From: Octopus sinensis
Lineage: Eukaryota
NCBI RefSeq assembly: GCF_006345805.1
Contig: NC_043003.1
Location: 114,824,001-114,888,000, forward strand
Direction of reading: 5' to 3'
Length of the DNA: 64,000 nt
In this document: in pieces, positions 1 through 64,000 of the stretch
How the letters are laid out: each line of letters begins with the position of its first letter
Numbering within the stretch: the first letter of the stretch is position 1
Program-made: the position numbers and the translations under genes
Notes under the pieces: model-generated
Database searches by the model: none
What the model was told of the DNA's origin: nothing
Seen by the model: only the letters and a program-made list of their open reading frames with translations

Positions 1-250
1 ATTATTTCCCTTATAACGGAAAAATCCCTGATTACCTTCCCCTGCCAGGAACTCCATATTTCACAGCATAGCAAAAACATGACACTATATAGATAAAGAA
101 ATTTGAGAATTTTGAAGAGAAAATACATTTCTACAAAAACTAAGTTGCTACACGCAAAGTATTAAAAAAAAAATTCTAAAATAACGATTTAAATATATTC
201 TTTAACCATACAACAAGCCTTTTGTAGTTTTTCATTCTTTTTTGTCTTTT

Positions 251-279
251 ATGTAATATATATATATAAATGTAAGTAT

Positions 280-329
<50 letters not shown>

Positions 330-493
330 TATATATATATATATATATACATGTATATATTTATATATATATGTATATATTTATATATACAGTATATATG
401 TATATATATATATATATATATGTATGTATATAAATATGTATATATATGTGTATATATACATGTATATACATGTGTGTATATACAAGTGTATAT

Positions 494-531
<38 letters not shown>

Positions 532-830
532 ATATAAATATGTATATATATATACATGTATATATAAATATGTATATATATATATATACATGTATATATA
601 AATATGTATATATATACATGTATATATAAATATATGCATATATATACATGTATATATAAATATATGTATATATATACATGTATATATAAATATATATATA
701 TACACACATATGTATATACATACATACGTATATATATGTATATATATATGTATATATATATATGTTTATACATACATATATATGTGTATATATGGAAATA
801 TATATATATGTCTACGTATACATATAGATG

Positions 831-862
<32 letters not shown>

Positions 863-882
863 CACATATATATATGTATGTG
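251..882. repeat. (TA)n / TATATATACATG compound microsatellite
   Basis: Directly visible low-complexity tandem repeat; explains the YI-rich ORFs. Confidence 0.97.
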
Positions 883-885
883 CAT

Positions 886-1566
886 GGTAATAAAATGCAG
901 ACGGCTAGCTGGATGGATCCTCCGAACTTTCAGAACAAGTGAGAAGGAGACACTGATGGTCCTTTGGAAGACATTCGTCCTCAGCTACTTGGTCTACTGC
1001 TCCCAAATATGGTCACCACACAATATTATGTTAACAGCAGAACTCGGAGCAATCCAATGATGCTACACTAAGAAGATCGTCTCAATGCAACATATCAGCT
1101 ACTGAGAAAGACTGGAAGGTGGGAGAGATATGCAGTGATATACATCTGGAAATTCCTGGAGGATCTTATCCCGAATTTTGGCATTGAAAGTTACCTCAAC
1201 AGCAATACGTGGCGCGACTGCATGGTGCCAAAGATCCAAACATCATCAAAATACAAGACCGAATACTGCAACAGCTTGGGTTCCAGGGGACCATATATCT
1301 TCAATATCCTTCCTAAATGCCTGAGAGACCTGCATGGTGTGGATGTGGTTTTCTTTAAAACTAAACTCGATCTCTTCTTGTCAGGGCTTCCAGATGAACC
1401 TACAATTCAGCAGGAAACACAGATGCGGGCAGCGGCGTCGAACTCCCTTGTTGACTGAGTGCCACGTATGAGAGTTGGTTTCACATATTAGTGTAGCACA
1501 TTCAACGGTGGTGCCGTAGCATGGCCGCAGCTTTCGGGCTGAAACACTTTTAAGGATTTAAGGATA
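886..1566 (+). mobile_element. 3' fragment of CR1/L2-group LINE (RT C-terminal region, 3' UTR and short tandem tail)
   Basis: Translations [11 protein letters not shown]...YCSQIWSPH...ELGAIQ and IYIWKFLE...IFNILPKCLRD...FKTKLDLFLSGLPDEP resemble CR1-group ORF2 C-termini; stops and frameshifts present; ends in TTTAAGGA repeats. Confidence 0.75.
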
Positions 1567-1959
1567 TATACCCATATAACGTGTCTATATATATCTATAT
1601 ATGTGTATATGTATATATATATACATATATGTATATATATATACATTACAACCACTCTGGCTTGGTTCCTCCGGGATACCACACTGGAGACCCTTATTTT
1701 CGTCACCGTCTTACCAAGGTTATGAAAAGCCCTTGAGCGATCAAGTGTCTGTAACCATGTAGTTGTCCTCCATCTAGCTGTTGCAAACAGTAACAGCTCT
1801 CTCACTTCTTTTGTCTACAGCTTACGATCACACATCTTGCGCTACTATAGCTTTCTTTCTTTTCTGCTCTCGCATTTATTAATCATGGTTTTACTCTGGG
1901 TAATAATTTTACCCCGGTGATCGGGTATTTTAACAAACATGGCCATGTAATATTGAACT

Positions 1960-2440
1960 TATAATATCTGCATATTCTTCCTTATGACCAAGGGAACTTC
2001 TGCACGGTCTGCCTCTCAAACGGTAATGGAAGACGAATATGACGTTGATGTACGTCAATTCTTTCAAAGACAGCTTTCCCTTCGTTTATTTCTGTATTAT
2101 ACTGGCCACCGTGGTCATCATCTTATCCCAGTATTTCTCTACCAGGGGATTAAGACCAAACCACACTCCAAGCAATTTAACGATCCGTCCAGCATCTCAC
2201 AATCCTTTTAGACATTAGAGACCCAAGCCCAGGGGCTATATTTGACCAACGAAAAAGTTGTATGCCCTGAACCCTTTTGACCTCGACCACCAAACAACCT
2301 CGTTTGGCATAGCATCCAGACCCCTATACAGTACGCGTTGAAAAGAGGGTGTTGGAAGGATCTTCAAGATGGTCTCCACCTACATTCAAATCCCTTGAAC
2401 AATAAACTACAAATGTTCGACGTTACTTCACAGATCATCA
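1960..2440 (-). mobile_element. Degenerate Tx1/L1-like RT fragment
   Basis: Frameshift-corrected minus-strand reading roughly DGSVKLLGVWFG...VEKYWDKMMTTVASIIQK...KLSLK, similar to the post-YADD region of Tx1 RTs. Confidence 0.5.
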
Positions 2441-2536
2441 ATACTCATTCATTGCACAAAAGCTTGATGATTGATTTGGCTGTTGTGTGCGCATCCCGGG
2501 AAATCTTGCCTGGTACTACAAACATATTAAGATATA

Positions 2537-2862
2537 CTAGTGCATGCATATACAGCTGCCTGCGTGCGCACATACACGCGAGTACTGTCCAAATCTCCGA
2601 CCTATCACATACAGCTAGCTGGCATTCAGTTGGCGTATCAATTTCGGGCATTTTGATTGGGTTTGGGATAGAAAATTCACAAAAAATCACTTCTATTGAT
2701 TTTTAATGGCCTTGCTGGGTGACTGGGGAAATGTAAAGATGTGCATGACCACCCTTTGACAGTTTTCAATGGCCATAGAAAGTGCGAGCTCTCTACCTGA
2801 AAAATTGTGGATTTGTATAAAGGACACACACAGAGACATTTTGCCGTTTATATATAGAGAGA
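2537..2862 (-). mobile_element. Non-autonomous Helitron
   Basis: Minus strand starts A|TCTCTCTATATATAAACGGC and ends CTAG|T; homologous over its length to 20750-21077. Confidence 0.85.
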
Positions 2863-3324
2863 TAAGAGCTAGGACAAAAATTACTGGAAATTGTTCATAG
2901 ACGTTTCCGGCCTGAAATTCCTCCCATGTAAACCAATCAGGTCGAAGCCTAAAATTTTCCCGAAATTACCATTTATTTTGTCGATCCTGGCATATTTTAA
3001 TCGGAGAGTGTAAACAGATGACAAATCAGGGAGGTGATAAGGTCCAAAACATTCAGTGCATCCCAGTGGATCTCTACTTACCCACGAATAGATTTTACCA
3101 TTTTACTACGAGTATTTCGCTTCAATTATTATATAATTAGTAATATTTTTAAGTGATTGCCCGTTTAATTATTTTCAATCTTTTTATTGCATAATGACGT
3201 CTCCTGTCTACTTATATAATTTTGTTGCTCATTTCCACATGCGCTTAATGCACATTGTAGTGTGTTACAGTGTTCAAGCTCGTCTGACTACTACTACAAA
3301 TAATAATATTGACAATGGTAATAC

Positions 3325-3592
3325 TAAACTATTATTATTATTATTATTAATATTTTCGTTATTATTATATTATTATTATTTTCATTATTATTATATTATT
3401 ATTATTTTCGTTATTATTATTATCTTCGTTATTATTATATTATTATATTATTATTATTTTCATTATTATTATTATTATTATTATATTATTATTATTGTTT
3501 TCATCATCATCATTATTATTATTATTTTCATCATCATTATTATTATTATTTTCCTCATCATCATTATTATTATTATTATTATTATTATATTT

Positions 3593-3651
<59 letters not shown>

Positions 3652-3836
3652 GTTTTCATCATCATCATTATTATTATTGTTTTCATCATCATCATTATTA
3701 TTATTATTTTCATCATCATTATTATTATTATTTTCCTCATCATCATCATTATTATTATTATTATTATTATTATTTCTATGTTCGTTATGATCATCATTAT
3801 TATTATTATTATTATTAATATTCGCCATAATCATCA
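3325..3836. repeat. (ATT)n/(ATC)n compound microsatellite
   Basis: Directly visible. Confidence 0.97.
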
Positions 3837-4658
3837 CTGCAGAATCGTAGTTGATCTTTAGTGTTTATATCTCTTTTGTTAAATTTATGAAAGGAATTAT
3901 ATTGTTGTTCTTGTTGTTATAGTTGTTGATCATGTAGCCGTTCCTGCAGCGGCTGTGGTTATTACATAATTAATTTTATTGATCGAATTAAATTACATTA
4001 ATAAAATTTCGTGAGCTTCTTTCTGACTTCCTCATAAACAAGCTTTTTGTCTTGTACAGTTAGGCTGAAAGACGAGAGTGACGGACAAAATGCCTTGTGG
4101 TATTATTAGCCATTACGTAAGGGGATCAAGTCACGCCTGAATCAACACTGTCTTCATCCTCCTGGGATTGATAAAACATAGGACCCAAATTTGAGGAATT
4201 GTGCTTATTTTTGAAATCAGTATTGACTTATTCTTGTAAACGGCATTGAGAGTCGGGTATCGTAGACGAACGAACTGTGGAATTAAGTACCTTTGCTGCA
4301 ATTCTGATCTTAGTGAGCTTCTTACATTTCAAGTTCCGGGTGGATGTATTTGTTGGAAATAAGAGTCATTAATGAATCTTATAAGAATTCTAATAAGAAT
4401 TCATAAATGTCCACGAAAAATGAGCAACGATTCTTTGTCGGAAGACTGTTGAAGAAGATGTTGCAATTACTCGATCCCGTATCGATAAAATATACACCGG
4501 TAATGCACTTGAGAATATTTACTCAAACACATTCTAGAAATTATTATTGCTATAGCTGTAAGTTAGGATTTAGCTTCGTTTTTATACAAATGAAATTCAG
4601 GTCTTATCCAGAGACCTCAAGAGATAAATTAGAAGTTACAGTTGGTATTAGGACTAAG

Positions 4659-5043
4659 GTGGAGGCGCAATGGCCCAGTGGTTAGAACAGCGGACTCGCG
4701 GTCATAGGATCGCGGTTTCGATTCCCAGACCGGGCGTTGTGAGTGTTTATTGAGCGAAAACACCTAAAGCTCCACGAGGCTCCGGCAGGGGATAGTGGTG
4801 ATCCCTTCTGTACTCTTTCACCACAACTTTCTCTCACTCTTACTTCCTGTTTCTGTTGTACCTGTATTTCAAAGGGCCGGCCTTGTCACTCTCTGTGTCA
4901 CGCTGAATATCCCCGAGAACTACGTTAAGGGTACACGTGTCTGTGGAGTGCTCAGCCACTTACACGTTAATTTCACGAGCAGGCTGTTCCGTTGATTCGG
5001 ATCAACCGGAACCCTCGTCGTCGTAACCGACAGAGTGCTTCCA
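4659..5043 (+). mobile_element. tRNA-derived SINE, family A
   Basis: A-box-like TGGCCCAGTGG and B-box-like GGTTTCGATTCC; near-identical copies at 5716 and 33263; flanked by duplication ATTAGGACTAAG(GTGG) at 4647 and 5044. Confidence 0.92.
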
Positions 5044-5394
5044 ATTAGGACTAAGGTGGTTGATATCTGACATATTTGTGGAAGATAATGTCAATCGAAA
5101 CACAAAATTAAAAGCTCGTTTTAAAAGTTATTTAGTGGGAAGATGATAGTGAAATCTGAAGATGACACTAAAATGTGTTGCTGTTATTTAAACTTAAAAA
5201 TACTTTTGCTAAAATGTTTGCAGGTTAAAATATTTTTGGAACTACATAAGACAAAATTTTTCTTAGGCTATGAGGAGTCCCTACGTGTACTAGTTATTGT
5301 TTTTTTTTCCATTTTTGGATTTCCTAAACTTTGAAATATGACAACAGGTAGTGTTCTAATCTTAAGTTTCTTCTATTATTGTTATTTCATGGTG

Positions 5395-5700
5395 CGCATG
5401 ACTGTTTTACATTCGGAATCAATGCCCTTGGTATCTGGTCATACCCTGTTTTCTTAGATACCGAGGTCCTTTTTTTAACAATCCTTGCAGTTTCCCGATT
5501 GAGCAGAATTCTGAATCAATGCCACTCTTGTAGTTACACTAATCTCAATAAGGGAACTGTTAAGTCTGTTGGGGACGGTCGAAACCCTTCACAGTCCTTT
5601 AATTTCCTAGCCAAATCCTAGTATTTTTCCATTTTCTCCTTTTCATTGAGCGCTACACTCATGTCTGCAAGATATAGACACAACTATGATTGTCAAGAAG
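5395..5700 (-). mobile_element. R4/Dong-like LINE C-terminal fragment
   Basis: Degenerate KEKMEKY.DLARKLK...IEISVTTRVALIQNSA...TARIVKK, typical of the restriction-like endonuclease end. Confidence 0.6.
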
Positions 5701-5715
5701 ATTAGTATCTGGTCG

Positions 5716-6102
5716 GTGGAGACGCAATGGCCCAGTGGTTAGAACAGCGGACTCGCGGTCATAGGATCGCGGTTTCGATTCCCAGACCGGGCGTTGTGAG
5801 TGTTTATTGAGCGAAAACACCTAAAAGCTCCACGAGGCTCCGGCAGGGGATGGTGGTTATCCCTGCTGTACTCTTTCACCACAACTTTCTCTCGCTCTTA
5901 CTTCCTGTTTCTGTTGTACCTGTATTTCAAAGGGCCGGCCTTGTCACTCTCTGTGTCACGCTGTATATCCCCGAGAACTACGTTAAGGGTGCACGTGTCT
6001 GTGGAGTGCTCAGCCACTTACACGTTAATTTCACGAGCAGGCTGTTCCGTTGATTCGGATCAACCGGAACCCTCATCGTCGTAACCGACGGAGTGCTTCC
6101 AC
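5716..6102 (+). mobile_element. tRNA-derived SINE, family A
   Basis: Near-identical to 4659-5043; 12 bp TSD AGTATCTGGTCG at 5704 and 6103. Confidence 0.93.
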
Positions 6103-6189
6103 AGTATCTGGTCGACTTGTATGAATTTCGCGATCAATTTGTACATTAAAATTCCATAGAAACAAAATGGCACAAGAAGAAACATTATG

Positions 6190-6880
6190 CTACACAATCA
6201 ATTCCATGTGGCCACAATTGAAGTAGCCGGAAGACGTAGGTGGAACTGGCCGAAGAAAGGAGCGATAAAGAAAGAAACTGATAACCAAGCTTTGGCCACA
6301 AATTGGAGAGCCAACCTTAGCAATGAGCAATTGTCTTCACTGTGCCGCATCTATAATAGAGTGGACGAAATCATTGCCCATATCGTGAACGAATGCCCTA
6401 CACTTCTCCAAAACCATTATAAGTTGTGGCGACACGATAAGGTGGGGAAAGAGCTGCGTTGGAAACTATGTGAAAAGTAGCATGTAGAGAGAAGCAAGAC
6501 GTGGTATGGGCATAAACCACAGAACGTGGCGGGGTCGGCGATTAGCAAAAGCCTCTGGGATTTCCAGATCCAAACATAATAGACCGGACCTAGTGGTGGT
6601 CTCAGGATAAACGACATGTGCTATATAATTGATGTCGGGTACGCCTTTTACCCACGAATGGTCAAGAAGGCGAAAAGATAGATATACACAATCGTGTTAA
6701 GTACGAAATAGACCGGCTTTGGAAAATGAAGAAGGGAAAGATGGTGCTAATTATTGCTGTGTACTTGGGAACAGTATCAGAAGGCATCAACAGGAATATA
6801 AGTGAAATAGGAATAGAGTACCCAGTAGAACTGTTACAAAAGGTCTGCCTCCTTGGCATGGCCAGAATAATCAGGAAAGC
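6190..6880 (+). mobile_element. R4/Dong-clade LINE 3' fragment (CCHC finger and RLE endonuclease)
   Basis: LCRIYNRVDEIIAHIVNECPTLLQNHYKLWRHDKVG (CCHC and RHD motif), then RPDLVV and LLQKVCLLGMARIIRK, followed by (AAT)n. Confidence 0.8.
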
Positions 6881-6902
6881 ATAATAATAATAACAAAAGT
6901 GG

Positions 6903-7460
6903 ATGCCCCGATGCAGTACCAGGCACTAAATTTTAACGCTTCTGATCTTAACTGATTGGAAATGTTATATACATGTATTGTCTTGGTATAAAAGATTGGC
7001 TACAGGAAATATTCCGCTCCATACCACAGATTTCCTTGTCAATTGTTTGACCGTAACCAGGTGAGCGTGTCCTTTAGGGGCTGATGATATGTGCATCTCT
7101 GATCACGAGCAAAAGTTGTTGGGGAGCATCATAGCCATATGTTGAGAGGAATTCTTTGGGGTTTGGATAATTCACATTTGGAAACATGGGTGTTTCGTTC
7201 AGCATCCTTTAACAACCCTTATTAAGGGATCTTTTGAGCGGGATGGGCTACTCGACCTGAAGAAAATTTTAACTGGGTCCCACCTGCAAGATCATGCGCT
7301 GTTTATCTTGATATGAGATCACTATGTTCCGCACAAATGGTTTTGATGCATGTGCCTGGTGTACCCTTATCAGACGGGTAGTCATGATGGGTATACTGGG
7401 CTTCGTATACTTGCACCCCAGTGTCACTCTGATAGCAAGCGCTGCTCTCTCACTCAGTAT
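6903..7460. repeat. Unclassified interspersed repeat (second partial copy at 57206-57333)
   Basis: GATGCAGTACCAGGCA...TTGTCTTGGTATAAAAGATTGGCTACAG...ATACCACAGATTT occurs at both loci, each following an (AAT)n tract. Confidence 0.7.
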
Positions 7461-7659
7461 TAATGATAATAATAATAATTCATAATAATAATAGTAACAA
7501 GAAGTCGGTGAAAAAATAATGGTTTCTAATTTCGGTAGAAGGTCATCAATTTTGTGGGGAGGGGTATGATCGATATCCATGACTCCAGTAGTTGTCTGGT
7601 ACTTCATCGAGTCCCGAACGATGATAGACAAAGTTGAGATTTGTAACCGGAATGTCAAG

Positions 7660-8240
7660 AGACGTCTGTCGGCCGTGTCTATAGTGGTGATTGCGCCGCC
7701 ACCCACCTTCAATCGGGCAGGTGAAGCAATTTTCCTTTGCTTGATGGCTGTGATGAAAGAGTTTGTTTGGTGGACAAGGCTGAAAGGCATGAGGACAGAT
7801 ACATTCCTCTTAGGTAGAACTTTGACTTCTTCAAGGTTCACTTGAAAAGGAAAACGAGAGTGGAGAGGGAAGTGTTGTCCTCGAGTGAGTTTACTGAAAG
7901 GAGGGTGAATATTTGCGAAAATGGTAAGGGTGGATGATACCTCTTTACGTGTAGACCTGTGAGTCGGAGAGAAGGAATTGTAGAGGGCACTTACTCATGG
8001 GGTTTCAGGGAAATGTCAGTCAGTGGGGTTCCTCGATTATCCCTAAAGGCGTTCCTGTGTCAGGAAGGTCACATCTCTATCATCCACTTCCCCTCTTTTT
8101 CTTTCTTTTTTTACCTTTGTATGCAATGCATATGCCCCTTCCCTTCCAGTGTACACTTGAGTATATCTTTTTATCATTTCATTATTATATCTGCCTCAGT
8201 ATTGTCCTAAACCTTTGCCCTGGTGGCAAGTAAGCGAAAT
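7660..8240 (+). mobile_element. Tx1/L1-like LINE 3' fragment with 3' UTR
   Basis: RLSAVSIVVIAPPPTF...AIFLCLMAVMKEFVWWTRLKG...FFKVHLKRK; homologous to 50741-51302; ends before an (ATT)n tract. Confidence 0.7.
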
Positions 8241-8560
8241 CATTATTATCATTATTGTTATTATTATTATTATTAGTAGTAGTAGTATTAGTCGTCGTCG
8301 TAGTAGTAGTAGTAGTAGGAGGAGGAGAAGCAACAGAAGCAGTAGTTGTACCGGCTGCAGCTGTAGTAGTAGTATGGTGATAGCAGTGGTGGCAATGATG
8401 ATGATAATGATGATGATAACGATGATAGTGGTGGTGTTGTTGTTGTTGGTGGTGGCGGCGGCGGTGGTGGTGGTAGTAGTGATGATGACGTGGGTGGCGA
8501 TGATGGTGACGATGCTGCTGCTGATGAAGTTGGTGATAACCGCAGCAACAATAATAATGA
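8240..8560. repeat. Mixed trinucleotide microsatellite (ATT/AGT/GAT/GGT)
   Basis: Directly visible. Confidence 0.9.
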
Positions 8561-9023
8561 TTGCCCATTACGGTATTAGCAATCTCCATTAATTAAGGCT
8601 TTTAACTTGATTGCTTACAGGGGCCGAGATCGTTGATGATATTGTATTCTGATATGTTATGTTTTGTTTCTACTTCTCTCGTTCTCCTGCTTGAAACAAT
8701 GAGTCAATCTGCGAGAAATTGATGGCGGTGGACGGGAAAATGGCAAGAGGAATCGAATCATGCAATGAACGAGGTTAAATTGATAAGAGAAGCTCAGCAA
8801 AATCATTCGATATTTGCTGAAATAATCCCTTTCCACATTTACCATGTTCTTCTTTGTCCTTTACTGCTGCTGACTGGTTGTTGTTTTTTTCTGATGCTAT
8901 CCTTTCTGATAATATACGTGTGTATAACTGTGCATGTGTTTGTGTGTGTATTCGTGCGTGCATGCCTGCATAACTCACGTACACATTTACACAAAAGCAT
9001 AATACACACACGCACACACACAC

Positions 9024-9063
<40 letters not shown>

Positions 9064-9683
9064 CGTACACGCAAGTATCGATATTTATATACATATATAG
9101 ACAGACATGCACAGGAATATTTATATAAATCTCATTTGGGGATGTATATGTGGATATATATATATATATTAAAGATAAATACAGTATTATGCACAAATGC
9201 ATAACGCTCACGTATACATACACGTGTATAGTTATTGCTGAATATAAATTGAATATATATATATATTAATCAGTGTAAAGAGTCTTAAGATAGACTTTCA
9301 TAGCAACAGCATGGATAACAATAAGAAAATTTTGAGAAGTAGAAGATACCAACAGAGAAAAGGAAAATGGTGTCCGCACAAAATTCTATCAAAATCGTGC
9401 ATTAAAATATCCCAAATATATTATATTCAATCAATTGTGTAGACACCTAAGATCCATAACTAAAAACTATATAAATCACTGATTCAGATTTCAATAAAAG
9501 TTATGTTTGGGCTTCTCTCTCTCTCTGTTTCTCTCTCCCTCTCTCACTTTCAAAATTTTGCCATCGTCCTAAAGTCGTTATTCAAAGTAGGACTTACCTA
9601 ACGAGGTTATGCGAACCACTGTCAACGATATTTAATTTCAATAATCTAACAAGGGAAATGTTGTCCTCGCGCAAATTCATCTT

Positions 9684-10107
9684 GGATCTTTTCGGTTTGA
9701 ACGGCAGTTTTTTCGAGCGGTGTCATATGAAATTGTCACCCATAATTATGACCCTAAAATCGATCTATTGCATTTCAATCTCTTTTAGGGTTAGGGTTAG
9801 TTAGGTTTAGGGGTGGGGGAAGGGTATATTTTTTTCTTCACAAATGTAAATAAACCCAATCTGTTTCTTAAACGAGGGACATATTCATACGGCACAGAAT
9901 GTTTTTTTAACTCAATACACGTCATTGATTGGTTGAAATTGCAGAAATTGAAGAAAAACAACAAATATCTTACAAACTATAGAATTTTTTCAATAAAGTC
10001 AAGAGAAAAAGATGTTTTATAAACACATTCTACCAGTATACGAAGTTTAAAATTTTTTAGTTACCTAGAAATTATGTTAAAAACTGCCGTTCAAACCGAA
10101 AAGATCC
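9684..10107. mobile_element. MITE with ~29 bp TIRs (GGATCTTTTCGGTTTGAACGGCAGTTTTT) and 8 bp TSD
   Basis: Perfect TIRs; TSD TTCATCTT at 9676-9683 and 10108-10115; further copies in the window. Confidence 0.93.
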
Positions 10108-10721
10108 TTCATCTTTAATTTAAGTGATACCTAAAAACAAAAACAAGAAACTACTCAGGTTTTGCTGATTAAAAAAATCTTTGTCGCTTGCTTTTTCGGT
10201 CTTCTTGAATAGATTCCTCATGCAAACAAAAAAAGGGAATTATCCTGTCAGGATAATTTTTACAATGGATTATTTTAATAACAAGATTAGTGCTACTTTT
10301 TAAAAACATTGTTAGATATAACTTAAGGCAGCAATATCCCAGCATTCCTTTCAGCGGGAATACTTCCGGTTGACAAATATTCCAGCCTGTAGAGTTGATC
10401 TTGTATTGAACATAGTTATTTTGAAGTTGTCCATAATCTGTGCACCGGTTTATACGGAGGCACACTCTGCTTAGTTACTTCTCATTATTCCATATAATAT
10501 CCTCCCTCCTGTCCGATATTGACTGTCTATAGAATACATGATTCGAACTTTCAACTATTTCATTGTCAGACCTGTCGGTGGTTTGCGAACTCTGCGCACA
10601 AGACAGATGACATGCTCTCCAATTTGGTCAACAATTGAACTGTGATTCCAGTTCAACTGAGAAACGGAATAGAGAGAAAGAGATCAAACTATACTTGACA
10701 CATGGTCGGCACAGGTGTTAG

Positions 10722-11118
10722 AGATCCTTTCGGTTTGAACGGCAGTTTTTAACATAATTTCTCGGTAACTAAAAAATGTTAAACTTCGTATACTGGTAGA
10801 ATGTATTTATAAAACATCTTTTTCTCTTGGCTTTATTGAGAAAATTCTATGGTTTGTAAGATATTTGTTTTTCTTTTAAAATTTCTGCAATTTCAATCAA
10901 TCACTGGCGTCTATTGAGTTAAAAAAAAACATTCTGTGCCGTATGAATATGTCCCTCGTTTAAGAAACAGATTGGGTTTATGTACATTTGTGAAGAAAAA
11001 AATAACACTAACCCTAATATAGATTGAAATGCAATAGATCGATACTAGGGTCATAATTATGGGTGACAATTTCATATGACACCGCTAGAAAAAACTGCCG
11101 TTCAAACCGAAAAGATCC
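10722..11118. mobile_element. MITE, same family, opposite orientation
   Basis: Reverse complement of 9684-10107 with a small internal deletion; left TIR slightly degenerate; no clear TSD. Confidence 0.9.
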
Positions 11119-12334
11119 AAGGATAGTTTTGAAGCGAAAAGGTTTCGCAGAGGAAAGTTAGTTAGTAAAAAAGTGAAATGTTTCGTCATGGATGGTATGC
11201 GTTGATAACTGGACAGGAACAAATTGACTAACCCTCAGAACTAGAAAGTTTGCTGCGAAAATGTTTATATGGGTAGACAGTAACGATTATGTCAATCAAT
11301 ACATGCCACAACAACGATTAGAGCAACGAAATAAATCTTTATTAATTTAATTAAGCATTTTGTAAACAAGAGCCAGATTGTAAGCAGCAAATGCAACATA
11401 TTCAGAAAAGTGACGACAAAATCATACATCACAGACTATAACAACAGCGGCAACAACATCAACAACAACTATAGCAGCTACAAGAAGCAGGCTGAATTCT
11501 CAAACGGTTTGGGAATGGAGAACACTGAGCGGACGGAGCAGACAAAATATAGCAAATATAACTGGGGTATAGAAATCTACACCAAATTTTCCTTTAACTC
11601 TCTGTACAGAGAGTTAAAGGAAAAATTGCGTATGGCAAAATCTTTTCTAAAAGAGGACAGCTAATGGAACATTGCCAGCGACATTTGGGATCATACCAAT
11701 TGTTTTCATAACATTTTTAACGCTTTGAATTAAATGTGACCATTTTGCGTTGAGTCTGCAGTTCGAATCACTTTAACCAAATTTTAGCAGGCCGGATTTT
11801 TGATCATCACGATACATCGCCAGCGACTCCCTGAAACTCTCTCCTGAAATCCCTGTTGGGATATACTGATCTAAAAGAATAATTCAACAATGCAATTATT
11901 TGATCAACAAAAATTTATGAAACGCTTCTACGTACTTCTTATTGAGGAAATGGAACACATAAGCGCAAAAATAGAGGGCATTAAATGCTTGATTTTAAAA
12001 CCAAAATAATTGAATTTTGATTGAACTTCATCCAAGTTTAGCTTAATTCGTGCGTTCATAGAACGCACGAGCGCACGAGCCGGGCAATAATGCTAGTATA
12101 TATGTATATATATATACATATAAGATTTAAGGATCGAGGTGTAGGAAGAAAGAGAGCTTCAAGCAATTCGTAGTAAATATAAAAAACAACTTTCAGAGAC
12201 AATAATGGTTTATTGAAATAGAAGGTTGTGGATTTGTTTCGTATCGACGTAGGATAAACGGTAAAAAAGTTCTTTTTATATTTCACGGTAGGCGATCAGG
12301 GTTTCTGGTTATGCGAATAAGAATTCAAAAGTTA

Positions 12335-12676
12335 AGCAATGGAGTAGATAAGACCCGGGCTACATATGTTTCATAGCCAGCTGAACTGCAGAAGTGGTAA
12401 ATATCCAAGCGAGGTGTATACCGCAGGATACCCACCAAGCCAAGGGTACCTTCATTGAATGGATATTCTCTATACATACTATGCTCTCAACATATTCTGA
12501 TCGATTCTTCCATGTGTTAACAAGTAACTTCTTGCAACAATGTAAACGCTCATTCAATTAAGATACCTTTGGCCTGAAGAGTAGCCTGCATTTTACACCT
12601 TGCTTGGATATTTACCACTTCTGAGGTTCGCTCGCTTTGAGACATATGCAACCCGGATCTTATCTACTCCATTCCT
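12335..12676. mobile_element. MITE-like element with ~85 bp imperfect TIRs
   Basis: 12335-12420 is an imperfect reverse complement of 12591-12676; flanked by TA on both sides. Confidence 0.7.
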
Positions 12677-13094
12677 TATTGCTTTGTTATCACTTTACAA
12701 AATGCCTTAGGTAGAGGATATCTGTCATAGAATATGGCTTGTTCCAAACAGGCAAGATTTTTTATGCATTCGCAAACAAATTTTGATATCCGATAATTCC
12801 AGGTTGTATGGCAAATTTTGTTGTTTGAACTGAATATAAAATCCTGAACATAAATAGTACCCCTTCACTTCTGCTGCTCAATATCTCTATAACCTTTGTA
12901 CGGATACATTTCATTCAGCATATTTAGAGATTTTTTCCTCTATGGTTATTGTTGCTTTATGGTTATGTAAGCAGAAGGTTATGGTTGCCTTTGCGCATTT
13001 CATGACCTCCTTCTGTTCAATACGAAAGAGTTTGTATTGCGCGTAGATGGATGTTTTGTGGGAAAAAAATTGTTGTTAGTAGCTTCCATAATAT

Positions 13095-13498
13095 ATTCTT
13101 TTGTACTCTAGGCACAAGGCCCAAAATATTTGGTGAGGGGGCCAGTCGATTAGATCCACCCCAGTATGCAACTGGTACTTAATTTATCGACTCCCGAAAG
13201 GATGAAAGGCAAAGTCGACCTCGGCGGAATTTGAACACAGAACGTAGCGGCAGACGAAATACCTATTCCTTTACTACCCACAAGGGAAGGGGCTAAGCAC
13301 AGAAGGAACAGACAAGGACTGACAAACAGATTAAGTCGGTTACATCGGCCCCAGTGCGTAACTGGTACTTATTTAATCGACCCTGAAAGGATGAAAGGCG
13401 AAGTCGACCTCGGCGAAATTTGAACTCAGAACGTAGCGGCAGACGAAATACAGCTAAGCATTTCGCTCGGCGTGCTAACGTTTCTGCCAGCTCGCCTC
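13095..13498 (-). mobile_element. Dimeric tRNA-derived SINE, family C (Nin/Deu-like central domain)
   Basis: Two tandem monomers with GAGGTCGACTT(T/C)GCCTTTCATCCTTTC...AAGTACCAG, resembling the Nin/Deu SINE domain; B-box-like GAGTTCAAAT. Confidence 0.85.
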
Positions 13499-13739
13499 TT
13501 CCATAATACATTGAGATAGATCTTTCGCTATAAAACTTCTTCGCTTCCGTACGATAATCTTTGGTGCGTTTCTTTCTATTCCGTTTAATGATTTTCAATT
13601 TGGTCGAGTAAGCATTTCAGATGTTTTCTCATCCTAAATTCCCTTCAGGGCCAAGTGTCTATCCAGTTTCATAACATTATCTTCTACTTGACAATTTCCC
13701 TAATTATAGTGATTGGTTTTTATTACTCTGCTTAGCCTT

Positions 13740-13990
13740 GTTCAATATTGAGAGATCTAGACTTTTGCGGGACGACACCGCATGTCTGCCGTTCGTTCCT
13801 CGTCGTAAGTTTCGTATCCACCGAAATTGGGTATGATATCCTGTGGTTTGGAAGCTCTAGCCTCGTTATTGGCCACCACAACTATACCTACCGACGAGAG
13901 TATGTTGAGCAGGTATCCTTCCTTCCTTGCATTCATACTGCCTATTCTGGGTATAATCATATTCCTATGTCGTCAGAGGAAGATGTTTTA
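13740..13990 (-). mobile_element. Tx1/L1-like AP-endonuclease N-terminal fragment
   Basis: IPRIGSMNARKEGYLLNILSSVGIVVVANNEAR resembles the APE start motif (xNxRG...DVVAxxET). Confidence 0.5.
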
Positions 13991-14116
13991 GCACATTTAA
14001 AGTGAGAATTCTAATTGAAAAGAAAACGAAGAAAATCTTAAATATTCTAAACAGGGACGAACTACTCCCGATGCCATATTACAACCATGTGGCGGCCGCA
14101 ATACATTCACTTTTCT

Positions 14117-14540
14117 CTCTTTTACTCTTTTACTTGCTTCAGTCATTTGACTGCGGCCATGCTGGAGCACCGCCTTTAGTCGAGCAAATCGACCCCGGGA
14201 CTTATTCTTTGTAAGCCCAGTACTTATTCGATCGGTCTCTTTTTGCCGAACCGCTAAGTGACGGGGACGTAAACACACCAGCATCGGTTGTCAAGCGATG
14301 GTGGGGGGGGGACAAACACAGACACACAAACATATACACACACATACATATATATATACATATATATCCATATATACGACAGGCTTCTTTCAGTTTCCGT
14401 CTACCAAATTCACTCACAAGGCATTGGTCGGCCCGAGGCTATAGCAGAAGACACTTGCCCAAGATGTCACGCAGTGGGACTGAACCCGGAACCATGTGGT
14501 TGGTTAGCAAGCTACTTACTATACAGCCACTCCTGCACCT
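14117..14540 (-). mobile_element. tRNA-derived CORE-like SINE, family B
   Basis: Head AGGTGCAGGAGTGGCTGT...GGTTCAGTCCC, CORE-like CTTGGGCAAGTGTCTTC, internal (TA)/(TG) tract, (GTAAAAGA)n tail; several copies in the window. Confidence 0.92.
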
Positions 14541-15028
14541 ATTTCTGTTCAATTTTGGTAGAAACGAGGAGCTAATTTTCTAATGGCTCTCCTCCCTCGA
14601 GTTAAGATTGATAAGAGCCATTCTTTCTTCAATATATATGCACCATTCTGAAACATTGAAGAACGTTCAACGACGCCAACAAATCTATGAAGATGCTAGT
14701 TGGCTTAATAATAAAATGCGACAACGAAGAAGAAAATAAATTTCTTAAAAAAGAGTGCAAGAATTTACGAGATATTTATGTGTGAAATAGGAAGACGCGA
14801 CACATAAATATAATTGTTTCTGAGTTTGGCAGGTCAGCAATTTTGAGGTGATAAGTCGATTACATCTGACCGCTTAGTTGATTATACTTTCTTTAATCGG
14901 CCCCGATTTAAGAAGAATGAAAGGCAAAGTTAATCCCGACGGAATCTGAGCTCACAACGTTAAGACCCACATGAAATGCGACTATGCAATTTCTCCGACG
15001 TTCTAACTATTCTACAAGCTCATCACCT

Positions 15029-15093
15029 TTATGATGATGATGATGATGAAGTTAACGATAATAATAATAATAATAATAATGATAATAATAATG

Positions 15094-15158
<65 letters not shown>

Positions 15159-15189
15159 TAATAATAATATAATGATAATAATAATAATA

Positions 15190-15245
<56 letters not shown>

Positions 15246-15255
15246 TTAATAATAA
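15029..15255. repeat. (AAT)n microsatellite
   Basis: Directly visible. Confidence 0.97.
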
Positions 15256-16459
15256 TGGTGGTTTCAGTTTTGGCGCAAGTACTAAAAATACTTATAAACA
15301 AGTGACTATTAATATTTGAGCATTTCGTTTCAACGAGTATAAAAATTGGTACTTGTACGGCTGACATATGAATTTGTGAGGTGACATTTCATTAAATACT
15401 TCGCATCTTTTTCTTCAAGCAACAAAAATATTGACAAAGACAGTTTTTATCAGCAGGAGACGCAGCTTAATAATCCATGGGTTTGTGGTTTTAATACTTT
15501 CAAGAGAAATATGGAAAGAAATGTGATTATCTGTTGATTCGAGTGTGAGACAGACATAAAGACACACACACAAACGCACACAAACACACACACACAGACA
15601 CACACACACACACACACAGACACACACACACACACAAACTTCGTTCTCGTGGAGGGAATTCCTGCAAAATAGAACTAAATGAAGAAACTTACCCAAGGTG
15701 TTACGGTGTCGGACCGAACCCTAAAGTAGATGGTGGAGGGGCTACTCAAACACACGCTTGCATGTTCATACGCATAGAGCCAAACTCGCAAACACTCACG
15801 CACACAAACACACACACACACAAACATACACACACACATTCGTACTGTTGTTTTCTAAGTAGATTTCTCTTGGTGTTTATGTAATCAAATAAGCTTAACT
15901 GATACTCATCCGTATATATATATATTTATATGTAAGTATGTGTATATATATATATATACACATACAGACACACACAAACACACGCAAACATACAGACACA
16001 CACACACATATATATACATGTATATATATGTATATATATATATATATTATATATATATATACATATTCTATTAAATGATATTTATACATATATATTCATA
16101 CATGTCTGTCTATGTGTATGATATGAATTTATCTTGAAACATGAACAACAAACAAAAAAAAAAAAAAAAAAAAAACAAGAAACAAACACAAACCAAGAGA
16201 GATATAAACATTGTATTCTATTTCATTATTTATTAATTTTATGGTATTGTGTTTGTTTCTTGAAAATATTAAAACGAGACACTTATAGATTATTAAATTC
16301 TGTGCACTCTAGATAAAAACAGTTGGTGTCGGTCGATATTGTTGTCGTGAAAGTAGGAGGTTGGCTAATGTTGTACGAAATGTCATCTCCGAAATAATAT
16401 GTCAGCCGTACAAATGCCACTTGTCATCATATTCGTTGAAACGGAATGCTCAAATATTA

Positions 16460-16499
16460 TTTATATATATATACATGTGTGTGTGTGTGTATATATATT

Positions 16500-16530
<31 letters not shown>

Positions 16531-16543
16531 ATATGTATATATA

Positions 16544-16621
<78 letters not shown>

Positions 16622-16655
16622 CATGTATCTATACATAAATAAAATACATACACAA

Positions 16656-16692
<37 letters not shown>

Positions 16693-16730
16693 ATATATAT
16701 ATATATAAATACATATATATGTATATATAT

Positions 16731-16774
<44 letters not shown>

Positions 16775-16844
16775 TATATATATATATATTATATATATAT
16801 ACATATACATATACATATACATATATATATACATATATATATAT

Positions 16845-16887
<43 letters not shown>

Positions 16888-16911
16888 CATATATATATAT
16901 ATATATATTTT

Positions 16912-16978
<67 letters not shown>

Positions 16979-17239
16979 TTGTGTATGTATTTTATATATG
17001 TATAGATACATGTATAGTGTCAGCGTTCATTAAGATACACCACCACCAACACCAACACAACCACCACAAGCACTACTACTGCTGCTGCTCTTACTACTAC
17101 AACAACAACAACTACTACTACTGCTGCTGCTGCTGCTACTACTACTACCACTACTACTACTACTCTTAGCGCTGCCGCGGCAATAGTGGCTGCTCTTCTG
17201 CTGATGCTGTAGGTGCTTGATGTTGCAGTTGTCACTGCT

Positions 17240-17270
<31 letters not shown>

Positions 17271-17280
17271 ATGATGATGT
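16460..17280. repeat. (TA)n/(TG)n block followed by mixed trinucleotide repeats
   Basis: Directly visible. Confidence 0.95.
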
Positions 17281-17284
17281 AGAG

Positions 17285-17725
17285 TCTGTGTACCTTCGCC
17301 TTAGGGTGGAGGTCACCACCCAGTGTTGTCTTGCGGGTAGTACGATCGAGTTGATTCATCTCCACATCCTGACATGGACACAAGGAGAGATTGACCAACT
17401 CGATCGCACTACCCGAAACAGAATGACAATGCATGGTGCCACCCACCCCAAGACAAATATGCTCAGGCTCTACATAAAAATAGATAAGGGTAAACGTGGG
17501 CTGATTAGCGTACGGAAGTGAAAAAAAGTAACATGGCAGAATGTTTGGTAAGCAGCAAAGAAGACCTACTACAGTACGCTGCTAGTGCAGAAGGAGTTAA
17601 CAAAAATGGACTTGAAAGTGCTCAAGAATTCTGAACGAGAACAGCCAGCGAGAGCGAAGAAACCCTTCTCCGTATGGAATTACATGGTCAGTTTCACCGT
17701 GAAACAAACAAATTTATCGACCCCG
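17285..17725 (+). mobile_element. R4/Dong-like LINE internal fragment
   Basis: WTQGEIDQLDRTTRNRMTMHGATHPKTNMLRLYIKIDKGKRGLISV, the conserved HPK...RLY...GGRGL motif. Confidence 0.75.
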
Positions 17726-17908
17726 AATAATAATAATAATGAAAATAAGGTGAGAAACTATGTGGGTGGTGTCTATACTTTTATATCGATCCCAGTGCTA
17801 ATCTAGTGCTTGTCATATCTATCTTGAAAGGAAGAAAGGCCAAATCGACTTTGGCGAAATCTGAACTCAGAACATTTTGCCGGAAGAAAGGGCACTAAGC
17901 CATCTTTG

Positions 17909-17982
<74 letters not shown>

Positions 17983-19838
17983 CACCACCACCACCACTAC
18001 TACTACTACTACTACACTACTACTGCTGCTGCTGCTACTGTTGATGATGATGATGAGGAGGGTGATGATGATGATGATGATGACCAATTGTTTGTATTCG
18101 TTAACCGTTTGCCTTATCGCCATTGGTTTTAACTTAAGATATCATGGCTGACTTCACTCCAGTACACACGATAATGCTTACTCTACATTCACTGAGAATT
18201 AGTATTTGTACTATCATTACCAAAATGTCAACAATATCAACAATCATTTCAAGAATGATATTGATGTTTTCTCACGTCGGCACGACTTACCATTCTCTGG
18301 AGAATAGCGCTGCCTCGACACTCTTACTTTCTTTTACATGTCAGACTTGGAAATAATGATGATGGCTTGACCAGTGGGACGGTTTTCTGGACTGAATCAT
18401 TTCAATCTCCTCCACCATGTAATCTATTTCCCCATAAGCACTAGACAAGGGAATACTTCCTGCCCAGCTTGTTAGTGGCAGGGGTTTAGGTAATCCTCAC
18501 ACACAAAAAAAAAAAAATATTTGATCTAATTCTGCAATTCAGCAATGTTTCATCTTTGCAGGAGTGCGTTGAGTAAGGTGTCGTTACGTTGTGCGTATCT
18601 AGGAAAGCACCTGCTGGCCGTTCTTCAGTGCATCTCTAGTTTATCTCTTACCGGTTGTTCCTCTCGATAGTGCTGCCAGTTCAACAATTTCTGGAAACTT
18701 TCCGTATTAATCTCTGAGATGAATGCCCTACGGCACACGCCAGCTACTTCATACTCGTGGACGATAAAAGATTCCCCGAAAGTACCATCACAAGTTTTCC
18801 AGATATTGCTAAATTGGAATATCCATTGATCATATTGCCCATGTAGTACAGTGCGATGTACCCCACAGGACATTCTAAGTACCAGGCACTCTGTAACGGT
18901 TTTTTCTTGACCCAGGACTGCAGCTGCCTCAAAAAGATGAGATGCAGAAAAACGTGTCTTACAATCGGAGACCACATCTGCTCACCGTTCAGAAGAGTAG
19001 GTGACTTTCAGCATCTCACGCTCGATATATCGAGGCCAGCAATTTCGGGGCAGAGTGTAAGTCGAGGACCTCGACACCGGTGCCCAGATTGTACTGATTT
19101 TATCACTTCGATACCTGAGTAGTGGTACATCGTGCACCTCCTCGAATCGACGGAGCGAGTGAGCTACTGTGCGCCACATACATTTGATCCTTCTTAACAA
19201 ATCCTATGTGCCGGTCGTTTGGCAAGAGCTCAACACTCATAAGTTGTCTTCGATATGATCTTTCTTTCTTGGCCTCACTGCCGACCGTCAACATCTCTTG
19301 TGTCCATCTCCTATGTTCCTACCTTTTGGCTTTTACTACTTTCACGCCAGCACAATTTAATTCGTTCTCAGTCGAAAGACGCCTGTTGTTATTTCTTGTT
19401 GTATTCGTAATTATGTACCATGTTCTCCGTTTTTTTATTCTTTCGTCTTTGTTGCCGTACAGATTCGTTAACATTTTTACAAAGGGGTGTAAGGCTCCTA
19501 GCTTAGAAATTTTGGGGGACAACCACATCGAACTATCTCAAGTGTAACTGTCCGAAATGGTCGTGACTTCTGGGACTTGACTGATGAAAGAAAGCCAACA
19601 ATGACTCGTCTTTTTTCGCCTGTCCGTCTTTGTGTCGTCTATCTGTCCGTGATAGGTTAACATGTCTGTACACTGGGTATTCTGTCATCAAAGTCAAGGT
19701 GTGTATGTATGAAAGTTCTAGACAGGGAAATTCAGTTTATGAGGGACAAAATAGAAAAATAAAGAGTAAAAGTAGACAGAAGTATAAAGACAGCAGAATA
19801 TCGGTGTGGGCACACACACATGTCCTTTTCTTCTCATA

Positions 19839-19871
<33 letters not shown>

Positions 19872-20749
19872 GTGTATATATGTGTGTGTGTGTGTGTGTG
19901 TTGTGTGTGTGTACGTATAAGCGCGAGAGGGTATGGCTTAGTGGGTAGGGAGTGGCATTTTCGATCGTGATTTCAGTTCCTAGACAGGTTGGTGCGATGT
20001 GTTCATGAGCAGCGCACTTCCTCTCAGGTCGCTCTGCGATCACTTCGACATCTCACACGTGGAACACACTGCATCTGTTTAGGCAACATCGATTTGTTGG
20101 AGACAGAGGGAGCTGATGTCCAGCTCATACATTTGATCACTATAAAAAAATTCATTTGTGCTGCTCGTTCGGCGAAAGCTGAACCCTCATACGTCGTCTT
20201 CGACGGGAGATTCCATCATGACTGTATATATAAGCGTATATATACATCCGCATATATACACATATGTATATGTGTCAACGTGTACTAGACAACATGAGAT
20301 TTACATAGCCACATTCACGTACGCTCATATAACTGAAAATTCATAAAAAGATATATTGTCAGGGAGTGTCCACGATAGCACTCATGAAATATGGTCGTTA
20401 TGGCATGCAGAATAAATATTTCCAAAGACTGTTCCATTCTCAATTATTCCAGAATAAATCATATAGTTTACCGTCTTGTAGACCTGAAAGTGAGCATCCT
20501 TACTAGCAAAGTTTAAAGGAATCCCCATTTAAATGTATTCGCTTTAAGTTGTGCTACGACCGTAGTGCAGTTCTAATGCGCGGAGCGGAGCGTCAGCAAA
20601 CATGACCATAGTTAGTAATTTGATTATTTTTCAAAATCATCAAGAAACATGTTCTAAGGTATCTATGAAAGTTCAAAATAAATATCTTGAGATTGTTTAT
20701 AATACGTGAAGAAACTGAAATAAAAGCATTTAGCAGTAAGACTGAATCA

Positions 20750-21112
20750 TCTCTCTATATATACATGGCAAAATGTCTGTGTGTGTGTCCTTTATGCAAG
20801 TCCACAATTTTTCAGTTAGAGGACTGGCATTTTCTATGGTCATTCAAAACCGTCCAAGGGTAGTCGTGCACATCTTTACATTTCTCCAGTCATCCGGCAA
20901 AGCCACTAAAAATCAATAGAAGTGACTTTTTTGTGAATTTTCTATCCAAAACCCAATCAAAATGCCCGAAACTTGATACGCCAATTGAATGCCAGCTAGC
21001 TGTATGTGATTGGTCGGAGATTTGGAGAGTACTCGCGTGTATGTGAACTCGCACGCAGCTGTATATGCATGCACTAGCAGTATGACCTCGCGTTGCCGGG
21101 TCATAGTGCTAG
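20750..21112 (+). mobile_element. Non-autonomous Helitron
   Basis: A|TC start, subterminal hairpin TATGACC...GGTCATA, CTAG|T end; homologous to 2537-2862. Confidence 0.88.
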
Positions 21113-21445
21113 TAAAAGATAACAGCGCAATACTTTGTGCTTGTGCAAACTAAGTTTGTTCTTGAGAGACGTATCAGAAGCTCCGGCAGACAGAGATATA
21201 TGATGTATGGCTTCAACTCATCGGTTAGAAATATACTGGCAAAAGGTAAAGTTCCAGAGAATGAACAATCACTGAAACATAATCGACATTGGAAACATCC
21301 CACATTTACGGTTAGGAATTCAATGGTAAAGAAGATCAAGAAAGAGCCAGGCAGCTATTCAGAGCTGTCAAAATAACTTTTTTTTAAATATATGAATTTC
21401 TGCTTCTTTTTCTTTCAAATTGGCACAAGTAAACATTTGCATGAC

Positions 21446-21527
<82 letters not shown>

Positions 21528-21598
21528 ATCTATCTATCTATCTATTTATCTATCTAAATATATAATATACATGATACACACATATACACGTATATACG

Positions 21599-21671
<73 letters not shown>

Positions 21672-21714
21672 CGCACGCATGGTTATCCATACGCATATTA
21701 TATATATATATATG

Positions 21715-21777
<63 letters not shown>

Positions 21778-21797
21778 ATGTATGTTATATATATATG

Positions 21798-21870
<73 letters not shown>
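21446..21870. repeat. (CTAT)n and (TA)n microsatellites
   Basis: Directly visible. Confidence 0.97.
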
Positions 21871-21876
<6 letters not shown>

Positions 21877-22344
21877 TTGGAATCGTTTCCTGCTTGTAGT
21901 ATACCGTTTTTTTTTTATTATGCGGAAGCGTCACTTTGAAGTGTGTTCAGAATTACATTGTGAATATTCTGGTATTTATTGTGTGGCTTCAAAAGGAACA
22001 AGACTTGCGCGGGGATGGGGCACGAACTCTGAATATAAAAGAATTAACAATCACCACGATTTATTTAGCCTGACACTTTACCATCCCTGCCCTTTATATT
22101 CGCACAGTTTCACATTCACACGCGTACCCACACACAGGCGCCGCACAAACACACACATATGCTTATACATATATATTTGTGTGTAAGTGTGCCTGTCCAC
22201 ACCAATATATAGATGCATGCATACATACACACCTACCTACCTACATACATACATACATACATACATGCATACATACATACATTCATACATACATTCATAC
22301 ATACATACATACATACATACATACATACATACATACATACATAC

Positions 22345-23430
22345 ATACATACTCAGAAGTATAAAGATAAGCTGGTCATCAGAACTCGCACCTTGCACCA
22401 AGGACATTGGTCCCAACTGCTTTACTGTGCTTCTCCTCACACCTACTTTTGTCCTTCTGAATTGGTTACTACAAGAGCTCTATGAGAGAGATTTTCGACC
22501 TCGTAAGCTACTCATTGTTACAGGAAACTTCAGCATCAACGGAGATGTAGAAGGCTCAAATCTGCATTGATGTCATATGAAACACGTATTGTGACACTGA
22601 AACAACATCTGCAGCAGAGGAAAAAGACCACCAAGTATCTTGCCGAAGGTTATGACTATGAAACCAATAACATAATTAGGATGGCAATGAACTTGAGGAG
22701 AGGTACGCGATAAGAACTGCTACATATCTCTCCCCAAAGTGCGTTGATAAAATCTATTTATTAGAAGAACAGAGTAAAAAATGGAGTAGTTCACTGAAAA
22801 GATAGTACATAGGTACTTGGCGCCTAAAACATAAATCATAGAAGGGATTGATTATATCAAAAGCTTGGCTTGGAGTACCACTTCGAAGGCTACATCCTTG
22901 TTACCCAGGAACAAGATCTACCTACCAGGTACTTACAGCATAAAAGGTAGAAAACGTTAACACAAGAAATATAGGCTGTGCAAAACTGAAGACGTCAACT
23001 GTATCATTGCCAGTTGTGAGAGAATATTTTCCAGATATTATCCTCCCATGAGGCATGATGCGGTTACCAAAACAGTCTGGAACAAGATTACTATAAAGAA
23101 AATTCCTACTGACGAATGTGACCATACAGCAGTCAATGGCTCAAGAGAATATTGGCGGAACTGAGAGACGAATGTGGTTAGAAAAATACAAGAGAAAGAC
23201 GACATGTGTGAACCATTGATGTAGAGATTACGAATTCAGAACCCAAAATACAGTTTCTTTTTTATGCCTATTATTACAGCTGCAAAAGGATACAAGCCAA
23301 CCAGTCTGAAACAAAGTTTGACTGAACTTGGGGGTCTTAGGAAGAGAACACAAATCCTCAATTCATACACTACAAATGATCAAGGTATCTAGGACTGTAA
23401 AAATCTGCAAGACCTTAATATTTTAAGGGT
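22345..23430 (+). mobile_element. Degenerate R4/Dong-like LINE 3' half
   Basis: WSSEL...LTPTFVLLNW...RKLLIVTGNFSINGDVE, later LEGYI...QEQ, a CCHC remnant and RHDAV; many stops. Confidence 0.65.
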
Positions 23431-23667
23431 AATTGTTGAAATAAAATGCTTTCTTTCACAACTTTGCTACTACGAAGCTTTCCGGTCCAAAATTACACTA
23501 AATTTTTAAGAAAAGGTAAACGGACATACATATGTCTATCCATCCATCCATCCATCCATCCATCCATCCATCCATCCATCCATACATACATACATACATA
23601 CATATATACATGCACACACATACATTCACATACACATATATAGATAGATAGATGGATAATAGATGAA

Positions 23668-24065
23668 GGCTGTGTGGAAAGTAGCTTGCTAACCAACCAC
23701 ATGGTTCCGGGTTCAGTCCCACTGCGTGGCACCTTGGGCAAGTGTCTTCTACTATAGCCTCGGGCCGACCAATGCCTTGTGAGTGGATTTGGTAGACGGA
23801 AACTGAAAGAAGCCCGTCGTATATATGTATATATATATATATGCGTGTGTGTGTTTGTGTGTCTGTGTTTGTCCCCCTAACATTGCTTGACAACCGATGC
23901 TGGTGTATTTATGTCCCCGTTTCTTAGCGGTTCGGCAAAAGAGACCGATAGAATAAGTACTGAGCTTACAAAAGAATAAGTCCCGGGGTCGAGTTGCTCG
24001 ATTAAAGGCGGTGCTCCAGCATGGCCGCAGTCAAATGACTGAAACAAGTAAAAGAGTAAAAGAGT
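23668..24065 (+). mobile_element. SINE family B
   Basis: Reverse complement of 14117-14540. Confidence 0.92.
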
Positions 24066-24160
24066 ATGTATAAATGTCTCTGTCATGCAGCTGCGGTCAT
24101 GCTGGAGCACCACATATTAAGTATATATGTATATATAGAAAATATAGATATACTTATGCA

Positions 24161-24365
24161 AGGTGTCAAGCTGGTAGAATCGGTAGCACCCCGAGCAAAA
24201 TGCGTAGCGGCTTTTCGTCCGTGTTTACGTTTTGAGTTCAAATCCCACCGATGTCGACTTAGCCCATCCTTTCGGAGTCGGTAAATAAAGTACCAGTTAA
24301 GCACTGGTATCATTGTAATTGACTCACACCCGCCTCGTAATTGCGTGCCAAAATTTGGAATCAAT
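24161..24365 (+). mobile_element. SINE family C monomer (diverged)
   Basis: GAGTTCAAATCCC B box and CATCCTTTCGGAGTCGGTAAATAAAGTACCAG domain. Confidence 0.8.
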
Positions 24366-24403
24366 ATATATATAATCTATAAACGTATTGTATATACATA
24401 TAT

Positions 24404-24614
24404 TATTCTTTTATTCTTTCACTTGTTTCAGTCATTTGACTGCGGCCAAGCTGGAGCACCGTCTTTAGTCGAACAAATCGACCACAGAACATATTCTTTG
24501 TAAGCCTAGTACTTATTCTGTCGATCTCTTTTCCTGAAACGCTAAGTAACGTAACGTAAACAAACCAACATCGATTGTCAAGTGGTGGCGGGGGACAACA
24601 CGGATGCACAAATT

Positions 24615-24671
<57 letters not shown>

Positions 24672-24887
24672 TTGTGTGTATGTATGTATGTATGTATGTA
24701 TAAATGCATGTGAATCTACATACAACGGGGCTTCTTTCCGTTTCCATCTACCAAATCCACTCACAAGGCTTTGGTCGGCCCGAGGCTATAGTAGAAGGCA
24801 CTTACCGAAGGTGCCACGCAGTGGGATTGAACCCGGAACCATGTGGTTGGGAAGTAAGTTTCTTACTACACACTCACTCCTACGCCT
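24404..24887 (-). mobile_element. SINE family B
   Basis: Collinear with 14117-14540. Confidence 0.9.
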
Positions 24888-24894
24888 ATCTATA

Positions 24895-25107
24895 TCTTTT
24901 ACTTGATTCAGTCATTGCAATGCGGCCATGCTGAGGCACCGCATCGATCAAGTTTTAGTCGAATGAATCAATCCTAGCAGTTTGTTTTTCTAATTCTAGT
25001 ATTTATATTTCCGGTCTCTTTTGACGAACCGCTATTGTTACCGGGATGTAAGCACACTAACACCGGTTGGGAAGTTGTGGTTGGAGACGCAAAAACAAAC
25101 ACGCCCA

Positions 25108-25144
<37 letters not shown>

Positions 25145-25316
25145 GTATATACATACGACGGGCTTCTTTGAGTTTCCGCCAAACAAATTCACTCACAAAT
25201 CTCTGTTCGGCGCGAGGCTACAGTCGAAGAAACTCAAAATGTCACGTAGTGGGACTAATCTTGTAAGGACATGGATGGGAAGCGAGCTCCTGCTTGCCAA
25301 CAAAAAATCCCTGCAA
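24895..25316 (-). mobile_element. SINE family B (old, diverged)
   Basis: Collinear but more substituted copy. Confidence 0.75.
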
Positions 25317-25317
25317 C

Positions 25318-25362
<45 letters not shown>

Positions 25363-25447
25363 TATATATAATATATATATATATAGATATATATATACAT
25401 ACATATATTTATTATATATATATATATTATATATATATAATATATTA

Positions 25448-25484
<37 letters not shown>

Positions 25485-25962
25485 GACACACACACACACA
25501 TATATATATATACACACACTATACATACATATATATATATATGTATATATATCTATATATCTATATATATCTATATATATACATACATATATACATATAT
25601 GTGTATGTATGTGTGTGCTACATATCTATATGCGTGTGTATGACTGTATGTATATATGTATGCATGTATGTATGTATGCATGTATGTATGTATGTATGTA
25701 TGTATGTATGTATGTATGTATGTATGTATGTATGTATGTAGCGTTTCAGTGTATAGATAAATCCCTTTCATGGACACGATAAGACTAATAAAATGAATTA
25801 ATCAAGAAAGTAATATGTGTATAAATAAATATCGAACCCAATCCATTAATATTGCTGCAATAGATAAATGGATGAAGGAAGAGGAAAAATAGAGAAAGGA
25901 GATAACGTAGATAAAAAAAGTGAAAAATATAGGAAATAGGGAAAAGCAAAAGCAAACATTAC

Positions 25963-26103
25963 CAGCAGCCCCGGCAGCATCATGATGGACTTAGCCATCG
26001 CCCACATATTCATAACAACAGCAACAACAACAATATCTACAACTCTCATTCTGGTAAGAGAGCACTCTCCGAATACTAGAATTAATAATTTTACTGCCCC
26101 CAT
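25963..26103 (-). CDS. Candidate first coding exon of an unidentified host gene (47 codons, hydrophobic, signal-peptide-like)
   Basis: Unique sequence; aacATGG context at 26103; MGAVKLLILVFGECSLTRMRVVDIVVVAVVMNMWAMAKSIMMLPGLL ends at CTG|GTAATG; (CT)n-rich leader upstream. No homology recognised. Confidence 0.3.
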
Positions 26104-26428
26104 GTTGGTTAGATTAACGGTCGTTCTGCAGACGGCTAGGGAATAACAGAGACGTCGATGAAGCCCTGGAAATATAAAAATGGATGGATGTTTGGAAATG
26201 ATAAGGAAGGGAAACATTCTAGCGGCTGGATCGGCCTTGGTGAGAGTCAGAGAGAGAGAGAGAGGGGCAGAGACAGAGGGAGAGACAGATATATAAAATG
26301 ACAAGGAGAGACCGTGTAGTGTGGTAGAGATAGCATTTGATTAGTATCTTTGCTTGTTGCTAATGTTAACTGTTCCCTCTGGTGTCCGTTCACTTTTCCT
26401 ATTGTCTCTCTTTCCTACTCTTTCTTTG

Positions 26429-26465
<37 letters not shown>

Positions 26466-26615
26466 GTCTATCTTTATTAGATTTGTTTACTTCTTATCTC
26501 TCTAAATGTTTTCTCTCAGTTTTTGCTGCATTTCACACACACACACACACATGCACAAAGAAGGGTATAGAAATTCATGTATACACTTTTTATACACCCC
26601 TCTCTCTCCCTCCAA

Positions 26616-26654
<39 letters not shown>

Positions 26655-27923
26655 ATATATATATATATTATGGTGTGTGTATGTCTGTCAATATGTATGA
26701 AGTAAGTGTATGAATATAATATATATTTCAGTGTGTATGCATGAATGCATGTATCATCTGATGCACAGGATCACAAACTAACCTGACAGATCACACAACA
26801 CAGATTAGTTCATCGATATCTCTTACAAACGTGCTTGATACTATCGCCAACGAACTGTTGTTACGTAGTTTTATTGTTAACTTTTTCAGTGGGCTTCTGT
26901 CGCTCTGTGCGAAGTCCCTTGACAAGATTTGGCCTTTAGCATCATTCCCATGAGACCCATAATTTATTTGGCAATAATACTTAAAAAATTATTCGATGGA
27001 ACACTTTGCGTTCTGCTCAAATATACAGCCTTGAGAAATCACCGATACACTCCTACAAACACACCTATATCATATTCAAAATAATACAGACACACACACA
27101 TGGATGTTCAGAGATATGCACAAACGCATACATAATAAGAAGCACACACATATGTATTCGATGCTGTAGGTTCTCTCAGCAACAACTCAGGGTTTCACAA
27201 AATGACTTTGTACAGATTCTTTTGAAGTGAAGGTTGAAAAACAATTTGATGCTTAGAAATACTATCGTTTGCTGGTTGTTTTTGGTTTGTAAAAACTGCG
27301 TTCTAAGCTTCAGACTTCCATGGTGACTTCTTTCAAAGTCAATAACCACTGATTAATAGTTATCGTCTATAGTTCATTTTATTACGGGTATTAATTTGAA
27401 CCGTTAGATCCCTTTAATTCATCATTCATTTTTAATAAGAATCTGTTAGCAAAGTTATAAGTCAGATTGTTATTTACCAAATAGATTCTTCACAAGAGGT
27501 TGTCCTCAGAAAGTAGCATATTGTTACAAAGAAATACACTGTTAATTGTGACCTATAATTGTGTAAAGCAACAGATCGTCAAGTACTTTGTTAGTATTAG
27601 ATAACATTTCGAAAACCACAAGCACATTTTACAAATGTTCAATGAAATCTTTTTAAACAGCTGGCCTGGCAAATCACACATCGTTATTGAAGAAATGAAA
27701 ACAGGCAAACAAGAACGAACATTCTCATCTTTAACGTCCCATTCTCCAAAAGAGCAAGTCTATAATTGTAGGTCCATCCATACGTGTCCCTCGGTTGTTT
27801 TAGGCCTGTAATAACTGGCAATATGATAAGCTATATCTAACACTTAATAGTATTGTAAGAAATTCTACTTGATTCACAAAATACATATTTAAATGCAGAT
27901 TCAAAACAAGATACATAATCATT

Positions 27924-28225
27924 GTTTGTTCCTTCTCGAGCCATGCCTGACTCATAAGGGCCGGTTTCCCGGTTTCTTGGCGTATAGCTTACCCACCTGG
28001 ACGGGACGCCGGTCCGTCGCAGGTGAGCTACAAGATGCAGGAGGAAAGAATGAGAGAAAGTTGTGGTGAAAGAGTCAGCAGAAGTTTACCATTACTTTCT
28101 GCCGGAGCCGCGTGGAGCTTAGGTGTTTTCGTTCATAAACGCACGCATCGCCCATTCTGAGATTGAAACCCATGATCCCTCGACCGCGAGTCCGCTGCTC
28201 TAACCGCTTGGCCATATGCCTCCAC
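27924..28225 (-). mobile_element. SINE with family A head and an alternative tail
   Basis: Family A head; tail shared with 32474-32722; 11 bp TSD ACATAATCATT at 27913 and 28226. Confidence 0.88.
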
Positions 28226-28723
28226 ACATAATCATTCCGATAGAATGACGTAATTAGCCTAGTCTTGATGCCATATTTTTCTGCTTATCAATCTTGATAG
28301 GTAGAAGAGATGGTTAGCAATCACTGTCACTACTTTTGCTTCTGTTGTTCCTCTTCTCTTTGAGCTTCTCTTTGAGCTTCGACTTTCATCCATAAATATG
28401 CTAACCAAAGTTGCTTTTACTTTGATTTGGAAATGCCGAGATGAATTTAGAGTATACCTCTCAAAATACCAAACTATTCAGCAGCAGTTTTAGTGACTGA
28501 ATCTCCAACCATCACTGTTCCAGCAACTTTATCTCTTCAGAGATCTAATAGACAACACGTTTAAACTTATTTAACACTTTCCACCAAGCACCTGTTTTGC
28601 ACCATATTAAGAACATACTGGGAATAATCACCGTCGACTCTTCGGCAGTCAAAAGGTTATATTTAAATTCCTTTAAAACGTCTTCATTTTGTGAAAATCC
28701 TGTATATATCATTATTATTATCA

Positions 28724-28754
<31 letters not shown>

Positions 28755-29054
28755 GTTGTTGTTATTGTTAATGTTATTGTTAATGTTATTGTTATTGTTG
28801 TTGTTATCATTATTAATATTATTATTATTTATTATTATTATTATTATTATTTATTATTATTATTATTATTAGCAAATAAAAAAAAGAATACCATTGTCAT
28901 CAAGTGAACGATATTTCGACAAAATGAAGTAGATTGACACGTTAATTTTTTGAACCTGTGGAACTCTCACGAGATGTCGAAATATCGTTCACGTTTTAGT
29001 TTCTACATCTTCCGCAGGAGTTACCCCAATCCTATAAATATTATATCATTATTA

Positions 29055-29340
29055 TCATTGCCTTTGCACAGCTTCTAACGCTGGAGATGTTCTACAGTGT
29101 CATCTGTTCACTACTAGTGAACTGAAGTAACACCTCTTACTTTTCGAGCACCTTCCGGTGTATCTGAGCGGTTCCTAGCAGTGCTGTTCTCTGCAAGTGC
29201 TCCACCCTTATTGCAGCCCCTATTTGTTCCACGTACTTCTCGAGATTTTTGCTCACTGTTCCCAGTGCTCAGACAATTATTGGTACTACTGCTACATTTT
29301 TCATCGACCACAACTGCTTAACTTCCCAAGCTAACCTGTC
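29055..29340 (-). mobile_element. R4/Dong-like LINE 3' end
   Basis: VVPIIV.ALGTVSKNLEKYVEQIGAAIRVEHLQRTALLGTAQIHRKVLEK plus 3' UTR. Confidence 0.8.
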
Positions 29341-29379
29341 GTATTATTTTCGATAGCATCTTCGTTCAATTCTGACTCC

Positions 29380-30660
29380 ATTTCTTGCCGAGTGTCTTCC
29401 TGATACCTAGGGCAGAGAAACGTACTACATACATTAGTAGGCTATTTAAATAAACACATCAGCTTGCTCATTTACAAAGTCATGTGACAGAGAAAAGGGG
29501 GAAGACAGTGAGAAAAAAATTAACTAATAAAAGAAAGGGGGTGGAAAAGTAAAGAAAATTTACAGTGACAATGCTCTTCTCAATACGTGGAACTTAACAG
29601 TTAAGACAAACTTTTGCACTTCCTGCATGGATGGTAAGCAAGGGAACATTCTGAAATAATTTTTAGTTCCTTTTTTGATCATTCCAAGTACTCCACTGGT
29701 ATTGTAACCGTTTTGATATACCACAGATTTTCGATTTCGATTAGCAAATCTTTATTGTTATTTTCTGAGATGATTAAATTCTTTTGCCGAGATATCAGCG
29801 CCTTGATGGTCCGATCTGTACAAACTGGGAAGTCCCAAAGAATAGCTACCTTTTCTCCCTCTGTTACATCTTCAGGGTGGTGCTTGTACCATTTGTCAGC
29901 AGTTCTGATTTTATGATGCTGACACTGTCCAGTGTATATATTGGTCAGTTCTGTCATGTCATGATTTGGACTCTGCAGGTGCGAAAACCTTACATCTAGA
30001 GATTAGATGGTCCACTGCTTCTAACCCGTCGTTGCAGTTTCCGCACTTTGGGGCTACGCCATTTTTCATCATATGACTTGATAGTTCCGGGTCAGTAAAA
30101 TTTGATCTCAGTCACCTAAGATAACGCCTTCACTCTCTTCCTTTAGCCCTGAGCTCCATAGCCACTGATGAGTGTACTTTTGGACTATATCAGCGTGTTT
30201 GCTATGGGCGACATATTTTCCATGCAGAGGTCTTTGTTCCTACCTATCAGCCAATTGTTGAAACGCATTTTGCTTTGCTATTGATTCCACCTTCTTTGCA
30301 TACACAGCTGCTGCATTTCCATCATGCTGTTCAACCTGGGTATTATGCATAAAATCACTTGAAAATATTTTGCTCTCCTTCATAGCAGAATGAAGATTCT
30401 TACGTCTTTCATAGTTTACAACAAGATTTACTATCCAGTCGTTAGATGTTTCAAGATATTTTGCCAGTCCACTTGTAGTGGTTTTGTAGGAGAATTCAAA
30501 TTGGATCAAGCCTCGACCCCCTTGAGCTCTGGGTAGGTAAAGATGATCTGCATCTGCCTTTGGGTGGTCCATCGTATTGCAAGTTAGCAGCTTAAGATTT
30601 TCCTATCAATCTTCCATATTTCGCTGATATTCCAGTTCAACACATTGAAACTCTAAATAA
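29380..30660 (-). mobile_element. R4/Dong-like LINE 3' portion (5'-truncated, decayed)
   Basis: HPKADADHLYLPRAQGGRGL, later WYKHHPEDVTEGEKVAILWDFPVCTDRTIKA. Confidence 0.85.
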
Positions 30661-30745
30661 CAATTATTATCACCGTCGACTCCTTTGGTAGTTATACGTT
30701 TAAATTTAAATTTCTTTAAAAAGTTTTCATTTTATCAAAATCCTG

Positions 30746-30782
<37 letters not shown>

Positions 30783-30866
30783 GTGCATATATATATGTAT
30801 GTATGTATGTATGTATATATATGAATAAGTTGGACCCAGCAAGAAGACGTAGAGCAACAAGGTGTA

Positions 30867-30918
30867 ATCACTACAATTGTTTCCCTGCATTATGAGATGT
30901 TGCATTTCATCAGGTGAT
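30867..30918 (-). ncRNA. Minimal type I hammerhead ribozyme motif
   Basis: AUCAC-CUGAUGA-aaUGCA...UGCAgg-GAAAC-AAUU-GUA-GUGAU: full core and 5 bp stem I; the two stem II pairs next to the core are mismatched. Confidence 0.65.
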
Positions 30919-31059
30919 ATATAAATATAGTTTCTCTTTTCCGTAAACTCGGTGTACGTGATAACTGTGTTGTATATATTTAATGTTAACATTCACGAAA
31001 AGAATCTTTACATAGTTTTCCCTCTATGTAAAGCCCTTTATGGCTAATTTGATGAAATA

Positions 31060-31218
31060 AAGAAGCTTGCTTATCAACCATATTTTCCGGGTTCAGTTCG
31101 ATTGCGTGGCATCTTGGGCAAGTGACTTCTACTGTAGCCTCAAGCCGACCAAAGCCTTGTGAGTGGACTTAGTAGATGGAAACTGAAAGACGCCTACCGC
31201 ATATATATGTGTGTGTAC

Positions 31219-31250
<32 letters not shown>

Positions 31251-31429
31251 GTGTGTCTGTGTTTCTCTCCCCACCATTGCTTGACAACCTATGCTGGTTT
31301 GTTTACGTCCCCGTAATCTAGAGTTTAGTAAAGAGACCGATAGTATAAGTACTACTTTGTTCGATTAAAGGCGGTGCTCCAGCATGTCCGCAGCCAAACA
31401 AATAAAAACAAATAAAAGAATAAAAGAAA
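31060..31429 (+). mobile_element. SINE family B (diverged)
   Basis: Collinear with 23668-24065, with deletions. Confidence 0.85.
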
Positions 31430-31880
31430 ATATATATATATATATAAAAAAACTGTAAGTAAAATTGCATAATACATTAATAGCGAAACAATTGTCTAGA
31501 GTTAATCTAAATTTTTGCTATTTTTCATTTGTCCTGCTCGTTTACGCTCATAGTTGTGCTAATTCTCCTTGGAAACAATTCTTGGTGGTTGAGACCATAG
31601 CGGATCTATTTTTAGCGCAAGAGCGTCCACATAGTGGACCCTCTCTTATATTTGTGTATCTATCTATCTATCTATATATATATATATATATACATATATA
31701 TAATATGTATATGCTTACATACGTATGCTTCTATGTGTATACATGTGTGTGCAAGAGTGAATATGTGCGTTAGTCTGCGCACAGTTGGTGCAACTGATAT
31801 CCATTTATTCATATTGAAACGTTTTAATGTCAGTATTATATTTCAATTTGCGTAAGCATCAACGAATGATCTCTAATACA

Positions 31881-31939
<59 letters not shown>

Positions 31940-32011
31940 AATATATACATATATGTATATATGTATATATATTTATACATACATACATACATACATACAT
32001 ACATACATACA

Positions 32012-32078
<67 letters not shown>

Positions 32079-32473
32079 TGCTGTGATAGCGTACTGGGAT
32101 TTCCACTTAAGTCAGGTTAAAATTTCAGATTTGTTGTGATACATCTAAGGTCAAATTGACTCTGAGGTCACACATCGAAGTATAACCGTATACACACGCA
32201 CACACAGACACATAAACGCACCCATATATAATATAAAATTAAATAATATATTGTAAACAGGAAGAAATTATGAACTGAACTTAATTGGAAATGCTGAATT
32301 AAAGTAAAATTACGAGGAATAAGATATTAGTCATGAAATATTCTGAAGAAATATAACAGAAAATGAATAATTACAACGATAAATGTATTGTTTGGCAAAG
32401 TATTAAACTAATTTGTGGTCATCAAACGAAAGAATGTTCGAGAAGAAACTCTGCATAACTGAATATATCTGAA

Positions 32474-32722
32474 GTGGAGGCGTGTGGCTTAGTGGTTAAG
32501 GTGTTGAACTCATGATCGTAAGGTTATGGTTTCGATTCCTTGGCCGGGCGATGCGTTGTGTTCTTGAGCAAAACACTTAATTTCACGTTGCTCCAGTCCA
32601 CTCAGCTGGCAAAAATGATTGATCCTGCGACGGACCGGCGTCCCATCCAGGTGGGGATTTTCTACGCCACAGAAACCGGGAAACCGGTCCTTATGAGCCT
32701 GGCATGGCTTGAGAAGGAACGA
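32474..32722 (+). mobile_element. tRNA-derived CORE-like SINE
   Basis: TGGCTTAGTGG A box, GGTTTCGATTCC B box, TGTGTTCTTGAGCAAAACACTTAA CORE-like motif. Confidence 0.85.
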
Positions 32723-32837
32723 CACCAATATACCTGAAGAAGTTTTGTATAAACATGTGTACAATTTAACTGGTTTGGGGATTAAAGGAAAAGTGTAAGG
32801 ATAAATTATACGATTTCCGTCTAACTGGCCAGCAGTC

Positions 32838-34025
32838 GTGTACACAACGCTAACAGATGTGTACGCAGTGCTAACAGATGTGTACGCAATGCTAAAAGAT
32901 GTGTACACAATGCTAAGAGATGTGTACGTAGTGCTAACAGATGTGTACGCAATGCTAAAAGATGTGTACACAATGCTAAGAGATGTGTACGCAGTGCTAA
33001 CAGATGTGTACCCAGTGCTAACAGATGTCTAAGCAGTGCTAACAGATGTGTACGCATTGCTAACAGATGTGTACGCAGTGCTAACAGATGTGTACGCAGC
33101 ACTAACAGATGCATACCCAGCGCTAACAGATGTGTATGCAGTTCTAAAAGATATGTACACATTGTTAATGGACGTGTGCACAGTGCGAACAGATGTGTAC
33201 GGAATGTGAATAGACGTGTACACAGTGCGAACACTTGTGTATACAATGCAAACACATGTGTAATAATGGAAGCACTCCGTCGGTTACGACGACGAGGGTT
33301 CCGATTGATCCGATCAACGGAACAGCTTGCTCGTGAAATTAACGTGTAAGTGGCTGAGCACTCCACAGACACGTGTACCCTTAACGTAGTTCTCGGGGAT
33401 ATTCAGCGTGACACAGAGAGTGACAAGGCCGGCTCCTTGAAATACAGGTACAACAGAAACAGGAAGTAAGAGTGAGAGAAAGTTGTGGTGAAAGAGTACA
33501 GCAGGGATCACCACCATCTCCTGCCGGAGCCTCGTGGAGCTTTTAGGTGTTTTCGCTCAATAAACACTCATAACGCCCGGTCTGGGAATCGAAATCGTGA
33601 TCCTACGACCGCGAGTCCGCTGCCCTAACCACTGGGCCATTGCGCCTCCACACATGTGTACATATGTGTGTTGAGTGGTATACACGTTTATACAGTGATA
33701 ATAGACGTATACACAGTGCTAACAGACATGCATAGAGTGCAAATAGATGTGTATTCTTTGCTAATAGGTATGCACATATTGCTAACGAACGTGTACAGAG
33801 TGCGAACACGGGTACACAGTGCTAACACACGGGTATATAATGATAACAGAGGTGTACACAGTGGTCGTAGATGTGTACACAGTACTAACAGACGTGTATA
33901 AGGTATAAATATACGTGGATTCAGTTGTAACAGATGTGTAAACGTTTCTAACGGACGTGTACAAAGTTCTAACAGATGTGTGCGGTGTGTAAACGTGTAC
34001 TCGTTGCTAACACTGGTGTACACAC
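32838..34025. repeat. 21 bp minisatellite (consensus GTGTACGCAGTGCTAACAGAT), interrupted by a SINE
   Basis: Visible 21 bp period, homogeneous on the left and degenerate on the right. Confidence 0.92.
33263..33651 (-). mobile_element. SINE family A
   Basis: Reverse complement of 5716-6102; TSD ACACATGTGTA at 33252 and 33650. Confidence 0.93.
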
Positions 34026-34356
34026 ACTGTAATTAAAATCAGGAGAGACGTCAACTATTTGAAATTTCAACCCTATTAAATATTCTTCCCCAATTTATAT
34101 GATCGTCTTTGAAATAAATAGAAATTTGAGCATGAAAATCTGCCGGAAGAAGCATCTATATACAAAATATTACACGTTAAAACATAAAAGTGTCTTCTTG
34201 GTAAGCATTCCTTTATCAACATAAGCGGAAACCCTTCTTTTGGAGGCCCTGTTCCATGTTCTTACCCTGCTATCGAGGACGATGTCTATAGAGGTGTAGA
34301 TGAGAAAATAGCAAGAGATTGTTCTTTGGGTAGTTTGGTGAGTTATAGGGAAGGAG

Positions 34357-34392
<36 letters not shown>

Positions 34393-34399
34393 AAATAAC

Positions 34400-34572
34400 A
34401 GCACAAGGCCTGCACTTTTGGGTAGGGGCTGACTCGGTTACATCGACCCCAGTACTCAACTAGCATTCATTTTGCCGACCCCATCGGCATTTCAACTCAG
34501 AATGTAAAGAAAGGAAGAAATACCCGCTAAGCATTTTGTCCAGTGTGCTAACGATTCTGTGAGCTCACCGTC
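34400..34572 (-). mobile_element. SINE family C (degenerate)
   Basis: Partial match to the family C head and tail. Confidence 0.65.
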
Positions 34573-34664
34573 TTCGACAATAATAATAATATATTAAATT
34601 CATAAACGATGTTATAGAAATAACAATCGATTTATTGAATTAAGGAATGATATGTGTAGTCCCA

Positions 34665-35213
34665 GCGGCATGTGATGGAACGATCTTGCTGGTATCAAAT
34701 TTCTGGTAAGCGGGTGGTCGCTTGACGCTGCAGAGTTGCATCTTGATCTTGGCAACCAGAGGTTCATGGTCAGATCCACAGTCTGCCCCAGGGAAGGTCT
34801 TCACAGCTTGGACTGAACTCTTCCACCGTTGCTGACATAGGATGTAGTCGATTTGATTGCGGTACTGTCCACTTGGCGACGTCCAGGTGTATAACCTTCT
34901 TCTTGGTTGCCGAAACCAAGTATTGGTTAACCGCATGTGTTGTTCTTGACAAAATTGGATTCCATGGACAGCGAGGCTCACCAATGGAGAAGTTCTTAAG
35001 CAGATCAAAATCCCTGGAGGACATCATGCTCGGAATGGTCAGTGGCAAGAGAGGAAGAGGCCGACCAAGAACCCGCTGGCTTGACACCATCAAGAGTGAT
35101 ACCGGAATGGACATAGTCAATCTGAAAGAAGCGGTCCAGGATAGAACTGACTGGAGGACACTGATCCATTGAGTAACCGAGAGTCGACTTCGACTGAGCG
35201 GATAGATAGATAG
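34665..35213. mobile_element. RTE-clade LINE insertion with inverted 5' segment
   Basis: Minus-strand endonuclease piece (YTWTSPSGQYRNQIDYIL...GADCGSDH) joined to a plus-strand 3' end (IPWTARLTN, GKRGRGRPRTRW, (GATA)n tail); 13 bp TSD with one mismatch. Confidence 0.88.
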
Positions 35214-35859
35214 ATGTGTTGTCCCATGGTGAACCAATCAAATTGTTCGCAAACATTAAACATTTAAAACTATTATTATGTTTAATGATACATTAGAGAA
35301 AAATATATCGCAACTGTGTGCTCATGACAACAAACCGAGATGCACATATTCCGTTTGAGACAGATGTAAGAGTATCTATGTTGATCTCATGAAATTACAA
35401 ACTAATATTCCAAATGAGAGCAAAAATATATTAAATAAAAGAAACAGAAGGATTCGAATATAAATATAAATATAAATATAAATATATATAAAGATGAAAA
35501 TACAGGCAAACAAAAATCGACACTGAATAATGCAAACACAAGGCATGACATATTCACAGCACATATATACGTAGAGACACAACAATGCATAAAGAAGGGC
35601 TCACCAGCAAACTCACATAAGTGATTACATGAATAAAAACGAAGGTACACACACATGTATATACACACAAACGCGCGCACACACACACACACACATACAC
35701 ATTCACGCACACACACAACAGGACAACAAACATACATGTAAAGTCGATCGGGAACGCATACGCGGCAGGTTATCTTCAAATTCATGGCAGCATTCAAATA
35801 TAATTATGTTAAAACCTGCAGAGCATACACAAAATCAGCCATGATGCATATGCACATGT

Positions 35860-35990
35860 AGGTATGCATGCATGTACATGTATATATATACACACACATT
35901 CACATACACGTATATATATATATATATGTACATACATCTGCACACAAATCTATGCATATATATATATACTTTTATGGTATATATATATGT

Positions 35991-36025
<35 letters not shown>

Positions 36026-36473
36026 CACACACAGATACACATACACACATTGTATATGTATATGTACGCGTACATATGTATATACGTATGTATATATATA
36101 TATATATTACATACACATATATATATAGAGAGAGAGATAGATAGATAGATATATAGATAGATAGATATATATGTATATATATATATATGTAGATATATAC
36201 ATATATACATACATTACATATATATATACGTTTATATATACAGAGAGAGAAGGAGAGAAAGACAGACAGACAGAGATAGATACATATACATACATACGTA
36301 CATATATACATATATATATATATATATTAAAATAGATGTATATATATATGTATATATATATATATAATTTATAAGTATATATATATATATACATATACAT
36401 ACATACATATATATATATATACATGTATGTTAATAATATATATATATATATATAATATTATATATATATGTAT

Positions 36474-36505
<32 letters not shown>

Positions 36506-36566
36506 ATATATATAATATATATATAATATATATATGTATGTATATATGTACGAATGTATGTATATG
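35860..36566. repeat. (TA)n-rich compound microsatellite
   Basis: Directly visible. Confidence 0.95.
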
Positions 36567-37314
36567 TATCTTTATCCCTCTCTCATAGTTTTATTTTCTA
36601 TTTTGCAGACAGCATTTCATAGATATCATTTAAAATGCGTGTCTCATTTCATTTTGCAGAAACAATCAGATTCGTCGAATTGGTTTCATCAATAATTCCA
36701 TCAAAATGAAAGTGATAGAGACGTGGAACTAGTAATAATGATGCGGCAGATATTGATGCATGGAACCTAGTTTTCTGTGTATTCGAACAAGATCGATTAA
36801 AATCAGTTTGGTCTACAAGAAACGAGTCAGTATTGTGTACAGCACAATATCATATATGAACATATGTTTTACTCACTTCTTAAATAAATAAATAAATATA
36901 TATACATATATATATATATATAACATATGATTGTAATTAACGGCTATTGGATATAACCAGCAACCTACGCTAGAAGTAGATGTTACATACCTACAATCCA
37001 CCTTCGTTCTCTCTCACTTCTTTATATATATATATATATAAATGTCTATATATATATTATATATATATATATATTATATATATAAAATATTATTGAGACA
37101 AATATATATATGCATTATATATATAACATATATATATATAAATGTCTATACATATATATATATATACAAAAAGCAATAAAGATTCAAGTTAATTTAAATG
37201 AATTTACTTGAATGGTACCTAACTTAGATGCACCAAAAAAAAACTATACTGTTTTAACAATACAGTAATGTGGGGTGATTATAAGCGAGAAAGAAGCAAC
37301 AAGAATGGATAGGT

Positions 37315-37405
37315 TTTTAGTACAATCGTTTCATACAAGGACAGGCTTTATTAAAAGTTGCAAAAATTACACCATATAAACGTGTCCCGTACTCATCAGC
37401 TAAAA
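37315..37405 (-). ncRNA. Minimal type I hammerhead ribozyme motif (left arm)
   Basis: Mirror copy of 38050-38140. Confidence 0.8.
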
Positions 37406-38049
37406 TACATGTGACTTCTCTAGACATCCTAGTGGTTGAGGCTATACTCATGAAGTAATGTAGATAATTAAGTAACATAAACAGATTTCCAAAGTTCATT
37501 AAAGTTCTTTAAAGATGATGTACAGTCTACATCATCTTTAAAGATGAAATAGCTACAGCCTCTTGTAAATAGCAGTAATGTGATTAATGTGGCAAATACC
37601 TAATCATATAACAAGAATTGATACCTACCTCATTGTGTTCAACCATTGATAAATTTATCGCCTGTGAATATGAAATTCCTCTTCATTTCTCTGGAAATTT
37701 ACATCTACACCATTGGAAATTGTGCATCTATACAAAGGATTAATTCACCCTCTCTGTAATGCTAATAAGCAGGAATTGAGACCCACCTCGTTGTGATTAA
37801 CAATGGATAAATTTGTCGTCTGTGAGTATGTAATCCCTCCTCATATCTCTGGAAATTCATATGTGCACTATGGATTAGGTCACCTTCTCTGTGATGCTAT
37901 TAAAACATTTTTAAAATTCTGTGATAAGACTGTACATCATCTTTAAAGAACTTTAATGAACTTTGGAAATCTGTTTATGTTACTTAATTATCTACATTAC
38001 TTCATGAGTATAGCCTCAACCACTAGGATGTCTAGAGAAGTCACATGTA

Positions 38050-38140
38050 TTTTAGCTGATGAGTACGGGACACGTTTATATGGTGTAATTTTTGCAACTT
38101 TTAATAAAGCCTGTCCTTGTATGAAACGATTGTACTAAAA
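38050..38140 (+). ncRNA. Minimal type I hammerhead ribozyme motif (right arm)
   Basis: UUUUAG-CUGAUGA-GUACGGGACA...UGUCCUUGUAU-GAAAC-GAUU-GUA-CUAAAA: 6 bp stem I, ~10 bp stem II, 2 bp stem III, GUA cleavage triplet. Confidence 0.8.
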
Positions 38141-39211
38141 ACCTATCCATTCTTGTTGCTTCTTTCTCGCTTATATATATATCTTCTCTCTATATATAAA
38201 CGGCAGTTTGTCTGTGCGTGCTTCTGTGTGTCTGTTTTCTCGTACCCTCACCCTGACCACGGCTTTCAACCGATTCTGATGAAACTTGACACACACATAG
38301 CCCAATGTCATAATTCAAAACTAACGCAGCGAAAATTTTGAAAAGTTCCCCCAGTTCTGAAAAAAATTGATAAATTCGACATGGGGTCGAGAATCATAAA
38401 CATGAACCACAGACTGTCTAGGGGACGCAACTCGAGAATCTAAGCTTTTTTTATGCAACGCATTATCTATGGTAGTTTTCACAACTTGCAATCGATTTTC
38501 ACCAAACTCATGGTGAAGCTTAATGTTACCCTAAGAAACTTAATTCTGACGTTAGTTTTCCATGCAATACCTTACCATCAGAAACAATCGATAAAATCAT
38601 GCCATTTTGGGAAATCGCGTTCAAATTCAAGATGACATATTTTCGACAATATCTTTCACAAATTGGCAGGAATCTTTTTTTTTTCACAACGAGCATCATG
38701 TCTGCTCCAAGGAGCTATATAGCCCTTTTTATTCCAATAGGATACATTATTGGAAAAAATCGGTAATTTAATCATATGTGGCACACATAGCAAACAAATT
38801 TGTGTATTAAACACAAACCAGACTGTCTAGGGGACGCAACTTGACCTTTTTAGCTATCGATAATTCGATCCAACCAATTCCTACCAGGAAGAAATTACAT
38901 TCGAGACTTTACCCCCAACACCGCCACTTCTGCTAATAGCTGCTGCAGCCGCAAGTTATTCGAATACTTTTTTTGTTTAAACTTTCTTTATAACTACCAC
39001 CCCAAACGTTTTACCTTCAATTTTGACGTACCCTAACGGTCCTCGGACGCTACTTGCAAACTCTTGGTTTATTAGAAACCACTTTTGTCGTGTGCATCAA
39101 AAAACTTTTCCTTTCGTTTGTTCAGTTTGATCACTTTTGACGTTTTCGTTGTTGTCACTCATATTGCTGCCAGCTTTTTGGCCGTTTTTGTACATTTTTA
39201 TACATTTTCGG

Positions 39212-39394
39212 ATACTTACCCCACGAGCTCCTTTTTATTACACCTTTACCAAACACATTGCTATCCACCAAAATACTTACCCCACGTGTTCCTTTTTATT
39301 ACACCTTTACCAAACACATTGCTATCCACCAAAATACTTACCCCACGTGTTCCTTTTTATTACACCTTTGCCAAACACATTGCTATCCACCAAA
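39212..39394 (+). repeat. 3 x 61 bp tandem repeat immediately upstream of the RepHel ATG
   Basis: Three near-identical copies of ATACTTACCCCACG...TTGCTATCCACCAAA. Confidence 0.95.
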
Positions 39395-42300
39395 ATGCCA
39401 CCCAAGAAGAGAAGGACCCTCCTCAGCCCTCGGACGGCCAAGGCATCGGCTGCCAGGGCTAGAAGGGCACGCGAGACCCACGAGGAAACCGCCTTGCGCC
39501 TCTCGCAAACAGCTTCCCGTTATGCCGCTGCTCAGGCATCTGAAACTACTAGCGACCGTTCTACCCGACTTGCAAGGGTCGCAGCGTACAGATCTTCCCT
39601 CCGCTCGAGGTTGACGAAAGAGCAACAGTCCAGCCAAAACATGCGGGCTTCTTACTGTGCTTCCATCCGCAGAGCTCGCGAGAACCCCGAACAAAGGGCC
39701 ATTTGGAATGCGGCTAACGCCACTACCACCGCCAGGACACGATCTGTCGAAACATCACAGCAGAGGAGAACTCGCCAAGATGCTGACGCCGCAAACAAAG
39801 CCATGGCCAAAGCTGCCGAAACACCTCAACAGAGGAGAGCTCGCCAAGCTGCTAACGCCGCAAACACAGCCAGGGCTCGATCTGCCGAAACTCCACACCA
39901 ACGGACTATTCGGACATCCAGACATGCCATTAACACTGCTTCTGCTAGGGCTTCAGAGGGTGCTGAGGCGAGAGCTGAAAGGCTTTCAAGGGATGCCACT
40001 GCTACCGCTGTCGCACGTGCATCTGAATCTGCTGAGGCACGGTGCACTCGACTTGAGAGTATCAACAAACGTCGGGATATCATTCGTGGTGTACGTACCC
40101 CTGCCCCCGCTTTCTGGTTGTCACTAGCATTCAACTACGACGCCACAATTAACTTCTCCTTGCGTGACGACATCAAGATAGGGTCAATGACAATTGTGCC
40201 AGTTTTGCAAAGCCAAGAAATGGCCCGGAGAGCCACCTGGTTTGTGCTGCTCTTGTGGCAAAGTGGACCTGCCACCCCTACGGGAACCACCTCAACCACT
40301 GAAGGATCTCGCGGCGGGTTTAACCCCCGATTCGTCACAATTCCTTGAAATAATTCGAAAGTACAACTGCTCATTCCAAATGACCTCTTTCGGGGCCAAA
40401 ATTCCTCCCAGAGAAGGCTGGATGCCTACTTTCAAAGTGCAGGGACAGGTCTACCATCTTATTGGGTCACTTCTGCCAGACGAGATTCAGCAGTCTTCTT
40501 TCCTCCAAATATACTTCATTGCCGACTACAACCACCAGGTTGATGGACACCTTGGAATAATACCGGGTACAAGCTATGTTCCCCGCAAAGACATTCTTCT
40601 CCGTCTCCAAACCATGCTTCATGATATCAACAGCTACGTCTGCAGCTTCAGATATGCCTTGGACAGTGCTCCATCTTCAAACTTCACCGTTGTCATTGAT
40701 GCTGATAAACGACCCCACGGGGACGCACGAACGCCGTTTCAACGCACCTGCGTGCAACGAAATTGCCGCAGTCATACACGGAGAGCAACACAACAGCCGT
40801 GACATAATCATCTCCTCCCGTGGTAACAACCTACACAGGATCAGCGAGACTCACAGATCTTATGACGCGCTTCAGTATCCATTGCTTTTCCCTTATGGGG
40901 AAGACGGCTACCACTTCGGAATTCCTTTACGGCAGCCCTCCAATCAAACTACTGCGGCATCAAAGACTGTTTCCTGCAGGGCGTTCTACTCATACCGGTT
41001 CATGGTCAGGGAGGGTGAGTTCAACTTATTGCCCCGTTGTCGTCAGCTATTCAACCAGTTCGCCGTCGACATGGCCGCAAAAATGGAATCGGAAAGGCTG
41101 CTATACATTAAACTTAATCAGACCAAACTTCGCTCCGACTCCTACATTCATCTCCGTGACGGTTTGCAACAAGAAAATGACCCTCGCAACATCGGCAAGC
41201 CATGCATTCTACCCTCCACCTTCACGGGAGGACCGCGATATATGCGTGAAAGGACCCAAGACGCCTTGACCTACGTGCGCATTTACGGCCGGCCGGACCT
41301 CTTTATCACCTACACGTGCAATCCCAGCTGCGCGACGAAATCACTCGCGAACTCCTCCCGGGTCAATCTCACACCCATCGACACGACATCGTTGCTAGGG
41401 TTTTCCGTCTGAATTTGGGCAAAACGAAGGATTTGATAGTTAAGGGTCAGATTTTCGGGCATGTCAGGTGCCACATGTTTTCGGTCGAGTGGCAAAAGAG
41501 GGGCTTGCCACATGCTCACATCTTAATTTGGCTCACTCATAAAATCGAGACTAATGACATTGACAAATTCATTTCCGCCGAGATTCCTGACCCCGATGAG
41601 GACCCCGGACTCTACGAAATTGTCCGCACTACCATGGTACACGGGCCCTGTGGACTAAATTACGCCAACACACATGCTACAAAAACGGATTAGCCTGCTC
41701 AAAGGGATTCCCTAAACGGTTCACTTGGAGACTCAAACAGGCGGCGATGGGTATCCGCTGTACAAACGAAGGAGTCCAGCCAATGGAGGCCGCACGATTA
41801 CGGTTGGGCGACATCAAGTGGACAACAGCTACATTGTCCCCTACTGTCCTCTCCTGTCGAAGATATTCAAAGCCCACGTCAACGTTGAGTTCTGCAGCTC
41901 CATCAGGTCAATACAATATGTCTGCAAATATATCAACAAAGGCAGCGATGCTGCCATGTTCAGCATCCAGAGGACCACCAGTCGCGACGAAGTGTCCAAC
42001 TACTTGGCTGGCCGGTACCTCAGCAGCAACGAAGCGTTTTGGCGCATTTACGGCTTCCCGCTCCATCAGAGACACCCGGCGTGTGGTGCAGCTTGCTGTA
42101 CACTTGGAAAATGGACAGCGGATTTACTTCACAGAGCAAAGTGCTGTGCAGATAGCCACCAGCCCTAAAGACACAACGTTGACTGGTTTCTTCAAATTAT
42201 GCCAACGTGATGACTTCGCTCGAACGCTTTTGTACCCACAGGTCCCATCGTACTTCGTGTGGTCTAAAAACACCTGGGTTCGACGGAAATCCGGCAAAAA

Positions 42301-43842
42301 CGTCGAAAGCTTCCCAGGCGTCAAGTTTGACTCCTGCCTGGGTCGAGTTTACAACATCCCGCCAAACCAGCAAGAATGCTTCTACCTCCGTCTCCTTCTA
42401 CATGAGGTCACTGGTCCAACAGGTTTCGCCAATATACGTACCGTCAATGGGGTTCTGTGCGACACCTTCAGGGAAGCATGTATGAGACTTGGCCTTCTAG
42501 AGGATGACTCCCAGTGGGACGCCACGATGGCAGAGGGTGCTTTACTGCAAACGCATTCGGCCCTACGACATCTTTTCGCAATCCTTCTTCAAAAATGTCA
42601 GCTTAGTGATCCACTAAGTCTCTGGATGAAATACAGGGATGACATGTCGCACGACTTCTTACGTACGGCTCAGCAACACTGCCCTTCCGCCGAGATCACG
42701 TTCACCAACTTCATTTACAATTTTGCGCTCATTCAACTCGAAGACGCTGTCATCGATATGGGTGGGTCTGCTTTAACAGAGTACGGCCTTCCACCACCCA
42801 CACGTGAACACGCCAATGTTATGTCTGCTGAATTGTTACGCGAAACTTCCTACTGCATTGGAACTGCACCAGTACGTCCAAGATAATGAACCACGGCTGC
42901 TTCCAGACCAGCGCATAGCCTACAACACCATCGTAGACTCTGTCAGACAGCAACGTGGGGGGATTTTCTTCCTTGATGCACCCGGCGGCACTGGCAAAAC
43001 CTTCGTCACTAAACTAATTCTGGCAGAGGTCAGACGCAACACGGACATTGCCCTGGCTTGTAGCTTCTCTGCATTCTCAGGGACCTCTTATCGGTCGGTG
43101 AAAATAGGATGCTGTCTGATGCGGATGGCTACGTTCAATTGGACTCACTTTGCACCATTGTCGACACCCCTGCTAGCCTCCGGGACGCTGTCTTCCACGA
43201 CCTACAAAACAATTTACGCGACCTAATATGGCTGGCAGGCAGAGCTATTCTCGCACCCAAAAATACAACCGTCAACTCCATCAATATCCAGCTACTTGAA
43301 GCTATTCCTGGTGATGTCCACGTCTACAAATCTATAGATAGGACAGCAGACCCCGCCCAGCTTGCCGATTATCCTGTTGAATTCCTGAATTCACTTGAAC
43401 CGCTAGGCCTGCCACCACACATCCTGAAGTTAAAAGTCGGTGCGCCCATTATGCTCATCAGGAATTGGTTCCACCTAAACAGTGCAGCGGCACACGTTTG
43501 GTTGTGAAACATTTGGCACCACATTTAATAACGGCCACAATACTTTACCGTTGTGGGAAGGAGAGGACGTCTTCATTCCACGGATGCACCTTCAACCGTC
43601 GGGCGCTGACCTACCAATCCACTTCAGGCGTTCTCAGTTTCCTGTTAAACTCTGCTTCGCAATGTGCCATCAATAAATCCCAAGGCCAACGCTACAAGTC
43701 GCTGGTTACATTTGGGCGAACAGTGCTTCGCCCACGGTCAACTCTACGTGGGCTGTTCACGCGTTGGGAGGCGCAATGATGTTTTCATGTTTTCGCCCAA
43801 CGGACAGCTAGGAACATCGTATATACAGAAGTATTCCAGTGA
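39395..43842 (+). pseudogene. Helitron RepHel transposase (STPR-like repeats, Zn finger, HUH-Y2 Rep, PIF1-family helicase); multiple frameshifts and an internal deletion
   Basis: MPPKKRR start; CQFCKAKKWPGEPPGLCC; Rep motifs [32 protein letters not shown]; Walker A DAPGGTGKT; RAILAPKN; HGQLYVGCSRV; ends NIVYTEVFQ*. Confidence 0.93.
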
Positions 43843-44214
43843 AGACAGACATTGCAACGTCCACATGCCACCTTCGTTTCCTGGAGGGAAAGGACTACAT
43901 TGGGATTAGTCGTTGCCTACTAGGGGCTCTTACATACCCGGGCAACGCCGGCTATGCTGCTAGTATATATAGTTTTTTGGAGAACATTTCTTAGTAGTAA
44001 GACCATAGCGGATGCATTTCTAACATAAGGGTGTCCCCATAGTGGTTTCCCTCTAATATGTTTATATAATACATTTTACTGAAAATTCAGTTTTTTTATA
44101 TGCTAGACCACTGCTGTGAAATCGATGTTAATTAAATTAATATCTAATTTCTCACCGTCATTTTAAATCTAAATATATATATATATATAATATATTTATA
44201 TATATATATTAAGA

Positions 44215-44352
44215 ATCAGCCATTACCTTCTGTTGGAGCTGCGTGGAGCTTAGGTGCTTTCGCTCATAAACACACACATCACCCGGTCTGAGATTCGAAC
44301 TCGCAATCCCTCGGCCGCAAGTCCGCGCTCTAACCACTAGCCATGTGCCTCC
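44215..44352 (-). mobile_element. SINE family A head (truncated)
   Basis: Matches the family A 5' region. Confidence 0.75.
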
Positions 44353-44848
44353 TATGTATATATCTGTGTATCTATGTGTATTTGGGTGTTCTTTGTGTTT
44401 GTGGAAAACCCCCGTCACAGGTTGACAACTGGTGTTTCTTTACGTTTATATGGACCTAGTGATACAGCAAAAGAGCCTGATTGAATAAGTGCCAGGCTTA
44501 GAATAATAATTGCTGCGCCCATAAGTTCGACTAAGATTCTTCACAGTGGAGGGCCAGCAGGGCTGCAATGCAATTACTGAATCAAACAAGCAAAAGACGA
44601 AAGATACACACACACAATATATATATATATATATATATATACAGAGACACACAGAGACACACACACACACACACCTCCACAAAACGATCATAGAAAGTAT
44701 GACCCCAAATGACATTTGTCCGGCCAGCCTACCCACAACACACACTCAGTGACACCAGAATGGACAGAGAGCTAAAATTCTTAGAAAACCCTAGGGGGCC
44801 CAGCAGGCCATAGGAAATACTTCTTCTTCCCTCTCAGATACAAACGCA

Positions 44849-44888
<40 letters not shown>

Positions 44889-45208
44889 ACACACACACAC
44901 ATACATACACATACACACATGTTTTCTCTGTCTCACTTCCTCCTCACCCTCTTATACTGTCTTATTCCTCCCCACTACTACGAAACTCTATAAAATGTTC
45001 AAATTCCCCACAAAGGAATTGATTTGATTTGAAAACCCCACCGGAATGGGAGAAAGCGCTAATAATCCGAATGATATGATCTGAATGATATGATAGATAT
45101 ATATATGTAAAAAATGTAATATATAAATAAATATCTATAAATATGAACCATCCGATCTGATTACCTCACTTTTTCTAATATATAATACCTGTACATCATC
45201 TCCAACCT

Positions 45209-45274
<66 letters not shown>

Positions 45275-45289
45275 TATATATGTATGTAT

Positions 45290-45525
45290 AGACGAAACGG
45301 AGGCGGCTGAGGAAGGGGAATTTTCCTTGTGTTGTATGTCTTTTACCCGTTTTTTTCGTTGTTTAAAAAAATGCCCGTTTCCTTGGTTTTGTGTTTATGT
45401 TTTCGTTTCTCATTGTGTTCGACGTTTTTTTGGTGTCCTGTACCCATATATGCATGTATATATACATATAGATGTAGGTACATACATTTATGTATCTATA
45501 TATGCACATGTTTTATTTATTTATT
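45290..45525. repeat. Unclassified TA-associated interspersed repeat; inverted second copy at 46960-47205
   Basis: TATGTTTTCGTTTCTC.TTGTGTTCGACGT...TTTGGTGTCCTGTA is shared on opposite strands. Confidence 0.8.
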
Positions 45526-46459
45526 ATTTTGTTATTATATAATGGAACGCCACGCATCCATTTCCAAGTAAGTTTTATCTTATATACACACAAACACACA
45601 CACACACACATGTATATATATTATATATATATATATATATACTTACAAACAGATTTTTTCACACACACATATAGGTATAGATTAATGTTTGTGTGTTTCT
45701 TACTAAATCATTCGTTATTTAACAGTGTTTGGTTTGAATGTTAATATATACCACAGTGACTATCGATTTTAACCATCGTGTACTTTATATTTCTCTATAA
45801 TAGACATATGTAATGACCTCACGACCAAATACAATATTTTTACAGAGATAAACAGATCGATCCTCTTGACTATTTTTTATCTAATGTCTTGAATTTAGTG
45901 AGCGACTGTGTACTATAGATATTTGATCACAGAAACAGTGCTTATCAAACCACTCTTATCAAGGGCTTAACTAATTTTTTGAGATCGAATCACCAATTAT
46001 AAACATAAAGCGTTTATAAATTATTATTGCTGTAATACAATACTCCACACTTACTCAAGTGTATATCTTTATATATTTGCCAGCAGTGTATATAATATCA
46101 GTATAAAATATGATCTGCGTTCAGAAAGAGAAGGGCACAATTATAGAGGTTATCCAATGACAAATACATTTTTACATAACAGCTTCGGAACAACATCTGA
46201 TGATCCATTTTTCTGTCGATGAAAACATTTTCGAAGAATATATATATATATATATGTTTAAATGTTTGATGTGCAAGATTTTTTATGTGAAGTCGTGTGT
46301 TGAAACAGATATTGTTATATTTCGGAATGGTCATATTGCCAGTTTAGCCAATAAAAACACAGGCACTATATATTTGGTGTTATTTTGCTTCAGTGTTATT
46401 TATTTTTTACATTATTCTTAATCTTATTTCGGTCAGAGTTCTACACACGAGGTCACATT

Positions 46460-46524
<65 letters not shown>

Positions 46525-46736
46525 ATTTATTGAAATGGATAAATGAATTATTTTGTTAAGGATTATTCAAAATTTAACCGATACCTGGGTAGCAAAAATC
46601 ACAACAGAAAAAACACGGTTGAAGTAACGACCTTGGGGTGTCGCAACCGTGCCTTAGCGCGGATAATTGAAGTTTGATATATTTAGTGAAGGGAAGAAAT
46701 GGAGCTGAACGAAGATGCTACAGAATTCCTTTTATT

Positions 46737-46822
46737 ATTTTCTACACATGTTTCAAAGGCCGCAAATTTCCAAATTCGGATTGAATAAGGAGACCATTTT
46801 GCAGCATTCTCTTCAGGAAAAT
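46737..46822 (-). ncRNA. Minimal type I hammerhead ribozyme motif
   Basis: AUUUUC-CUGAAGA-GAAUGCUGCAAA...UUUGCGGCCUUU-GAAAC-AUGU-GUA-GAAAAU: 6 bp stem I, 11 of 12 bp stem II, 2 bp stem III. Confidence 0.8.
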
Positions 46823-46959
46823 CCAGGAATTTAAAAATCCAAAACAAATGCGCAGCAAGGTGTACGAACAAAACGCTCCCTAGGAGCCCATGAAGGAGCC
46901 CTTCACTAAATATATATATATATATATTATATATATGTATATATATATATATATATATT

Positions 46960-47205
46960 AATAAATGAAATAAAACATATGCATATATATAAACATATAT
47001 GTACGTACCTACCTCTACATGTACATATACACGCATATATGATTACAGGACACCAAAGGGACGTCGAACACAAAGAGAAACGAAAACATAGACACAAACC
47101 AAAGGAACTGGACATTTTTTTAAAAACAACAAAAAAATGGAGTACAGGACAATTAACACAAGGAAAAAAAACCCTTCTTCAGTCGCTATGGTTTCATCTA
47201 CTCTA
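46960..47205. repeat. Inverted copy of the 45290-45525 repeat
   Basis: Diverged reverse complement. Confidence 0.8.
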
Positions 47206-47616
47206 TTTATATATACATTCATACATACATGTATATATGCATATGTCAAATAAATAGGTCACAAAAGAGACAGTGACTATTGATTAGCACCGCTTTTATT
47301 AAAGATAGGAGTTAAACTAACTCAAAGCCACAAACGCGCTGTCTTGATTGACTGACAGATGTAGTTGAGTTTAACCGAAGTCGTTAAGAGCCACTGATGA
47401 GGATTAAGATTATCTACATCAAAATCCGCCGTGCGCTGTGGACTTACCTCCCATTTGTCAGTCACTTTAATTCTTATGTTTAGCAAAAACGGTGCTAGTC
47501 ACTACCCCCTGTCACATTTATAACCTCTTTTGGTTTTGCCTTTTGGTTAGAACTGCTAATAAAACACCCTTTTTAATGTGTTATACGTATATGTATATGT
47601 ATATGTGTGTATCTAT

Positions 47617-47915
47617 AACACCGTGTCCGACCAGGCTATCATATGTTGCTACACATAGCTGGTCACAATGCGCTTCGCATGTTTTAGCCTTCAAATGACG
47701 CCACCCCACTGGCTAAGCGAGCAGGCCAGCAGAAGAAAGAGTGAGAGAAAGTCGTGGCGAAAGAGTACAGCAGGGATCCACCCTTTGACGGAGCCTCGTG
47801 GAGATTTAGGTGTTTTTGCTCAATTAAACACTTACAACGCCCGGTCTGGGAATCGAAACCGCGATCTTACGATCGCGAATCCGCTGTCCTTACCACTGGG
47901 CCATTGCGCCTCCAC
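47617..47915 (-). mobile_element. SINE with family A head and a third tail type
   Basis: Head matches family A; sequence after CTTTCTCTCACTCTT differs from the other copies. Confidence 0.85.
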
Positions 47916-47928
47916 GTGTGTCTACCTC

Positions 47929-48001
<73 letters not shown>

Positions 48002-48016
48002 ATATATATATATATA

Positions 48017-48049
<33 letters not shown>

Positions 48050-48073
48050 AATATATATATAATATATATATAT

Positions 48074-48467
48074 ACTCTTTTACTCTTTTACTTGTTTCAG
48101 TCATTTGACTGCGGCCATGCTGGAGCACCGCCTTTAATCGAGCAACTCTACCCCGGGACTTATACTTTCTGTAAGCCCAGTACTTATTCTATCGGTCTCT
48201 TTTGCCGAACAGCTAAGTAAAGGGGACATAAACACACCAGCATCGGTTGTTAAGCAACGCCATGGGGACAAACACAGACACACAAACACACACACGCATA
48301 TATATATATACATATATACGACGGGCTTCTTTCAGTTTCCGTCTACCAAATCCACTCACAAGGCTTTGGTCGGCCTGAGGCTATAGTAGAAGACACTTGC
48401 CCAAGGTGCCACATAGTAGTACTGAACCCGGAACCATGTGGCTGTTAAACAAGCTATTTACCACACG
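48074..48467 (-). mobile_element. SINE family B
   Basis: Collinear with 14117-14540. Confidence 0.92.
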
Positions 48468-48479
48468 TGCTGCTTTCAG

Positions 48480-48716
48480 TACCTATTTCTTTACTACCCA
48501 CAAGGGGCTAAACATAGAGAGGACAAACAAGGACAGACAAACGGATTAAGTCGATTATATCGACCCCAGCGCGTAACGGGTACTTATTTAATCGACCCCG
48601 AAAGGAGGAAAGGCAAAGTCGACCTCGGCGGAATTTGAACGCAGAACGTAACGGCAGACGAAATGCGGCTACGCATGTCGCCCGGCGTGCTAACGTTTCT
48701 ACCAGCTCGCCGCCTT
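48480..48716 (-). mobile_element. SINE family C monomer
   Basis: Matches 13264-13498. Confidence 0.9.
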
Positions 48717-49073
48717 TGATCGAATGCCATCTGAAGGCACTGAACACAGACCCCCTGTGCTTAAGAAGCAAACCTTTTACCACATAGACACCGCTCACAA
48801 CAAAGGCTTAGAATGATGATCACTAAAAGAAATTGATATCTTTGAATTAATCTCTGTTTATCTCCCTTCCTCTTTGAGCGTCTTTTTCTTTCCTTCTTTT
48901 TACGTACTTGCCGGCGATATTTTTTGTCGATCAATCTGTTCGTTTCTGTAGCTAAATTTTTACTGTTCACTATCGATCTTCTGATTTGCATGTGTATTTT
49001 TCCTCTGCATTTCATTTCACTTCATCCTTTCCATTTACCCCTCTCTCCTCTCTCTCCTCTCCTCTCTCGCTCT

Positions 49074-49108
<35 letters not shown>

Positions 49109-49109
49109 T

Positions 49110-49120
49110 TCTTATGTATG

Positions 49121-49157
<37 letters not shown>

Positions 49158-49704
49158 ATAATTTATATATTATATATATTATATATAGGGATATAATATA
49201 TATATGTATATATATGTAATTATATATTAATATACACTAACATACATACACTATACATAGATATATATACACATACATACATATATATACATACATCTAC
49301 ATATATATATGTATATATATATACATATACATAAGTATGTATGTAAATATATATATATATACATACATACATATATATGCATATATATATACATATATAA
49401 GTATGTATATATATATACATATATATATGTATGTATGTTATATATATATGCATATATATGTATGTATATAATATATATATATACATATATATGTGATATA
49501 TATATTTATATATGTATATATATATATATATATGTTTATATATATGTATATATATATATGTATATAATATTATATGTGTGTGTGTGATGTATATATATAT
49601 ACATACATACATACATATATATATATGTATATATTACATATATATGTATGTATTATATATACATATATAATGTATGTATGTATATATATATATGCATATA
49701 TATG

Positions 49705-49735
<31 letters not shown>

Positions 49736-49789
49736 TACATATATATGTATATATATTGTATATATGTATATATAATATATATTATGTTT

Positions 49790-49824
<35 letters not shown>

Positions 49825-49905
49825 GTGTGTGTGTATGTATATATATATATACAACATACATACATATATATATAGTATATACTATATATACATTATATAT
49901 GTATG

Positions 49906-49967
<62 letters not shown>

Positions 49968-49978
49968 TATATATATAT
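49110..49978. repeat. (TA)n-rich compound microsatellite
   Basis: Directly visible. Confidence 0.97.
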
Positions 49979-50349
49979 GGCGGAGAAGGCAGTAGGTAAA
50001 TGAGTTCGTGCGTTCTTTATTTTCAATCAAGATGCTGTTTAAGTTTTACAAAAATATATATTCTGCCTGAAATTGTTGCATCGATTGTTTTTGTTTTTTT
50101 TAACCAAATTTGAAAAGTAGAAATGATAAAAGGAAAAGACTAAATTAAAATAAAGACCTAAAAATAAACACATAAATAAATAACTAATAAATAGATAGAT
50201 GTAGTAAACATGAAACAGACCCAAACAAAATAAAAAATTAATAAATTAAGATTATCTTTCGCTACGTACAGACACCAATTAGTATCCGAATATTTTCTTG
50301 GAAAACTCTCGAAATCAGCATTGTTATAAAACTGTATGGATGTCATACA

Positions 50350-50689
50350 AATAGTAACAATAATAATAGTAGTAGTAGTAATAATAATGATAATAACAAT
50401 AATAATAGTAATAATAATTATAATAATGGTAATAAGAATAATGATAATAATGATAATGATGATGATGATGGTGATGATAATAATAATAATAATAACAACA
50501 ACAACAATAATAATAATAATAATATTAAAATTCATGATGATGATGATATTGATGATGATGATCATGATAATAGTGATAATAATGATAATCATAATAATAA
50601 TAACGATAATTATAATAAAAATATTGATGATGATGATGATGATGATGATGTCGATGATGATGATGAAGAGGAAAATGATACTAATAATA

Positions 50690-50740
<51 letters not shown>
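50350..50740. repeat. (AAT)n/(GAT)n microsatellite
   Basis: Directly visible. Confidence 0.97.
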
Positions 50741-50741
<1 letters not shown>

Positions 50742-51302
50742 CCTTTCTTTATTGGCCACAAGGGACGAACACAAAAACAGATAGGGAGACTACAAAACGA
50801 GGTACAAGCGGGGTTTAAAGGCAGGAAATGTGTAAGCAGTAAAAAACACAAATTAGTTAACAAAAAATTTCCCAATGGAGGGGAGTTCTCCTCAGGACCA
50901 ACCAAGCCACTCCATACATGCTGGTCATCCCGACTACCAAGGACACACCAAATAGGTACCACTCTTCCCTCCAACTGCTCCGGTTTTCAGACGAATATTC
51001 AAAGTAGGTCCATCCACAGGAGCCACTTTCGCGACATTCAACCACGTTTCATCCTCCCTCTCTACCCTCTCTTTCCTCTTCAAATGGAACTTGAAAAAGT
51101 CGATGAGGTCTCGACCGAAGAGGTACGTGTCTGTCGTCACTCCTTTCAGCCTCGTTCACCACACTACCTCTTTCGCTATAGCCAACACGAAGAGGAAAAC
51201 TCCCTCTCCCCAACGGCCAAAAGAAGGCGGCTGGGCGATTTTCACAATGGACTTGGCTAATAACCTGATCCGTCCTACGCGTGACAACAACTGTTCGCGA
51301 AG
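50741..51302 (-). mobile_element. Tx1/L1-like LINE 3' fragment
   Basis: EQLLSRVGRIRLLAKSIVKIAQPPSF...AKEVVW...FFKFHLKRK; 3' UTR with AATAAA before an (ATT)n tract. Confidence 0.75.
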
Positions 51303-51419
51303 TGTCATCTTGTCTTGTTTGGGTTTGCTTTCACGTTTCACTTTCAAATTTGTTTTTCGTCAAGATATTGTTGTAACTACTTTTGTCAGAAATATATAAC
51401 ACATGAATTATCAATGCAA

Positions 51420-51504
<85 letters not shown>

Positions 51505-52458
51505 TTGTTGTTGTTGTTAAACAACAAGACGGGTAAGGGTGATTAGGTGATTGTCTAGGGAATAGGGGCGGGAGACACTAGACATTGGAAAAAAAAACTT
51601 TGGTCGTCTTGTTGTAACCGAGAGTCCTTCGTTGACGCCCGACATCACTGGGAAGTGGTCCTCGAAGTCGCCGGAAATGGAGATCTCCAGGTCCAAATTC
51701 TTGGACGGCAATTACTGCTGCTGCGATACCGATAGGGAAAATAAGGAAGTTGGCAATTAACAGAAACATGCATCGCCAATCAGATGTGGCGTGTATTTTT
51801 ACTGGAAAAGAAAAGGAGAAAAATCGATTAACACAGGTCGAGTGGGTAACAGAACTAAAGAAAAATAATGTAAATTTCAATTTGCGTTTGAAAAGGAAGG
51901 AATTTTCCGTCAGGAGGAAATAAATGTGGAACTCCGTAAAGTTTTGTAGAACTTGAAAAGAGGAAATGTGGAAAGAAAAATGTGGAAAGAAAAAAAAATT
52001 CATCTGATCATGTGGTGTACCCAGGAAGCTGTTTTTGTAAGGGAGATAAACACTTTTAGATTAATCATGGGAACTCAAAATTTCGAATCTTAATTCCAAG
52101 AGTACCACAGATGATGCTCAGATTATACATATTCAGATTCTTTTAATACTCGTTACAAAGATGCCAACTGGCTTTTTAATCATTGGTAGCCATTGTAGTA
52201 GAACCGTTTCAACGTTCGAAACGAAGTTGATGCTTTGTGCAATGTTTTTCATTTTATTTTTCCTGCGTAGATAAGAATGACAGCTGTCCGTGTTTAACGA
52301 AAATGGTTTTGAAGAAGGCTGAGGGAATGGTTTTTCGAAGCAGAGAATTAGTCCCTGAAGATAAATTTGTTTAAGCAAACACAACAGTAATCACCGATTA
52401 AAAAGCAGAAACCACACAATCACCGTCTGATATAATTAAACGCATACTGTCATATAAT

Positions 52459-52472
52459 TACTACTACTGCTG

Positions 52473-52535
<63 letters not shown>

Positions 52536-52599
52536 ATAATAATAATAATAATAACAATAAAACTACTACTACTACTACTGCTACTACTACTACTACTAT

Positions 52600-52660
<61 letters not shown>

Positions 52661-52748
52661 GCTGCCACTACTACTTCTACTACTACTACTACTACTACTG
52701 CTACTACTACAATTACTACTAATGCTGCAGCTGCTGCTGCTGCTGCTG

Positions 52749-52802
<54 letters not shown>
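52459..52802. repeat. (TAC)n/(TGC)n microsatellite
   Basis: Directly visible. Confidence 0.97.
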
Positions 52803-53325
52803 ATGTAAACGGCCCCAAACGCAATAAATAGACTGTAACTACGACAATATATAATATATTTGTAACATCATAAACACCTGCCTCGAATCCACTTCTCGCC
52901 CTCGCCCGTTGTCATTGCAACAAACATTCGGAACGGCTCCAAACACCGTCAACATCTCATTTCCACCAACATCACATTCATCTCATCCATCACTTCCACA
53001 AGCTTTAACAATAAACATTACTAATACCAAAACAATTTAATCCCCCCCACCCGCTATAGTCGCCACCACCACCACCACTACAACATTAACAAATCATACC
53101 AAAACTACTTATATAACACCACTGCTGTCACTACTATTACATTTAACACCATCTCCACTAATCTGTATCGACATTATTAACACCACCAGATCCATTCATT
53201 ACAACCAGCATCGCTTAAGAGTAAAACCAAGAGAACATTAAATCTACCATTAGGACGAACGCATTCAGCGACGCAGACACCCTTACATGCATTATCAACG
53301 CAATCGCCAATAGTTTTAGCAATCA

Positions 53326-54790
53326 ATACTAGCCTCGTTGTTATATATACACATATTAAACCGAGTTGGAATCAGAGCTGTGACAAGCATGCCTTTCCCA
53401 ATAGCTTTAGAACCAAGAGCCAAATGCAATTAAATTTTGTACAGATTTTGAAAATGTGTCCTTCGCTTCTGTTTGTGAAATCCGGTTTAATCTTGTCCGT
53501 AATATCCAGTTTGATGTATTCGTGAAATCCGGAATATACTAGCCTCGTTGTTATATATACACATTTTAAACCGAGTTGGAATCAGAGCTATGACAAGCAT
53601 GCCTTTCCCAATAGCTTTAGAACCAAGAGCCAAATGCAATTAAATTTTGTACAGATTTTGAAAATGTGTCCTTGGCTTCTCTTTGTGAAATCCGGTTTAA
53701 TCTTGTCCGTAATATCCAGTTTGATGTATTCGTGAAATCCGAATATACTAGCCTCGTTGTTATATATACACATTTTAAACCGAGTTGGAATCAGAGCTAT
53801 GACAAGCATGCCTTTCCCAATAGCTTTAGAACCAAGAGCCAAATGCAATTAAATTTTGTACAGATTTTGAAAATGTGTCCTTGGCTTCTCTTTGTGAAAT
53901 CCGGTTTAATGTTGTCCGTAATATCCAGTTTGATGTATTCGTGAAATCCGGAATATACTAGCCTCGTTGTTATATATACACATTTTAAACCGAGTTGGAA
54001 TCAGAGCTATGACAAGCATGCCTTTCCCAATAGCTTTAGAACCAAGAGCCAAATGCAATTAAATTTTGTACAGATTTTGAAAATGTGTCCTTGGCTTCTC
54101 TTTGTGAAATCCGGTTTAATGTTGTCCGTAATATCCAGTTTGATATTTTCGTGAAACCCGGAATATACTAGCCTCGTTGTTATATATACACATTTTAAAC
54201 CGAGTTGGAATCAGAGCTATGACAAGCATGCCTTTCCCAATAGCTTTAGAACCAAGAGCCAAATGCAATTAAATTTTGTACAGATTTTGAAAATGTGTCC
54301 TTGGCTTCTGTTTGTGAAATCCGGTTTAATGTTGTCCGTAATATCCAGTTTGATATTTTCGTGAAATCCGGAATATACTAGCCTCGTTGTTATATATACA
54401 CATTTTAAACCGAGTTGGAATCAGAGCTATGACAAGCATGCCTTTCCCAATAGCTTTAGAACCAAGAGCCAAATGCAATTAAATTTTGTACAGATTTTGA
54501 AAATGTGTCCTTGGCTTCTCTTTGTGAAATCCGGTTTAATGTTGTCCGTAATATCCAGTTTGATATTTCGTGAAATCCGGAATATACTAGCCTCGTTGTT
54601 ATATATACACATTTTAAACCGAGTTGGAATCAGAGCTATGACAAGCATGCCTTTCCCAATAGCTTTAGAACCAAGAGCCAAATGCAATTAAATTTTGTAC
54701 AGATTTTGAAAATGTGTCCTTGGCTTCTGTTTGTGAAATCCGGTTTAATGTTGTCCGTAATATCCAGTTTGATGTTTACGTAAAATCCGG
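53326..54790. repeat. Tandem array of 7 x ~210 bp near-identical units
   Basis: ATACTAGCCTCG unit starts at 53326, 53536, 53745, 53955, 54165, 54375 and 54584. Confidence 0.97.
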
Positions 54791-54856
54791 CATATTGTTA
54801 TAATGAATTCCGGCTTAATGTTCTCTGTAAAATCCAGTTTAATGTTATCCGTGAAT

Positions 54857-54913
<57 letters not shown>

Positions 54914-54916
54914 AAC

Positions 54917-55032
54917 GGATCTTTTCGGTTTGAACGGCAGTTTTTAACATAATTTCTAGGAACTAAAAAATTTTAAACTTCTTATAATGGTAGAATGTGT
55001 TTATAAAACATATTTTTCTCTTGGCTTTATTG
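54917..55032. mobile_element. Truncated end of the GGATCTTTTCGG MITE family
   Basis: One TIR plus about 85 bp of subterminal sequence. Confidence 0.88.
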
Positions 55033-55128
55033 CACTCTTTAATGATGTTTAGCAGTAGTAGTAGTATTAGTATTAGTATTAGTATTAGTATTAGTAGTAT
55101 TAGTAGTAGTAGTAGTAGTAGTAGTAGT

Positions 55129-55535
55129 GGATGTTTTCAGTTTGAACGGCAGTTTTTTTCTAGCGGTGTCATATGAAATTGTCACCCATAATTATGACCC
55201 TAGTATCGACCCTAGTTTAATTAGGGTTAGGGTTAGGGGTGGGGGAAGGATATCCTTTTTCTTCACAAATGTAAATAAACCCAATCTGTTTCTTAAACGA
55301 GGGACATATTCATACGGCACAGAATGTTTTTTACCTCAATAGACCTCAGTGATTGGTTGAAATTGCAGAAATTGAAGAAAAAAAACCAACAAATATCTTA
55401 CAAACTATAGAATTTTCTCAATAAAGCCAAGAGAAAAAGATGTTTTATAAACACATTCTACCAGTATACGAAGTTTAAATTCTTTTAGTTGCCTAGAAAT
55501 TATGTTAAAAACTGCCGTTCAAACCGAAAAGATCC
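55129..55535. mobile_element. MITE, GGATCTTTTCGG family
   Basis: Both TIRs present (left one degenerate); internal TTAGGG repeats. Confidence 0.9.
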
Positions 55536-56080
55536 AAATAATGTAATAAACGAAATAGATGGCTTATTTACTTGCAGATTCTGAGATCAAATCTTAATAA
55601 GTTCGTCTTTGTGTTTTTTTTCCTATTAAAAGTGATGGATTATACAATGGAAGAATTAGCTTAAGTCAGAAATTATTCGTCATCGAAAAGAACTCCGCTT
55701 AAAGACATTCGATACATGACAATTCCATGGATTTTGTATATCTAAGAGTACACTGTCCAAAATAACCTTTCCGTTTCATTCTGTTGCCAAGGAGTGTAGG
55801 TCTGGCGCCGCAACGCGTTTTCTCCCACTTCGTGTAGAAAATATACAAATTGTAACTATATTTACAAAAACTAAATAAACAGATAAATAAATTAAAGAGT
55901 TTAAGAATTTCTCCCTGCAACACGTGACAATTATGCGTCTGCTACAATTGGCTGAACCTAGACGAGAAAATAAATAGGTAACTGTAACTTTTCTTACGTA
56001 TCAAAGAAAATGGTGTATTTGAATGGGCAACTGTTTTGGATGACAATTTAATCAACGTCTAAAACACTCGTATATGATAA

Positions 56081-56122
<42 letters not shown>

Positions 56123-56642
56123 CACACGCATATATTTATTATATTATAAGTTGATATACTGGGAGTAGAAAGAGAATAATTGGAATCTCTCGAGTGAAGA
56201 GTTGAAATAACTGGCACCAAACGTAATTTGAAATATCAAAATATCTACAGTATCATATATAACTGTAAAAGGAAATATTAATTTCTCTGTGTCCAAGTTA
56301 TTGCTCTTTCTCTCGCTTTTCCTTCTCCTCCTCCTCCCTCTCTCTCTCTCTATATATATATATAGTAGAAATATGTTAGAAAAAGAAAATACAAAACACA
56401 CGTGGAAATGTAAGGGGAAAATTGGAAAAGAAAAATCAACGAAAATGCACATTGTAAATCTAAAAAAGAAAAGGCTTCTTATGAAAAGTAACGACAGATA
56501 TATACATTTAGATGGACTGAGGTAGTAATAAAAGTCATAAAAGTCATTATTATGAGATGATTAAAAAGTCAGAAAACAAAGCATACCATGGTTTCGTCAT
56601 AAGCTATTCATTGCTTTGAATAAACACCGGCTATATATATAT

Positions 56643-56679
<37 letters not shown>

Positions 56680-57058
56680 GCAAATACATACACATACTTG
56701 TTTAGAGTATGCAGGAACAGATGCATGTCCGTGTAATACATTCATGAGCATATACACATATGTGTGTATATGAGAGAGAGAGAGAGAGAGAGAGAAAGAG
56801 ATAAAGGAAGAAAGAGTGCAGGTGGGTGATGAACTCTGGTGTGTGAGAATGTATTGTGTATTGCAAATTGCTAACGTTCGTAGACTAGCAGACAAAAATG
56901 CCTGTTGCTTACAGCTGTTTCGTTTTGACAACTAATTCTACACATATTTAAACGTTCTTATTGACAATTATAGTATTGTTATAATTAGTTATTTTGCAAC
57001 AATAACGGCAAATAATAATAATGATAATAATAATAATAATGATAATGATATAATAATA

Positions 57059-57122
<64 letters not shown>

Positions 57123-57163
57123 CAACAACAACAACAACAATAATAATAATAATAATAATAATG

Positions 57164-57208
<45 letters not shown>

Positions 57209-57334
57209 GCCCTGATGCAGTACCAGGCAGTGGCTTCTGTTCTTAATTGATTGAAGTATTATGTACATTGTTTTGTCTTGGTATAAAAGATTGGCTACAG
57301 CAAATATTTTGCTCAATACCACAGATTTGCTTGT

Positions 57335-58290
57335 ATACTGTTCAAATCACGGAATAGAGACTATATGATCAAACTAGAGCAATAAGAAAATAAATGTTGG
57401 TTCACAGAAGTAGAGCTCGAAGCTATCAAATGACGGATCATGGAAAATAGCAGCAGAGATAACAATGAAAATACAGTTCTTACTAATAAGAGTAATCTCA
57501 TAGCACAGGAAACGAACAATGGTAGTTTACTTGATGAGAGACATATAGATGATCGAAAAGAAGACAATAAACCTAATGGCGACATGACAAATGAACAAAA
57601 GACAATCTACGACAGAATAAAGGTAAGACTACAGGAGAACGATAGCAACGTTATTTGCAACCTTAAAAATGTTGATCGATGGAAATTGAACCAAGAAACA
57701 AAAAATGTCAAATATCAACAAAATCATTCAGAAGAGCAAATGAAGAATCTGCAGGAAAAGAAACGAAAGTATTAATCCTCTCTTCGTCATAAACTAGCAT
57801 AAAAAAGGCTGAAAGCAGGTTTGACTGTCAAGTTACAAGATCGTCCCGAGATGTTCTTCGAGGGTTTCGATTCAAAACAAGAAATTGGTATGAACATGAA
57901 CTAGATGTTCTAAGAGAGAATGAGAATCGTAGGATATTTCGGGGCTTTCCCATAAAGGTTAAACCATACTATGGAAGAAAAAAGGACCAGATACAATTCT
58001 AGAGGAGAAAATAAACAGTGTGAGATAATATAGTTTGCAATTTCCTGATAGCGAAAGTGATACAAACGAAATTCGAAACTTTGAGAAACATAAGATGCTG
58101 AAGAGATTAAGGCAAGGGTTATTCCTATGGTAATTATTGCACTTGGCACAACCAAACTGCTACCTAAAAAGCTGAAGGGTATTGGAATTGAAACTCGCAT
58201 TGTCGACATGTAGAAAAGTACCATCGTATATTCTGCAAGAATGGTAAGAAAGATTCTTGAGATAAGGACACCCAAAACTCAAGAGAGTAA
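57335..58290 (+). mobile_element. Internally deleted, decayed R4/Dong-like LINE
   Basis: N-terminal RLYDQTRAIR...WFTEVELEAIK and C-terminal VIPMVIIALGT...IGIETRIVDM...SARMVRKILEI. Confidence 0.65.
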
Positions 58291-59010
58291 TTCTGCTAAT
58301 TAAATTAACATGTACTAGCTTGATAGCTACAACACCACCACAATCACCACCACCACCAGCATCACCAACACCACCCCAACCAACAACACCAACAACAATA
58401 ATAATAATAAGTGAAGAAAGAAAATGGACAATGAGTCGGTGAAAAAGTAAAATATTTCCTTTTCCATATCAAATTCACTTTTGCAGATATCTTCCAGGAA
58501 TTCATTTTAATAATTGTACATTTCTGGGATTACATATAATTACAGTCTAGCGATTGTCTCCCATCATTCAATAGATGGTTCTGTTCAGTTCATGTGACTT
58601 CTCAGTCAAATTGTTAACACCCTGCTAGTTGTTGCATAACTCATCTGAAAGAGCTCCGATACATTAACTTAATTTGTTATGATTTGTTAAATTTGGCCTT
58701 CGACGTATGAGTGGCGTCCACATTGCTCAGAATAAATTTCCATCCTTATTGACGTTTCTTATATACCACACAGCATTCCACCCGACACAAAGAATGTGAT
58801 AGATACAGAAAGAAAGAGAGAGAGAGAGATAGATTTTGAGGGAGCTACAGAATCAGAGAGAGAAAGACAGGCAGACACTAAAAGAGACAGAAATTGCGAA
58901 GACATGATTACATTAATTGATTGTTGGTTCATTTAAAGATCGTGTATCGGGTAAAGTTTGGTGACGCCGGATTTGGAATTGAGAAGGTTGTACACACACA
59001 CACACACACA

Positions 59011-59062
<52 letters not shown>

Positions 59063-59458
59063 GCACACACACATACACACATACATATGTATTAGTATAT
59101 CTATCTATGTATCTATCTGTCTATCGACCTATCTAACTCTTTCTCTCGCATATGTATGAGTGTAGGTATGTGTGTTCGCATAAATAGTAAGGTTACTAAT
59201 TTGGACGCATGAAAGTGTTACATCGCTTTGGTGTAGAGATTGACATGCTCTACACTTTAAAGACGACATGGAAATCGATGCCATTATGAATGTTACCACT
59301 GTCTACCATTACATACACACACTCTCTCTCTCGCTCTATCACTCTGTATATATATATATAATATATATATATATATAGATATAGATATATATACACACAT
59401 ACACACACACACATACAAACACACACATACACACACTCTCTCTCTCGCTCTATCACTC

Positions 59459-59516
<58 letters not shown>

Positions 59517-60129
59517 TAGATAGATATATAGATATATATATATGTGTGTGTGTGCGTGTGAGCGTGTGTGTGTGTGTTTATGTGTGTGTATAAGAATGTA
59601 TGATGTGTGGTTATTTGATTTCAGTCGTCTTTAGTTTCCCGCCTTCGATCTCATCAGACAAAGAATTTGATATAAAAATATTGCTTTTATAGAAAAGCAC
59701 ATGTCAGGGAAGGGAATCAGTCTTAAATGTCGTTAGTAAAGGCTGAATAAATAGAAACATGTATACGAGTTGGATATATTACAAAATGTAAGAGAGAAAC
59801 GCGGAGAAAATTGAACTGCAATCAAACATCTGCTCGCCAAATAACTCTACATATTCTTAAGATTATTTGATAATAAATATACACACATATTTACATTTTT
59901 GTATACACAAATAGATATATAGCTATCTTTGTATTACATGGAAAAATGCGAGCAAGAGAAATAATATTCTTAAGATTGTAAACCTGGAAAATTACAAGAC
60001 AAGTTATTAAACTTGGAAAGGTTCAGAACAACTCATTACATCAGGTAAAGTACAGAACAAGAAAATTTTTCCATAAAATATTGCAGCTAAGGATAAAATT
60101 TGAAATAAAATATTTAGATTCAGAAAATA

Positions 60130-60525
60130 CTAGCAGTATCGCCCGGCGTTGCTCGGGTTTGTAAGGGAAATAACTATAAAGCATTTTAGAGAGTTGTAGC
60201 CAAAAAATAGCAAAAAAATGAATTAAAAATGGAAAAAAAAATGATGGTAATTTTTTTTTTAAATCGTTGACTCATCGTAGACATTTTTAGAGAGTTACTT
60301 CTCTTATATAATAGCGAAAAAATGCATTAAAATGGAAAAAAAATGATGGTAATTTTTTTAAAATCGTAGACTCATCGTAGACGCGCGCTAATACCCAGAA
60401 GGGCTCGATATGAATCACGACTATAAGATACCCGGTTTTGGTTACACTGCATCGCAAAATGTGGGAGTAGTTAGGAATCTAAATCGTAGGAGACAGACAC
60501 ACAACTTCGCTTTTATATATAAAGA
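60130..60525 (-). mobile_element. Non-autonomous Helitron
   Basis: Minus strand A|TCTTTATATATAAAAG start; CCCGAGCAACGCCGGG hairpin and CTAG|T end, similar to the 43935-43963 terminus; internal ~115 bp duplication. Confidence 0.9.
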
Positions 60526-61153
60526 TTAGCTTTTATTAAAACTAAAACTTTTATTACAAGTTATTACTTCCATATGTTATAACTTGTTACTTCTACTAAA
60601 AATAAAATAAATAACTCAAGCTAATTTTTGCATTTAAAAAAAATTCATTTTTTAAATTATTAATTAGAAATTTGAAATTATGTTCTAAACAATAATAGTA
60701 GTACATAATTAGTTCGTACAATATGAATGATGCAAAAATTAGTAATATATTGTAGAAAAATCTATCTATATCAACAAATTCACAATAATATTTGCTTGAG
60801 TTATTGCCTAAATTATTGTCATGTCTTCACATTTTTATTCTTGACCCAATGCCTATTTTTTACATAATGAATTTGCCTACCATATATACTATTCTATTTT
60901 GCATAAAACTTTAGCTATTTTGCTTTTTCTGGCTCTCATTTTTTAAGTATTTTAGTGTGTTAATATTCTAACAAAATGATGGTACCTTTTTTTAAATTAT
61001 AATGTTACTTTCTAAATTATAATCATATAATTTTTAATATTCAAATTTTATTCTTAACTGTAATATTATAAGTAAACATTTTTTTGTTCTGTACTTTACC
61101 AGTTGTAATAACTTGTCCTGTACTTTTCCATGTTTATAATCTTAAGAATATTA

Positions 61154-61478
61154 CTCTTTTACTCTTTTACTCTTTTACTTGTTTCAGTCATTTGCCTGCG
61201 GCCATGCTGGAGCACCGCCTTTAATCGAGCAATTCGATCCCGGGACTTATTCTTTTGTAAGCCCAGTACTTATTCTATCGGTCTCTTTTGCCGAACCGCT
61301 AAGTAGCGGGGACATAAACACACCAGCATCGGTTGTCAAGCAATGCTAGGGGGACAAACACAGACACACATACACTCATATATATATACATATATACGAC
61401 GGGCTTCTTTCAGTTTCCGTCTACCAAATCGACTCACAGGGCTTTGGTCGGCCCGAGGCTATAGTAGAAGACACTTGC
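61154..61478 (-). mobile_element. SINE family B, 5'-truncated
   Basis: Collinear with other copies but lacks the tRNA head. Confidence 0.9.
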
Positions 61479-62313
61479 ATTTCTTTTGCTCGCATTTTTT
61501 CCTATATTCCATGTTTTTTTTCAGTCTATGCTATTATGCTTAGTATTAATGTGTCGAATGTGCCAATAAGAGGTGTTGTTGATAATTTTTTCCAGACATA
61601 AATGACGACGGTGACATATATTAAAAGTCCCCTTATATAACTATATTTATAAAAAGTATAGAACTATATTATCACCCTCAAATTTGAGAAACAAACACTC
61701 ATAACATTGTATTTCTTTCAAAGCTTCATTGTATGACATTGATACCATAAAATTCCTCGAAATGAATTCTATCATTTAAGCTTAATTAAAATATAGTTTG
61801 TTTTCAAATAAAAAAAAATGTTAATTATACTTAAATCCAATTTTTTGCCCTGCTTATATTTTTTCTCATGGCAATTCTTAGTTACATGGGGCCAAAACTA
61901 TGAAAGTCCTCATGCTTTCTTCTATCATTAAAGCTAAGATAAATATATTTTTGCTTTTAAACTGAAAAAGTTATTTAGATATAAACTTGATTGGAGGCGT
62001 TACTTACTCTCCTAAAACGTTGCTGCAAATTTTGACGTAAACTTTTTTCTACTGGATCAAATCTCAAATTTTTTATGCCAAAATATAGCTAGGGACCAGG
62101 TCTCTTCAAAATACTAGCAGTTTTTAATTTGGTTAAGATCTGAATAGATCGAATTCTAGGTCGAATGATTTCATCTCCAAATGAACCTCATTTATGACTT
62201 TAATCCCCGAGAAAAAGACAGCTGACGTTACAGGTTATTCTCTCTACTTTTAGATGGTGTTAAAAATATAAAATAAAATAAACCTAAACAGCTATATGTT
62301 TGCTTATCCTTTG

Positions 62314-62731
62314 GGATCTTTTCGGTTTGAACGGCAGTTTTTAACATAATTTCTAGGTAACTAAAAAATTTTAAACTTTGTATACTGGTAGAATGTGTTT
62401 ATAAAACATCTTTTTCTCTTGGTTTTATTGAGAAAATTCTATAGTTTGTAAGATATTTGTTGTTATTTTTCTTCAATTTCTGCAATTTCAACCAAGCACT
62501 GACGTGTATTGAGGTGAAAAACATTCTGTGCCGTATGAATATGTCCCTCGTTTAAGAAACAGATTGGGTTTATTTACATTTGTGAGGAAAAAAATATACC
62601 CTTCCCCCCAATCCTAACCCTAACCCTAAAAGAGATTGAAATGCAATAGATCGATACTAAGGTCATAATTATGGGTGACAATTTCATATGTCACCGCTAG
62701 AAAAAAACTGCCTTTCAAACCGAAAAGATCC
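62314..62731. mobile_element. MITE, GGATCTTTTCGG family
   Basis: Both TIRs; 8 bp TSD ATCCTTTG / ATCCTTTC (7 of 8). Confidence 0.92.
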
Positions 62732-64000
62732 ATCCTTTCCAAGTAATTCGAGAGGAGAAGCGCTGTATATGTTCTTGTCTTCAGAAGCGTCACCGACCCA
62801 TGCACACCTGTTGTAGGTTTATCATAAAAAATGAGTATTTCAGATATAGTTTTAATTTGAGTATTGTCATACAATTATACTCACAGTGGTTCCTTTGTAC
62901 TTGTGCAAGAAGGAAGCAAGATATTGGTTATATTAAAAAGCCTGACTACTGACGATGATTAACACAATGCATTGCCCGCAATTTTGGAGAAATGTCAAAT
63001 CCAAGTGAATTGCGTTCATTAACACACGGCCATTTGAAAGGAAATATATTTATTTTACTTACTTCTTCTATTTACCTGATGTATATTTTATCCGCAACGT
63101 AGTGATGAAAAGTAAATTTTGTCTTTGCGTGTTTCGAATTACGGAAGTAATCCTATTCATATATTATATGTGGAAACAGATAGACCCAACGATATCAGAT
63201 ATCATGTTTTCCAGTAGATAGACAAGCTTCATGTAACCTACGTGAAGTATGTAAGATACATTTTTCATGCTGAGGCAGACTAAAATAATTTTGTGTATCA
63301 TATATAGCGACGAATCAGTTTTATATTTCATGAGTGGAGGCGGAGAAAAGACTATAATATATATAGTGTTGATGTACGTTTAACAATTTCATATGCGAAG
63401 ATAATTATTTCACGTAAACAATTTTCAGTTTGTATATTGCCATGTTTTCACATTTAGTTGTTTAATGGTATTAGACATGTTCTGCTTGCAGCTGTCGTTC
63501 GCCATTATCTTGTTCTTGTTGAATAGCTGCTGATATTAACAAAGGATAAGATAATAAAGAACTAAATACCGCTCTACAATACAAGGAAAATAATGATATA
63601 ATGTCTTAGCATATGTGTATGCGTCCAACCCGCTAGAAACAACAGTTCAATGTCTTCAAAACGTTAAATAGTTTTAAGGAAAAAAGCTTAATGTATATAA
63701 TTTAGTTATTCTTACACAAAGAATATTAGATTGTCATGAGTGGCATGTCTGCAAAAGCATTTGTGCTCGGCGAATAATAATCTGGGATTAAAATATGAAC
63801 AACAAATATTACGTAGCGACATTGTATTCAGTATAACTCACCATGTGACAATGATTCAATAAGGTGTGAAACATTTTATTGTACTGATTATCAAATACAA
63901 AATACACAACAATAACAATATAAAGCTTAACTATGGCAGCATGCAGAAAATATTCACTTCCAAATCATTCTCTACATAATTATGAGCCAATAAACTAGCG

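Follow-up and report, generated by a model that had tools for sequence, protein, structure and literature searches.

The window, the whole 64-kb stretch of Octopus sinensis DNA analyzed here, contains an inverted repeat whose arms (37280-37528 and 37927-38175) are 249 nt each, 100% complementary and separated by 398 nt. The original prediction of identical arms is confirmed, the two being exact reverse complements, and its claim of one hammerhead per strand agrees with a descriptor search of both strands of the window, which returned exactly two matches, one in each arm. The inverted repeat is a 1-kb doubly 5'-truncated Penelope-like insertion (37167-38171) and not a separate non-coding element. 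The insertion and its immediate neighbors comprise the following features:

37151-37166, no strand: (TA)n target remnant at the tailed end, read from the sequence
37167-37528, minus strand: left arm, a 5'-truncated copy of the element 3' end with its long (tailed) end at 37167 against (TA)n, assigned by its match to the full-length unit and by an end sequence common to other long ends
37167-37279, minus strand: tail, the ~120 nt between the two fixed ends, missing from the right arm
37315-37405, minus strand: type I hammerhead, left copy (descriptor), predicted to cleave 3' of 37321
37529-37546, plus strand: junction filler, a 16-nt putative snap-back copy of the left-arm end (37529-37544) plus 2 nt
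37547-38171, plus strand: right arm, a longer 5'-truncated copy that includes the supposed spacer and ends at the short end (98.8% to the unit)
38050-38140, plus strand: type I hammerhead, right copy, with the GUA triplet at 38132-38134 (descriptor and family alignment)
38172-38181, no strand: (TA)n target remnant at the short end, read from the sequence and resuming at 43964-43971 past the Helitron
38182-43963, plus strand: independent Helitron in the same (TA)n run, with 5' TC, a 3' hairpin plus CTAG, and a frameshifted Rep/helicase (Helitron_like_N and PIF1 domains)

The left arm runs 113 nt further outward than 37280, to 37167, an extension that was initially overlooked, and loose TA ends at 37168-37169, corresponding to this long end, are present in short-read contigs. 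The supposed spacer belongs to the element: it continues the right arm upstream, in collinear order, and contains a 158-bp internal repeat. Compared with the full-length unit of the parent element, the left arm matches at 98% over 373 nt and covers the last 371 nt, while the right arm matches at 98.8% over 640 nt and spans positions 762 to 123 from the end; at least 40 right-arm-type matches exist genome-wide. The filler between the two copies includes a 7-nt microhomology to the right-arm start and resembles what we take to be snap-back, polymerase-theta-type end joining. Both outer ends of the insertion adjoin (TA)n, within which a target-site duplication is not definable.

The Helitron does start 7 bp after the right arm, as had been reported, its TC at 38182 being the seventh base. 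This contact is explained by the common (TA)n target. A link between the Helitron and the Penelope-like element was considered and rejected, since none of the 137 other element-bearing loci fetched, some of them overlapping, carries a Helitron end. The Helitron family is young, with 98-100% identity among the best 40 of 1348 first-look candidates; its copy here has STPR repeats ahead of Rep/Pif1, as well as a 61-bp sequence repeated three times in tandem (39212-39396).

Elsewhere in the window, a single-copy stretch with a polypyrimidine-AG acceptor-like site (36590-36890) is possibly a host exon; it lies 300-500 bp from the insertion. A further TA-flanked repeat lies at 45060-45215, and similar sequence adjoins element insertions in loci L027, L044 and L046. 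A 21-bp minisatellite array occupies two blocks at 32744-34030.

The parent Penelope-like element

Judged by its sequence, the parent is an autonomous Penelope-like element with Hydra-clade motifs and approximately 1,000 insertions in (TA)n microsatellites. The 896-nt query was compared with its own genome (2.72 Gb), and among the best 40 of 1696 first-look candidates, which were scored, nearly all matches cover query positions 257-896 at 98-99%, an identity to other copies that bears out the young age originally proposed. Two places carry direct copies at a period of 4614 bp, with reverse transcriptase (RT) and nuclease frames between them. The resulting 4.6-kb unit encodes a 947-aa protein combining a telomerase-like RT with a GIY-YIG-type nuclease, and one locus, L125, retains the unbroken natural 947-aa ORF. 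The proposed Penelope-type origin is thus upheld by full-length copies with RT and nuclease frames that match the locus at 98-98.8%.

For the 947-aa protein, 25 database relatives were found and 11 of them aligned; the RT motifs FDINSYY, PMGSSDS and LYRDD are conserved in these 11 homologues. At the C-terminus, the alignment conserves VIY...YIG and downstream R, H, E and N positions, which by motif reading suggest a GIY-YIG nuclease. The structural model has a mean pLDDT of 73 and two disordered Asn-rich inserts, and its seven best PDB matches in Foldseek are all telomerase RTs (TERT). Pfam returned neither an RT nor a GIY-YIG family for the protein, PDB sequence searches yielded no RT or nuclease match, and the nuclease part, searched by itself for homologues, gave no match. 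Contigs from presumed RNA runs cover parts of the element and carry no strand, end or level information.

The family displays the features of EN+ Penelope-like elements (PLEs), namely partial tandems (pLTR), an inverted 5'-truncated copy, a one-sided tail and a terminal-repeat hammerhead. Using the Hydra-clade motif definitions in section 11 of PMC8557442, and hence assigning by motifs and not by a tree, we found IRWKT (RWK), ADKTG (DKT), CKCRIKSKC (CxCx5C linker), CQLC (CxxC) and CVH (CxH). CCHH is absent, as in the Hydra clade, the core holding one unconserved Cys. The same combination of RWK, DKT, CxCx5C linker, missing CCHH and C-terminal CxxC/CxH is described for this clade by Craig et al. 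2021 (PMC8557442; Penelope-13_HM, Hydra-1_Obim), as are the C-terminal EN+ organization, the (TA)n target and a type I hammerhead. The target preference is equally evident here, where at least three TA repeats follow 68 of 73 short ends. Clade members are generally short (under 3 kb), whereas the octopus unit measures 4614 bp, with 947 aa and two Asn-rich inserts, its length being due to these inserts and a long 3' region; according to PMC8557442, length under 3 kb is a tendency of the clade and not diagnostic. The octopus hammerhead is also unlike the Hydra-1_Obim sequence and has a long stem II.

At least six sister Penelope families with their own hammerheads and 60-90% RT identity were observed (L125-L132, L178-L193), some with open frames of 900-1100 codons. 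A 680-bp palindrome (90%; L031:1307-1988) directly adjoins one full-length copy and is unrelated to the element's own sequence.

Hammerhead ribozyme and conserved RNA domain

The hammerhead consists of a 6-bp stem I, CUGAUGA, the long stem II, GAAA, a 2-bp stem III and a GUA triplet, whose A lies at 38134 on the plus strand and 37321 on the minus strand. Rfam gave no hammerhead match for the region alone and none among 150 of the 199 rows listed for the whole window. The original prediction of a genuine hammerhead with a conserved core among homologues was nevertheless substantiated: across nine sequences of approximately seven families, the core is invariant, 95.7% of cells are paired, and 8 of 13 pairs are changed on both sides, a level reached in 0-1 of 500 shuffles, with the tested structure having been set from the same nine sequences. 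Stems I and II covary, and in nearly all sequences stem III with its loop forms an 8-nt palindrome with compensatory changes.

A point missed at first is that stem III lacks the length to stabilize a monomer. Its predicted pairing probability in the monomer is ~0.01, and a dimer form is therefore expected; at the window locus, stem III and its loop form a dimer-type 8-nt wobble palindrome whose duplex contains two G-U wobbles (-5.8 vs -10.0 kcal/mol). We regard the hammerhead as a passenger of the terminal repeat, whose activity is predicted to be restricted to dimers within tandem transcripts from full-length copies. The original prediction also held that fold-back competes with self-cleavage, which is unlikely for read-through RNA because, on either strand, the antisense arm is transcribed before the ribozyme and their predicted pairing reaches 99.9%, the ribozyme stems having a predicted probability of 0 in the full transcript. 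Read-through RNA of the locus is thus predicted to fold into a 249-bp hairpin and not to cleave, and siRNA production from this hairpin is plausible.

A second RNA structure is predicted in the 203 nt from just past the ribozyme to the AUG (fold z = -7.7; for example L031:6578-6780, minus strand, and also L127, L179 and L180). In five sequences from four families, this domain is closed at the AUG by a 13-bp helix, and both sides are changed in 5 of 49 predicted pairs, giving moderate covariation support for a putative domain of approximately 200 nt, moderate because the sequences are few. Rfam left the part present in the window unmatched. Of the two ends, the short one maps immediately within the closing helix, the long one to an inner loop.

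Two fixed 3' ends and variable junctions

Exact patterns counted genome-wide yielded 955 short ends and 984 matches reading into the tail, with 0 for the control. For clustering we used the first listed matches (99 short and 100 long, covering contig C1 and some of C2, after removal of one short end that fell outside the shared range), and these 199 places formed 130 clusters. Among the matches listed, 64 clusters are opposite-strand, 4 are same-strand tandems and 62 are singles; all 64 opposite-strand clusters pair a short with a long end, with 0 short+short and 0 long+long. Forty of the 64 pairs, picked for short span, were fetched together with 20 singles, and this set comprises 50 head-to-head pairs, all short+long, and 10 loci with one arm. 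Single-arm copies of both kinds occur, so each end is usable alone, and in several the 5' end sits directly against (TA)n. A crude rule labeled two of 20 mini-palindromes short+short; inspection revealed a tail with a one-base change in one and a rearranged tail piece in the other. Similarly, all 11 pairs found in 25 loci of a sister family are short+long, with a query that picked tailed arms, so that short+short could not show, and the layout recurs at four loci of more distant families.

The two 3' ends are fixed, ~120 nt apart and both at short TA words. Of 100 short-end junctions, 79 carry a G where the template has T (CGC-G-TATA for CGC-T-TATA), and a G precedes TA at 36 of 67 long ends. 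The non-template G at short ends might have been added as a first base without a template, or reflect a telomerase-like slip of 2 nt followed by realignment. In the literature we found no published count of the one-tail rule, which subscription papers (e.g., Arkhipova 2006; Evgen'ev and Arkhipova 2005) or supplementary figures may hold. This strict pattern is a new detail and likely reflects how the element copies itself.

The junction of the inverted pair, by comparison, is different at nearly every locus, and the inverted repeat is therefore made anew at each insertion. Junctions show microhomology or templated filler, with 27 overlaps, 4 blunt joins and 19 fillers among 50 pairs. Counted by eye, the join falls on or next to the GTAC spanning the ribozyme cut site in 21 of the 50 mini-palindromes listed; in most of these 21, one arm, which can be either, passes the scissile bond by 3-5 nt. 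In another 4, an arm terminates at the cut. Joins in a control window likewise gather on a natural palindrome (9 of 32 exact), as do 15 loci in a third window, so that clustering at the cut site is not distinguishable from the control. Most arms extend past the cut site, and the template was therefore likely uncleaved, as described in PMC11167929.

A proposed insertion mechanism and its alternatives

With good confidence, we interpret the locus as one truncated Penelope-like insertion made up of two partial copies of the 3' end placed head to head within (TA)n, both broken DNA ends having likely primed reverse transcription and the two cDNAs having been joined. In the steps envisaged, all derived from finished insertions, the nuclease would cut both strands of (TA)n, and a single complex, working on uncleaved RNA, would use the short site to prime one DNA end and the tail site to prime the other. 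Both cDNAs would stop early, and host microhomology-mediated end joining with snap-back synthesis would link their ends, snap-back joining yielding exact palindromes. Priming at two ends is supported by the strict short+long pairs, the usable single ends, the longer short arms detailed below and the junction types.

The one-tail rule, the shared break points and the folded RNA domain suggest a single protein-RNA complex that uses two fixed sites to prime both DNA ends. Penelope insertion may accordingly be an ordered two-site reaction, a tentative proposal in which we place somewhat less than half of our confidence: a three-way-branched RNA domain would place two template start sites before the paired active sites of an RT-nuclease dimer, producing one short and one tailed end each time, and host end joining would close the center. 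The Poseidon_Ac element of Anolis behaves comparably in vitro (Frangieh et al. 2024, PMC11167929), where it cuts and extends both strands at an AT-rich target, starts at two internal sites that bound the tail, dispenses with the hammerhead for insertion and is modeled as a dimer. Its start sites lie inside the ORF and lack target homology, whereas the octopus ends precede the AUG, are separated by ~120 nt and fall on short TA words within a conserved, putatively folded domain. This difference in target homology counts against the two-site proposal, as does the finding in PMC11167929 that the start site shows no strand difference in vitro.

The main rival is single-cDNA fold-back, in which the inverted arm of the same element would arise by self-priming of one cDNA, a nuclease cut or a stop would set the short end, and the arms would become unequal through subsequent loss of sequence at the palindrome center. 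Self-priming has been proposed for palindromic Penelope junctions (PMC3846280), and many pair centers here fall on natural micro-palindromes. In 22 of 50 pairs, the break points of the two arms coincide to within 10 nt (permutation mean 2.3, maximum 10), a coincidence that single-cDNA fold-back also predicts and that counts against two cDNAs; this rate is raised by the selection of short pairs and was 0 of 21 in the first, long-match set, and the sister family shows it in 4 of 11 pairs. Snap-back of one of two identical cDNA ends, however, would also yield equal break points. The arms within a pair diverge by 0.4%, as opposed to 2.2% between pairs (56 of 64 pairs, those long enough), which supports our reading. 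They share 189 minor variants vs 82 differences, which fits a single cDNA; later gene conversion or assembly polishing could also have produced shared variants. Fold-back accounts poorly for the short-end-only copies joined straight to (TA)n, and in 16 of 50 pairs, as at the window locus, the short arm is longer than the tailed one, sometimes by kilobases; two cDNAs are therefore needed. We consider this rival improbable.

Far less probable, and largely refuted, is the original view of a non-coding retrozyme- or MITE-like unit that spreads whole while fold-back regulates its self-cleavage. Three other loci do match all 896 nt at 96-97% and the ribozyme is intact, but these loci differ in junction and carry the tail on the other arm, and are therefore separate insertions. 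Animal retrozymes descend from Penelope repeats, and non-LTR retrozymes share with this locus a Penelope-derived type I hammerhead and a lack of coding capacity (bioRxiv 10.64898/2026.07.22.740005). According to the same preprint, they are head-to-tail arrays with a ribozyme per unit, tandem sense ribozymes being its criterion for an active retrozyme; the octopus locus has none, is head to head and is not propagated as a unit, and its ribozyme stems have the zero predicted probability noted above. It is instead a dead truncated insertion of an autonomous family.

It is similarly very doubtful that the window locus is an assembly fold-back or was homogenized by polishing. The identity of the arms, a base they share (place 37372) that is shown by at most ~0.1% of the family depth in raw-data contigs, and the lack of a contig spanning the exact window junction among the short-read pieces listed would fit such an origin; the asymmetric ends, unique filler, non-palindromic spacer and recurrence of the layout at dozens of loci do not. 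Short-read contigs from four runs also contain five other head-to-head joints and both end types, including short-end TA junctions, making an artefact unlikely for the class as a whole. A TIR DNA transposon or MITE was rejected on its unequal ends and variable arms and junctions, and a non-LTR retrozyme on the head-to-head order with one ribozyme per strand and no head-to-tail monomers.

The inverted copy, the one-sided tail and the opposite-strand hammerheads are all already published. An inverted 5'-truncated copy with a 30-40-bp tail, often at one end, is a known PLE layout (PMC8557442), although the octopus tail is longer (~120 nt), and Penelope-13_HM of the Hydra clade has such a copy with a hammerhead on both strands (PMC8557442, File S1/S2). 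In Schistosoma, "dual min-HHRs" lie ~100-700 bp apart on opposite strands, and hammerhead cleavage is described as weak and dimer-dependent (PMC4209133); palindromic junctions and Asn-rich inserts are known from Penelope elements (PMC3846280). The octopus pairs share the inverted 5' copy, one-end tail, junction palindromes and Asn-rich inserts with canonical PLE insertions (PMC8557442, Fig 2 legend; PMC3846280; PMC4209133). They differ from these accounts, as far as their accessible text goes, in that the one-tail pattern is counted and apparently strict (64/64) and that arm break points and variants are coupled. In Octopus vulgaris, recently active Penelope families have been counted, hammerheads not being mentioned in the accessible text of PMC13282606.

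While the locus itself is ordinary, its family is a good system for studying how Penelope elements make tandem and inverted insertions, whose origin is named as an open question in PMC8557442 and PMC11167929. The one-tail rule, the coupled break points and the putative covarying 200-nt RNA domain lead to concrete predictions and an in vitro substrate. If the two-site reading is true, the octopus families, with approximately 1,000 young insertions, would prove it for the first time on a genome scale and supply a defined RNA with which to reconstitute it. These approximately 1,000 fold-back insertions may also constitute a putative source of double-stranded RNA in the octopus genome.
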